Source: Catajapyx aquilonaris
Taxonomy: Eukaryota
Reading direction: 5' to 3'
Assembly (NCBI GenBank): GCA_000934665.2
Contig: KZ538497.1
Location: 1 to 64,000, forward strand
Length of the DNA stretch: 64,000 nucleotides
Shown here in pieces: positions 1 through 64,000 of this stretch (position 1 is the first letter of the stretch; every line of letters starts with the position of its first letter). Under the pieces are notes generated by a model that was not told the DNA's origin, made no database searches, and saw only the letters and a list, made by a program, of their open reading frames with translations. A program made the position numbers and the translations under genes.

Positions 1-801
1 TTGATGCAACAGAGTGATGGAATGTATGTTTACAGGCCTGGGCTAGCTAGTTATGAACAAAAATCCCAAATCCCAGACCAAGGCTAGTTCCCCATTGCAA
101 GGGGGATTTTGTTTAAAAATTAGTTCGTGCATTTTACAGTCTTGCAACCAAATGTGTCATACTTCACTATACTTTGAAGGTAATATGAAAGGTGTGGCTC
201 AAGATCTTGGTACACTTGGGTTCCATAATACTTTGCAATTATTGTTAAAAGAGCAGGCTTTACCTTCACAGTACTTGTTCGTACTGATGCGCTTAATATT
301 TTAAAATGTTTCCTGTTCTACTGTAATTGCATATTGCTAATTAGCTGGTGAAAACATAGCAAATTAAGTCGAGAACCAATCAGTGGACTTGTAGAAGTCG
401 TACTCTCAATATTAAAGTAAATAATTTATTATTGTGCCCATAGCCGCCCTTTGGTGTTGCTCTGGCGACTTCTTTGTGCACTCAATACAAAGCCTTGGAT
501 TAAATTTTGAAACCGATACGTTTTGAAACGGACATTTTAAAAATCAGCAGGCATCCTCATCAAACAAAACTTTTAAATTGTATTTATGCTAGGAAAAATA
601 CTAGCCCCCTGGCTTTTGCAATCTAAAAAAGCACGAACACGTCCCAGCATAAATAGGTGTGTAAAGCACACATATTTTGCCCTAGAGACAGTCAACGTGA
701 TTCAATAATTAATTTCTGTCGATTATAAATGCATACATTCTTTGACATTGTGTTATTCCAGACAACTGACGTGTAACTATTTCTTTTCTTTTAATTATTA
801 G

Positions 802-1115
802 TGGTGGCCTTCAGCGTCCAAGGGGATACGAATACGACGGCGACATCCCCAGCAACAACAAAATTAACAGGATCTACCGGTACTTCTGCAACAAAATCAT
901 CAGGATCTACTACTTCTGCAACAAAATCATCAGGATCTACTACTTCTGCAACAAAATCATCAGGATCTACTTCTGCAACAAAATCAACAGGACCTACTTC
1001 TGCAACAAAACCTCCGACTACAGCAAAACCTCACGTCACTACACAGAGTGGTAGCATGATTGTAGCCTCCTTCAGCCTCCTGTTGTTGATGTTCATACCT
1101 GCCTATTGTGTTTAA
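802..1115 (+). CDS. Terminal exon of small Ser/Thr-rich, putatively GPI-anchored mucin-like protein (paralog 1); signal-peptide exon probably lies upstream of the window
   Basis: Pyrimidine tract + AG ending at 801; phase-1 exon reads VAFSVQGDTNTT...(TSATKSSGST)n...SGSMIVASFSLLLLMFIPAYCV*; AATAAA overlaps the stop. The hydrophobic tail closely resembles that of the 4584-5592 gene (ASFSILLMMIIPAYYV). Confidence 0.75.
882..1010 (+). repeat. Coding minisatellite, ~27-30 nt unit (acttctgcaacaaaatcatcaggatctact) encoding TSATKSSGS(T)
   Basis: Four to five visible tandem copies within the exon. Confidence 0.85.
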
Positions 1116-2812
1116 ATAAAATTAATATGTTTTAAAACATTTAAAGTAGTTTATTTCCTCTCAGCATAAAGATGAACTCATTTCAACATTGAAGTCATTC
1201 TTAGAAAACATTCCGGATCCTAATGGACTAAAAGAGATGAAATCTGGCTGACTATAATGAGCTTCAAAAAATATAATGTATATATGTAATATATGTAAAA
1301 TATGTGTAAGTTATATAGAAGAACGTCGTATTGTTTCAACTGAAATGCTGCTGATAGTAATAAGTGACGCGTGTGGTAAAATTAGCGGTGTAAAAAGGTA
1401 ACAGGTGCCATGTTAACAATTCCACCTGTTCATATTGACTGATTGTTTCGACGCAACAGCCACTTTCCTGGCCGCCATGAATCATATTATTTTACAAAAG
1501 ATAAATCGGATGGCTTTAGACAACCATAATGCAATAAGCAATATTAATTAATGGCATAAGTACGGAAAGCAGTGAATAATTGGAAAATGTCGATTCTTTT
1601 TGCTGTAAACTTTTCAGTTTAGTTAACTACTCAACCGAATGTATTTTTAAAAGGAAAGTCGAGCCAACAATGCTGTTGGGTTCGATAGATTAGAGTGCCA
1701 CTAATGATAATATTTAAAGTTACTGCCACTTATTTTGGACTTTGCAGTATTTTTTACCGGTAATTATTCAATATTTACTCGCATATCATGTCAGATCAGG
1801 CTCGTAACATTTTAAAAATTGCGTAAATGTAATGCCAATCAACTGCAGTAAATAATGTTGCATGGATTGTAAAGGACGTGGCATACTTTGACCCGACAGT
1901 AGCCCACTTCTCTATCCTTATAATTATGAAGGTCAAATATTTCACTTGAACACAATCTCACCATCGAGATAATAATTATGTGAAGAGGAATAGAATACAA
2001 GGAATTTCCAGTTGAAACTGATGTTGAGTTCATAGGAATAAGTAGCCTTTTTCATTCCACGCCCATCTATTTCTATAGTCGTCTAAATTCAAGCCTCGTC
2101 ACAAAACTTATTCACTGCATGCAAATGAAGGGGTCTATTAATTAGTGTAAACTATTTGCATTTAGACGTGACATTTACAGTACGGTACTGGTATACTTGT
2201 TAGTTGTCAAACTGCGGCATCATTTTATTGCTCTGTATATAGGCCTGCCATTTTTCACTATTGATATTCCTAAATGACTGCATTCCAGAATGCCACAATT
2301 TGCGTTAAGGATACGTGAAATACATGGCTCAGAATTTTTAAAAAAACATGCGAATTCATAAGTTTCAGCGAAATCAATAGGACATTGATTATCATGCCTC
2401 TTGTGGTGTGTCACTCGCGAGTAATGCAACATCTGCTCGTTTGGCATGTGATGATATTAAAAACTGCAATGGGATTACGGTTCATACAGCATATGTTGCA
2501 AGAGACGTACCTTGCATGGAGTTATCTTAAAAAACAAAACCATACCAATAAGAAGCAGCCATTGTACTAAAACACACCTTGCATACGATGCACACCCGGT
2601 CTATCTTAACAATCTTGCTCTTCAGGATGCATATTACAGGAAGGATGTTACTGACATGTCGATCCGGTCAGATAATATTGTATGCAAACAGCCTGGTCCT
2701 GAATTCGTTGCATTTCGTCAGAGGATGCTGCATTGGGCTCAACCTATGCTGTGTTTTGCTCGTCGGAGTGACTGACACATTCACACTATCAATGTGCATA
2801 AACCAGAGGAGG

Positions 2813-3844
2813 ATGTCGTTGACGGTGATGGTCCTTCTCTTTCCGATATGGATCACGTCGACAATCGAGGCTGCCGACGATCTTATCACAGAACCACCGA
2901 CAAGTTGCCAGCAGTCCGACTTGGCCCGATTCGATTCCGAAGTGAATAGCCTAAGACATGTCGGGTCTTCCGGCCTGCCAGTCACTCCGTCGCTGCTGGA
3001 GAAACGCTGTCTGTATGTATATATGTTAGGCACAAACCCCGAATGAGGACATTGGACGAAAAAAAAACGTCTAGACCGCGGAATAATTACAAGCATTACA
3101 AGCACAGTACGAATTCCACGAGTTGTTTGTCATTATTGCAGGCAGATGAAGAACTTGTCTCAGATGACAGACTATCTACTGCAACAATGCTCTGAATCTG
3201 ACACACAGAGAGCCATAGCGAACGTGGCGCCAGGAATAAAAGAGTCTGTCCAGAAACTATGCGATGACCAACAATTCGTGGGAGGCATGTCTTTTTGAGT
3301 GGAATCGATACGATTGTTGCATAATATATTTTCGATTGTTGCAGATATGAGTGTGCACAGAGCCTGCCTCGAAGCACATATGAGCGAATTGGCAAACTGT
3401 AGTACTCCAGGACTACAGGACATGGATTTGGCTCCACATATGACAATGAGGCAGCTCAGCAACATGTGCTGGTGGGTACTGTGCATTACAAAAACTTATG
3501 GACACATGTACTAACGGGGGCAGTTACATTCCAGCGAATATGAGTATGCTTTGCGATGTTTAATGTCCGAAGCAGGCAATCACTGCAATTCATCAGCTGC
3601 ACAAGTATTGAGCAATCTTATGGAGAAGATCACCAGCCAGTTACAACCAGTATGACCGAATTGTAATTGAGCAATTTGTCTGTTAGGCCTACTTTAATTA
3701 ATTGTTATCTTCCCACAGCAATGCCAGATTATGGATCCGTCCTGCATGCCTCCTGCAGTACCAAAAACGTCCGGATCAAGTGTAATCATACTACCCATTT
3801 GGCTATCCTGGACACTTTTCTGGACAACAAGAGCCTTGAGTTAA
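2813..3844 (+). CDS. Cys-rich secreted, probably GPI-anchored protein of unknown function (~236 aa; DUF19/DUF1397-like Cys spacing), 5 exons
   Basis: Exons 2813-3012 (alternative in-frame ATG at 2792), 3142-3284, 3345-3471, 3535-3649, 3719-3844 join into one ORF: signal peptide MSLTVMVLLFPIWITSTIEA, 12 Cys including a CC split by an intron, hydrophobic tail SGSSVIILPIWLSWTLFWTTRALS*. TACTAAC branch site at 3509-3515; AATAAA at 3967-3972. Intron 2 needs a GC donor. Confidence 0.8.
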
Positions 3845-4583
3845 TTAAAATCTAATTGCAACAACAAAGTCATTGTATTCAGCCCTTTCCCTGATAATTA
3901 TCTCCAATGTTCGCAGAAAGGCAAATCCATTTTGTTTCTTTCGAGAAATCACTGGCGTCATTGTGCAATAAAATTCAATTGCTAGAACATTCCTTACACA
4001 TATAAATAGCATTCAATTGCGCGTATGGAATGCAGGTGACGCCTTTATTGTATACACCTATCGCGCAGTGTTTCGCAAAACAATGAAAAATATTCGCAAA
4101 TTGGCCTCAACAGAATTTGCAGTCCAAGGTTATAGATATACAGTCGTGACCCCGAAACGATTCAATTCCTTTTGTTTTGAGACATTACGTATCCAGAGAT
4201 AAATTCTCTCTTTTATCTTCAGAAAGCAATGCTAAGTACAAGATACAGCAGTAAGCACACGTCTTTATTTTTTCTTGCGATTTCGCCCACGCATTGTTGC
4301 TATAACTATACTTGGAAGCCGCCATCTGGTCATAGACCCTGTTTATCAGAGCATGCCTTGAGGATAAGCCGGTGTCGTTCAATAATGACTAACTAAATCA
4401 ACACACGCCCCAGATATTAGGGGGGGAAGGAGAGGGACACAAAAAAAGGGAGAGTCGCCATAGAAACAAAAGGCCAGCCTGTTGAACGTGACAGATAAAA
4501 TATCTGGACAAAAAGGAGGGATATAGGACCAAGCAGACGGGACATATTTTCGTCACATCGCTTCTCGAACACAGAAGAGCAAC

Positions 4584-5592
4584 ATGCAACTAATCACTTG
4601 GGCTCTCTTGCTCGTCGTATCAGGTAAATTGCACTTTTTTACATACTGGTTGGTATTAACTGTTAGTACATATGGTGACATCCCAATTAACAATACTTGC
4701 TTCAGTACTGTTGGTTTATTTCTGGTGTCATTACACGTACTGATTGATCAGATGGCAAGTTATTGCTTCAGAGATAAAATTGTGTTTGAACTGTGTGACA
4801 GTATGACGAAGGCGTTATCGAAACCTTTCAATAAAATTGCGCAAAGGAGCGGTTAGATGCGTGGGAACCGCAATCTGTCGGTTAAAAATAATTGCCAATA
4901 TGCCAACAAAATACTGTTTATCTAATAAACCAGGAGACATTGACCTGAACGTTCATGTCTGTAGTATTATCCAGTAGTTGGATTGTCTTCCTTTCACAAG
5001 AGGTAGTTTGATTATCTCTTTATAGAGATCGATTCACATCAAAATTCAGCCTGAGTCGTTTTCAGTAATTGCGTTCGAAATAACAACGTTTAAAAGCAAT
5101 GCAGTTTCGACTTAAGTTTCGGAATTTGCCAGAAACGCGCACACTTAAGGCCCTATACTGTAGGTACAGTGCTTTTGTGGTTGAATTGCCAATTCAGTTC
5201 AATCAGTAATTTCAATTATTATAATGAGCCGATGACAAAGATTCTCTGGTAAGTTCCAGAACTTTCTAACGGTGAGCTGAGTGATGACCACAATGTCCAA
5301 GTCACACAGATTAAGCCAGAAATGTGTGCTTTAGTTGAGATAAGTTGTGATTGAAGCCCATTTTTTGTTCCGTTTTACAGTCCTGGTTCTGATGAGCCAC
5401 AAAGCCAGTGTAGACGCCGCCGCCGCAGACTCGTCAACCACATCAGCATCAACGACCGCATCGGCTGGATCGACAACAACGACTCAAGCCACAACCACAC
5501 AGAAAACGTCACATACAACCTCAGACGCCAGCATTCTCGCAGCATCCTTCAGCATCCTCCTGATGATGATCATTCCGGCCTATTATGTCTAA
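4584..5592 (+). CDS. Small Ser/Thr-rich putatively GPI-anchored mucin-like protein (paralog 2, 83 aa), 2 exons
   Basis: Exon 1 4584-4623 (MQLITWALLLVVS-G|gtaaat) + exon 2 5381-5592 (ttttacag|...VLVLMSHKASVDAAAADSSTTSASTT...DASILAASFSILLMMIIPAYYV*); AATAAA overlaps the stop. Confidence 0.85.
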
Positions 5593-5975
5593 ATAAAACT
5601 CCAGTCATAACATGCAACAAGTTTCACTGCTGCCTTGATCTGCTTTCCATGTTTACCTGTGGCTGAATTTAGCCTGATAATAATCGACCGATTAGAAGCT
5701 CGATCTAAATTGCAAGATTTATTACAGTTGGTGAGACGGGAGCAATATATAATTTGAGACTTTGTCTTTCGACCTGCAAGTTGGGGGCACACGTTTATCA
5801 CAGCGGCCCTGTAAAGATTGTGTATGTCATCCTTATCTGCCTGTTGTCTTCTTCGCAGCATTCCTTTTTTTAATAATATATACGCGACATTCGTCCACTT
5901 TATGGAAGAGTGCACACAGCGCTTTTTATCGACATGATAACAATGCCACTAAGGAAAAGATAACCTGCCACCTTG

Positions 5976-6037
5976 TCTGCCACCAGGAAAGTGATAAAAG
6001 TCACTTAAGTGACTTATATCACTTTCCTGGTGGCAGA
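5976..6037. repeat. 62-bp spacer-less palindrome centred on TTAA
   Basis: Arms 5976-6006 and 6007-6037 are reverse complements with a single mismatch. Confidence 0.9.
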
Positions 6038-7416
6038 TCCTTTGAAGCATCAGGAAGGATCACCATTTTAGTGGAAAATATGAGTGTCACCTTCAACAAT
6101 AAGGACGCAGTTTTAATATGAAAAATAAAACGAATTACTATTATTAGGCAACATATAATGTAGCTACCTTTTCTTTGTGAACTCGGTTAAATTGTCATGC
6201 TCATTTAGCTAATTTGGTACGGTGTCGCACATTTTTATTGTAGTTTCTGGATTGTACGGTCTGTATCTAATTTCGCACGTCCTTGGTTCGACCTTTGTCT
6301 GGCAGAGTCATGCAGCATGGTTAAGCAAACGATTTTAATCAGAATATACATGAGAGGTTTAAAGTCCACGATGGAACGACATTGATTTTTCGACAGAGCA
6401 CGACCATTCATATTTTGTGCAACGCTAGAAAGCATCGTGTCTCCAGTTGATGATTTAAATACAGTATTATGCAGTCCAATTTTTTCTAAAAAAAAAAAAT
6501 GTAATAATTCCTGCATTTCGTTCAATTCCACTGAAAATAGGTCTAGTGTTGCCATCTCGCGGGACAAGACCTCACCGTCTATAATTTCTACGATTACAAA
6601 ATTCGTTGATATAATTTCACACTTTGTTATGAATAAATATGTTAAAATTATTAAGCCTGATATTATAGTTCGTATATAAAAAAAAGAATGGAGTGTGCAG
6701 CAGCACCTACTGTCGACGAGAATAGGAACTAGTCATTTTCAACATGGCGGCCCTCTGGTGATGACCTGATCGACATCATTTTTCCCACTGGAAACATTCG
6801 ATTTTTGGGCCAGGTTGAGGACAGGTAAAACCATTTTGAGAATGATCGAAAGGAGCGGAAGGGGGGGCACGTCCAGGAGAAATCATAATATGGAAATGCA
6901 CACCGAGCCATGAACATGTTCTGTGAGATTGAAGCGTGTGTGGAATGTTTTTTTTTTAAAAAAGAGATGGACACACACACAGTCAACAGAGAAAATTGAC
7001 ATTGTTATGGCTTCAAATCTTATCAGTGGCAATGAGGGCGGATATGTTGATATCTGCCCTGCAACGCCCCTGAATGGTATGGGCATCGGCATCATCGCAA
7101 TCCATTTTGCGGATAATATGTTATGCAAATGAGCATGCTGAAGCTGCGGGGCTATACAGACAGGTGTGATTATTATGCACACCGTTTTGATATGAAGAAG
7201 GCGTCCAGGTGTTGAATTGTTTGTTGCATCTGAATAGGTGATATTGTATCAAGTGGTCTGTTGCATTTGTGGGGTGTGATCCTGTGAATAGGGCAAGTGC
7301 ACTAGGGGTGGAGTTGAATGCAAACATCTGATTAAGCCAGGCAGATAATTGTTTGGGCATAAATTTGTGTGGGGGAGGCCAGAAATCTAGTCACAGTGTT
7401 TGGTGAAGGCATCACG

Positions 7417-8645
7417 ATGAATCTTGCTGCTTGGGCTCTTTTGCTGGTTTGTGCAGGTAATTGCGACTTAAACAGTGGGTAATTATGGGTGGAAATGCCC
7501 TTTTAACTACACGAGCAATGTTTGAAGTGGTAAACACGTGGATAGGAGATACTTAAAATAAGGATTAATGAATTCTCGTTACCATGAGATTGTACTGGAG
7601 AATTTGCTGAATTGAAATCAAAACTAAATTTCATTGATCAGTTGGAAATAATAGCATATTTAATGCAAAGCATTGCTATCTTGTATTGAAGGAATTATGG
7701 CTTGTGTAATTGTAGCACCTTAACATTTTTGCTGTGTGTGACATTATATTGGCTTTTAGGCTGACCAACTATTACTTTTAGTTGCGGTGTTGAGGCTTCC
7801 ATCCACAGTTGCCGCAATAACTACAACTACATCACAGTCTGCAAGTGTGACAACACACACTACTGAGTCGTCTTCAACTACAAGGAAACAAACCACAACC
7901 ACAGCTGAATCTACGACTACAACACAGAAAACGCCTTCAACAACTACTGCTAAATCTACAACTATGAAGACACCTACAACGACTACTAAGCCTACAACTA
8001 TGAAGACATCTACAACAACCCCTAAACCCACAACAACCCCTAAACCCACAACAACCCCTACACCCACAACAACCCCTANNNNNNNNNNNNNNNNNNNNNN
8101 NNNNNNNNNNNNNNNNNNNNNNNNNNNNNNNNNNNNNNNNNNNNNNNNNNNNNNNNNNNNNNNNNNNNNNNNNNNNNNNNNNNNNNNNNNNNNNNNNNNN
8201 NNNNNNNNNNNNNNNNNNNNNNNNNNNNNNNNNNNNNNNNNNNNNNNNNNNNNNNNNNNNNNNNNNNNNNNNNNNNNNNNNNNNNNNNNNNNNNNNNNCA
8301 ACCCCTAAACCCACAACAACTGCTAAAACCACAACAACCCCTAAACCCACAACCCCTAAACCCACAACAACCCCTAAACCCACAACAACCCCTAAACCCA
8401 CAACCCCTAAACCCACAACCCCTAAACCCACAACAACCCCTAAATCCACAACAACCACTAAACCAACAACAACCACTAAGTCTACAAGCACAAAGACACC
8501 TACAACGACACATACAACAGAGCATACAACTGAAGCCCCGCACAAGACTAGTACAGAGCATTCTGGAAGTGACAACATTACTCTTAACACCAGCTGCCTT
8601 ATCATTTTGCTGTTGATGCCTACTCGCATCTTTTATGCCTTCTGA
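7417..8645 (+). CDS. Thr/Pro/Lys-rich putatively GPI-anchored mucin-like protein (paralog 3), 2 exons, interrupted by an assembly gap
   Basis: Exon 1 7417-7456 (MNLAAWALLLVCA-G|gtaatt; same 40-nt size as paralog 2) + exon 2 from 7782 (VAVLRLPSTVAAITTT...(TTPKPT)n...SGSDNITLNTSCLIILLLMPTRIFYAF*, stop 8643-8645); AATAAA at 8701-8706. The frame across the N-run cannot be verified. Confidence 0.8.
7950..8480 (+). repeat. Coding tandem repeat, 15-18 nt unit (acaacccctaaacccaca) encoding T(T)PKPT, flanking an N-gap at 8079-8298
   Basis: Visible on both sides of the 220-N gap; the gap most likely reflects a collapsed repeat. Confidence 0.9.
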
Positions 8646-8818
8646 TGCGAAATGTCCGTGTTGGAACAAGTGTTGAACAAGTGTGACAGTGATTTTGAAA
8701 AATAAATGGTTTGCTGAGGATGTATGGTTATTTTATGACCTCAGTAATAACTTGTGATCATGGGTGATTGGTCTGGTACTGATTTTCGCATTTTCTCTCC
8801 TCCAAGGTATTGCACGCC

Positions 8819-9536
8819 ATGACGACGTTACTAAAAGGAAGGGCAGCATTGCTGCAGTGTACGTCACTGTTGAGGCACCGAATAGTTGGAAACCTTAGGT
8901 AAATTTTGAGTGACTTAAATGCTTGCTTCCCGTAAATAAATTGTTTAAAAGTTATACCTTTATGTTTTGTTGACGTTTTATTACTAACAATTTAGCAGAC
9001 CTAGATTCCCTTGCATGTGTCAGAACATGTGCAGTGGAATGTTGGAAACTTCAAGTGTCACTGGTATGAGTCAGTGACCCACTTTGGCATGTTCACACTT
9101 AAAAAGTGTGCCACCTGTCACCAAGTTGAAGCTTGTGACAGATCACTCGGCATGCCCCGTTATTTTAGTCGCACTTTGTGATTCCAGGCATCTGTCCAGG
9201 CCGGCATCGCAGGACAAGGACGAATCGGAAGAGCCCGTGAAGTACACAACCAGTGAGGCAAGCAAATGGACAGCTCGTCAGTCTCACGGTGGAAACACTA
9301 AGGACATCCCGTGGTTTCAACCGTACGTGGTCATCATGAGCACTACTGCCTTCCTCGTCTACTTCTGCATCCTCAGGGAGGAAAGTGATCTGGATGACGA
9401 ACTCACCAAGACTTTGTACGAGAGGATGCCTGGCCTTGAGCAAAAGCAGCTTGAACTTTCCCTCGCGTACAACAAGGAGCACGGGTTGTCCACTACAGAT
9501 ATTGAAAACAGGCTACAGGAACTCAAGAACCAATAA
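8819..9536 (+). CDS. UQCC4: UQCC4/C16orf91 (CCSMST1 family)-like mitochondrial membrane protein (142 aa), 2 coding exons
   Basis: Exon 8819-8898 (basic, acid-free presequence-like MTTLLKGRAALLQCTSLLRHRIVGNLR|gtaaat) + exon 9188-9536 with the pattern EPVKYTTSEASKW...PWFQPYVV...FLVYFCILREESDLD, recalled as typical of the CCSMST1 family. Confidence 0.75.
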
Positions 9537-11265
9537 ATATTATGTGTAACACTTTTTATTGCTTTAAATCAATACATTGGAAAAGGAACAAAAATTTGTG
9601 AATGGCAAGCAGACAATTTGGCTCCACCACATTTGATTACTAGGGACCACGTGGACATAGCCGATGCTTTATTTGATGACGCGATTAATGTCCAACACCG
9701 TACAGTGTATTGTACGACACTACTTAAAGGGATTGCTTCTGCCTGACATCCGTTAGTGACATAGATTGATGTAGTTCCCTTCCACCAACTTACATTGTAC
9801 TTCATTAAAAATGCCAACAAAGTAATAATTCACATACAGTAATAATACGTCCTACTTCCATGCTTACTTAACTAACAACTGATTTTTCTATTAAGCTCAA
9901 TGAATGCTTAATTATTTATAAATATTTACTCAGGTTACTTGGATGCTTGCAGGGAATCACGTGAAGGTTTGTCACCAACAATCACGAATTCCCCTTCGCA
10001 TCCATAGTCCTGTTGTTTTAAAAATCCCCCCATGCGTGTACTAGTCACACCAGGCAATAGCCTGGGTAGTTTTACCTTCCTCCCGTAATTAAGGCTTGTA
10101 GAAAGTTTGATTAGGAAGGAGCCGGTGCGTAGAAAGTAAATGCACTTGTTACGAGAGCACAATAATTAGGGATAAGTCGGACGAGGCACAATATTTCTTA
10201 CAAAATGTGGTTCTGAAAAAAAGGGATTGATCAGAACTTTGTATTTTCACCATTTTCGTTTTCTAATCATTGTTACTGTTGATTGGTGAAAGGTAGTTGT
10301 CGTTTACCTTCCGAGACATTACATGTAAATGTAGTTCTTCCTCCACATTTATGAGTAGCTTCCTGTGTACTAAGTTGTCCGGAGTTTTTTCACCGATCCA
10401 TGTCTTTTTAACCAATGTTGTCATCGCACTTGATTTGTGCCTCTTGGTGCTGGAATGTACAAAGACAATGAAAATTGCTGCCTTAAATCCACGTTAAAAA
10501 TGTCCTCTTCGTATACTGCCAGCCTATGAAAAAATATGGTTTCTGCTATGAACAGGTCTATACGCTTGGGTCTATAATATTATGTCAGGTCCATCTGCAA
10601 CAGGCCAACTTTACCACACTAATCGCAGTACTAGTACTTTCAGAGGATGGCAGAGGTTGTTGAATCATATTACGGTTTGTGATTTCGCGTAATAGTCACA
10701 TTGCTTTAAAATAACGATGAGCAATTTAGCAGTCACTTATACTGTAATTATTTTTTCTCGCATTATCAGTGTGCATACTTCCATGTTCCTGCTGCCATGT
10801 TCCTGGTAGTATTCACTGAAATGTTTGAAGTTTCATTACATTTTCGATCTCAATAAAAATCAGGTTTTACCATTGTAACAATTGTTTCTAAAATGTATAT
10901 TTTTGTTTCAGCCCATTGCGGTTCACACCGATTGACACAGTTCCATAATTATTCTGAAGAAGGAAACAATGCTTGTGAACTTAACAATGGGCTGATTGGA
11001 ACTGTATTGACTGTGCGCAAGTGGTTTTATGTCATTTCACACGACTTTAAAAAAATAAATCATTAAGTAATTAGAAAGGCAGGGGGAAAAAAAATATGTG
11101 CACGACGATCTCAGTGCTTGAACCAACAATATTTTTTCCTTCTTCCGAATCGCCAGACAACTACCTTCCCACCCAACAATGACCTTATCCTTATTGTTGT
11201 CCCCCTCCATTTGAATCCATGGCAATTACATCAGACAGAGTGACTCAAGATTCGGAACAACGAGG

Positions 11266-11443
11266 ATGTGTTTCCGCAGATTTTTTGCTGGTCCTTCTCC
11301 TCGATATGAACAGGCCTTGGATGCCTACACGAACTCAGGTGGTCGGCTGGAAGCCCTGGAGTCGACCTTATTCCTGGAGTTGGCCTACTGCGCCATCCTG
11401 ACCCTCAAAGTCCGGACTGTACTGGACAGGCCCGGATTTCCAG
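11266..11443 (+). CDS. TMEM38: Putative alternative first coding exon 1a of TMEM38
   Basis: ATG 11266 to donor CAG|gtaata at 11444, phase 1 (matches the shared exon at 14785); encodes ...LFLELAYCAILTLKVRTVLDRPGFP, which aligns with PYFDVAHCALCCLAVREDLGPT of exon 1c. Confidence 0.55.
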
Positions 11444-11723
11444 GTAATAATAATCGGGCAGCAACAATCTCAAAATTAAAAAAATGAGGCGCTTGAAAAA
11501 AATTGAGCATAAATGGGGGAGTGGGTCAAATGGTGGGTGCGTGACATGTACCTCAAGGAGCGTAAGTGGAATCGATATATCGAATAGTTTTGTGGTGGAA
11601 ATATACCGTGCTTTGGGTGGGGGGAAGAAAAAGACAAGACTGGGTTTTATTCACCATCAGTCGAGTCAGAGCTGTACGTGGGTCTGCTGCTGGAGACACG
11701 ATAATTATAATCAAAAAAAAAAG

Positions 11724-11853
11724 ATGGACGTGGAGGAGGCTGAGAAGATGCTGTGGTTTCCCAACTGGGTGTCCAACATGAACCCCTGGCCGTACCTGAT
11801 CATGGCCCACTGCGTAGAGGCGGCCATCATGGTCAGGAAGGACATGAAGACCA
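11724..11853 (+). CDS. TMEM38: Putative alternative first coding exon 1b of TMEM38
   Basis: ATG 11724 to donor CCA|gtaagt at 11854, phase 1; MDVEEAEKMLWFPNWVSNMNPWPYLIMAHCVEAAIMVRKDMKT is homologous to exon 1c (MD.E...N.V..M..WPY...AHC......VR.D). Initiator-like TCAGTC at 11657-11662. Confidence 0.75.
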
Positions 11854-13211
11854 GTAAGTGCTCACAATTGACAAACATCATCGATCAGCAGCACATCTTG
11901 GGCCAATAATTCTGTCGCTCCAGCAAGCGAATAAGCTACGGTTTTTTCTATAGTCTATTTATAAAATATTCGAAACATAGACACCTGCTGTCGCGACTAT
12001 AGCAAGGTGACTATATTACGTAAAAAAAAAGGCAAAGCAGCATATAGGAAGCACGGATAAATCGACCAAGAATAATTGAGTTTTTCCATACGAATGGAAT
12101 TTCTCAAGGTTGGTTCCACCAATAATTAGTAGGTTCATGAATAGATGTAGTCATTGTTGCGGAAATAATTTTGCACCGTAAATGAATTACAATGCCTACG
12201 TTTAAAGAACTTTTAGGGTTTTTGTTCGGTTGAATTGACACAATAACAGACTACATTTTGCGCCGAAACTAATCCTATACGACGACGAGCGCGCATGGAT
12301 CTAGCAACAGAATAGAGCGATCTATTATGCAGCAAGATGTTTCGTAACATTCGTCGGGTAATATTGCATGAAAATAATGTACTACACTGTACAGTCGACT
12401 GCATATACTGATTTTAAAAATGGAAACCACACTCAGGTCAAGGCCACTAAAACGCCGTTTTTAATATTGATAATTCAACAATACGCCATCAGTATAACAA
12501 TGTTGAATATTTGCATCGTTATATCCTGACAATGTCATATTGAATTGCAAGTGTCTTCAAATTGCATATGACTTGAAGTGCAAATCGCCCGACGGTATTT
12601 TAAAAATATTGGAAGTGAGGTAAAAAAAAACACAGAAGTGAAAGCCACCACAAATAATGTACCATTAAATTTTATTGATATTCAACAACACTAAGACATA
12701 TTACATAGTAACAATTACATAATTACATGTACCTAGTAACAGTAAATAGAGCAATAATTGAACACCTGCAATAATTATATTGCCAATGAAAGAATATATT
12801 GAATTTTCATCGTTTTTTGTGAATGTGAATTGGCTGAAGTGTATATGACTTTTCATTGCACGTACATGCCTCATCTAAGTGCGCGATTCATATACCCGGC
12901 TCTTATTTCCCACGCTGAGGGTGTGTGTGCTGTGCCAATATAAAGTGGGTGGGCGGGTGGGGTTTGCTGGCCCCCCTCCACAAACCGGTCCCCTATAATA
13001 TTATCCACCAAGAGCAGGCAGGGTATGTTACTCTGAGAAGGGGAGCCGACGAGAGAGGGTCCATCTCTCTCTCTCTGTCTCCTAGAAGAGATAGTGGTGG
13101 GCAGGGGGTTATTACATCTCCTCTAGAGACTCCTCGTGTGAGGTCGGTCCGTGTCTGTCGGAGAATATCGTCGTCTCGTCAGGAGAAGATCCTCCTCCTC
13201 CTCATCCAGCC

Positions 13212-15631
13212 ATGGACCCCGAGGCCTTCCTGGACCTGGCCAACCAGGTGACCAAGCTGAAGATGTGGCCTTACTTCGACGTGGCCCACTGCGCCTTGTG
13301 CTGCCTGGCGGTCAGGGAGGACCTCGGACCCACCGGTATATACAATCGATCAATCAATCAATCAATCAATCACCCACGAGAGAGACACCTATAGTGTCGC
13401 TGACTATCGTGTTACTACATGTCGAGTGATATCCCGTCCCCCTTTCTATATACTACTGATATTGGAAAGAAAAAAATATTTTTGTTAAAAAAATAATTTT
13501 TCTTCGGGTAATTCGAACTTCGGGTTGATTTATTCTGGTATTCGGAGAGCTATTTTGGGGGGCCGTATTTGTCCGGACCATGTCTCGTCAAAAATATATC
13601 TGGGGGGGTACAAAAACAAAATGATTTGCAATTTTTTATTAGTCGGGACATTTTTTTTGCCCGAATATATAAACTCTTTGAAGAGAGATACGTCAGTTTG
13701 CAGCTTTTTTCCCCGTTGCTTATTAATGTTGGCAGACTGTAACATAATTTATGGAGAGTGCACCTCCGGGGGCTACATTTAAAAAAAAAAACACTTCCGG
13801 TGCGCACCTGCTCGAAGATTATTCAACCCAGTGGCACCGCCGGATCAAAGCGGATTTTATTACTATAGACACTGCATGGTTTTATTATAGACCGAGTCCA
13901 CAGAAAATATCCTAAGGCATTTATAGTCTTTTTTTAAATAAAAAAGTGCAGTTTTGGCACTTTGAAAGGCATTAGCGTGAAAAGCTTCAGAGCATTATCA
14001 GTAGTCCCAAAGTGGGATAGATAGCCTGGACGTACAGACAAACTTTCCCATTTATATACATACTTCTTGAGGAATTTCCTTGCACACATGTGCATGTTTT
14101 TATTGAGTTTTGTCATTTATTTGCGGGTCGACCCACCCCGCCCTGGATATATATTTACATATGGATTGATGGAGTAGAGAGACCAGACAACATTGTGATA
14201 GTAAGATGATAGTGGATGAGCGTCTGGAAGAAGAAGAAGAGAGAAAAAGAAGGAAGGAGGGAAGGGTAAGAAGTGGACCCCTGGTTCCCAAAATAATCTG
14301 CAGCTCCAAATAGCTGCCGGGGATACATATGCCGGCTGGGGTCGAGAGAATGTGAATGTGTAGGTGTGGGAATAACCGTACACACACACTGCTGACCCCG
14401 ATATGTATGGGACTATACACCGTAATGGCACAAAAAAAAAATGTGCAAATCAATTAGGGGGGTGACAGCAAAAGTATTGGTTATGTTGAATGAGCAAAGT
14501 TGCAGCTCTTTGGAAAAAGAGGAAGAGAATCGATGCTAATTTATGATTCATGACCCTTCTTCGCAATAACACACCGGCTGGTGGATATGTAGGGCACTCC
14601 CCAAACGGCCGTTGCACTGTCACCTTCTCTGCATAACCATCAAAGGTTCCGCCTCCGCACATCAAGGGTCGATATGTTGCATTTGGTATAACTCTGCAAT
14701 GTATTTTGCACACTTGCAATACTGAACAACGCTTCATTGCTGTCAAAGAAGTGGCTAGCTGCATCACGTACTGTCTCCTTCCAGGTGCTCTCCCGTTCTC
14801 CCGGAAGCACCCGCTGGCATGCTGGCTGTCCACCATGATGGTCATCTTCGCTGGCGGACTGATAGCGAATGCCCTCCTGGGTGAGCCCATCCTGGCCCCG
14901 GTCAAGAACAACCAGCAGCTCCTCCTGGCCACCGCAGTCTGGTACGCCATCTTCTACTCCCCGTTCGACGTCGGGTACAAGATAGCCAAGTTCCTGCCGG
15001 TCAAGCTGGTGCTGGCGGCCATGAAGGAGGTGTACCGCTGCAAGAAGGTGCACGACGGAGTCTCCCACGCGGCCAAGCTGTACCCAAACGCATACCTGAT
15101 CATGATTCTAATCGGGACCATCAAGGGCAACGGGGCCGGGTTCCTCAGGATCTACGAGAGGCTGGTCAGAGGGGTCTGGACGCCAACGTCCATGGAGTTC
15201 ATGCAGCCCAGCTTGTGAGTATCAAGTCATTCTCTGCAAATACACATAGAGATTAATCAACCGCCTCTTTCGCAGCCCAACGAAAGCTTGCATCGTGGCC
15301 GCACTCATCTTCGTACTGGACAAGAAGACGGACTGGATCTCCGCTCCTCACGCTCTTGTCTACTTCGGAATTGTCATATTCTTCGTGTATTTCAAGGTGA
15401 CGAATCGGTTTCGTCTGACCCGGTTGCGGAATACTTATTCTCTGTCCCTGCTTTCAGTTGTCGTCGATATTGCTGGGCATACACGACCCGTTCTTGCCGT
15501 TTGAGAACCTCTTCTGCGCCATCTTCCTCGGAGGACTCTTCGACTCCGTGTCCAGAGCCTTCGGAGGCAAGGGTGGCGATGCCTCGAAGGGAGACGCGGC
15601 CAAGAACGAGGGAGCCAAGAAGAAGGACTAG
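13212..15631 (+). CDS. TMEM38: Trimeric intracellular cation channel (TRIC/TMEM38), canonical isoform, 282 aa
   Basis: Exons 13212-13335, 14785-15214, 15276-15396, 15458-15631. MDPEAFLDLANQV..., FSRKHPLACWLSTM, LLGEPILAP, KFLPVK, GVSHAAKLYPNA and KGNGAG are recognisable invertebrate TRIC motifs; ends in KKKD (dilysine ER-retrieval-like). Confidence 0.95.
13345..13372 (+). repeat. (ATCA)n microsatellite just downstream of the exon 1c donor
   Basis: atcgatcaatcaatcaatcaatcaatca. Confidence 0.8.
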
Positions 15632-16806
15632 CCTCGTAATACCTGAAGGTCGAAGCCCCCCATTTGCTGGTCAGTCGCATTAATTTAATTTTAAAAAAAT
15701 GCAATAATGTCATTAGGTAATAAGCTGTAAAAGAAAATGAACCAACTTGTTAAGTTTTGTTTACATTATTTTTTTCCCATTATTTTGTTTTGCAGAATTT
15801 GGGCAGTATTTTGGGAACAACTTGGATATCGTCGGAAAGCAACAAATGCGGGGGCGAGAAGAGTCAGATCGAGTCCTGAACAAGAGTGAAAGTGCGAGTG
15901 TGTGTGGAAAAAGCATGTTGGCGTGACTGCGTTTTAATTTGTCCCCGTTCCCTGCCCAGTCATCGAGAGTTTTATCGTTGTTATTGTTTTAATTTTAAAA
16001 TGAAAAAGAACTGCCAAGGGTCACACCGCGTTGCTCATTTTTGTTTTTTGGTTTCTGTCCGCTTTCGTCTGCATTTCTTGAGCGGTCAAATCGTTTCGTT
16101 GCCGAGGCCGTTTTCCTCAAGAAGCACAAAACTGGTGGGTGCCTGGCGGCCTCGACAATGAAAAGCGATTTCCTACTCGCAAACTCTCTCCACTCTGCTG
16201 CTTTCATTACGTCTCGTTAATCCCCAGTGGGTTTGGTCGTAATCAGATTTTACGGAATTCGCTGGTGAATCACGCCAAATACACAAAAAGTCGAGGTACA
16301 ACATTTTTAATTTATATGCAAAGTGACATATCTTTGTGCAACATGTAAAAAAAAAAAAACACCAAACAAAAAAAAAGTGCTGACAATACACAGTGTTTTT
16401 GATGTTCATGTGTTACGTTATAGTCATGCAGTTTTATTACCCTTTGATGCAAAGAAAAATGACAAAAAAAAATAATACATAGAACATCTTAATTTCTAGG
16501 TCTCGACAATTTCTTTTTTTCCCGTGCATGTACCTGTGGTTTTTATTCCCCCTCTCCCAGTTCTAATGTAAGTGCAGTACTTTTCTGACAAAAAGGAACA
16601 ATGTGATTTTTACTGTTCAATAAAATGAGATCCTAGAAACGTGCACATGTTTTGGCAATTTCACAGCCGTTCAAAATGGTCCCACGCAGCATTTGGCATA
16701 CACTGTATGAAAAAATTAATATGTAAATCACACCACTTTTTTTCATTTAGTTGAACCAGGCCGCGGCTAATTTGTTCTTTGGCTTGAATACTCTGCGCGC
16801 AAGTGA

Positions 16807-17225
16807 TTAAGCCGATGAAACCCACTGGTCGTTTGTGGGCAGCCGCAGCGTTTCCAGCGCCAACCGCATTTCCTCCAGCGCAAACCTCCCGTCCTCCTGC
16901 GCTTTCCTCTTCCCCGGCCCAACGGCTGGCCTTCCTTCCGCCTCCTGCAGGGCATGCGGACCAGCCTCGAAGATAGTCGGCATCACATTCATATGCCACT
17001 GCCCATTCAACAGCCGCATCCTTTTTCGAGGCCCACTTTCCATCTCAGCGACTGATGGAAAAATGTACGTGCTCCAAGATGACGGAAAATGATTCTCCGA
17101 CGCACCATTCAGAGCCAGATTTTCATCTTGAAGCAAAAATCCCTGAAGGTTAATTAGTGTTTAATTATTACATTGGATTTATTATTAGAAACGCATACGT
17201 TGTAGTCCGGTATGGCCCATTTCAT
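16807..17225 (-). CDS. Uncharacterised ~120-aa protein, 2 coding exons
   Basis: Exon 17225-17199 (MKWAIPDYN|gtatgc) + exon 17142-16807 (ctaattaaccttcag|GFLLQDENL...GPRKRMRL...GKRKAQED...WVSSA*). The 56-nt intron is typical of this region, and an upstream acceptor at ~17290 implies a 5' UTR exon. No family recognised. Confidence 0.55.
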
Positions 17226-17553
17226 ATCCGGCTACTATTTTATTCACCAGAAAAATTTCTGCTGGACATACTAGTTGCCGTGCAAATGCTGAAAAATTAA
17301 ATATTTAATTTAAATGGACAGCCAATGTGTTCTTTTTTCTAGTCCTTGACAAAAAAACAACAACACGGAATTCCACCGCCCATTTGGACACCCGGCTACT
17401 GTTTTATTAACCAGAAAATTTCCTGACATTGTCGTAATGCAATCTGTAATATTAATATCTAATTTACCTGCTCACAAACGGAGTTTGCGCTTTAAAAACG
17501 ACGCAAAAATCCAGCTGAATTATTCACAGAAGAAAATAATAAGCCTACAGTGC

Positions 17554-17565
17554 GCCGCCATCTTG
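17554..17565. promoter_or_regulatory. YY1-like core-promoter motif (GCCGCCATCTTG) in the divergent promoter between the orphan gene and SARA
   Basis: Matches the reverse complement of AAGATGGCGGC; similar motifs occur at ~26609-26620 just upstream of WBP11 and at 6741-6750. Confidence 0.4.
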
Positions 17566-18193
17566 AAACAAGGTTGCCAGACGATATTGCTCACATGCTG
17601 TACAGCCACGGAAATCCACTTGTTATTCATAATTCGATCTAATATTAATATTTACATTTACTACATGCTTATTGACACTCACAGTAGTTATTACATGGCT
17701 TTTTATAATGTATTGTCTAATTAAATGTGGATCCCGTGGCTATTCAGCATACCGGTCTGTATGACGGCAGGAAGTGAGTGTCACATTCATCTGGCAACAC
17801 CAGTACCGGATGACTCATCGTGAAGAAACAAAAAAAAAAAAGTGCCCACCCCTCCCATTCCCCCCTCCCCTTCCCCTCCCCTTCAAAAAAAAAAAAGTGC
17901 AAGTTGCAATTAGAGAGGGTCTTGCAACAATTGTCCCTCCTGATGACACCGCGTCTGGGAGGCAGCCCGTCTCCTGCAGACCAGCAGCAACACCGGACTG
18001 GAAACAGCCCATAAAAAAAAGGTCGATTAACCCATTTTTTAATATGAATTAATTAAAAAAGGACGACTTTGCAACAACATTTAATTAAACAAAAAAAAAA
18101 CAGGGAGCAGCGTGAGAAATAATTTTTTAAATATTTTAATAAAATGGTTCACAGATTTTTTGGGTTGGTTTTGCGAAGACGGACGGACGGGAG

Positions 18194-21100
18194 ATGGAGA
18201 AGTTTGCGGTGGACCTCGACAAGGTCCTGGACGAGTTCGAGCTGGAGGAAGGTGAGATGACGGCAGCCGCTTTAATCATTAAATTGTTTTAATTAGACTA
18301 CCGCTTACATTTGGCCTGTACCGTGTAATTGCCGCACGTTGTACGAGCGCAACGAGAAAAGGTCGGGTGCGATTTTCTGACACATGCTCTGATATGTACA
18401 GACAAACTAGTCGCACTTGTACTGGCTAGTCGCACTTGCTCTGATATGGGCTAGTCGCACTTTCTACATGTCGGGCGACAATGGCAAATGTACGGATTTT
18501 GCACTAGACGTACGTATGAGTCAGCTGGCCGGCAAGTATCAATATTTGCGATGGTAATGTTTTCATTGCGCACTGCCACGTGATTGCGTCTTATCTGATG
18601 ATAATTCAGTCGTTGCGCTTCAGTGCGAAAGGAACGCGGCTCAATTCGGACGGTACTGCAGGTCTGATTTTAAAATATTCAGGCGGTACGTAAATTTGTT
18701 TGTAAGTTCATAAGACTGTAAGTTCGTACGACTGTAAGTGCGAAAGAGCCAGCCAATTGTATCGATACGTCGCTATTTCTAGTGGGCCTATCGGAAATGC
18801 GTACATTTTTCAGATTGCGTCAACTTGCATTGTCGGCCAAGAAATGCATTGTTGTGCAATTAAAAACTCAAAACATTAGATTGCGCAATAAAATTTAAAG
18901 AGACACAAACAGCTGATAATAAATAAGCGCAATGATCTTTGATCAGGTTGATGCAACGATGGACTACCTTATCAATGTCACTCATTTCTAAGGACACGAC
19001 AGCTAATTATTAATACGTTTTTTTTTCTCATTGAGCAGATCAGGCGGAGCAAGTAGCCGGAAGAAAACTAGACAAGTCGGCTCAAGTGTTGCCGAGTGTG
19101 ACTCCGCAGGCCGATGAGACGCAGCAGGAGACGCTGGAAATCGAGGCAAGTTCGGACATTTTAATATGTTCATAAGGATCAGAAAAAAAGAGGAGCCGAA
19201 TATTGATGAGATGATTATTTGGCCGTGTGCCAAGGACATATTTTGATTGGTAGCAAGTTGCGTGGCTTCACGTCACATGCATTAATATTCATCGCATGTT
19301 ACTGACGATGCTTGCGATGATTTTGCAGGAAGAGTCGTCCAAGTCCGTGGTGGACGTCCACATTGAGGACATTCGGATAGGGACGGAAGTGGAGGAGACG
19401 GTGGAAGAGGCGCAGACTGAGCGACTATCGAATGGGCTGACTGAGAGTGACGCCAACCCGGTGATGGTGATCGAAGAGGAGAAGGAAGAGGAGGTTCAAG
19501 ACGGGAACAGGGAAGCGGACAGTGTGGTTCGGTTTGGACAGTGCGATGAGAGCGAACAGGATCTCGAGAGCTGCCTGGAACATTTGTTGGAGGAAGAAGA
19601 AATGGAGTGCGGAAAGACCTTAGATTTGGTCGAAACAATGTCGACGGCAGCGGAAGTACGGCGCTCGCAGAATCCGGACGTCGTAAGGCATCATCAGGAG
19701 GACACCAAAGAGGAGGCGGACGAAATAGATAATCTGTCCCACACGTTATCCGAAATGATGCGCGATTCCCCGTCAGCGTCGGAGGGGCTTGTTATGTTGT
19801 GCGAGGAGAGTCGCAACGAAGCAGTTAAGTCGGAGCATAGGCCCGCACAGCCAGTCAGTATGTGTGAAGAGCCTCGGACACATCAGCGGCCTGTCACATT
19901 GGACGTGACGCCTTGTCAGCCGGTGGACCAACCCAGAGAGGACGAGGCTGCCCCGAAAGTGCAGCGGCCGACGTCGCTGCATCTCCCGGCCAAAATAACA
20001 GTCCCGCAACAGGCCGCCACAGAATCAGAGGCGGAATCGGACGACGACCTTGCCCAAAACGCGGTGATCGGCCCACCTGGCGCGACCCCTGCGAACCCCA
20101 GACCGCCATCGAACGTAGGGTCGCCATCGCCGCCGCCTCCGTACCACGTAGCATGTGCCCAACCGCCGATGGCCCCGCCGGTTGTTCCTCCCAGTGAACC
20201 ATCCCCTCCGTCGTCCTCTCCGTCTTCGTCCGCATCCCCGTCGCCTCCTGATTCACCCGGTGCATGTCCGCACCAACCCTTAGGCGCCCCTCCGTCGCCC
20301 CTATCCATTCTAACCGAGGACGAAAGACGACTTGGGAAAGTCCCGCCGTTTTGGGTTCCGGACGTGGAGGCCCCCGTTTGCATGCGATGCGAAACCAAGT
20401 TCACGGTGATAAAGAGGCGACACCACTGCCGGGCTTGCGGAAAGGTGAGTCCGCATGTTGCGACCCGTTTGCATTGTACTAACGCTATATCTCCGCAGGT
20501 GCTATGTTCTCATTGTTGCAATAGTAGATCGAAGCTGTCCTATTTGGACGGGAAGGAAGCGAGGGTTTGCCAGACTTGCCTCACCACCATCAACAAAGGT
20601 TTGTGTTTCGCGGGTTAGCCGGAGTTGCGCTTTTCAATTCGATCTCGTTGCAGTCACGTCTCTGGAGCAGGCCTCTGGTATGATGTGTGATGCCGAGGGC
20701 GCCGTTGGTGGAGCCGTTGGCGGTGCTGTTGGCGGCGCCGTCGGGGGCGTGGGTCCCCCGCACCTTCCGCTGGGGAGGCGACCCAACCCGAACAACCCGA
20801 TGGAGTACTGCTCCACCATTCCGCCGTTGCAGCAGGCCAGGGAGAACCTGAACCAGCCGCCTCCTTCCGTCATGGTTCCAGTCTCCGTGCTCAAAAGAGA
20901 AGGTCAGCATTGCCGTAGCTTTAAACAGTATTTCCCCCGTGATGCGCATCACGTTACTTGCGATAAGGACCTCCGTTTGCCTCACTATCAGCGAATAATT
21001 TAAGACAAACAGGATGTAAACATCGATTGTACGCCACATCGTACGTGGCAATACGAATTCATTACAAGCGCACAAGTGGTACGGAAAATTTGTTACAAGT

Positions 21101-24057
21101 CGATCGACTCGACTTTCTTCCGACAACAATGAATTTTTTTTGACAGGTAATCGAATGAACTAATTGGATTTTAGAGCAATTTCTTTTTATTTTTCCCAGC
21201 CAAATTCGTACAGTACCCGTAATTGTTTTGGCAGTAATTGAACAAGTACGCCGGTTAATGCTGCATGTCTCTTTTGAGAATACGATTAGATTATACGATG
21301 CTTTTTAGTTTTAATCAGTCGTAGCGTTTTGTGTCATGTCGCTTTGGTCTGCGGTGAAGGTCGCTAGTCGATTAATTCGACCTCAATGAGATTATATACC
21401 ACTTTCATTAATTACGTACTTCTTGACGCGGGAAATTCACACAACTTGAATTTACAGACGGTCGTCTTAATTTGTCGAAAGCCCGTCCGATTCGCTAAGC
21501 CTTTGCCTAAAGACCATCGCGTCTGGTTTATTCCGAGTGCATGTTGGGCCTAACAAAAACGTGTGTTGTGGATCGTAAACAACAAAAAAGGGAGCATGAA
21601 GCCTCGAGGGGAGCCGAAGCAGGTGATGTTCAGCGATGGGATCCGACCTGGAGGTGACCTTACGGAGCTGGACGGCCCAGGGTCAGGACCAGGGTCAGAC
21701 CCCATGCTGCCTAGGGCATCGGCCGGAAGGGTCAAGAGGCAGGTCATCACCCCCACAGGTCAGGACTCTTAACATCCGACTGCACTAAAAAATAATTAAA
21801 AAGAAAAATACTCGGCAGAACGAGAGACGCTTTTCACGCAACAATGCGAAAGAGGGAGAGAGAGTCTGGGGAACCGTTTCACGTTAAAAAAGGATTTTAA
21901 AGGAGATCCGCGCTTTCAGGAGCGGAAGGGTCGAAGGGAGGGTGGCGAGCAGGAGGAGGGCCAATTGCCCAGGGGCCGTCCGCCCAGGGGCCGACCCCAC
22001 CCCCCCAGCCGCAGCCCCCTTCCTCCGCCACTACCCCTCCCCCTGCGGTGGTGAGGGTCCTCCGGACAGCCTCGGTGGACGGCCAGCCCTGCCTCCTGCC
22101 GCCAAACGGACGAGGGCTGCCCCCTGTGCTTATTGGCACCGGGTCAAAAGGAGGTCAGTCTTTAAAAACATTCCAAAAAAAAAGCAATACGGACATTAAC
22201 AATGTTTTCTTCTACTCTCTCTCTCACTCTCTCTTGTTTGCCAGTTGCTATCATACGGTTGCGGGAGAACCACAAGAAAACTAGCCGTTTTGTTCCTTCC
22301 GTTTCAGAATACTTGTTCGACGAACAGCCCGATTCGGATAAGCTTCTGGAGCGAATGAAGGACGAGACGTCGCCTCCAGTGGCGTTTGCGCTCAACAAGA
22401 ATCTTTTCGTACTCGTAAAGCTTCTTACATGTAAGCCATCCCACTATTTACGATCGAATGTACGTTAACGCCGATTGCGTTTCAGTGGACTGTTGCGTGA
22501 ATCGCGTTTGTTGGTGCGTGACGTCGAAGGGGTTGAGCAGCGTGGGTCAAGATGAGATTGTGTTCGTCCTGGAAAGGCTTCCGGATGAGAACTCGCCGCC
22601 TCGGGATCTGTTTGCGCACATCCATCTTCTGCACCAGGAGGCCTCTCGAGGAACGACTGTCATGGAGATGGGTCACAGCCTGGTCACTGGCTCGTTTCTA
22701 GGGTCGAGAGACCACGGCGGCTTCATCTTCCTTCGCCCAACCTTCCAGTGCCTGCATAAACTAATCCTCCCGCCGCCTCCGTACCTCGTCGGAATCCTTC
22801 TGCAAAAATGGGAGGCGCCTTGGGCTAAGGTAGGTCGTAACGTGCTAATGCGGTTGCCGACTAATTACGTTCGATTGCAGGTGTTTCCGCTCCGATTGCT
22901 TCTCCGCCTCGGGGCCGAGTTCCGCTACTACCCCTGCCCACTAGTGAGTGTCCGCCATCGTCGTCCGCTTTACTGCGAAATCGGCCACACCATAATGAAC
23001 CTGCTGGCGGATCTCCGCAACTTCTCTTACTACCTTCCGGTCGTTAGAGGATTAGTGGTGCACATGGAGGACAAGAAGACCTCCCTGCTGCTTCCGAAGA
23101 ACCGGTGGCAGCAGGTGGCCTCCGCTGTGTCCAACTCAAACGAGCATGTTCTGGCTCTTGGCGCCAACTTCAGCCCGGGAGCCGACTCCCACTTGGTGTG
23201 CATGCAGCAGCCGGAAGACGCCTCGTACCACACCCAGGCCATCAACATCCAGAGCAGGCCGCGGAGGGTCACCGGCGCCTCCTTCGTTGTCTTCAACGGT
23301 GCGCTGAAAGCTGCGTCGGGGTTGACCGCCAAGTCGTCAATCGTTGAGGACGGGCTCATGGTGCAGGTGCTGCCTGCGACAATGGCAGCCATCAGAGCCG
23401 CATTGTTGGGGCTGAAGGATTATACCGTGCCATGCGGGCCAACCGGCGCATCTGCCCCGGACGAGGCTGTCATACTGAAGTGGGTCGACGACGACAGGAG
23501 CTTTAACGTTGGGTGAGACCCGGATTTAACTTGCGTCGTAATAAATCATTGTGATGATACGTAATTTCAGTGTGAAGAGCGGAATCGACGGGACGTCGTT
23601 GGAGGGCGTTGTCTCAATCCGAGTGCACAATGGTACTGATTACGTCGGGGAATCCTCGCAGCGGTTGATCCGATGGACCGAGGTGTTTCTCATCACTGGC
23701 GGCGGGACGTCGACCGCGCCTGGTTCAGCCCAGGGGCGGCCCTCGTCTGTTGGGGACGACCCTGTGGATGTCAGCCGCGTGGCCGAGGAGATAGCGAGGG
23801 CGGCCTGTGTGGGGCTGGCTCCACACTTGGACGGCCTCAGGGAATGCGGACTGAGCCCGCTCTCGGTACGGGCCACCATTGATCCGGATAACGTCGGGTA
23901 CGAGGCTGGTTCATGCGGCAAGAAGCTCCCCCCTCTGTACATGAACTGTCTGGACTCGGCCCTCGTCCCGGTGATTCACAAGGCCGCGTCCGGAGTCTCG
24001 TCTGATAGCGACGGCCCTTTAACGCTAGAGCTCATCTTCCATGTGCTCGAACACTGA
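18194..24057 (+). CDS. Sara: Smad anchor for receptor activation / endofin family FYVE-domain protein (ZFYVE9/ZFYVE16), ~1205 aa, 11 coding exons
   Basis: Exons 18194-18251, 19039-19145, 19329-20444, 20499-20598, 20654-20902, 21591-21758, 21920-22153, 22308-22430, 22486-22829, 22881-23512, 23571-24057 total 3618 nt in frame. N-terminal [14 protein letters not shown] (WVPD...[10 protein letters not shown]...RVC); Smad-binding [19 protein letters not shown]; RVxF-type KQVMF; C-terminal DUF3480-type domain ([12 protein letters not shown]). AATAAA at 24115-24120. Confidence 0.95.
18318..18657. mobile_element. Possible degenerate non-autonomous DNA transposon remnant in SARA intron
   Basis: Weak inverted ends (gtaccgt..aattg / caatt..acggtac) and three copies of ctagtcgcactt at 18407, 18426 and 18451. 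Confidence 0.3.
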
Positions 24058-24662
24058 CCATTGGCTGCTTACTCATTGCCCCCACTTTTATATCATAATG
24101 CTATTGTATTGTATAATAAATACTGTATAGTGTACACGGAAGGGATGCGTACTTATTTTTAGGATGTAACTAGGTACACGCATGTAATCATCAATACTTT
24201 ATTCAAAGTGTACTCACTTTCTCTATGACCTGATTCATCGCTGCGTATCTACAGTCGATACATTTTCTCAAGGGTAAAACACATCCATACACAATTAGTA
24301 ATCCAGGCATTACACTAACGAATGCCAGCTTTCATTCAATTGCATCAAACTTATGGCGAACTAAATGTGAAACCATTTTCTGCATAATTGTACGAACCAT
24401 AAACAAATCTGAAGGCCTTTTAAAAAATGACTTATTGCGCAGTTGCACGTCAGGTCCTAAAGTTGCCGAACAACCTTTTGAGCACTCATCCCAAATTGCA
24501 ACAAGTACAGGGCCGTCTCTTGCGATCTCATCGTTAAGCCATATCAAATGAGATTTAAAATGCATCGTAACATGATCTTGCATCGAAGTCGCCTGTAAGT
24601 AGAACCGGAATTAGTAGCCGCAATTGGGCCGAAATAAACAAAAGTCTTACTCGAAAGGACGA

Positions 24663-26480
24663 CTATATGAGCCCTTCCATTTCCTTCATGAACTGCAAGT
24701 AAGCGTCGTCCTTCGTCTGCTGCGAAACCTGCGGCATTTTGATCGCCTCCTTTTTCGCTTCTGAAAAACAATACGAGTCATTAACATGCCCGCAATCCGG
24801 GTTATTCGTCCATACCTGCGACGGCCACGATGCGGCTGTCCTTCTTCCGCTTACTGTCCTCTCGCTTCACCCTGAGAGCGGTCGGCAGGAATCTCGTGAC
24901 GTCCGCACTCAAGTTGCGTATCTGCGGCTTTGCTTGGATGGTAGCTCCGACCTGCTTCTTTCCTTCCATCCCGTCGCGAGGGCGGGCTATCAGCTGCGGA
25001 CCTGCACTCAGCACGTTCGGAAGTGCCGGGACGCCTGGAGCGGAAGGGGGCGGTGGGAGCGACGGCGGGGGCGGCCTTGTGGCTGGGGGGCGCATAAGTC
25101 GTGGCGGCGGCATTCCTGGAGGTGGTCCTGGAGGAAGCCGGATTGACATGCGCGGAGGGAGGCCCGGTGGCGGTCCGGGTGGAACGCCAGGGCGGCCTGG
25201 TGGCGGACCAGGAGGCAGGCGGACACCAGGTGGCGGAGGAGGAGGCGGACGAAACATCATCGGAGGTGGAGCAGCCGCCATGTTCTGAAGCACCGGCGGA
25301 ACATCCCGATCGTTCGACTCCAAATCGTCCCCATCCGACTTCGCCATCTCGCGCCGACGATGAACTTGCTCCATCTGCAACATGTTTAACGATTATCCAA
25401 ACCTGACGGTAACAAGTGTACGCACCTCTTTCATAAATTCTTCAATGTCCTGTCCGGCCATTTGCAACATCTTTTGCTGTAATGCGGTCGGTTGTTGCTT
25501 CTTGCCCCTTTTGTCGCCATCGTCGTCATCGCCGTCGTCCGCGAAACGGATGGTTCGTTGCCGCGATTTGTCCTCGATGGAATCGTCATCATCGCTATCG
25601 CTCAAATCGGGCGGCGGACCAGGCGGCACACCCGGCGGTAGTTTAATCTTTCCGCCCATGCTACGGATGAAAATGAGCGCATTAATTTCCGTAGCGGCTC
25701 GTAGGCGGCTGTACCGACCTGTAGAATGACGTCTTCTTGAGAATCCCATGCGCGGGATGCGCCGCCGCATTGTGCATCGGCATCGCAGGCAGCGGCATAG
25801 CCATTGGGGCATCAGCCGGCAGCGGAATCTGCGAGGGCGCAGCAGCCTGCGGAAGAGCCACAGTCGGAAGCGGAATCTCCTCCACCTGCACCTGCTGGGC
25901 ATGCCGAACCGCCTCGTAATACAAAATGAGCGCACTCCGCCGCTTATCATAGTCGACTTCCATGCGGCGTAGTTCCGCCCACTTCTCCGGATCTTCCTTT
26001 TGCTGCGAAAAAGATTGCGACATTAACCAGAACATAAAACAACGAAGCGCGACTTACGTATAGCTTGAGAACACGGTCGAACGTGTCCTTCAACTTCTTC
26101 CGCTTATCTTTCAACACCTTCTCGTTCAAAATGGGTGGCTGCATCACGTTGAATTCTGTTTGGGGGCAACATTTCTTAAATTGAAGAAAGGAGTGCGTTT
26201 AATTAGCAATTTAAAAAGGCGTACCCATCTGATCAATCTTTTCCATTTCGGACACGAGTTGATTCGGATCCTTCCCTTTCAACACAGCGGCCCTGACCAT
26301 CTGCCGCTGCTTCTTGTTCTTCTTCAGCTCCTTTTTCCTCGCCTCTTTTCCTACAAAAAGCCCCATTTAATTAATTATTTTGCTTTAATTATTTGCTTAA
26401 TTAATGTTCCTCTTACGTGCTTGATCAGTAGGATTCATGTACTTCCCACTCTTGGTGGTGTTGATGGACCTTCTTCCCAT
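24663..26480 (-). CDS. WBP11: WW domain-binding protein 11 (NpwBP/SIPP1 splicing factor), 487 aa, 7 exons
   Basis: Exons 26480-26417, 26350-26225, 26155-26058, 26002-25719, 25660-25426, 25374-24816, 24760-24663. Diagnostic MGRRSINTTKSGKYMNPTDQARKEARKKELKKNKKQR, PPGPPPG repeats, RTIRF, IQAKPQIRNLSADVTRFLPTALRVKR and C-terminal TKDDAYLQFMKEMEGLI. Confidence 0.97.
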
Positions 26481-27546
26481 GGTTCAAGCCTTTTTTTGGG
26501 AGACCCTTTTTTAATGAGCTACACCCGGGCCTAGAACCGGTCCTTTCCGTTCAAAAACCACACGAAAATTTGGCTTGAAAAAATTAGGACGAAAATTTTG
26601 TTCGAAATCAAAGATGGCCGACCAAGCGACAGGTGGCGACATCTGGTGGCCAAATCCGGAAGCTGTGGTTCATAATTCGGCCGGGAGATGTCAGGAGCTG
26701 TCGGATCGCATATTTTGGCTCCAAATTCAAAACTGGCTTTATTTTATTTTTTTAACAAGTAATTTTTTATTTACAACCGGATTTATCTTCATACCCGAAA
26801 GTTGGCATTGTGGAAGCGTACTTGAAGTTCTCCATACCCTGCAAAAGTTTGGACAAAAGGAGTTGGACATTAGTGCCAAAATCTCCCCAAGAACTAAATG
26901 CGGAAGTCCTTAATGAGCATGCCCTCCCATTAAAAGCTCTTGATTTTTTTTTTGGCAAAGGGGGGAAAATGAGGGGGGCAAAAGTTTTGAATGGGGGGGC
27001 AAAAAAAGGAGAGAAAATGATCCTGGCGGGGCTTGATCTCACCTTGGCAACTTCCACCCTCTCGAGACTTATCAGATCCTGGATAACCTTCTCGCCTTCC
27101 AAATGTGCGATTACCGACTTTTGGTGTTGGAAAAGGAGGGACTTTTTGGCACCCCCTTTCGGAAGGAGGGAGGAGGACTCATCAAGGCGGATTCAGGAGA
27201 GGGGGGGATGGCTTTTATCGCCGGCTAAACGGGATCCATTGCAAACCATCACCGTCAGGCCCAATTGGGGTCAAGGTGATGATGACACCGGATTCCAGAC
27301 GAAAACCCTTGTCTAACAGACCTCCACCGATATAATAATGCAGCCTGCAAAGAGAGCTTGATCCACTTTGCATAATTAAGGTGCCGTGTTACACTCCCCA
27401 GCACTTTGCATGCCTCTACACAACAAAACCAGTGTATAACAGTCATGGATCATACTTAACACCAGGTTTAATTAAGTCACCGGACGCCTTATTATTTTAT
27501 GGTAATATTTTCGTAGCCCGTTTAAGCTGGAGCACCACTTTCTACA

Positions 27547-27866
27547 TCTTACATATATTAAGGGAAAGTGTGTTTGTTTGTATGTCTGGGCTACCCACTT
27601 TCAGACTACTGAGAGTGGTGAAACTTGGCACACTGATAAATGAGTGCGAAAATGGCACCTTTTTAGTGTACCCAAAATTTATGATTTTTCTAGTCTTACA
27701 TATATGCAAGGGAAAGTATGTTTGTTTGTTCGTGGCATACAGTATAAAGGAATGTTTTCACAATAGTAATGGATCAAAATACGAGTTGTGTACGTTTCAA
27801 ACAGTGGTTTGCAAAACGTAATTATTTGTACAGCCATAATTATATGGGCCAATTACACGCTGCTAG
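27547..27866 (+). mobile_element. Possible head-to-tail pair of non-autonomous Helitron-like fragments
   Basis: Near-identical starts tcttacatata..aagggaaagt.tgtttgtttgt at 27547 and 27694; the first copy is preceded by A, begins TC and ends CTAG (27690-27693) immediately before the second TC. The right boundary is uncertain. Confidence 0.4.
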
Positions 27867-28556
27867 CAACTGGAGCACTCGTGTAGACCCTACATGTAAT
27901 TCCACTCACTCTCTAGGGATTCGAACCAAAGTGCACTCTTGTGTTTCTTACCGCTTTGCAGGTTACGACACAACCTCTGCTTATCTCTGTGACAGTTTCA
28001 TATTTTTTATATATTATTTTGCAAGATACGTATACCTCGATACGTACATTATGAATGAAAATGCACGTGCACTCATGGGACTATATTGGTAAATACACTG
28101 CCCTCTCTCCAGGGAGGAAAAGGAGGGCAAGTCTGCTCACGACATGTGATTATAATACTGGGGAGGCCAAAAGTCTCCAAACATTTTCTCGTGACTGATG
28201 ACTGGTCATATCAATTATTTGGAGCCATTCACAGCGAATTAGTCAGACCGCTCTAGTGTGCGCATATGGTCGGATTGAGTTCGAGTGAATTTTATATGGC
28301 TCGAGCGCCTATACTACTCATTCATATCCATATTCTGATTGACCCCTGCAGTATAAAAGGGGTGGGTAGGCATAAAACTGACACCTTTAGACATGTTATC
28401 GCGTGATCTCAGACACGATCTGCAAAAAGTGGCCGGACTTTACATGTGTACAGTACATACAGCAGCACGAAAAAATATCTTTCTCCGATTGCACCAACCG
28501 AAATTACTGATCCGATAGCTCCTAATGAATCGTTAGGTTCACTTGCAATGCATAAT

Positions 28557-28903
28557 CAGGGAGCATATACTACATAAGAGGCGCAAACATTCGATTTCCG
28601 CGTCTCTCTGTTTGGGGCCGTTGCCAAGGCTGGCGGCCATGTTGAAGTGTGGGGAACGCCAACGAGGTATAAATAGGGTACAGGCAAAAATAGGGTCCGC
28701 CATCTTTGATTCGCGCGTGTTCTTGCCATGTAGTTGCCATGGCTGCCAAAATCACCAAAGATGGCGGACCATATTTTTGACTGTACCCTATTTATACCTC
28801 GTTGGCGTTCCCCACACTTCAAGATGGCCGCCAGCCTTGGCAACAACCCCAAACAGAGAGACGCGAACATCAAAGGCGCCTCTTATGTAGTATATGCTCC
28901 CTG
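28557..28903. mobile_element. 347-bp foldback MITE with 7-bp target-site duplication, probably P-element superfamily
   Basis: The element is almost entirely one inverted repeat with perfect 28-bp termini (cagggagcatatactacataagaggcgc); GCATAAT is directly repeated at 28550-28556 and 28904-28910. CANRG-type ends and 7-8 bp TSDs are characteristic of the P superfamily. Confidence 0.9.
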
Positions 28904-31900
28904 GCATAATATTATGAGCATGTTGACTTTTGAAACCACCTGTACCCTTTTATGAACCGTGCAATGAGAGGGGCTTGTGGATAAATATTTCAAGCCCCCT
29001 CCCTGCATGATGTTGACTGGAGTTGGCCAATCTGGGTCTCCTGGACAGTTTTCGGGGGAGGGTATGAGCTTATCTGGCCTCAGCCGATTATGCGTCTGGC
29101 TTGGAGCTCGTTTGGTGAATGGGGGAGGTCGATGGGGGTAGATATGTCGTAATCAGGGGCTCAGGTGCTACCTGTTGGAGCACGCCAACCCTCCTCCTCC
29201 AAAAAAAAAAGAAAGAAAAGAAAGAAGAAGAAGTGCTGATTAGACCCCAGGTTGGTAATTGACGTAGGTAGGTACAGAGTATATATACGGTGGGTGGAGA
29301 AGGAGATCAGTCTGGATCATGACAGCCCTAATTAATTTCCTGTCAGGTGTCTGGGGGAGGAGTCACGTGGGTTGAATTTTTTGGGGGGAGGCTGGCCATT
29401 GGGGGTGCTGAGCACATGAGAGTTTGTGGTCACGCATGGGACGTCAGGGGGTGTCAGAGCAGCGCCGGAAGTGCAGCCGGAAGCTGCGATGATGAGGCCA
29501 GGGGGGTATATATATAATGTGGAGTTGATTTTCTGATGGAGCGATGGAAAAGGTTGGATATAGATCGCTCGAGATGGATTGCACCCAATTTCAACAGTAG
29601 CTTGTACCCTTCTGTACCCGCACACAATAACAACCCAGAATGTACCGCACAACGTGCAGATTGATTTTTATTAATTAACAACAGTTACAAAAAAATAAAT
29701 ATTGGATATCGCTTGAAAGGAGCAAGTCTCCAGATAATTACCGCATTGTCCCAGTATTTAAACACTACTAAAAACCACAAGAAAGTTTTACAAATATAAT
29801 CAATATCCATTGAATCGTTGGCAAAATATAATTAAGAAACCCAAATCTGTATCGGACTTGGGAGAATCTGAGCAAGCCTTCTTCTATTGATTATTTCTCT
29901 CGGCAGGTTTTAAAGCAAGTTTGGTTGGTGCCAAAGACGCGAAAGAAATTGTGGGGATTAACTTACAGACAGCAACCCAACTCTAAGAATGGGAAAACAC
30001 TGCCAACAAGTCTCACCCTGAAAATCCTCAGATCATTAACTTCCACTGGATGTGCAAAATCTAGGTTCTAATTCGGATTTTTTTTTTTAAAAAATCTTCG
30101 GGTGAGATCCTTACGCAACAATGAATAATTTTTTTTGCACCAGCAGGTTGGCCCATCCAAGGGGGGGTCAAAAAAAGTGTTGCATGTCTCCAGTTCAGAG
30201 AAAATAAAAATAAAAGGTCGGGTCTGCGTGTGTGCCCCCATGATGTTTTCCGACCACCAATCAGCGACTCGTTTTAACCCTGCTGCTGAGACGAATAAAG
30301 GTTGTTGGTATATGCTACACAACCAAGTGGATAAAAAGAGTGGGTGCAGAAATTCCGGAAATGGACGCCCCAAAGGCGACTTTGTGCGGGTTGGATTTGC
30401 AGATTTTTTTTTTGCAAGTTCCGCTTTTGCCAGGTCACCTTTTCCCATTTGTTACCATCCACAACCGCTTTATTTTTTCTCGGCTTTTTTCCCTCCATCG
30501 GGCGGCTAAATCAGCCCTCGAATAGGGGGAAAAAATAATTTTTTTTATAGCTTTTTGCGTGGAGATATGGCTGAAACTGCTGCATAATTATCAGGCAGGC
30601 AGAACTTTAAAAAAAATGCGAAAGTTTTTAAATTGCCGAACTGAAATATTGGCACAGCAATATTGTTGGGTAATTAGGTTTTAACATTAATATTAATATT
30701 CCAGCACTGGTTGGTTACATTACAAACTTTCATTTTACAGCAGATTATACGTTTTATTCTGACTTGTAATTTTCGTATATACTCTTTGCTGTTTTAGCAT
30801 TTCCACTCCACTGCTTTTATTATTAATGCAAAAATTATGCGGAATATGTCATTTCGTTGCATTATTCTACGTCGTATATTATGCTTGAAATGCTCGTGGA
30901 TAATTATGAACATTTCATTAGCACAGAAAAGTTATGATGTTTGTATAATATGAAAGGTCAACAAATGGAACTTGCGCTGACTTTCGTTTCAGCAAGAATT
31001 TATAATCATCGAGATCTCTTCAAGTTTGATTTAATAACGCAACTTGTGCGAAAATGTCAGATGTAATCAACCTACACACGTTATTTTTTCACTTGAAATC
31101 GCAATGTGGCCCGGAAACTATTAACTAATGTCTGTCAGAAAACCCACTTCCCGTATTTAGCACACAATATTACGACACACAGACCTATTTTTGGTGTGGG
31201 TCTGCCGCACTTTTTTTTTGCAAAAAAAAGAGAAACTGGCGTGAGTTACACCCAAGCTTACCACGCTTTTCGTTGTCTTAGGTTTGGGTTGTATAGATTA
31301 ACCGTTCCTTGAGGGGGAGTTACAAGGAAAAACAACCACACGCGATTTCGTCATAACCCGCACTACATTTTTTTGTGTTGCTCTAAAAGTCTATCGAGAT
31401 TCAAGTTTCGCCTTATAACCAACGGCGGATAATATTAGTCATTTTTATACAGCTATCTTTAAAACCATTTTTGTCCTTGCAGCCAGTTTCGTCACACAAC
31501 TTTTTCTTATATATGAAACGGAGCCAATATTCCGGGCTGGTTCGACATGAATTTCGTATGAGCTCCGGTTGTTTGCCGTTCCAATAACATGTGTTGTATA
31601 TACCCCTCCCAATGCGGGGGTCCTTGGATGATAGAAAAGGGGTTAGGCAAGAGGCGGGGTCGGTCCTTCCGGAAACTGTCATCGAATCCGCCCACTAAGC
31701 AGCATCGCGTGACTTTACTTTTTTTTTTTAAAGGGGGGGGTAGGTTAAATCCGGGTGGTGCAACTTGCTAGCTAGACTCCCCATGAAGAAAATAGAAAGA
31801 CGAAAAAAAAAATTATCTAGACATTGATCAAACCCGCGATTTAAAAAAAGGCAGAGTCCAAATCTGTCTCTTTCAAACAAACAAACTATATAAAAAAATG

Positions 31901-34900
31901 ACAGCAATAAATGATTAAATTAGGTCAGCTCCAATATTGATCCCGATTTTTATAATTATGTAGTTATGTTTCTGACCTCAGATCTGATTAAAGGGTTTTC
32001 AAATAGATACGTGGGGGGGCCCCAAAGTGAGATCTTTTATTCGCGTGATTCCGGTTGCGGCAAAAATATGGAACATGATTGTCGCACTTTTTTTTTTGGC
32101 TATAGCAACGCGTCGTTTATTAATGCTGATCTGGTGGCAGTTTTTTTTTTTTACTGGTTGATCGCGTGGTTCTGGATACAGCGAAAAAAATATATATATA
32201 AGGGAGAAATTTCGTAGGAAAGAGTGTTTGGCGTGTGTCCTCATCCTGGACCTCCCCCCCCCCCTCCATGGCATGTCTCACGTGCCCCCTCCCATTTCTC
32301 TAGCCCCCTTTTTTTCTGCTGCACCATTACGTGTCCGACATTAATAAGATGTGAAGACGCAAAGAAAAACACACTAAGGGTTATAATTGCGGAAAATAGG
32401 TTTTTGGCCAGTGTCGCTTGCTTCATGTGAACAGACTTTCCTCTCTTTTTTTTATAGCTTACTCAATTCCTAGGAAAGGACATTTTCATATAAATACTGC
32501 ATTCCTTTCCACATTATGGCCTCCGCTTTGCCTATACATAACTTCACTCCGAGTAACTGCATGTTGCTTTATGCGGGGGGGCCAGCAGCCGAATAGCGAT
32601 GTTAATCTCCTAGGAAAACCAGTATAAAATTTATTTCCATGAACTCACCGCATATGCAATACTGGACACGTGTCGTGACAAGCCCTGACAAACCGCTCAA
32701 AATAGTACGTTGAAATTATATATAAAAAAATATTGTTCATATCCGGAAGTCAACAATCATGCAATAAATGGACGGTGTTATTGCAATAATGTGTCAACCC
32801 ACAAATATGTCAAAATTGAACACATACCCAAATGATCGTTACTTTATTCAGTTAAAACCAATTTGGCGAAATATGCATACTTCGGCCATTAATGACCGAA
32901 AAGCTGTTATTATGTTGGTTGACTCATTATTGCATAACACCGTCCAAATATTGTTAAAAAAAAGTCAATGGATATTTTTTTCTCTCTCTAGCGGTGTCAG
33001 AATCTGGTCCTTCTGTTTCTGCAGACACAAAGTTGGCTCAATTTGGACCCTGAAGAACTTTGCATTGACGTGATTGGCCTAACACATTTTTTTTTCCTTC
33101 TCCTTCTTCTTCCTTCCCTTTTTTTCTTCTTTTCCTTCTCTCCCTTTCCCCAATTTCATCGCGCCGGGAAACTGCCGAGTATAATGTTCCACTTGGAAAC
33201 TCGCATTTTTGAAGGCAACAGAACCAGAAACGCCGACTTTTTTTTTCAACCGATTTTTTTGTGCAGTTCTGGATAACTTACTCTGTTCTGCCAATATTCA
33301 TCGACCTTTCCTCTCTTGTGTGATCAAAACCTGACCTGCTGAAGCATACGCTTGATCTCAAAATAATTAGCAGCATGTGACGCTTCCCGCTTTTGCACCT
33401 GGAGGCTATCATTATCGGGGAGGTGATTTTATCTGCTGCCACGTAGCATAAACCGTCCGGTGAAATCGATTCTGTGCAACTCTCTCTCTGGGCTTTTCCT
33501 TTCCCGATAAGCACACATCTCTCTCTTGGAAACTTTCTAAGAAGGTGCCCCGCCTAGGGGGAAGATGACTCGCACATTTGATAAGACGAGGCAGATTATA
33601 TGCGATCCGAGAAGAAACTAGGGGGGGCAATATTCTGAGGATTAGAAGGCACAATTGCTTCCAACCACCACGATCTTAAACCCCCCCCCTTCAACCCCAT
33701 GTATAGTAGTTATATAAGCCAGTCGTTTGGAGCAAAAGGCCTGGTGCGGTTCTCCTCGCCGAGAAACATTTCATCACGTAATGTGCTGGGTTAAGCGCCA
33801 TCATTCTACGCATCAAACGGCCGCTATTCTGTCAAATGATGGGGGGGCCACACCCCAAGCAATACGTGCATATATAGCGTCGGCTTACACGTCCCCTGAT
33901 GGGCTGAAAAAAAATTAGGAAGTGTAGAGTCAGCATGTCCCCAGCTCGAGAGACTGAAGGTGAAGAAAATTCATTACAGTAACCATGGACAGAAGCAACT
34001 GTTTTTGGTATAAAAAGGGCGGAAATCTACACTGCAATGTTAGTAGTCAACAGTAAAAATGTTCAGAATTATTTATTTTTTTGCGAAAGGCTTCTCCATG
34101 TAAGTTATAGTCTAATGAAACCTAATTAGAAAAGTTGATTACACATTGCCTTTCAGAGGAACAAACAAAGCGCAAATGAGCAATATGATTGGAGAAACCC
34201 TTCAAATGATGTACAGTACTGTACAGTAGGCCTTTAATTTTGTAGCGTACCAGGTAACAAATAATTTATTGCGGACGTCATGAAACATGAAAAGTTTTAA
34301 ACTAACAAGCAGCAGGCTTATTAATCAGCAAAATATGAGAATATGCAATCAAAGCAAAGTTTTGAAGAAGCCTTACGAGTGGTTGACAATATGTGGAGAG
34401 AAACTAAAAGGTCAGGAACTACTCTATACAGAATATAAACAAAAAATCTGCAGGGAATCCGCTACCAGGAAAATTCCAGCAGGTGGCAACCTCCAGAAAT
34501 ATTTCAAGAGGTTTATTGTCTGAAGCGTAAACCTTATGACTCCAGAGGCGGATGTCTCCGGAAGCGTCATCAATTCGACGTGGCTATATGAAGACTTAAA
34601 TCTGATTAATGAGCCTGGTAGTGAACTTCCAGAGAGCTGTAGTATTCCTCTCTCTCTCTCTGAAGGAAAAGAGGGGGGGATCGACATTGCGCAATCGTTT
34701 TCCGCGACATTCGCTTTCCTGCACGGGCTAAAACTGGAGCTAAGGAGTAGTGAGGTGGGGGTGAAGCCAAAAAGGGGTGCAGCTCACGAAACCCTCCCCA
34801 AAAACCCCGTTAATTCGCTTCAATTTCAACTTGGCTCGCTGCCGAGACGGGCATTTTTTGGACCACTACCCCCTTCATTAAGCCCCCATTCCTTTTCTCT

Positions 34901-37900
34901 TTCTCCCGCAAAACACTCTGTCGCAAAATCTTCACACGCACCATTACCTGCTTCTTATTTCATCCTTGCCGCACCTCTATTTTTAGGAGGGGCCAAACCC
35001 AGCAGTTCTGCAGTGTTAGGATGAGACGTCATTGCTGACCACAAAGTATCATCCAATCAGAGTCGGGCCTATAAAGTTACTATCGGGATAAGTCTGAAGC
35101 GCATCTTACGCCTACTCACAAAGAAAGCAATGCCCATAGACGGCAACTATAGGCTTGAAAACATCCGATTGTGTAGATACGACTTTTTTTTTGGTATGAA
35201 AACATTGATGTGATTATATCAGTCAGTTCAGGCTTTAAGCCTAATTAGTGTACCATAATTGCTGCCTGATGTTGCTTTAGTGCAGGATCCCAGCAATTAG
35301 TGACGCAATTACTGCAGGTCCACTTGTCATGAAGTCTTTTGCTATACTCTAATTGTCCGAATTACAGAGGGGGGGGGGGAGCACAGAAAAGTTGATCGGC
35401 TGAGTTTCAGATTCCTTTAGTTTGCTGGTGGGGGTGGTGGAGCATAAAGAAGGGCTTCGTAAGGGGGTGTAGAGGTAGTGTTTATCGTGTGCGTGGGCGG
35501 CTGCTTGATTGCCAATAATGGCAGGGTTAGCTTTGTGTGGCAAGTCTTGGCTTTGGGAAGCACGGGACGCTCGGGAAAGAGAAAAACCTTTCTAGAAGGA
35601 AAAAAAACACGAGAGGAAAAAAAATGCATATATATTCGCGTGCCCCCTCCAATCTTCATGATTTACAGCAGTTGCCCTTAGCACCTTGTAACTCAATCCT
35701 TGCACTTCAGTCGATATACCATATTTTAACTCCATACGCCGCAGCAAGGGTTTGACCTTTTGCATCCAGCAGCACCGGGTGTTTCATAATGTACCCTTGC
35801 ACACCAAGTACCCCCCTCATATAACCTGATTGACCTAGTGGTCCGCAACCCACTTTCCATAATGGTCCTGAGAATCCGATTACACCCGGACTCATGATGC
35901 GATTATGCGGAAAAGCTCCTCGGCATTATTGTGACCCTCGAGAATATCTTTTTGTTAGTTTGCTAGAAAGTCTCGGTGCAGCAGAGATTAAGTGATTGAT
36001 TAGTAGTACTCGCCTCATTCCCGTTCTCATCTAAACGAATGGGCCGTGGTCACAGGAGGCAATCCCTTTTTTTTCTCTCCCCCCCCCCCCTTCCCCGCAC
36101 GATAAAGCTAACTTCCGTCGGCCCCCCGGATAATCCCACCAGAAGCAGCATCCGGACCTCCAGGGGGATAGAACCAACCCGGATAGCCAAAAAATTCGTA
36201 GGGGGGGGAGAGCTGGAATCGAGTCTATTTTCCGGGAGGAAATAAGGCCTCGGGAGACCGCTTACCATTCCCTCAGCGACTCATCCCAGTTCTTGGATTC
36301 TCTCCGTATTTTTTTTTCTCTCTCTATCTTCCGGATATGGCAGAAAATGCTAGGAATATACAGTATTAACAATGTCCTGTGTACAGCTGGACTTGGGTGG
36401 TTTTAAGTGCGGCGTCCGGCCAGCAGTCACTTAGTGCCAGACCAGTGTCCACTTCTCACGGGTTATCGTGCTCTGATGTGCTTAATTGCCAGGGTCGGAC
36501 CGGCTAATTGGCCATTTTTAAAAAGTGTAAGGTGGGAAGGGGACGTAATTATTTTAGGGTCCGCAGTACTGGCTTCATGATGAACAAACATAAGCCAGGT
36601 TAGCCCCTGAAATTCAGGTGACCTGTTGCGCAGAAGAGCCGCATTGGTCATCTAACTGTCAGGATGAACTCTTGGCAAAATGGCATGTAAGATTCGGTGC
36701 GACCAACATGGTATAGGGTCAGAGACCTCTATTTAAAATACCCTGCACAAATGGAGCCTTTAATTGCTTTTACATGCGATCCTAATTGGTCCCACCTTTT
36801 TCTCCACTCGCACTCATCAAGCATTCTGGTCCAGATAGGAGCAGCATCCAACCGGGGGGTGAATGTCAAGTTGTCAACGTATAGGTAACAGAGTGTATGT
36901 GTTCTCCCAGGAGTATCAAAATTGGTAATACCGTGTGCTGCTCTAAGAACCCTGGAAAAACACTGGTCAGGCACGATCTGGTCGGAGGTACACGTAACTC
37001 GGATCCGCTCCATGTTCCCCCCATTTATTGCTACACGGGCCAGATTTGCATCGGCCACACGCAACTGACTCTTGGAGAGCTACAAACAGCATGCAAAATA
37101 CATGTCGTTGCCTTTCCTCCTCCTCCTCTCCCCACCACCACCGTCCTCCATCCCCACCCATTCCCTCTTGCTATACAGGCTAGCTCTTGTTTAGTTTCCA
37201 CGCAAGGCGAGTATGTCGTCGGTGTTCATTGCCGACCTTTCTGTCCGGCCGTGCAGATGAGATCCAGTCACGAGATACATGCTACGGACGTACCATTGCC
37301 TGCCTGCCTGCATGCGCACGGATTATTGTTTAGCTCATTGTTGCCAGCCGGATCAGCTTCTAGTGACAACAGGCGTCACGACACACTCGGGCTTGAAAAA
37401 TCGCGATCTCAATCTGTATACACGATGTCAAAAAATATCCAATAGTGCAGCAGAGGAAAACTGTTTGTGCATAATGTGATCTTTTAAAAAAGTTTATTGA
37501 ATAATTGAGTATGGTAATTTTCTGGGATTGCAAACTGAAAAATGTAAACAAGGCCTTGAAACCTTAACCTATACGTATACAGCAAAACTTTGTTCCAAAA
37601 GCCTGACAAGTACAGCTTCATTAGCCGGGAAATCAATATGTAATGCAAAGTGTTTCAAATCTTAACTTTCCAGGAATCGACTGCTCCTGGACAACTTTTG
37701 TATTGCGATGTAGCTTTTTTTTGTCTAAGAAAAAGTAGAGTTATTACAGGGTGTCCTGACTTGCAATGTCGCTGTAGGACTAATGTATGTTCAAGTGTTA
37801 TTTTGTTCAGCGTCTCTTTCATTATTGAGGTCATTACTTTTAATAAGGTAGAAGAGTATATGTCACGGCCCTTGAGCGGATTCTGCCTTTAACACCCATC

Positions 37901-40798
37901 CGACACCTTACGCATTAATCATTCAAGGTAACACTTGCATTTTAAATTAAATTAAAGGGTACCACACTTACAGTACTTAGAAGTACTCATGTTCAACCAA
38001 AGTTTTGAATTTATTTTTTAAAGCAATTTAAACTCTGGTCAGAACTATTACAGTCACATTTAGTTGGAAATTGAGCATTGCATTAGTACTCTGATCGTCG
38101 AGTCACATTTCAGATTAATAAAATTATAATCCTCCGGAGAAATCTGTTTACAAAATCCAATATGGAATGTTGCAAACTTCAAATTCTAAACCTTCATATT
38201 TCGAAACCAGTCTTACATAACTGGATAGTTCTGCTTTTCAGGTCTTCGCATGTTACAACTTTATTGCGAAGTGATTAGTGCTGCGAAATTGAGAAAGATT
38301 TTTACCATAAGTGTATACAAATATTTTTAGTAACTTCATTGGGAAATTATAGGCCAAGAGATTTCAGCAATGCCATATGTACCATAAAGATAAAGAGAAG
38401 GAAAATTCAAATTATGTAACTTTTTTTATTACATGAACTGTAAGCTTATAAAAGCTCGCAATTAATTTTTTTTTGTACAGTTGAGCCTTCCCTTATTGTT
38501 TCGGAGAAACTAATTCATCATAACCAGATCCGTTGCTAACCAACTAATCATATCTATATCTATAGCAACCAGAAAATTCACCCTACACAATTTACTGGCC
38601 GACTCTTTTGGTTATTGTAAAGTTCTACAGTATCTACACGCATTTCTATGAATTCGCATAGCCTCGTCTATTTATACCACAACAACACCCTGGTCCGCAC
38701 GCTCAATCTGGTCCGTTATAATTATAATAACTGGAGGCTATATGTGCACTTTGAATATTGCGTTCGGCCGGGATTAATAGCGGCTTTGCATGCATCGTGC
38801 TATCCCAGTGCGCTTGTATAACACACACCGTATAGTGTAGTTTTTGCCTCGTGTCAAGGTTACCCATGCAAATTAGAGCGCTCCAGTTTAAATATATTGG
38901 ACTCCGTGTAGGCGTGAGAGCGGAAATGAGTCGAGTCTGCAAAGTGAGACTTCATTGCTGCGCAGCTCATACTAGGTGCCAGAAACAGTTTATTAACGTT
39001 TTTAAAACTGTTGCTTAATTTGCCCATCAGGATTTCGCCTCCTAAAAAATATAAGCGTTGGGGTTGCCGTGTGTGTCTAGGAGCACCCAAACTTTAGTGT
39101 GGTCCATATAGCAGGTCAGAGAGGTCACAATAATGTTGTACATGGTGGCTGCTTGGAAGGAAAGGAAAAGGACATGGTGTGTCAGGGTGGTAAGGGGGCA
39201 GAGGACATGCCGTCCTTCCCTCTGACCATTAGCCCCACTTTGCGGCTAATTCCGTCCAGCCCAAGCCTGGACCCCCCCCCCCCCCCCATATCCTACCTGC
39301 TACTCTCCATTTATTTCCCTCGAGTGCAACGGACACTTCGTCACAGACACTTCTTACTCCATTTTTCAACCCGCTTTTAACCTCGCATCTACATACATGT
39401 CTGTTCAACTGCTAGACACAGGTCAACTCGGATCAGAAGTATTATACCTTCACATTTTTTTGGCAAGTTCAGAATATCAGTTATACCTCGACTAATTACC
39501 AAGTTGTTGTCCAGCACTTGAGTCGTAATTGGTGCGAGAATAGCCTGTTGTGATGAAAGCCTGTAACGATTGATCCAGAGTTTTTTTTTCAACATTACTG
39601 CAATTTCCCCCCCTGCCAAGTACGCAGCCCACGTACGTACTACACACGCCCCAGATATTTTTCAAGCGACATACAGTTCACTGCACACTACAAAAATAGC
39701 ACGCACAATTCATAATCGCGTAACCGAATTTTTTGTGTGTGCAAGTTTTCGGTATATGAGTCGTAGTTAGTATTTTCCTCCAGATATATAAAAAAAACGA
39801 CGCTGATCAGCTTCCCCCAACGAAAATTGGTTTATCACAAAAGACATGCTCACTCTTCCGTCCTTCCGATGATGGAGTAGAGTGTGTACGACGGAGGCCG
39901 TCGAGTGGCGTCGGTGACGACCAACGATGATATAGCCCCTCGAGTTATGAACTGCCGGCATGAAAATGTGAATCTGCTCTATATCCACCTGCCAAGTGTG
40001 CGGAAATGAACCGACCCAATAACCTCCCGCCAAGTATAAGGTCACGTTATTCTTTCTTTTTTCTTTTTAAAAAAAAGAAGAAAAGACTTTTTTTTTAAAA
40101 AAAAAAAGCACCCACTATTTTTTTTTTCTTTCGAAAGTGAGCAGCTCGAGTCGCCATAAAACATGTCAGAACGACTCTTTCGGCCCGTGCTTTACAGCTA
40201 CTTTTTTTTTCCACCCCCTTCTTACTTTTCTCTCTTTTCGTGCTCGGCTCATTAATGCCTTCCAATGGCGGCTGTTTTATGACAGCCCTCCTCCTCCCTT
40301 TTGTTTTTGGCCAATACGAAAAGTAATATTCGTGTCTGAAAATCTTCTGCCTGCTCTCTTTATACGGATCGTCTTTTCCACTGGGTGAACGACTACAAAG
40401 GGAAAAGAATATATACATGTACCCGAGGTAATTGGCGACAAGGTTCAATCAACGATTGATATGAAAGTCGGTCCTTATTGGGGGACTTGCCTCTGTTCGC
40501 AGGCTTTTATTCCTTAAATTAAATGAGCGACAGAAACGAGAGCTAGTTATAAATTCTTGCCAGGTTAACTGGGGTGCAACATTGCCAAGTTAACAGTGGG
40601 TCATTTCAGTGAAGATGGCCATTGAGGAAGAGTTTGAGGGAAAAAGTTGGGGTTAATGAGTTGGGTTTATTTGTGAGGACGAGGAGTGTATAGCTATGGC
40701 TGCAGGTGGGTGGGCAGGGGTGGGAGGACGGGGATGGTTTTTGCGGGGCGTCGCTGGCGTCGCAGGCCCAAAGGCAGCAGCAGAAGCAGCTTGCTAGC

Positions 40799-40804
40799 TC
40801 AGTG
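40799..40804 (+). promoter_or_regulatory. Initiator-like TCAGT in a GC-rich patch ~155 nt upstream of the ATG at 40957
   Basis: Arthropod Inr consensus match; position is consistent with a transcription start for the downstream gene. Confidence 0.35.
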
Positions 40805-40956
40805 TGGTCGGCGGCGGCGACGGTGACGAATCACAAAATACTCTCTCGATTGTATACGCGTGCGCTCAATTAGTGGTGTGGCCATCAGTGCAACGCAAAA
40901 GCTGGAGTTTCGGGTCATGAGCTGACCTCCTCTCTTCTGGTTTTCGGCGGGCTATC

Positions 40957-43900
40957 ATGGCTTGGCCCCAGTCCGCCCACCAAGCACCCCCGCCCAACCA
41001 GACAGCGCCCCTGGCCCTCGCCTGTCCATTCCTCCTCCTCCTCCTCACCACTCTTCTTCTGCTGGCGTCTTGTGGTGAGTTCTGATTCACCCTGTGCACT
41101 TCCCCGGAGAGAGAGAAAAATATAGCAATGCTGTTGACATGTGCGAATGGAACTACACAAAAGAGTGTTGCCAGTGCGTTACACTGCGACAGAAAAACAA
41201 CTTGTAGGGCAAAGTTGGATTTGACAAGGTTTCTACCGCGGGATATAAAGAGCTCACGGCGACATATGAAAACTTTTTGATCGGAATTGAGTTAGACGTT
41301 GCTTAATATAGTCGTGGGCAGATCACTTTTTTTGATACGCAAAATTACAGTCCTCCATAGGGAAAAAATGTTACATAAGAAATAATGCAAAAACTAAAAA
41401 GTGTCATATTTCAAAATCAATCAAATGTGACAGATCGCTCTGAATTTCATATTCATGTCAATTAGCGAAATGCACCCACGCTTGTAAAGTTCTGGCGGTT
41501 CACTGTTTGCTAAACAAAGTAATCAACAACAATTATTATTGAATTGCGGGCTTAACTTAATATTAATGCCTTTAAACTGCGGTTACAGCGTAATTTCCAG
41601 TTAAACTGCGGAGAAAAAATGCGAAAAAAGCGGAATTTCAGATTATCCAGATCGCAAAGCGGATTGTCTAATGTGGAAATAGTTTCGATAAGTTTACTCC
41701 GTATTCGCGTCGGTTTTCTCGGGGTTCTCCAGCTTCCTCCCGCTGTCTAAATCTGTTCGAGGAGTCATGGAATAAAGTCCGATGCTTATCGGTTTTACGA
41801 TCGAAAATTAAGGGAAAGCCACAAATTTCCGCCAGATATTTTTAAAAAATGCTATTTTAGAGTGTTTCTTTTTTTAATTCAAACTTATAAAAGCGGCCAT
41901 AAAAGGCCCCAAATGATGACCTATGTTATTAGTAAATCAAAATCGTGGCCTAATTTTTTTAAACGTTAAATTTGTCTGACATAATTTAAACGAAGGAAAA
42001 ACATTCCCAAGGTTTATCGACGCAATTAATATTTAATAGCTAATGTCCTCCTAAATCCGGGGCGATAAATAAATGTGCTTTAGTGATTTCACACATTTTA
42101 AAAGTGTTCGTTCAAGATGTACATTTAAATGAATGCAAGTACACATGTGTGTATGGGTGTCAGCATCTGGTCTGTGAAGCGTGGTAATCATGTGTTTGAT
42201 CAAGAAGTTTGCCGGATTTTTTTTAAACACCTTGTAATCACACTGGGAGGTAAAATTTGTCGGAACGTAAATATTTATTGTTATTTTTATTAAAGGTTCA
42301 AAAACACATAAATGACAAAAAATTTATTGTCAGTATAGGCGTGTGACAATTATGGAATTTCCATTGAATAAATATATACTGTTGGCCTGCATGAATTATG
42401 TCAATATTATTATTGAACACTTGAATAACAGAGTAAAAATAATTTTGCTAGAAAATTACAATGCAACTTATAGCCCCTGTGCGTCATTTTTTGACTCGAC
42501 ATAACTATTAAAATATATTCAAATGTGGAACTATATTTAGCTGACCTTGTAAAGTGTTCCGGCCTAATTCTGTAGGAAATGTATAACTGTGCTGCATGTA
42601 CTGCGCAATAATATTATGAGAGTACCACTTTGATGATGAACGCATAGCAATTTAGCGGATCTCTCCAAACTGTACTATTTCAAAAGCATATTCTCATTAA
42701 TGTAACTCAGAATTTGTTGCATCTGAAAACACACATTATTTTGAGTTGTTACTGCACTTGGGCTATTGAAATAACAGTTTTCGGCGAAAATGTCTAAGTT
42801 CTTGGAGTTATTACTCATTAATTTTGGTTTGCGCGGATGTGTAGAAAAATGGGTTTGAAATTCTACACTATATGGATCCTAAAGCTGTGGTGAATTTAAA
42901 ATATTTCACGTGCAGGATTCTGTAAAACTTTGGGGAGTATATACTGCATCGTACTGCATATATACGCGCCGAAAAGAGGGAAATAAATTGGCCCATTCCG
43001 CATGAAAAACTTAATTACGAGCCGTTTGTATGGATTAGAACAATAGGATAATCACGTTTTAGTGGGTTAAAAAATCGGCATGTCAGTTTTATCACTTTAA
43101 ATAATTGAGAAGCAATTGGATTCTGTACTTGTTCCAAATCTATATCGCCGGTTAATGCCTATGGTTTGCATTTATCGGCTGTGACGCAGTTATATGACGC
43201 ATTTTAACCGAAAGGCAAATATTATTTTTCGATGCTAATAACATTAGTCCTGCATGTTTTTTTGCCATGCAAAAACCTGCACAACAGCCATTGTAAAAGA
43301 TGCTATTTCTACCGGCTGAAAAGCCATAAAAGAGTCGTTCACTTGTAAGGCTACTCTCATCAAGTATATAGGGAAGGGGGAAAAAATGCACCGTCTTTTG
43401 ACGCAGTGTAAATTCGTTTTTCTCACAGAAAAGGTCGGTGCAGACGAAATGCCATTTATTTAATTCTTGGTGCAGCAATTGCTGTCCTTTCCCCCACACA
43501 ATTTGTTTAGCACAGAAAGGAATGTTCAGTACTATGCAAAGTGCCAAATCCAACTAAATGCTTTCCCCACCAGGCATTTTGCAAAAAATAGTTACCGCAT
43601 TTCTTAAAATTCAGTTTGAAGGCACTTTACAGCCGTTGCATCCACTCGCGGGAAGAATCCTGCAGCAGTTAAAGTAAGAGTTCCATTAACGCAGTGGTAC
43701 AGTGGCGCAATTTTTTTTTACATACACATGTAGGGACAGAATGATTACGCAAACAGCTATCTGTGCACTCTCCTCATTACCCGGGAAAAGCGCGCCTATA
43801 AAAATGCGTTTTAATGTGATTGTCCAGTTACAGTTTGCAACCAGCCTGAAATTGGATGCCCTGAAAAATTAAAATGTCCAAATGAGTTGACCAAAAATCT

Positions 43901-46900
43901 GGTGAATAATTTGGCCTCCTTTTTTTCACCCAACCTACGCCAAATATTGTCAGAGGCAGTGGTTTGACAAAAACCGAATTGCTGTCGCTTAAGCAGCACA
44001 AAATGTGTTTGCGTCCCCTTATATGATAATGCTAATGCAAATTTCCGGATGTTTACCGCCAAAGGTCGGTCCGGATTTAACCCGTGCCCTTAACCATCAG
44101 CAATGAGGATGCAAGAACCAAGCGGCGGTTAAGCACTGCATCCATTACTCCATGATTCCAAACAGCACCTACTGCTATTGCTCCCAGTGCAAAAAATTCC
44201 CATTTGCAAGATTGCAGCAGCTGTACCAAACCTGTGACGAACAAAATTGCAAGCTAAGCCTAAGGGAAGCCCATAATTCTTTTGCAGAATAGTGATCATT
44301 CAAAGTTGTATTTAAAATATTGGGCATATGAGACACATAATTTTACACCATTGTATGTAACCACGAATATGTCACGAGTCGGTGTAATTATCACACTTTT
44401 TTTAAGTTATTCCAAGACGTGTTGCTGGAACGTGTTGGCGGGAATCGAGCGGGCATTCCAGGCAAAGTTTCGCACTTTCTCCAGCAGCAAGACCCGTCTT
44501 TTCCACTCGGCTTTTAGCGAAGCATTTTCAGCGCGCAAAAATATTTACGGCTCTAAAGCCAGGACCTCTTGGAAGATGTTGGGGAGGAGAGGGGGGGTGG
44601 AGGAAAATGAAACGAGTCTCAAGCAACAGCCTCTAAGTTTATGAGAATGGAACGCTCGTCTAAATGCTCCCAGGAAAAACTTAAAACTGAGGGTAGAAAT
44701 AAAGGGGGTTTTGCTTCCTTTTTGTGTCACACTGGGTCTGCACCTGGCAATCCTGCTTGTTTACACGCAAATTTCAAGAGAAAAGTTGGTTGGGGCCAAA
44801 AGTGAGCGACCTAGTGTGCGTTTGTCACAATTTTGAACACTCGTGACAGCTGACAAGCAATCATGTTTCTCAACAAGTCATGAAGCCCTAATTGAAACGA
44901 AAATTGCGAATATTTAAGCTGGACATCTGGTTAAGCAGTAATGGCAATTAGTGTGTAATTTCATCAACAGGAAAAGTTGACAAATTTGCTTCCAGTCAAG
45001 CAAATTGAACAGATCACGTCGGGGTTCTAGAGACTGAAGAAGTGTGTGAAAAAAAAGACAGAAACTTTTTTGCGTATTTACGACTGTAGACCGAGTTTAT
45101 TTTATGTCCTTGCCAAGCGTCTCCTTGTTCTTCCTTCCCCTAGGAAAGTGTCGCGAGAAGCAGAGCAAACTTTGCTATCTCTACGTCCATCGCAGCCTTT
45201 TGAGCGCCGTAACTCGGCGATAAAATCCTCCATCCTTCTCAACACTTTGTCGACAAACGTTTTCGCCCCAAGGCTACCTTATACCTAACACCCCCCCTTC
45301 TCCACCTTACCCCCCACAAAAAAAACCTCATCCATGGAGCCATCCTGGCATTGCAATCCCCACCTTTTTTTCCCCCCCTCAACCAGCCAGAGGGAATTAT
45401 GTGTCTGAGGCTCACTCAATAAATGAGGTTCAAGGTTCATCAGATTTCACACCGGGATGCTGCGGGGGACCTCCTTTTTGATGATGCCGGGTCTGATCAA
45501 CAGCCGGGGTGATGCTGCATACAACGCGGACTCGGCATTTTTTGGCGGATGACCAATTAGCTGGAGGGTACAAAGAGAACCATTATTATCTGGACAGGGA
45601 TTGTGAAAGGAGGCCGTTTTTCATTGTACAAATGTTTGCACAAACTGCTGTTTTTAATGGGAAGTTGTGTTGAGGGAGACACTGTATGGGTGCTATACAT
45701 TTTGAATGAGTTACATGCAAAAAGTGCGGATGTTGTCAATTGGAGAGAAAAAAATGTCTTCTGATTGAGTCACTTCACCAACTCGAGCCTAAAGATAACG
45801 TTTGAGCCTATTATTCCGCATCATATTATATGCCTCACTATGACGCAATTTGAAAGCCAATACCAGACGTAGAAGTGGATAGCTGAGAGTTATTCTTGGT
45901 TTGCAAAAAAAAAATATCTGTTAATGACAGGGGGAGATCATGTTGAATTGCGCTGTAACAAATAGCGAAAGTGATATTGGCGGGTAAAAATGCAGGAGCC
46001 TCTAAGCAATGTTATACTAAATGCAACTGAAAGGTGGTATTACGCTATGTGCTAAAGTAGACTTCCGGCTAGGCTTTGTATACATACGACGACACTTTGA
46101 ATCGCTCAGTAACAGTTGTTTACACATCACAGTTGCTTATTTACCTTGGCCAGTAATTTTTGCAACAAATTTTCAGCAACAACTGCTGCTGCCTTCTCTC
46201 AAGCGCAAATGAATAACGGTCGCCTCAAACGGGGTTTTGCGAAGTGGTGTTGCCGTCCTTGTAACCTCGAGTGGTGCTTGTTCGTAAAAGGCTCAGCGGG
46301 AGGTAACACAGGGTGCTTTGTAATGATTCAGGCAAACTTCTAGCCAGGTGATTTCATGGGCATCATTCTATAACTTGGAATAGTCATTAGGTTTCCACAG
46401 AGAGAAAAATGGCTTCTCAAACAATCATAATAAAGGTATAAAATATCCTCCGCACGACCTTGCCTTTATATATGCTGTTCATTGTTTATTGTTATGAAAA
46501 TAATATTTGAGAAAAATAATTCATTGAGAAGTTTGTCGTAATCGTTTTGCGTCAACTTATGGCTCGATGATATGCACATTGTGTTATTTTGCACCATTGG
46601 TTGTATAAGAGGCGCTTTGAGTTATTTTGTAAGCATAACAACCTTCTGAACTTTTGATCTTGTGTCCCCCGAAGCACTTTGGAGCTCTAATAAGTAATAA
46701 TATTCTTGTAACTTGCGTCGATTTTGTTCCCACCAGTCTGTACCACACTGTATAATATGTAACTGGCTTATTATGGCACACTTTATTATTAGCTCGGGTG
46801 ATGAATGGCGATTGTACAAGCAATGCGAATCGGACACGACGCCACGTGTGACATTAGTCGATTATAGGGAGACCCGGACACTTTTTTTCCCCCCTCCTAG

Positions 46901-49900
46901 TTGTCAATCATATGGGAGGGTGACAATTTTTTGGCTGTAATGAGGTTACGATTACCTGTCAACAGCAAGCTACTCCGGTGATATTATATTCTCACGTGAA
47001 GTATCGTCTCACGCAGTAACATCCAATTTGGATAAAAATTACTGCTGCGTGTTAATGACAATAAGGCTGCAAGATTGGTCATATTTTATCTCCAGTGTGT
47101 ACTTACACCGTACATTGAACGCTTGTAAGAAGTACAGTAAGTTATGGTCTGTTATTACAGGCCTCCGAGTATTCCCAAGGGGCCACTGTCCTCATAGCTG
47201 GGGCATGTAAATAATTAAATAAATTAATTAATAATTTACACTATGTATGCGGGCGTGTCATGTGAAATGGTAAGGAAATGCCGCAAGTTGTTGCTTCCGG
47301 TTTCTACGTCATCGCTGGCTACTCCCGTGATAAATTAAAAATTAAAATAATCAGGAAATAAATGAATCAGTTCAGAAGAGTCGTTAAAGGTAATTAGTGA
47401 ATGAGACAAACCACTTTGGTTGTATAAGTGTCAAGGATATTAAACTCGAACCGCTCCGATGCATATAGCAAGGCCTTAGTAGGTTCATTGAGGCTCAAGT
47501 TAATTAACACCAGCCTAATTAATAAGTCAGTGCCAGAAGGTGCGGTTGCGAATAACAGCCCTAATCACACATACATTATAACAAGAGAAGGGAACGGAAA
47601 GCAAAAAGCATGCATCTGATTAATCGACAGCTAATTTCAGCAGAAGTGTGCCACACACACACAAAACTCGGGGTTCGAGTGAAGTGTTTGTCCGAATAAT
47701 CAAAACCTCTCTGGGCGGCTCATTATAATTGCCAATTGGAGCTCGAACGGAGCCGGAGAAGAAAAGGATTCGGTGATTGATCTTGATTTGTAACATGGGG
47801 GTCGGGAGAGGTCGCAAGAAGGGCGGAGTGGAGCAGAAGGTCAGGTCGCCTTGGGATAATAAGGGTCACGCGAAGGCTTTTTGGTCCTCGTAATTCACTC
47901 TGGCGAACCCCCCCTTTTTTATTCCCTTCTTCAGGCGAGAGCACAGAATAATAGCTATGGCGCGACACTTTGCAGCTTGCGGAGAAGGAAGTTGGGGGCA
48001 GAATTGGGGGTGTGACCCTTGGCCTCCTCAATAAGGCCGAACTTTATGACCTGGGGCCACCACACGCGACAGACATTCAGGCTCAGGCTCAACTCCACAC
48101 CTGAACTGGACATCTATGGATATGCCATACGATTTTGTTTCAAACATGTTGAAGAAGAAAAAAAAGGATCTATATGAATGTGTTTTTTTTCTTACAAACT
48201 TTTGAGATTTACACATTGAAAGTAGTTATTCCCCTAAGAGCAATCTGTGCGTGTCGACCCCCCTCCAAAAACTCTCTCATTCCCTCCCTCCCTCAAAAAA
48301 AAATAAAGGAACCAAGCTTCCGTTTGAGAATTTGCCTTGCTAAAATTTTGTCCCACTTTTCCGCTTTGTGTAGCCTCAAGATATGGGCCACGTTTCAGCC
48401 AAATTAGTTTTAACAATGCTGCTTGCTACCCGCTACTAAAATGTCTTGTATAATATTATGCAGTACTCGATTTTTATTCCATGTGAGTCGCTTATTCTTG
48501 TTGGAGTAAACCTCATTTTTTGCGGTAATTAATGGCGTCGTGTCACTTATTTTAGGCAGTAATCGCGCATTTTAATGGCGAATTAAAATTAGCGTGCGCA
48601 TTTTTTTGTTTTTAAAAAAAGGTTGCACGCAAGTAGTACCATCAATCAGAGGTAACTAGCATTTTTTTTCGAGTGGGTGAGGGGAGGTGTGGTTTGAGCC
48701 AAACTTCCTTGCAATCGCTTCATCAAGGTCTGCATAGTGCATTTGGCAGCTTATTACATGTACAGTATTAAACATGCACGTTACACAAAAAAAGAGGAAG
48801 ACTTCATATACGTCTCACGTCGCATTAAATGTCACGATATTGAGCTAATTGCAGTTCTGAAATCTTATATTCTGAAACAATGGAGCGGAAACTTGGAACT
48901 GCCAAATATGAAAATCGACTTACTGTACAAAAACCGTGCTTCATACAGACCTTGTTTAAAGTTTGCTGACTTTTACTGCAGTAAGATTCTACGGTTATTG
49001 CAAAAGTTTCATCGCACTCGACTGTCAAAAAAAACCCGGTTTGCGAAACGCAGCCATTCAATAAAAAATGAATATGAAAAATGACTTTTATGGGACTAAA
49101 ATAGAATAAGGTGCCAGTGAAGCCAACCTAAAATAAATGCGAATAGTTGACCTGTTCAGTGTCCTGCGAATGACCACAACATCTCCAGGGCCTGCGGGTA
49201 TTGACCAATTCGCGCCCGTCTGAATGGTCCTCGTCCAATGTTCTCCTTCTTCCCCCAGCATGTCATTCCCTATTCTTTCCTTCTGTGGAAGCGACGAAAA
49301 GGAGCCGCAGGAGAAGGACGGTAGAGCGAAACTAAGCGCAAGAAATGAATAATTTAAGTTTTTTTTTGCATTTTAATTTCCTGGGGCCCGTGTGTGCATC
49401 AGGCAGGTATGTCTGAGTTTTACGAGTGCTCGCCCAGGGTCGTAAAGAGGGGCCATGCCCTCTTGCCCGGACACCTGGATGGCTTTCCCCAGCCCTTATG
49501 GAGTCTCCCTATACGAGCCTATGCGGGAATTAGTGCTCTTACAACCTGCGTAGTAGTACATCTCGTCTGCCTTTCCAAGAGACCACCACTCGCATTCATT
49601 CTTCCTTCTCTTGTTCTTTCTACACACACCAACTGCATTACACCCCCCCCCCTTTTCTCTTACTGCTCCTTTCTCTCTCTCCTTTTTTTTGTTATCCGGA
49701 AGCACACAATCGCCTCGGAATGTCCGGAACAATAGTGGGCCCAGACCTATACAATATAGCCCATCTGCGAATTCTTGACGCGCACTACATTCTTCCTTTT
49801 GNGGGGGGGGGGGGGGGCAATTTGTAGACATTACCTTGACGAAATCGGTTATGCAAGAGATATGTTATTGACTGCGTTTGCGATGAATTCTGAGGAGCTG

Positions 49901-52900
49901 CAAAATTGACCCGCTGGAAGAGTACGATAGGTCCTATAGCCTACATTTTGCAAACCCATGCAAAAAAAACAGTGCTGATTTTTAAATGAATTTTGGTGCT
50001 TTTTGCTTGAAGAAATACGTATTCGTTTTCGAGCTATGACGTCACTGTGGCTCAACAGATCGGTGCAGAGGTAGGAACGCACCCTGCTTTGTTCCTTTGT
50101 TTATTTGCTTTGTTGGCACGCCTACCAACCGAATCTAACGACCGCCAGTAGAGCAGGTGATTCGGTCTGATGACGTCACTGCCGTTAGGCAGGAGCAGGA
50201 ATGCGCCCTTTAGGCCACGCCCACTTTGTTCCCGCCAATTTGAGAGTGACTTTTAAACCCACGATAATTTCTCGAAGAATGACATTGAGTATGGAATGCT
50301 TGTTGACATGTATGGTTGAGCTATTTGCGTGCCCAAATCAAATCCAACACTTTGATATAATGAGAAAAAAATCAATCTCTTTTGACACCCTGTACATTTT
50401 GTCATCTTTATCTTCTCAGTATGTGGCAGCGGTATGGTAGAGGGCCAGGAGACTTCTGTCTCTTCAACGAAGGAAAACACCTGCGCCAAGAACAGACTCC
50501 TGGGCTGCATGAGAGAGCTGCATGCTCTCACATCCGACCAGAAGCTGGCCTTTGCAGCCTCCGAAGAGGAGCTCGACACTGTCTGCGGGTATGATCACAT
50601 TGTAATAATTATAATCCTATAGGGAAAAAAAGGCTTTCAAAGTCTCTCGAACTTTGCATAGTTCTCATCTGATGGGGCTGCCTTGAAGAATGTTCAGGAA
50701 TACATCACCGATTCTCAACGCCCCATTAACGGTATATTGGATTTCCGGAATAGGTTCATTACTGCAGCACATTGTCATGCCTGCAGTGCATACACGCTCA
50801 GAAAAATTTGGAAGGGGCCACTTATCCTACTAATGTGGACATGGTGTGGTTATGTGTATATAGGGAACACGATCATGCAGAGCGGGTTTCGTGCCTGCAG
50901 AACCTGTCCCAAATTTTTGTAGGATTTCAAGCTTGCCGTGTCCAAAGGAAAATCCTTCCGCCTAATAGTACAGCGTACAATTTCTTACCAGACACCAAAT
51001 TGTAGCACATGTCTTGCTCTGACAAGAAAATGCGGCGGACATGAAGTTTATCCGTTGTGCCGGACCATTAATCAGAGTTTGCCACCAGTTATTTGTCAGG
51101 TTGTAGTTAGGTGGTCCGACGAGAAAGAGTTGTTTTGATCTGGAGGAACACAAGGACCCATGGTATTACGATGTGGGGGGCAAATGAGAGATGGAGATTT
51201 GATCCGGGATAAGTGTCGACAGCACTCGGGTTCACAGTTTGGGAGGAGGGATCTGGACCCATCCCGATGCCATCATCTGGACTCAAGATGGATGGTCCAA
51301 AAGGCTACAAAAAAAACCGGGGACTATGTGTACATTACTCTGAACAGCAGGACAGGAAGTTATAGCCCCCTTTTTTTGTAGCCAGAGGTCAGCTTCATTC
51401 ACAGGGGTTGCCAAAAAAAGGATCACTGTGTTGTTTATTGTTGAAAGCTTGCTTTTCTAGCTTGAAAATGTTTCCTGGCAAAGCATCCCCGAGCAAACTT
51501 TGTCAGTTTTGGGCGGGCGGGTTCAAAACGGTAATAATTGTAACGAGAGTTTTGGAGCCAAAGTTCGCACATATCCTTCTTTCCCTGGTGCACTATTTTC
51601 CATTCCGGCTGCAAACCCGCGATAATGCTACTCCTGAGAGTAAAATCCATAACTATTCTTGAATAATTCAGCATTTTGCAAGTCGCGGGATGCCAAGGAA
51701 ACCCTTCCCGCCCCCCCCTTCGTATCGAAACCAGAATAATTCACAGGTACTTACACCTCATCTCCCCCCCGCTTATTTATTATTCGTCCATTGCCACTTA
51801 TACTCCCATGAAAGCCGTTCAAATAATCGAGCCTTGTGCTAATAATAATAAGAATCGCTTTAAGCCGTCCATGATTTAGTAGACAAGTGCTCTTGTGTGC
51901 AAGCCAGATAATGCCAAACGGTCTCATTACCCTTGCTTTTTCGGGCATCATACAATAGGGGCTTGCCACCTATGCCCTTTAACAGCTTTCAAAAGAAGGA
52001 TTAGTTGCACTTCACCAGTGACCTTTGACCTCCATTTTCAATGTGTGTTAGATTCCTCCGCCCAACCTTTTATCCCCAAGTTGGACCTAGAGGAGTAGGA
52101 CAGAAAAGGATATTATAGAGATGATGTCTCTCCCTCATGAAAGGATATATTTTTGAGATTTGGGGAGCCCTAGGAGTTGGGCATTAGGAAAGGCGCACTA
52201 TCGATCTTCATTAGGAAGTGGGACCCCCTAGCGATTAATCAGAGGAACAAAAGGCGCATTAATTTCCTCCGTCTCATTTGCCTCTGGATTTCGGGAGCGA
52301 TGAGGAGCCGAGTTCGAGAGAGAGAAGGAGAAAGAGAAAAGAGAATTGTTGCCCCGAATAATATTGTGCATGTACAGGGTGACTTCAAAACATTGGCTGC
52401 TATTCCCCTCCAAAAAAATGTTTCGGACAAACTGTTGTCATGTACTGTCCGAAACATTTTTTGGGGGAGACTAAGTTGCATGTAGTTGACAAGTGTGCGT
52501 CATATGCAGGACTCTGAGAGGAGGCATCGACTGCGTGGAGTCGTTCGTGCGCCGATGCTTCTCGCCGAAGCAGCGCAAGAAATATCAGCACATCATCGGC
52601 AGCACTCTCGACGTCATCGAGGACCTGTGTCAACAGGGACCTTTCCGAGCCAGTGAGTCTCTCTTGCCACTCTTTCCCCATCGACCTGCACAAGGACACC
52701 CTCCACTCAACCTCTCTGTATAAGTCCTGAGGAGTAGTCCTTTCTCCCGGTCCACATTCGTGTCAATGTCTATTGATCTCTTACGGACCCTTCCACCCCC
52801 TGGGACTTGATGAATGAATAACAGGAGGAAGAAAAACACAAGCTCGTCACGAATTCAAACAGCTGGTTTAACCAAAAGGAGTACACGACGTTGCATTAAC

Positions 52901-55496
52901 CATTTGCGCACATGTTCTGCGCATGCAACCTACGCGCACTAAATCTGCGCAGCTAGCCTGTCAACGCCAGCTACAATAATGTAAACGTCAATAATTACAC
53001 ACTGATTATGATTGCACGGTGGCATTTACCTCTTAATTCATTAACTGCGCAGTAATTTTTCGGGTCAGTAGCATTAAAAGTTAATTTCACACATCGTTAG
53101 TTTATTTGGTGTCGATCAAATTCAGGGTCGCCCTTATTTACTCTCACGGATGACAAGCTCCTCTAATCACTTTTGTACATCAGCTGCACGGTAACAAGTC
53201 ATATTGTTGTACTGTGCGGAAAGATACTGGCAAAAACTCACTTTTGAAGACACGAAGGGCACATTGGAATGATTTGAAAAATTCTCATATTTTGAAGTTT
53301 GATTGTACAACTTGCACTTGTGGTAGTAACACAAATTTTTTTTGAACGTATAACTGGCTAAAATTATTCTTTGCTGTAATTTTGACTACTACCGCAAAAG
53401 TCAAAATAAGGACAAGCGCCCCTCTGAACAAAACATGCGCTAACTTAATTGTTATTCCTGTAAAAACACCACTGCTTTTCCACCCCCCAGCATCCATCGC
53501 ACAAAAGGCAAAAGTTTGATCAGAAAATAATAGACAGTGAGTGACATTCTATTCCTTGTGACAAAAGCCAACCCTTTTTTTGTGTGTGTAACGTGTACTT
53601 AACATGGCTTCAGGGAGAAGCGAGGGCATCAAGTGAAGCCATGTGAAGCGTTGCTCTTGCCGGTAATTAGCGTGGTAGTACCTAATTAATAAATTGTAGG
53701 GGACCCAACCTATATAACGAGTGGCAGCAGCAGGGAACGAAGGGATAAAGGCTATTTTTTTAGTGAACCCTGTGTTTGTGGGTGGTGTCCCATTAGTGTT
53801 TTTCTGGGCTCCCTTGATACATAAAAAGAGAGGGTTGGACTTGGACCATTCTTGCTTTTTTTGAAGGTTTCCTGCAACACGTGGGCTGCTTCCGAAACGC
53901 GTCCACGGATTTGCACAAGTGCGGGAGACATTACCTGCGCATAGTGCGTCACATGGAGGACGCAGAGGACGCAGAAACTGCATGGAGATCATGCTGGTAA
54001 GGACACAACTTTTGGCATGAAGGACACCGAACTTAAAGTAGTACTTGCATGTAATTGCCAATTTGAAACCTGTTGGAGTTTCCGGCGGAGTTGTGTACCT
54101 CTCTCTGGGGAATTATGATGATTTTGATGTGTGTAGCACAGTGGAGTGCACAGTGATAACTTGTCACTTTGTGACAGCTTTGCATGCACGGGATGATTCT
54201 GCCAGGTTTAAAGCGTACAGGGTTTGACACATCGATTTTTTTTCCCCAGCCCTCGCACAATAAAATTAGGCGAGCTTTATCTGTACAGGCGTCCTATACT
54301 CCACCTTTGTAAATACTAGTGACATCCCTCCTAGACCTGCCATACATACCTGCCAATTTTTTTTAAAAAAAGTGTAGCAGAAAAGCAGGCTGCCAATGGG
54401 AAAACAATTAACCTTATTCCAATGGAATCGTGTCGATCGCATAAAAATAAACAAAATCAGAACATGACTTTTATACTCTCTCGGTTAAATGAGAATCATA
54501 TTAATCGTTTGGTATTGTACACAACTTGCAAAAGCCATGACTTTCATCTGTTAAAGCCAGTGACATGAACTGTTCATCATATGTCATGTGTTCATAAATA
54601 TGTTTGCTTCAAAAATGTACGTCAGTGCATCTGGCATCAGAAGGATGGATGGTTGGGCCTCTGCCATATGCAGGGAATTGGGTTACGGCAATGCTCCTGA
54701 TTAATTAATTATACTGACCGGACATTACACCGCAGTACAGTACTGCTAATAAACAGAGCTCATAAAGTTGGCTCCAAAGCTCAGAGTACAGGTTAAAGTC
54801 TTTGGCATGTTTAGCTACATTTTCAAGTCCCGAAAAAAAAATCATATTTTTTGGGGGGGGGGGGGGAGGTCATGAGAAACTGGTAATTAGTGAGTGCCAC
54901 AATTTTGCTTCGGAGTATAGCAGAGGCATGTTAATTAGCAGCAGGTGTAGCATCACAAATTCGCCGCAAATGGGCCCGCACTTCCATCCATCCGTGTTCA
55001 CTTACATTTGTGTGGGTGCGGGTATGTACAACCCACTTTCATGCAGAATTTTGAAAATATATTATTCTTCTGGCCTCAACACCACTTTTTCGTCTGAACA
55101 AAATATTTGATGCTTACGTACATTTTCCTGGATATATGTCTTGGTGGTCCATTGCGGATTTTTTCCCGCCCCGTTTTAAATTTTTCCAGCGCATACAGCG
55201 AGCTGGTGGCCTGCAGCAACCGAAGGATCATGCAGGACTGTGGTCCAGAGGCTGCAGATTTCGTCTCCGAATACACGAGAAGAGCAGCTGGATCAGTCAT
55301 CCAGAACCACTGCGCCAGATTCCGTCTGGAGCCGACGGACTGCTCCTTCTTCACATCCTCAGCATCCTCAGCATCCACATCATCCGCATCCTCCTCCGTC
55401 CTCTTCTTCCCTCTCCCTCTGCTCTCCCTCCTTCTCTTCCTCTTTTGGTCACCTGCCCTCTTCTTCTTCTTCGTGTACACGCCTCTTCTCAAATAA
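40957..55496 (+). CDS. Cys-rich secreted, probably GPI-anchored protein (288 aa), long-intron paralog of the 2813-3844 gene, 5 exons
   Basis: Exons 40957-41074 (signal peptide ...CPFLLLLLTTLLLLASC-G|gtgagt), 50420-50588, 52510-52652, 53867-53996, 55190-55496 join in frame (867 nt) with canonical GT-AG sites. 14-Cys core, Ser-rich linker, hydrophobic tail. Linkage of exon 1 across 9.3 kb is inferred from phase and from the missing signal peptide. Confidence 0.8.
41712..41743 (+). mobile_element. Short SINE-core-like remnant
   Basis: ggttttctcggggttctccagcttcctcccgc resembles the GGTTTTCTCCGGGT.CTCCGGTTTCCTCCC motif recalled from widespread tRNA-derived SINE cores; no head region seen. Confidence 0.35.
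49930..50326 (+). repeat. Interspersed repeat, copy 1 (~400 bp)
   Basis: Colinear similarity to 62886-63310 (e.g. aacagatcggtgcagagg, ggaatgcgccctttaggccacgccc, ttcccgccaatttga, ttgagctattt). Confidence 0.85.
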
Positions 55497-58400
55497 AAAA
55501 GACACTTTCCAAAACACTATTCTTTTACCTTCTGATTTACAGTGGGTTTGACACGCGCCGTTTTGACGTTTAGGACCCGAGTAATTGGGCCAGAAGTGGA
55601 GCACAATGCGGCGTGACTCGTAATGTTGTTTATTACCGCCATATTTAAAAAGAAACCTTGCCGGGGACAGTAAAAAAAAAGCGTTGCAAAGTTTGACAAC
55701 TTCCGGATGAACAGTTTGAAAAAGTTTGAGCACTAGTTTTACTGCCAATAAGTTACAGGTTTTGCTTTTACGTGCGTTGCGGTACAGATACTTTGCAGTA
55801 AGGAAGTCGAGCCCCATTTATCACGTGGAAAAAAAGCTCTGGACTAATGGCCACAGACCACAGGTGTCAAAACACCTCATTAATCCCCATACATTTGAGT
55901 CAAAATTGGCTCAATCTGAGAACAAACACAATAACTCTGGGAAACCCGATGAAAATTCTCCTGCAAATGGGTAACTGAATATCTGGCCCCAGTAACTCCA
56001 TGGAAAAAGTAGGTGGGAATTGGCCGAGATGGAGGAGACCAGGAGTGAAAAGGCGACGGAGGAGTGAATTTAAATCAGATGGTTATTATGGAAGCGACTG
56101 AGGGACGGAATGCGTAAGGGGGGGTGAAAAAAAGAAAGATTTTTATCCGCATCAGCCGTCAAGTCCGATCGATTCTGAAGGAATGAGGTGCAAGGGAGAG
56201 AGGGTTACACAGTGGTAAAGGTAGAAGAGGAAGAGAAGACAAGAGTTCCTTTCCACATGTCTTGTTGAGATTCCTCTTCATTCCTCACACACTCCTGTTG
56301 CGAATCCAGGACTCGTAAAGGGATCACCGTCTGCGAGGAAATCAACTCCGATCGAGTTTCCTCGCCCTAGATGCCCTCCAGGGACAGGAGTGCACATCCT
56401 TTGATTACCAACCGCTGCCATTGGTGCAAAAACCGTCCAATTAAAACACTGCCCTCATTATTGGGGTAGGGAAAAAATAGCTTAAGTTAACGCTCCTAAA
56501 ATCAGCAAAAATTGATGTATAACCATCGTGTACAATATTCCGCTAAAGAAATAATATTTAAGAAATTTCTTTGAACAAATTTTTTCGCAGGTATTCAGGT
56601 GAGGTGTTATCCGCGATTTGTGCTGTCAAAGGTTGATTTGGCGTTGATAAATATTCACAGCGGAAGTGAAGCTGGCAAAATAAGGTATCAGCATGCTGAT
56701 TGGTTTTCTGAATGGTTGGAGTTTGATACATACCAATAGGAGATTGACTGACGACGGGGAAATTACTTCAGTATAAGTAGTCTCCGCTCTCAGGATTCGC
56801 AGTAGTTTGAATGAAGCGATGTTGCCTGCATAAAATGCATGTGTAATAATTATATTCGGATGCTTCTGAAGTTCGGATCAGAATATCAAGAAGATTATTG
56901 TACAGAGCCTAAACTCTATCATTCTCTCCTGCGATCACCTGGCTAGTGAATTCGCAATAATTTATTTAAAAAAGTCATTACTTATCGTATCATCCAGGTG
57001 AGTGGATTTTTTGGCCAAAATTTTTGCTGGAAGCTAAACAAAAACTACAGCATAACGGAGGGGACACTCTCTGATTTGGAAGCATGCCAGTTTACATGAT
57101 AGCAGTGAGAGCCAAACTTTTTTTTTCCTCCTCTCTCTCCCTTTCAACCAGTAGTACATTTGGACTACTATTACACCTGAACACTGCAACTACTGAATTA
57201 AAAGCACGCGACTTTTCGACCCGAGCTCCCCGACCTAGTTTCACCTTCACTTCGAAAGTACCGCCGGAGTTGGCTGCTAGAAAAAAGTTGAATTAATAAC
57301 CATTGTTGGACGACGACGCAAAGCGAATCCAAGCCTTTCCTCTCTCCCCCAAAAATGTATAAAAAAAGGTGATTGTCATCCTGACTGCATTGGGAGGGGG
57401 GGGGGGGGCGAGATTTTTGAGTGCGTTGGAAAAGTTGAGCCCGAGTCCAATTTGATGACAGCGTACGGAAAGAGGATTGCGAGGGGGGGTCGAAAAAAGG
57501 GGGCCTTTGACAGAGGTAGGGGGGTGTGAGAGAAGTGGGAGGTAAAGTTTGAGCAGGTGCAGCACATATGAGCCAGAAGCCTAGTTTCCATGTGAAAAGA
57601 GGGAGAGGCGTAGATTGGAGCTCATTATCCTAACTATCACCCCTGGGTTGGATTGCTCACGCCGATATTGCCCTACAATGGAACTGTCACTCTCTGCAGC
57701 AAAAAAAGGGGGCCCTGGATACACACCTTTTCCGCAGACAGTGATTGATAGGGACACAGATTAGTTTCCCTTTTCTCCTTGGTGGGTCATATTTTTGCAA
57801 AATGATTGTGGAGGGGGAGACGCGAAATCTCCTGCTGGCCTCAAAATTGTGGAATCGTTCATGATAGTCTGGCCGACACTGCATGTTCTACACATTTATT
57901 GACAGTCGAACCAGCAGTGTGCGACCTTTCAAAAAACGCAAATGGATCTAAATTAAATTCATAATCTAATCCTGCTGGGACGGAGGGTTGGCTGAGTGCC
58001 TTTTATTTTCTCACGAATTTTTGCATCAATTTTTTTAAAAAAGAATGTCTTTGATATAACTCCAACACTAATTTCGCCTGTGCAAAACCTCCTTGCAAAC
58101 CCCATATTTCCTCCGATTTCTGCAACGTCCCACATTTCCTCCCGAGTTGCTCTCTAAAGCCTGTGAAACTACAACCGTGCCGCACGCCTTATATTACACC
58201 CTAGGGGACACCTCCCATTAGACACACCACAACAAAAGAAACGGGCTGAGAAAAAGTCGCGGGGCCCTGCTCATGAACCACTATTGTTGAGGCCGCAAAT
58301 AACCGAACATTACGTCACAGGCCCTGTTTCGTAGATTGGGCCAAGTGCAGTGCGGGTTTTAAAGATATGGCGGAACACACGTGAGGAATGTAGTCGCAGT

Positions 58401-61400
58401 TTGGTTTCAGGGGCCGATAAATCCGGGTCCAGCGGGGCGGAAATGCAGAGGGGGGGCGGCAGTCGACGGGGCGGAAAATCAGGGGCGAAAGAGGATTTGG
58501 CCTAAGGGACAACGATGGCCGTGTCCGCCCCTAGATCGGCCCCCTGCACACAACATCACTCTCTCTATTTTTCCTCCGCAAAAAGGTTTCCCGAATTCGC
58601 TCGGAAAATGCACCGAGTCTAAAAGTTGGGCTGCTGGAAAATTCTTGCAAAAGAGCGGCCGGAAAATTTTAGAGCGCGATGGATCTTTCATAACCGGATT
58701 AGCAAATGCAATTAGCGAGTGTAATCCGATATTCGCGCCTGTGCGTTGTCACTTTGCTGCCAAAGCGTGCGACCTGTGGAGCCAGCAGAAAAGTTAAAGC
58801 ATGTTACTGAATCTTACCCGCGGATTTTAGCTCAAGTCGCACACTGTGATTGCAGGGAAAAATTCAACCATTTATTTTTAAAAATAATGTTTAGCTAATA
58901 ACACGTTTTACTTGTGTCAAAGGCTAATACGACGCTTCCTTGTTCGACAGCACATTTTTTTACAAAAAAAAATACTTGAGAGGATACAAAAAAAGGGTTC
59001 ATTGTATTGAAAAGCGACAGACAGTCGGACACTCGGCGCCAAATCGAGTTGTTATAGGCGTCAAGAGGAATCAATATGTGTGAGCCCCATAGCCTGTTGC
59101 AGCAATTCCCGGATAAGAAAAAAAAGGAAACGAAAGAAGAATAGTGAATCCCTGCTCTACACATCAGACACACAAGGGAAGAACTCCTTGAAGGTGAATG
59201 AAGGAGAAAAAGGAGAGTCGGAACTGGCCACGGATGGCCGATCAGATCCTTGCATTATATAACGGGCTGCTCCTGTCTCTCGGACTGGGTTGAAGGCAAT
59301 AAAAGGCATGTTTCCATCGGATGCTGCAGACAGAGTACGACCTGCTCTGGAGAGTGGTTCGCTGGGGACTCATCCCACCCGCTTCACCACTACACTTTAC
59401 GTCTTCTCACACCATCTCTTTGCCTGTTGACTGCTGCTGCATCCCCCCACACACAAAACAAGAAGCCTATCTGCAGGGCTATTTCTTATAGGTCATTCGG
59501 TCCCTGAGGAATCTAGACGCACACGGCAACCCGCAAATGAGCGTCATTGTTACCTGGCGGTCCAATCATGAATCCGATGCAATCAGGGAGCTTTCTTTTT
59601 TGTGTGGGCTAGTAATTGGATGAGAAACGCGGTCATATTTTGTCCATCAAGATGGTGACGCATCAGCCGAGGCGGGCTCTCTCTGCAAAGGGGTGAAATT
59701 GGAGCAGTCTTTTCTTATTTCGGAGAAGTCCAGGGGGTTTGGCCCACCCTAGGGCTCATTGCTCTGCCGGACTACCTACTAGTGCAGACCCCTTTTACGA
59801 TTAGGGCCTAGCCCTGCTGCCCTTTTTTGGGGGGAGGGTGTGTCTACTGTTATAGCCTCAATGCGGATAGAACTGCTGGGAGAGAGTGTGTTGTGTTAGT
59901 GTTGCATGGCCCCTGCTGTGCTGCTTCACCTCAAGGTTGACACTCTGACCTGGGTGGCCAACTTTGGACAATGGCAGCAGGCAGCCAGCGAGGCACGTTT
60001 TGTTTCTCCGCGGTTAGAACGGCTATTGTTGTGTCAGTAATAGCTGGAGGCTCAAAAGTCAAACATTTCGCTAACATGAACAATTACAATTTTTTTTCTC
60101 TCCCTCGTAAATAATCCATTATTATTGCACCATCCTGGTGAGTGAGTAATAACTTATAGGCGAATGTCACAAGTTGTGAGTAATATTCTTCAGGTTCTAA
60201 AAAGAAACCGAGTGTGTCGCGAAAGTGACGGTTTGAAAACCTTGAAGGCAAAGAGCTGTCCGAAAGAGTTTTGAGGGGGGGTCAGAACAGGGTGGGGTGG
60301 GTACTTGTGTAGAGGGGGGTGGGGGTGATGCTGAGCCGACCCTTTTTACGCCGATTGGACGGGGAATTGCGCCGCGCACCTGGCAACTACTCCTTTCCCA
60401 CCGCATTATCCCGGATGCCCTTTTGCCAAACTTGGCGCCTTCTCTATTTTTTGGGGGTGCCCACAAGAAGGAGACGGAAAAAAAGAGGAAATAGTCGGAG
60501 GGACGAAAGGCTCGCAATAAACGACAATGTTGCCAGCCCTTTCTTTTGGTACAGGGTGTTTCCAAGTGTCGGCCGCACATCCAATATTTGAAGCCAGCCC
60601 TTGGGAAAATGACATGCAGGAGAAACGCAAACAGCTAATGATCTTAATAACAATAGAAGCCACATTCATACACAACCGGCAAAAATTACAATAATAGAGA
60701 GTCTACTATATTCTTCGGATTTCTATTAGCAGTGCTCTATTGTAAACGAGCTCTAATAATAACAAGTCAGTGGGTTATTATTGCAAAGATGACAATGCCT
60801 TTCCCGACTTTTCTTCGGCACAGCATCCGGTTGTGGCTTCTGATTGGCTCCAGGTCGTGACACGGCTGCCTCGTCCAAAGATATTGATTATTAAAACCTT
60901 ACAAAATCTTCAAAATTAACTTTCTCAAGGTGTAAGGTCGTAGGGCATTCGTGCCATTGTTACATTCAGGTGTCTTATGGCCTTGACGCATCGCTATTGG
61001 TTCCAGGCAGAATGGAGTGAGTGATTAGACCACAGGCGGCTATAAATTGTGCGCGCGCAATAGTCAGGCTTAGGACATGGGATGGGGGGCACAAAGGGAG
61101 ATGGTACGAAATAAAATGGGTGCCATGACGGGATCTTTACCTGTGGGATATATGGTCGGCTCAAGGGCTTAGTAGGGGCAGCCCCCGGCCTGTTTTGACA
61201 GAGAGGTCCCACCAGATGGAGGTAAAGGACGCCACTTGACGCCGATGGACGCTACCCACGCCTGAGGTGGCGCACAAGCCTCCCGCGGGGGACATGCCGG
61301 CCTACTAACCGAATTACGCCCTTAAATAAACCCACTTATTCCCTTCCTGCTCTCCACTCATCAACCTCCATGCCCTCGGAATAATTTCCCTACCATTTTC

Positions 61401-62885
61401 AACACCTTCCGCTCTCCTATTGTGAACTGCAACAATGTAATGGCAACACGATCTATCGCTGCATGTATTTGGCGATATAGGAGCACTTTGCAAAATTTCC
61501 GCCCTCCAGTTGGCAGGATTGGTCGGATTGTAGGCAGAAGTGAGTGCGAATAATGAATGGGAGCCCCCTGCTGAGTGGGAAGTGCTGGATGTAGACATGA
61601 AGAGTGTGTGGAGGTGCTTTAGAAATAAAATTTCTCCACCCCAAAAAAGAGAGGGTTGGATGCAGTGTTGCCATTTTTGGAAGCTGGCTTTGAAGAAAGC
61701 TTCTCCGGAGAGACTCTCGGGGAGAGAGAGAGAAGAATCTGCGGCGGCGGCTTTTCAGGCGCACTGGACTGGAAGGAAACACGCGTGTCCGGAATTTTCT
61801 CAGCCTCACTCTATCCTGTCGCTGTCTGTCTTTTTCTCTACACAGCAGGCCCAGCACCCCCACCCAAAAATCTCCTTTTTTGCCTTCTGCCACTGCCCCC
61901 CCCCCCCTCAAAATAATTGCCTCTCTCCTGCAGCCATCTGCAGAGCTTACACAATTTTTCTCTTCGGATACACCTCCACTATCTTTTACAAGTCACGTCT
62001 TAGATCTATATGAACTGGGTGTGGGACATGCATTGGGTTTGCACAGGGTGTGAGAAAATGCCAGGAAAGTTGTTGAGACAGGTCAGGCCATGTGCTTTTT
62101 TGGACATCCCCGATACTGGGAGGAATATCATGTTGAACTCTACAAAGGACTGTAAATCTATCAGACACATGCAGCAAAAATATAAGACCTGAGAGCAATA
62201 ACAAGCTCTAGGGCCGCATAAAGCAAGTCCTATTACGCATGGGACGGTTTCATTGTGTGCTTAACATCTCTCTGTTTTTTTTCCTGTTTTTTTCTTCTCT
62301 TCACCCGCGACACAAAAATGAGTAATTAGAGGGAGCTAGAGCAGATATAACGATCGGCATTAGGTTCAGCGAGCCGGGAAGAAATATCCGGGGATAACAA
62401 GATCCGGGTGGGGGGGTGTTGGGAAGGTGATGTCGAAAAAGAGAGAGATGCCCCGAGACTATAATTCGGCGCAGCTGTTGCGACATAAACTGAGGTGGCG
62501 TAATTGAGTCTGTACGCGGAAAGGCTTTGCGGCAGGACCAGCGCCTCTAATTGCCGCCGCACTAAACGTACTGCACTTACAATCCCCCTATCTCTGCAGT
62601 CAAATAAAGGCCAATCTGCTCACCCCCATCCACCCCCAAAAACCCACCCACAGAAACAAATGGCCCGGCAGTTAGAGTCACAAATCCCTTTCTCGCGGGG
62701 GCAGGAATTTTGGCTCCTCCTACCCTAGAGAAGGAGGGCACCTCTTTCTAAAGGTCTCTTCATTTCCCAAGGAGGATTAACGGCCGAATTAATTGCGACG
62801 TTATTTCTGAGACGATCTGCTTCGGTGTCAGTTCCAACACACTTGTCCCACCTTGTCCGAAAATTACCACTTACAAAGTGTTGGG

Positions 62886-63310
62886 GGTCCTTAGCCTACA
62901 TTTTTAAAACCAATATATTTTAAAGTTTTTTAAATAAATTTTTGTGCTTTTTGTTTGAAGAAATTTCTATTAGTTTTCGAGCTATGATCGATCATAAATC
63001 ATATTAATTATACGGTACTGTGACGTCACTGTGGCTGAACTCCAAACAGATCGGTGCAGAGGCAGGAACGTACCCTGGCTGCTTTGTTTGCTTTGTTGGC
63101 GGGCCTAACAACAGAATCGAACGACCGCCTATAGAGGAGGTGCAGTGGTTTGATGACGTCACTGTGGTTAGGCAGGAGTGGGAATGCGCCCTTTAGGCCA
63201 CGCCCTCATGTTTCCCGCCAATTTGAAAGTGGCTTTTAAACCCGTGATAATTTATCGAGGAATGGCATTTTGGTGCTGAAAAGTGGCGGAATGTATGGGT
63301 TGAGCTATTT
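62886..63310 (+). repeat. Interspersed repeat, copy 2 (~420 bp)
   Basis: Same orientation and shared blocks as 49930-50326, with small indels. Confidence 0.85.
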
Positions 63311-64000
63311 TGTGTACAGATTTCAGACCCCATTATGAAAAAAAGTGTGGGTTATCTTATAATATTGGCAGCCCTGACGATCAGGATGGTTTCTCACGAC
63401 TTTGTTCATTTGTGATATTTTTTTCTTTCTTTCTTTCTTTCTTCCTTTCCCTTTTTCATCTGGAGTCTGGACATGGAAGCATTTGTTGCCGAGTTGAGAA
63501 GGTGTTGGGTAGGAAAGGGGGTTTGGGAGGGGTCAGGGAGAAGTTGGGGAGGGGGGTTGAATTTTCTTCTTGCACTCTTGCTCGTAGCCATAGTTCGGTT
63601 CCGGTCGCCAGTCACGTCCGGAATTAGTCCTCCGCTTTCGGGGAAATAAATCCGCAGCTAACTGCGGCAACACGTTTTGCGGGGCTGTGGCTGCGCTGGT
63701 TTGGTTTTTGGGAGAAAAGAGACGGGAGGGGATGGGGTGTGGGTGGGGGGGAAAAAAGAGAGAAGTAGGGGGGGTTACCAGACGCACAGATTACTCTCGC
63801 CAATTAGCCTGCCAGCTGGCAACACCCAAGCAACGTCCCTTGGACTACTTGAGTCGGAGAAGGAGACGACGAAATTTGTTGGACCCCCCCTTTCTCTTAA
63901 TGCGAGTCCATTTCTTCAGAGGCCCGGAAAACAAGAGCTTGTCACCTAATGTTACAAGTGCGACGCAAAACTTTTTTTTCCTTTCCAATTACTGAGACCG

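Follow-up and report, generated by a model that had tools for sequence, protein, structure and literature searches.

A diverged tandem copy of the first coding exon as a candidate alternative first exon in the TRIC (TMEM38) channel gene of Catajapyx aquilonaris

The TRIC gene and its canonical first exon

TRIC channels, a family of homotrimers conducting monovalent cations in the membranes of the endoplasmic and sarcoplasmic reticulum, are thought to provide counter-ion flow during the release of Ca2+ from these stores. The window analysed here, a stretch of 64,000 nucleotides (positions 1 to 64,000 of contig KZ538497.1, assembly GCA_000934665.2), carries on its forward strand a gene of four coding exons (Table 1), which their homologies identify as encoding a TRIC-B-like (TMEM38) channel of the arthropod, pancrustacean type. 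The assignment to TMEM38/TRIC, already proposed in an earlier note on this DNA, is borne out by the Pfam TRIC model (PF05197; cut-off 25.9), which matches exon 2 with 223.2 bits (E 2.8e-66, profile positions 6-145 of 193) and exon 3 with 45.7 bits (E 7.3e-12, profile positions 147-187), and by protein comparisons in which exon 2 is 73-82% identical to insect and crustacean TRIC proteins. At E <=1e-10, 341 of 978 candidate proteins were recovered, with a top identity of 82%, and the named entries among the best 120 of these 341 are arthropod, save one nematode. Glycine-rich kinks in TM2 and TM5 are described, in the excerpted text of PMC5143425, as conserved across eukaryotic and prokaryotic TRICs; the translation of exon 2 contains the glycine-rich stretches FAGG and KGNGAGF, an agreement at the level of sequence.

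Table 1. Features of the TRIC locus (positions in the window)
Feature	Position	Strand	Description and basis
Candidate exon 1a	11266..11443	+	178 nt; ATG; 59 codons + 1 nt; donor CAG/GTAATA; marginal similarity
Putative leader (5'UTR) of 1b	11650..11723	+	Low-depth X1 contig; ATG-free; start good to a few bases
Exon 1b	11724..11853	+	130 nt; ATG; 43 codons + 1 nt; donor CCA/GTAAGT; homology to 1c
TATAAT, TATA-like motif	12994..12999	+	46-51 nt 5' of main contig end at 13045
5'UTR of dominant 1c mRNA	13045..13211	+	Contig from 13045, unspliced through 13210
Exon 1c	13212..13335	+	124 nt; ATG; 41 codons + 1 nt; donor CCG/GTATAT; starts dominant mRNA
Shared exon 2	14785..15214	+	430 nt; TM2 to about TM5; Pfam TRIC; RNA contig junctions
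Shared exon 3	15276..15396	+	121 nt; Pfam TRIC; RNA contig junctions
Exon 4, coding part	15458..15631	+	TAG stop 15629-15631; exon extends to 15668
3'UTR intron	15669..15794	+	126 nt; GT..AG; RNA contig; 3'UTR resumes at 15795

Transcript information came from a single run (X1), stored as contigs, whose kind is not on record and which we read as cDNA. Its main spliced contig (2484 nt, depth 65.9) corresponds to exons 1c-2-3-4 with zero differences from the window; it joins exon 1c to exon 2 at 13334/5 to 14784/5, and the later junctions 15214/15276 and 15396/15458 are both GT..AG. An AATAAA lies downstream, on the 3' side of the gene, at 16619. As the earlier note had it, the downstream exons are not duplicated: apart from the matches of exons 2, 3 and 4 to themselves, tblastn across the window gave E values of 0.12 or higher.

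Exon 1c is the canonical arthropod first coding exon. It matches a profile built from 115 arthropod N-termini with an E value of 5.6e-28, its first 18 residues are identical in several arthropod TRIC proteins, and it follows the canonical pattern of the N-terminus and TM1, K-L-K-M-x-P-Y-F-D-x-A-H ... V-R-x-D-L-G. In the PDB it matches the CeTRIC-B chains (5eik, E 8.9e-10; 5egi, E 6.6e-8), aligning to nematode residues 9-49, and, more weakly, the TRIC type B-B chain 6iz3 (E 0.069). The 1c-2-3-4 product is a full-length orthologue of the arthropod TRIC proteins of 'type 1B.1' (e.g. Pediculus humanus P0002, and those of decapods, beetles, flies and moths), with 282 residues as against 275-284 in these orthologues. 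Upstream of the main contig, the TATAAT was picked out by eye and may be the core promoter from which 1c is transcribed. A strong acceptor-like site, a stretch of pyrimidines and then CAG, ends at 13209, two bases 5' of the 1c ATG and in frame with the phase-1 donors of the upstream exon 1b and candidate exon 1a; inclusion of 1b ahead of 1c is therefore conceivable, and mutually exclusive use of the first exons is a hypothesis.

An upstream copy of the first coding exon and a possible second one

The earlier note had described three ATG-initiated exons, 1a, 1b and 1c, each with a phase-1 GT donor compatible with one shared acceptor; all of these coordinates and signals were re-found in the sequence. 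The acceptor, TTCCAG/G at 14784/14785, takes each of the three in frame into exon 2, all three lengths (178, 130 and 124 nt) being of the form 3n+1, and the predicted products via 1a, 1b and 1c comprise 300, 284 and 282 residues with a common stop. This structural fit is by itself nothing special, because 18 ATG-to-phase-1-GT combinations of >=90 nt, from 10 ATGs, occur on the + strand between 10900 and 14784. The motif A-[HY]-C-x6-V-R likewise has 3 matches among 127,996 six-frame positions, solely in exons 1a, 1b and 1c, a count that is circular since the motif was derived from these same exons. A Pfam scan of the three exons gave no relevant match; they lie beyond the judgement of the TRIC model because it begins after TM1. 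The proposal that all three are homologous held for 1b and 1c, with 1a showing marginal similarity at most (tblastn E 0.07-0.14), and the segment that would be exchanged between 1b and 1c, upstream of one common set of exons, is the N-terminus with TM1, as had been suggested.

On the homology evidence, exon 1b is a real, old and diverged tandem copy of exon 1c. BLASTP aligns the two with 13/37 identical residues (35%, E 2e-9), and tblastn across the whole window gives E 4.8e-6. With the profile of 115 arthropod N-termini, exon 1b ranks 2nd among 2660 window ORFs (E 0.0022), and an ungapped position-specific matrix of the 21-residue TM1 core, scored on 52,817 stop-free six-frame windows, places it 2nd with 24.0 bits. 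At the DNA level the two exons are 72% identical over 54 nt, in register; we take the duplication to be old because this in-register match remains while the flanks show no similarity. Exon 1b retains the P-Y, A-H-C and V-R-x-D of the canonical N-terminus and is without the F-D; the motif P-[YF]-F-D occurs in 111 of the 115 arthropod N-termini and also in the nematode and type B-B PDB chains. A search of the PDB with exon 1b matched no TRIC chain.

Exon 1b also still looks coding, with its open frame, a GTAAGT donor and a GC3 of 0.93 (40/43 codons; P 9e-13 against 41% GC), its GC1 and GC2 being 0.47 and 0.33 and the surrounding introns having 35-41% GC. The same codon is used in 12 of the 13 residues common to 1b and 1c. 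When neutral decay of 1c to the observed divergence was simulated 100,000 times, ATG, open frame and GT donor were kept together in 1.9% of the runs and a GC3 of >=0.9 in 0.08%. Between 1b and 1c, dN is 0.61 and dS 0.49, and their ratio of about 1.2, also compatible with relaxed constraint, is uninformative because codon bias is extreme in both exons and all the change may have fallen on one branch.

Candidate exon 1a probably goes back to an even earlier duplication of this first exon and would then be a very diverged copy; what we say of it beyond its marginal similarity we infer. BLASTP of 1a against 1b and against 1c gave no alignment, and in the arthropod N-terminus profile search it ranks 163rd of 2660 window ORFs (E 80). 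The TM1-core matrix places it 8th among the 52,817 windows, in the register originally proposed, and tblastn across the window, self-matches aside, pairs it best with exon 1c (E 0.14; reverse E 0.067), 1a and 1c being reciprocal best non-trivial matches. Just A-Y-C ... V-R and an acidic residue of the canonical N-terminus are retained. Its GC3 is 0.73 over the similar part (11311-11442), where the order GC3 0.73 > GC1 0.59 > GC2 0.45 is coding-like, and 0.20 over the first 15 codons. The best 17-residue Kyte-Doolittle mean is 1.51 for 1a, and 1.22 and 1.36 for 1b and 1c. Upstream, an out-of-frame ATG at 11219 opens an ORF that overlaps 1a. A phmmer search with 1a against 1.84 billion representatives returned 6 matches, all long or repeat proteins, which were rejected as relatives: Pfam scans of five of them revealed no TRIC domain, two (P0122 and P0123) carrying TPR repeats and three giving weak, scattered matches, and the scores are sums over repeated matches, of which P0122 has 6 and P0125 has 5.

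Transcripts over the first exons and competing readings

A separate X1 contig of depth 2.95 spans about 11650-11854, that is, a leader and all of exon 1b. Computed from binned depths, its 3' end falls within about 2 nt of the 1b donor; the depth is 1.97 in the bin 11556-11839, a loose contig end lies at 11651, and the flanking bins (10988-11555 and 12124-12975) have depth 0. The differences listed between contig and window, 4 substitutions and two 3-nt insertions, lie at 11669-11718, all 5' of the ATG, and no differences are listed inside exon 1b. Another low-depth contig sits in the intron at about 13828-14395; given such stray low-level transcription, the 1b contig alone is no proof of an exon. 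The junctions proposed for the three first exons fared unequally: 13335/14785 is the sole first-exon junction in X1, and neither 11853/14785 nor 11443/14785 is among its listed joints, blanks in this one contig-only run being uninformative on expression. The same applies to exon 1a, over which X1 has no cover in the bins 10988-11555.

The best explanation, to which we assign a probability of roughly 0.55, is that 1c is the dominant first exon and that 1b is used at low level as an alternative promoter and first exon. The ancestral first exon 1c, whose own leader begins at 13045 or further 5', gives rise to the dominant mRNA. Exon 1b, an old tandem copy about 1.4 kb 5' of 1c and strongly diverged at 35% identity, has kept its ATG, open frame, splice phase, consensus donor and the extreme codon bias of the gene, and would be transcribed at low level from its own start, about 75-80 nt 5' of its ATG. 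Transcripts begun there are predicted to splice from the donor at 11853 to the acceptor at 14785 and so to encode a minor isoform of 284 residues with the luminal N-terminus and TM1 replaced, which may be translated and may differ in function. The arrangement as a whole is likely a two-way, and possibly a three-way, candidate alternative first exon that arose by tandem exon duplication.

Another reading, which we hold to be rather unlikely, is that 1c alone functions, 1b and 1a being relics of old duplications (1a perhaps a chance ORF) and the 1b contig being noise or a non-productive transcript. The 1c junction as the only one in X1, the second low-depth contig in the intron, the dN/dS of about 1.2, the missing F-D that is otherwise widely conserved, the lack of a 1b-like or 1a-like N-terminus in any protein searched and the 18 exon-like combinations that a 3.9-kb stretch offers regardless are all compatible with it. 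However, neutral decay would seldom have preserved frame, ATG and donor together, still less the codon bias, and exon 1b has its high GC3 although its flanks, at 35-41% GC, have lost all similarity. Moreover, the 1b contig is bounded, reaching from about 75-80 nt upstream of the ATG to the donor with empty neighbouring bins, which argues against general intron cover, and it has 0 listed differences in exon 1b as against 6 just upstream.

The version put forward originally, with three promoters and three mutually exclusive first exons giving isoforms of 300, 284 and 282 residues, appears unlikely to us. In its favour, each of the three exons begins with an ATG and has a phase-1 donor that keeps the frame of exon 2, and 1a adds its high rank and correct register in the TM1-core search, exon 1c as its best match in the window, a coding-like composition in its similar part and a hydropathy resembling that of 1b and 1c. 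Yet its similarity is not significant by itself, its first 15 codons are poor in GC3, the ATG at 11219 precedes it out of frame with an overlapping ORF, and phmmer leads from it to long or repeat proteins and to no TRIC. It is very improbable that 1b or 1a is spliced to the site at 13209, making 1c an internal exon and adding an extra N-terminal helix, or that 1b is an upstream ORF of the normal mRNA. The long pyrimidine run with its CAG suits such splicing, by arithmetic the frame is kept when the 2 bases ahead of the 1c ATG are added to 130 or 178 nt, and the site is about 1.6 kb closer to the 1b donor than is the acceptor at 14784; but the main contig is unspliced where it passes 13210, none of the listed joints leads there, and an eighth helix ahead of TM1 would be expected, from the seven-helix topology of the family, to invert the topology of the N-terminus.

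Known systems, relatives and implications

Vertebrate TRIC-A and TRIC-B are two whole genes, and, to our knowledge, the known diversification of the TRIC family is by whole-gene duplication. The C. elegans TRIC-B1 and TRIC-B2 (5eik, 5egi) are also two whole genes, whereas in Catajapyx the first coding exon alone is duplicated. Homologous first exons with their own promoters, spliced to shared constant exons, are familiar from UGT1A and the clustered protocadherins; compared with these, there are here 2-3 copies, the promoters are putative, and the variable part is 41-59 residues with one helix, not a whole domain. Substitution of tandem homologous exons, as presented in extracts from PMC9741552, PMC8373072 and PMC9013439, likewise involves same-phase copies and isoforms that differ in one homologous segment, but the mutually exclusive exons of these extracts are mostly internal and selected by splicing, whereas each Catajapyx copy is a first coding exon that brings its own ATG, and therefore the choice between them would fall to the transcription start. 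Tandem exon duplication is a mechanism already known, and among the titles listed by literature searches none dealt with alternative first exons in TMEM38/TRIC.

If 1b is used, then one gene gives two channels differing solely in N-terminus and TM1. It would offer a naturally tolerated helix swap, usable for work on TRIC structure and function, and would exemplify, for a channel of an organelle, how the choice of isoform can be coupled to the promoter. In prokaryotic TRICs, according to the portions consulted of PMC5477506 and PMC5143425, TM1, TM2, TM4 and TM5 form a pore within each monomer. A small variable-first-exon system in Catajapyx, with 2-3 promoters, different luminal N-termini and pore-lining TM1 helices, mixed trimers and tissue-differing conductance or gating, is a speculative extension that we consider doubtful; if true, one of its N-termini would be without the F-D that is conserved elsewhere, from nematode TRICs through to the type B-B PDB chain. 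If 1b is unused, the TRIC gene is an ordinary one, preceded by the relics of old exons.

The earlier note held that this lineage diversifies the channel, which is conjecture; none of the relatives examined yielded an exon resembling 1b or 1a. In a collection of 5.8 billion sequences (77-2000 and 23-76 residues) no protein sharing words with exon 1b turned up, and a metagenome scan with a 49-residue 1b reference returned one locus (L001), which was rejected: its match, 16 residues long, is due to chance, and there is no TRIC exon in its vicinity. None of the 27 TRIC sequences compared (12 and 15) has a 1b-like or 1a-like N-terminus, and no substituted first exon occurs in the 15 of them that are cluster members. 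The only variations among these 15, from decapods, beetles and others, are an extended called N-terminus, an insertion following exon 1 and a different C-terminus, and the annotated isoforms (Panulirus X1-X3, Portunus X1/X2 and Photinus X1/X2) differ in one of the latter two ways.

Structure and identity of the TRIC gene

The window contains a TMEM38/TRIC gene in which three ATG-initiated candidate first coding exons, termed 1a, 1b and 1c, lie upstream of a common set of exons 2–4. We regard it as an otherwise ordinary TRIC gene with a likely two-way, and possibly three-way, alternative first exon, the use of 1b and 1a being putative. Re-reading of the sequence reproduced the exon coordinates, initiation codons, phase-1 GT donors and single acceptor at 14785 reported in the earlier note. 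In all three exons the last base supplies position 1 of a split codon, the common acceptor is TTCCAG/G at 14784/14785, and translation predicts products of 300, 284 and 282 residues via 1a, 1b and 1c, respectively. Such structural fit is by itself weak, as 18 ATG-to-phase-1-GT combinations >= 90 nt long arise in the 3.9-kb stretch before exon 2. The further claim that the downstream exons are not duplicated also holds, as the window carries exons 2–4 just once (best non-self tblastn matches E >= 0.12).

Features of the TRIC locus and its neighbours in the window
Feature	Coordinates	Strand	Remarks
CCSMST1-family gene	9078-9536	+	upstream neighbour; Pfam E 3.6e-29
Exon 1a	11266-11443	+	178 nt; donor CAG/GTAATA
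Exon 1b	11724-11853	+	130 nt; donor CCA/GTAAGT
Exon 1c	13212-13335	+	124 nt; donor CCG/GTATAT
Exon 2	14785-15214	+	cDNA junctions and translation
Exon 3	15276-15396	+	cDNA junctions and translation
Exon 4 (coding)	15458-15631	+	stop TAG 15629-15631; cDNA junctions and translation
3'UTR intron	15669-15794	+	126 nt; begins 37 nt past the stop
Main X1 contig blocks	13045-13334/5, 14784/5-15214, 15276-15396, 15458-15668, 15795-17141		X1 alignment
SARA/ZFYVE9-like gene	19254-24057	+	downstream neighbour; FYVE E 3e-13, SARA 4e-20, SARA_C 6e-104

The family assignment was borne out by the Pfam TRIC model, which matches exon 2 (E 2.8e-66) and exon 3 (E 7.3e-12), and by arthropod proteins. A search of longer proteins with exon 2 placed 341 of 978 candidates at E <= 1e-10; the best 120 of these are insect or crustacean proteins, one nematode entry (569 residues), or entries without an organism name, and the highest identity among them is 82%, to a louse protein. 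These matches place the source organism among arthropods of the insect–crustacean group and reveal no near relative of it in the proteins searched.

Relationships among the three candidate first exons

Comparison with other TRIC proteins identifies exon 1c as the ancestral first coding exon. Its first 18 residues are the same as those of several arthropod TRIC proteins, and it matches a profile of arthropod N-termini at E 5.6e-28; this profile was built from 115 of the 120 best-listed proteins, five having been dropped for want of a Met start or of the FS[RK]KHP landmark at positions 30–60. The exon also aligns to two solved C. elegans TRIC-B chains in the PDB (5eik, E 8.9e-10; 5egi, E 6.6e-8).

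Exon 1b is, by the same kind of comparison, judged to be a real and old copy of 1c. BLASTP aligns the two without gaps at 13/37 identical residues (E 2e-9), and tblastn across the whole window recovers the relationship at E 4.8e-6. Against the arthropod profile, 1b ranks second among 2660 six-frame ORFs of the window (E 0.0022). With a PSSM of the 21-residue core of TM1, the first transmembrane helix, it is again second, among 52,817 stop-free windows, scoring 24.0 bits (1c, 50.9 bits). We take the duplication to be old because the alignable DNA has shrunk to 54 nt within the exons, at 72% identity, and the flanks have no similarity.

Despite this age, exon 1b resembles functional coding sequence. 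Its GC3 is 0.93 (40 of 43 codons), with GC1 of 0.47 and GC2 of 0.33; for comparison, GC3 of exon 2 is 0.89 and the introns around 1b have 35–41% GC. When neutral decay of 1c to the observed divergence of 39% was simulated 100,000 times, under a model without indels and with equilibrium GC set at 0.40, the ATG, open frame and GT donor were jointly retained in 1.9% of the decays, and GC3 of at least 0.9 was found in only 0.08%. Two observations count against constraint on the peptide itself: dN between 1b and 1c is 0.61 with a dS of 0.49, and 1b lacks the F-D of the P-[YF]-F-D motif, which is present in 111 of the 115 arthropod N-termini and also in nematode and type B-B chains.

The earlier note had described all three exons as homologous, and for 1a the case is marginal. 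BLASTP gives no alignment of 1a with 1b or 1c, its rank against the arthropod profile is 163 of the 2660 ORFs (E 80), and GC3 of its first 15 codons is 0.20. Nevertheless, we judge homology to be the likelier reading: when 1a is searched by tblastn against the whole window, its best non-self match is exon 1c (E 0.14; reverse, 0.067), which lies on the same strand, in the 3.9-kb stretch before exon 2, and has a donor of the same phase. The aligned ends in this match lie two codons apart, the TM1 PSSM places 1a eighth of the 52,817 windows in exactly the register proposed earlier, and the similar part (11311-11442) has GC3 0.73 > GC1 0.59 > GC2 0.45. Six phmmer matches of 1a among 1.84 billion representatives were rejected as relatives, being long or repeat proteins; of five scanned with Pfam, two contained TPR repeats and none a TRIC domain.

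First exons of other TRIC genes

Searches of longer and of similar-length proteins found none with a 1b-like N-terminus, and one metagenome locus matching 1b was dismissed as a chance match. Among 15 members of eight 90%-identity TRIC clusters, none has a substituted first exon: isoforms in Panulirus, Portunus, Penaeus and Photinus have a different C-terminus or an insertion following exon 1, and three further members differ only in a longer called N-terminus. Judging from these proteins, the first-exon duplication would be either lineage-specific or unannotated elsewhere. The literature searched, judged by titles, yielded no report of alternative first exons or promoters of TMEM38/TRIC.

Variable first exons occur in UGT1A and the protocadherins. 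Tandem exon duplication giving rise to homologous alternative exons is a known mechanism (PMC9741552, PMC8373072 and PMC9013439).

Transcripts and predicted first-exon choice

The locus is represented in a single public sequencing run, X1, by assembled contigs, which we read as cDNA because they are spliced at GT..AG sites. The main contig (2484 nt, depth 65.9) has no differences from the window, and its depth and structure indicate that the 1c isoform is the dominant mRNA, with a leader that begins no later than 13045; position 12994 carries a TATAAT motif. Of the junctions that the earlier note had put forward, 13335/14785 is thus seen in this run, and none from 11853 is among the joints listed for it. 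The former was taken from the contig pieces; it is absent from the joint table because a (TCAA)n microsatellite at 13340-13370, 5 nt past the 1c donor, was skipped as a repeat in read placement.

A separate contig (depth 2.95) extends from ~11650 to ~11854, as calculated from binned depths (1.97 and 0.16), and comprises a leader of ~75–80 nt and all of 1b. By these depths its 3' end falls within ~2 nt of the 1b donor, and the adjacent bins are empty; we infer a de Bruijn assembly break where spliced and unspliced paths diverge. It differs from the window by four substitutions and two 3-nt insertions, all at 11669-11718 and none in exon 1b, and by a shifted 12-letter end, likewise in the ~75 nt before the 1b ATG (11650-11723). 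Two long X1 contigs have zero differences over ~3.7 kb, and the leader differences could stem from another allele or from another copy in the genome. A 123-codon ORF that runs in frame into 1b (11484-11853, +) starts from an ATG at 11484; lying upstream of the contig start, this ATG is probably outside the transcript.

In the most probable scheme, 1c is the default first exon, and transcription from a separate start site at 1b would yield a minor or tissue-restricted mRNA in which the 1b donor joins 14785. As first exons without an upstream acceptor, they would be chosen through the transcription start; the bases before the 1b ATG are A-rich and make a poor acceptor. A possible alternative is inclusion of 1c behind 1b in one transcript, through a pyrimidine run followed by CAG that ends at 13209 and matches the frame of the donors of 1a and 1b. 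Under the proposed choice between 1b and 1c, the segment exchanged would be the N-terminus and TM1. In prokaryotic TRIC structures, according to PMC5477506 and PMC5143425, each monomer has a pore formed by TM1, TM2, TM4 and TM5; by homology, exchange of this segment could therefore change how an isoform conducts or gates. The earlier observation is in sum partly confirmed, and its interpretation partly supported.

Low-level transcription outside the known exons occurs at the locus, as evident from a contig inside the 1c–exon 2 intron (~13828-14395, bin depths 0.46 and 0.88), which could stem from an alternative start that is non-coding, or from noise. It adjoins a GA-rich repeat (14226-14266); by eye, an ATG at ~14206 leads to AGG/GTAAGA near 14266, in phase 0 and not readable into exon 2. 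The TRIC cDNA contig continues beyond an AATAAA at 16619 to a CT..AC joint at 17141/17467, probably through merging with a convergent minus-strand transcript with ORFs at 16661-17160. A cDNA contig over the CCSMST1 gene (9186-10861) has a joint at 10212/10308 with CT..AC ends, the signature of a minus-strand intron, so that an antisense or convergent transcript overlaps the 3' part of that gene. The product of the downstream neighbour resembles a SARA/ZFYVE9-like endosomal Smad anchor.
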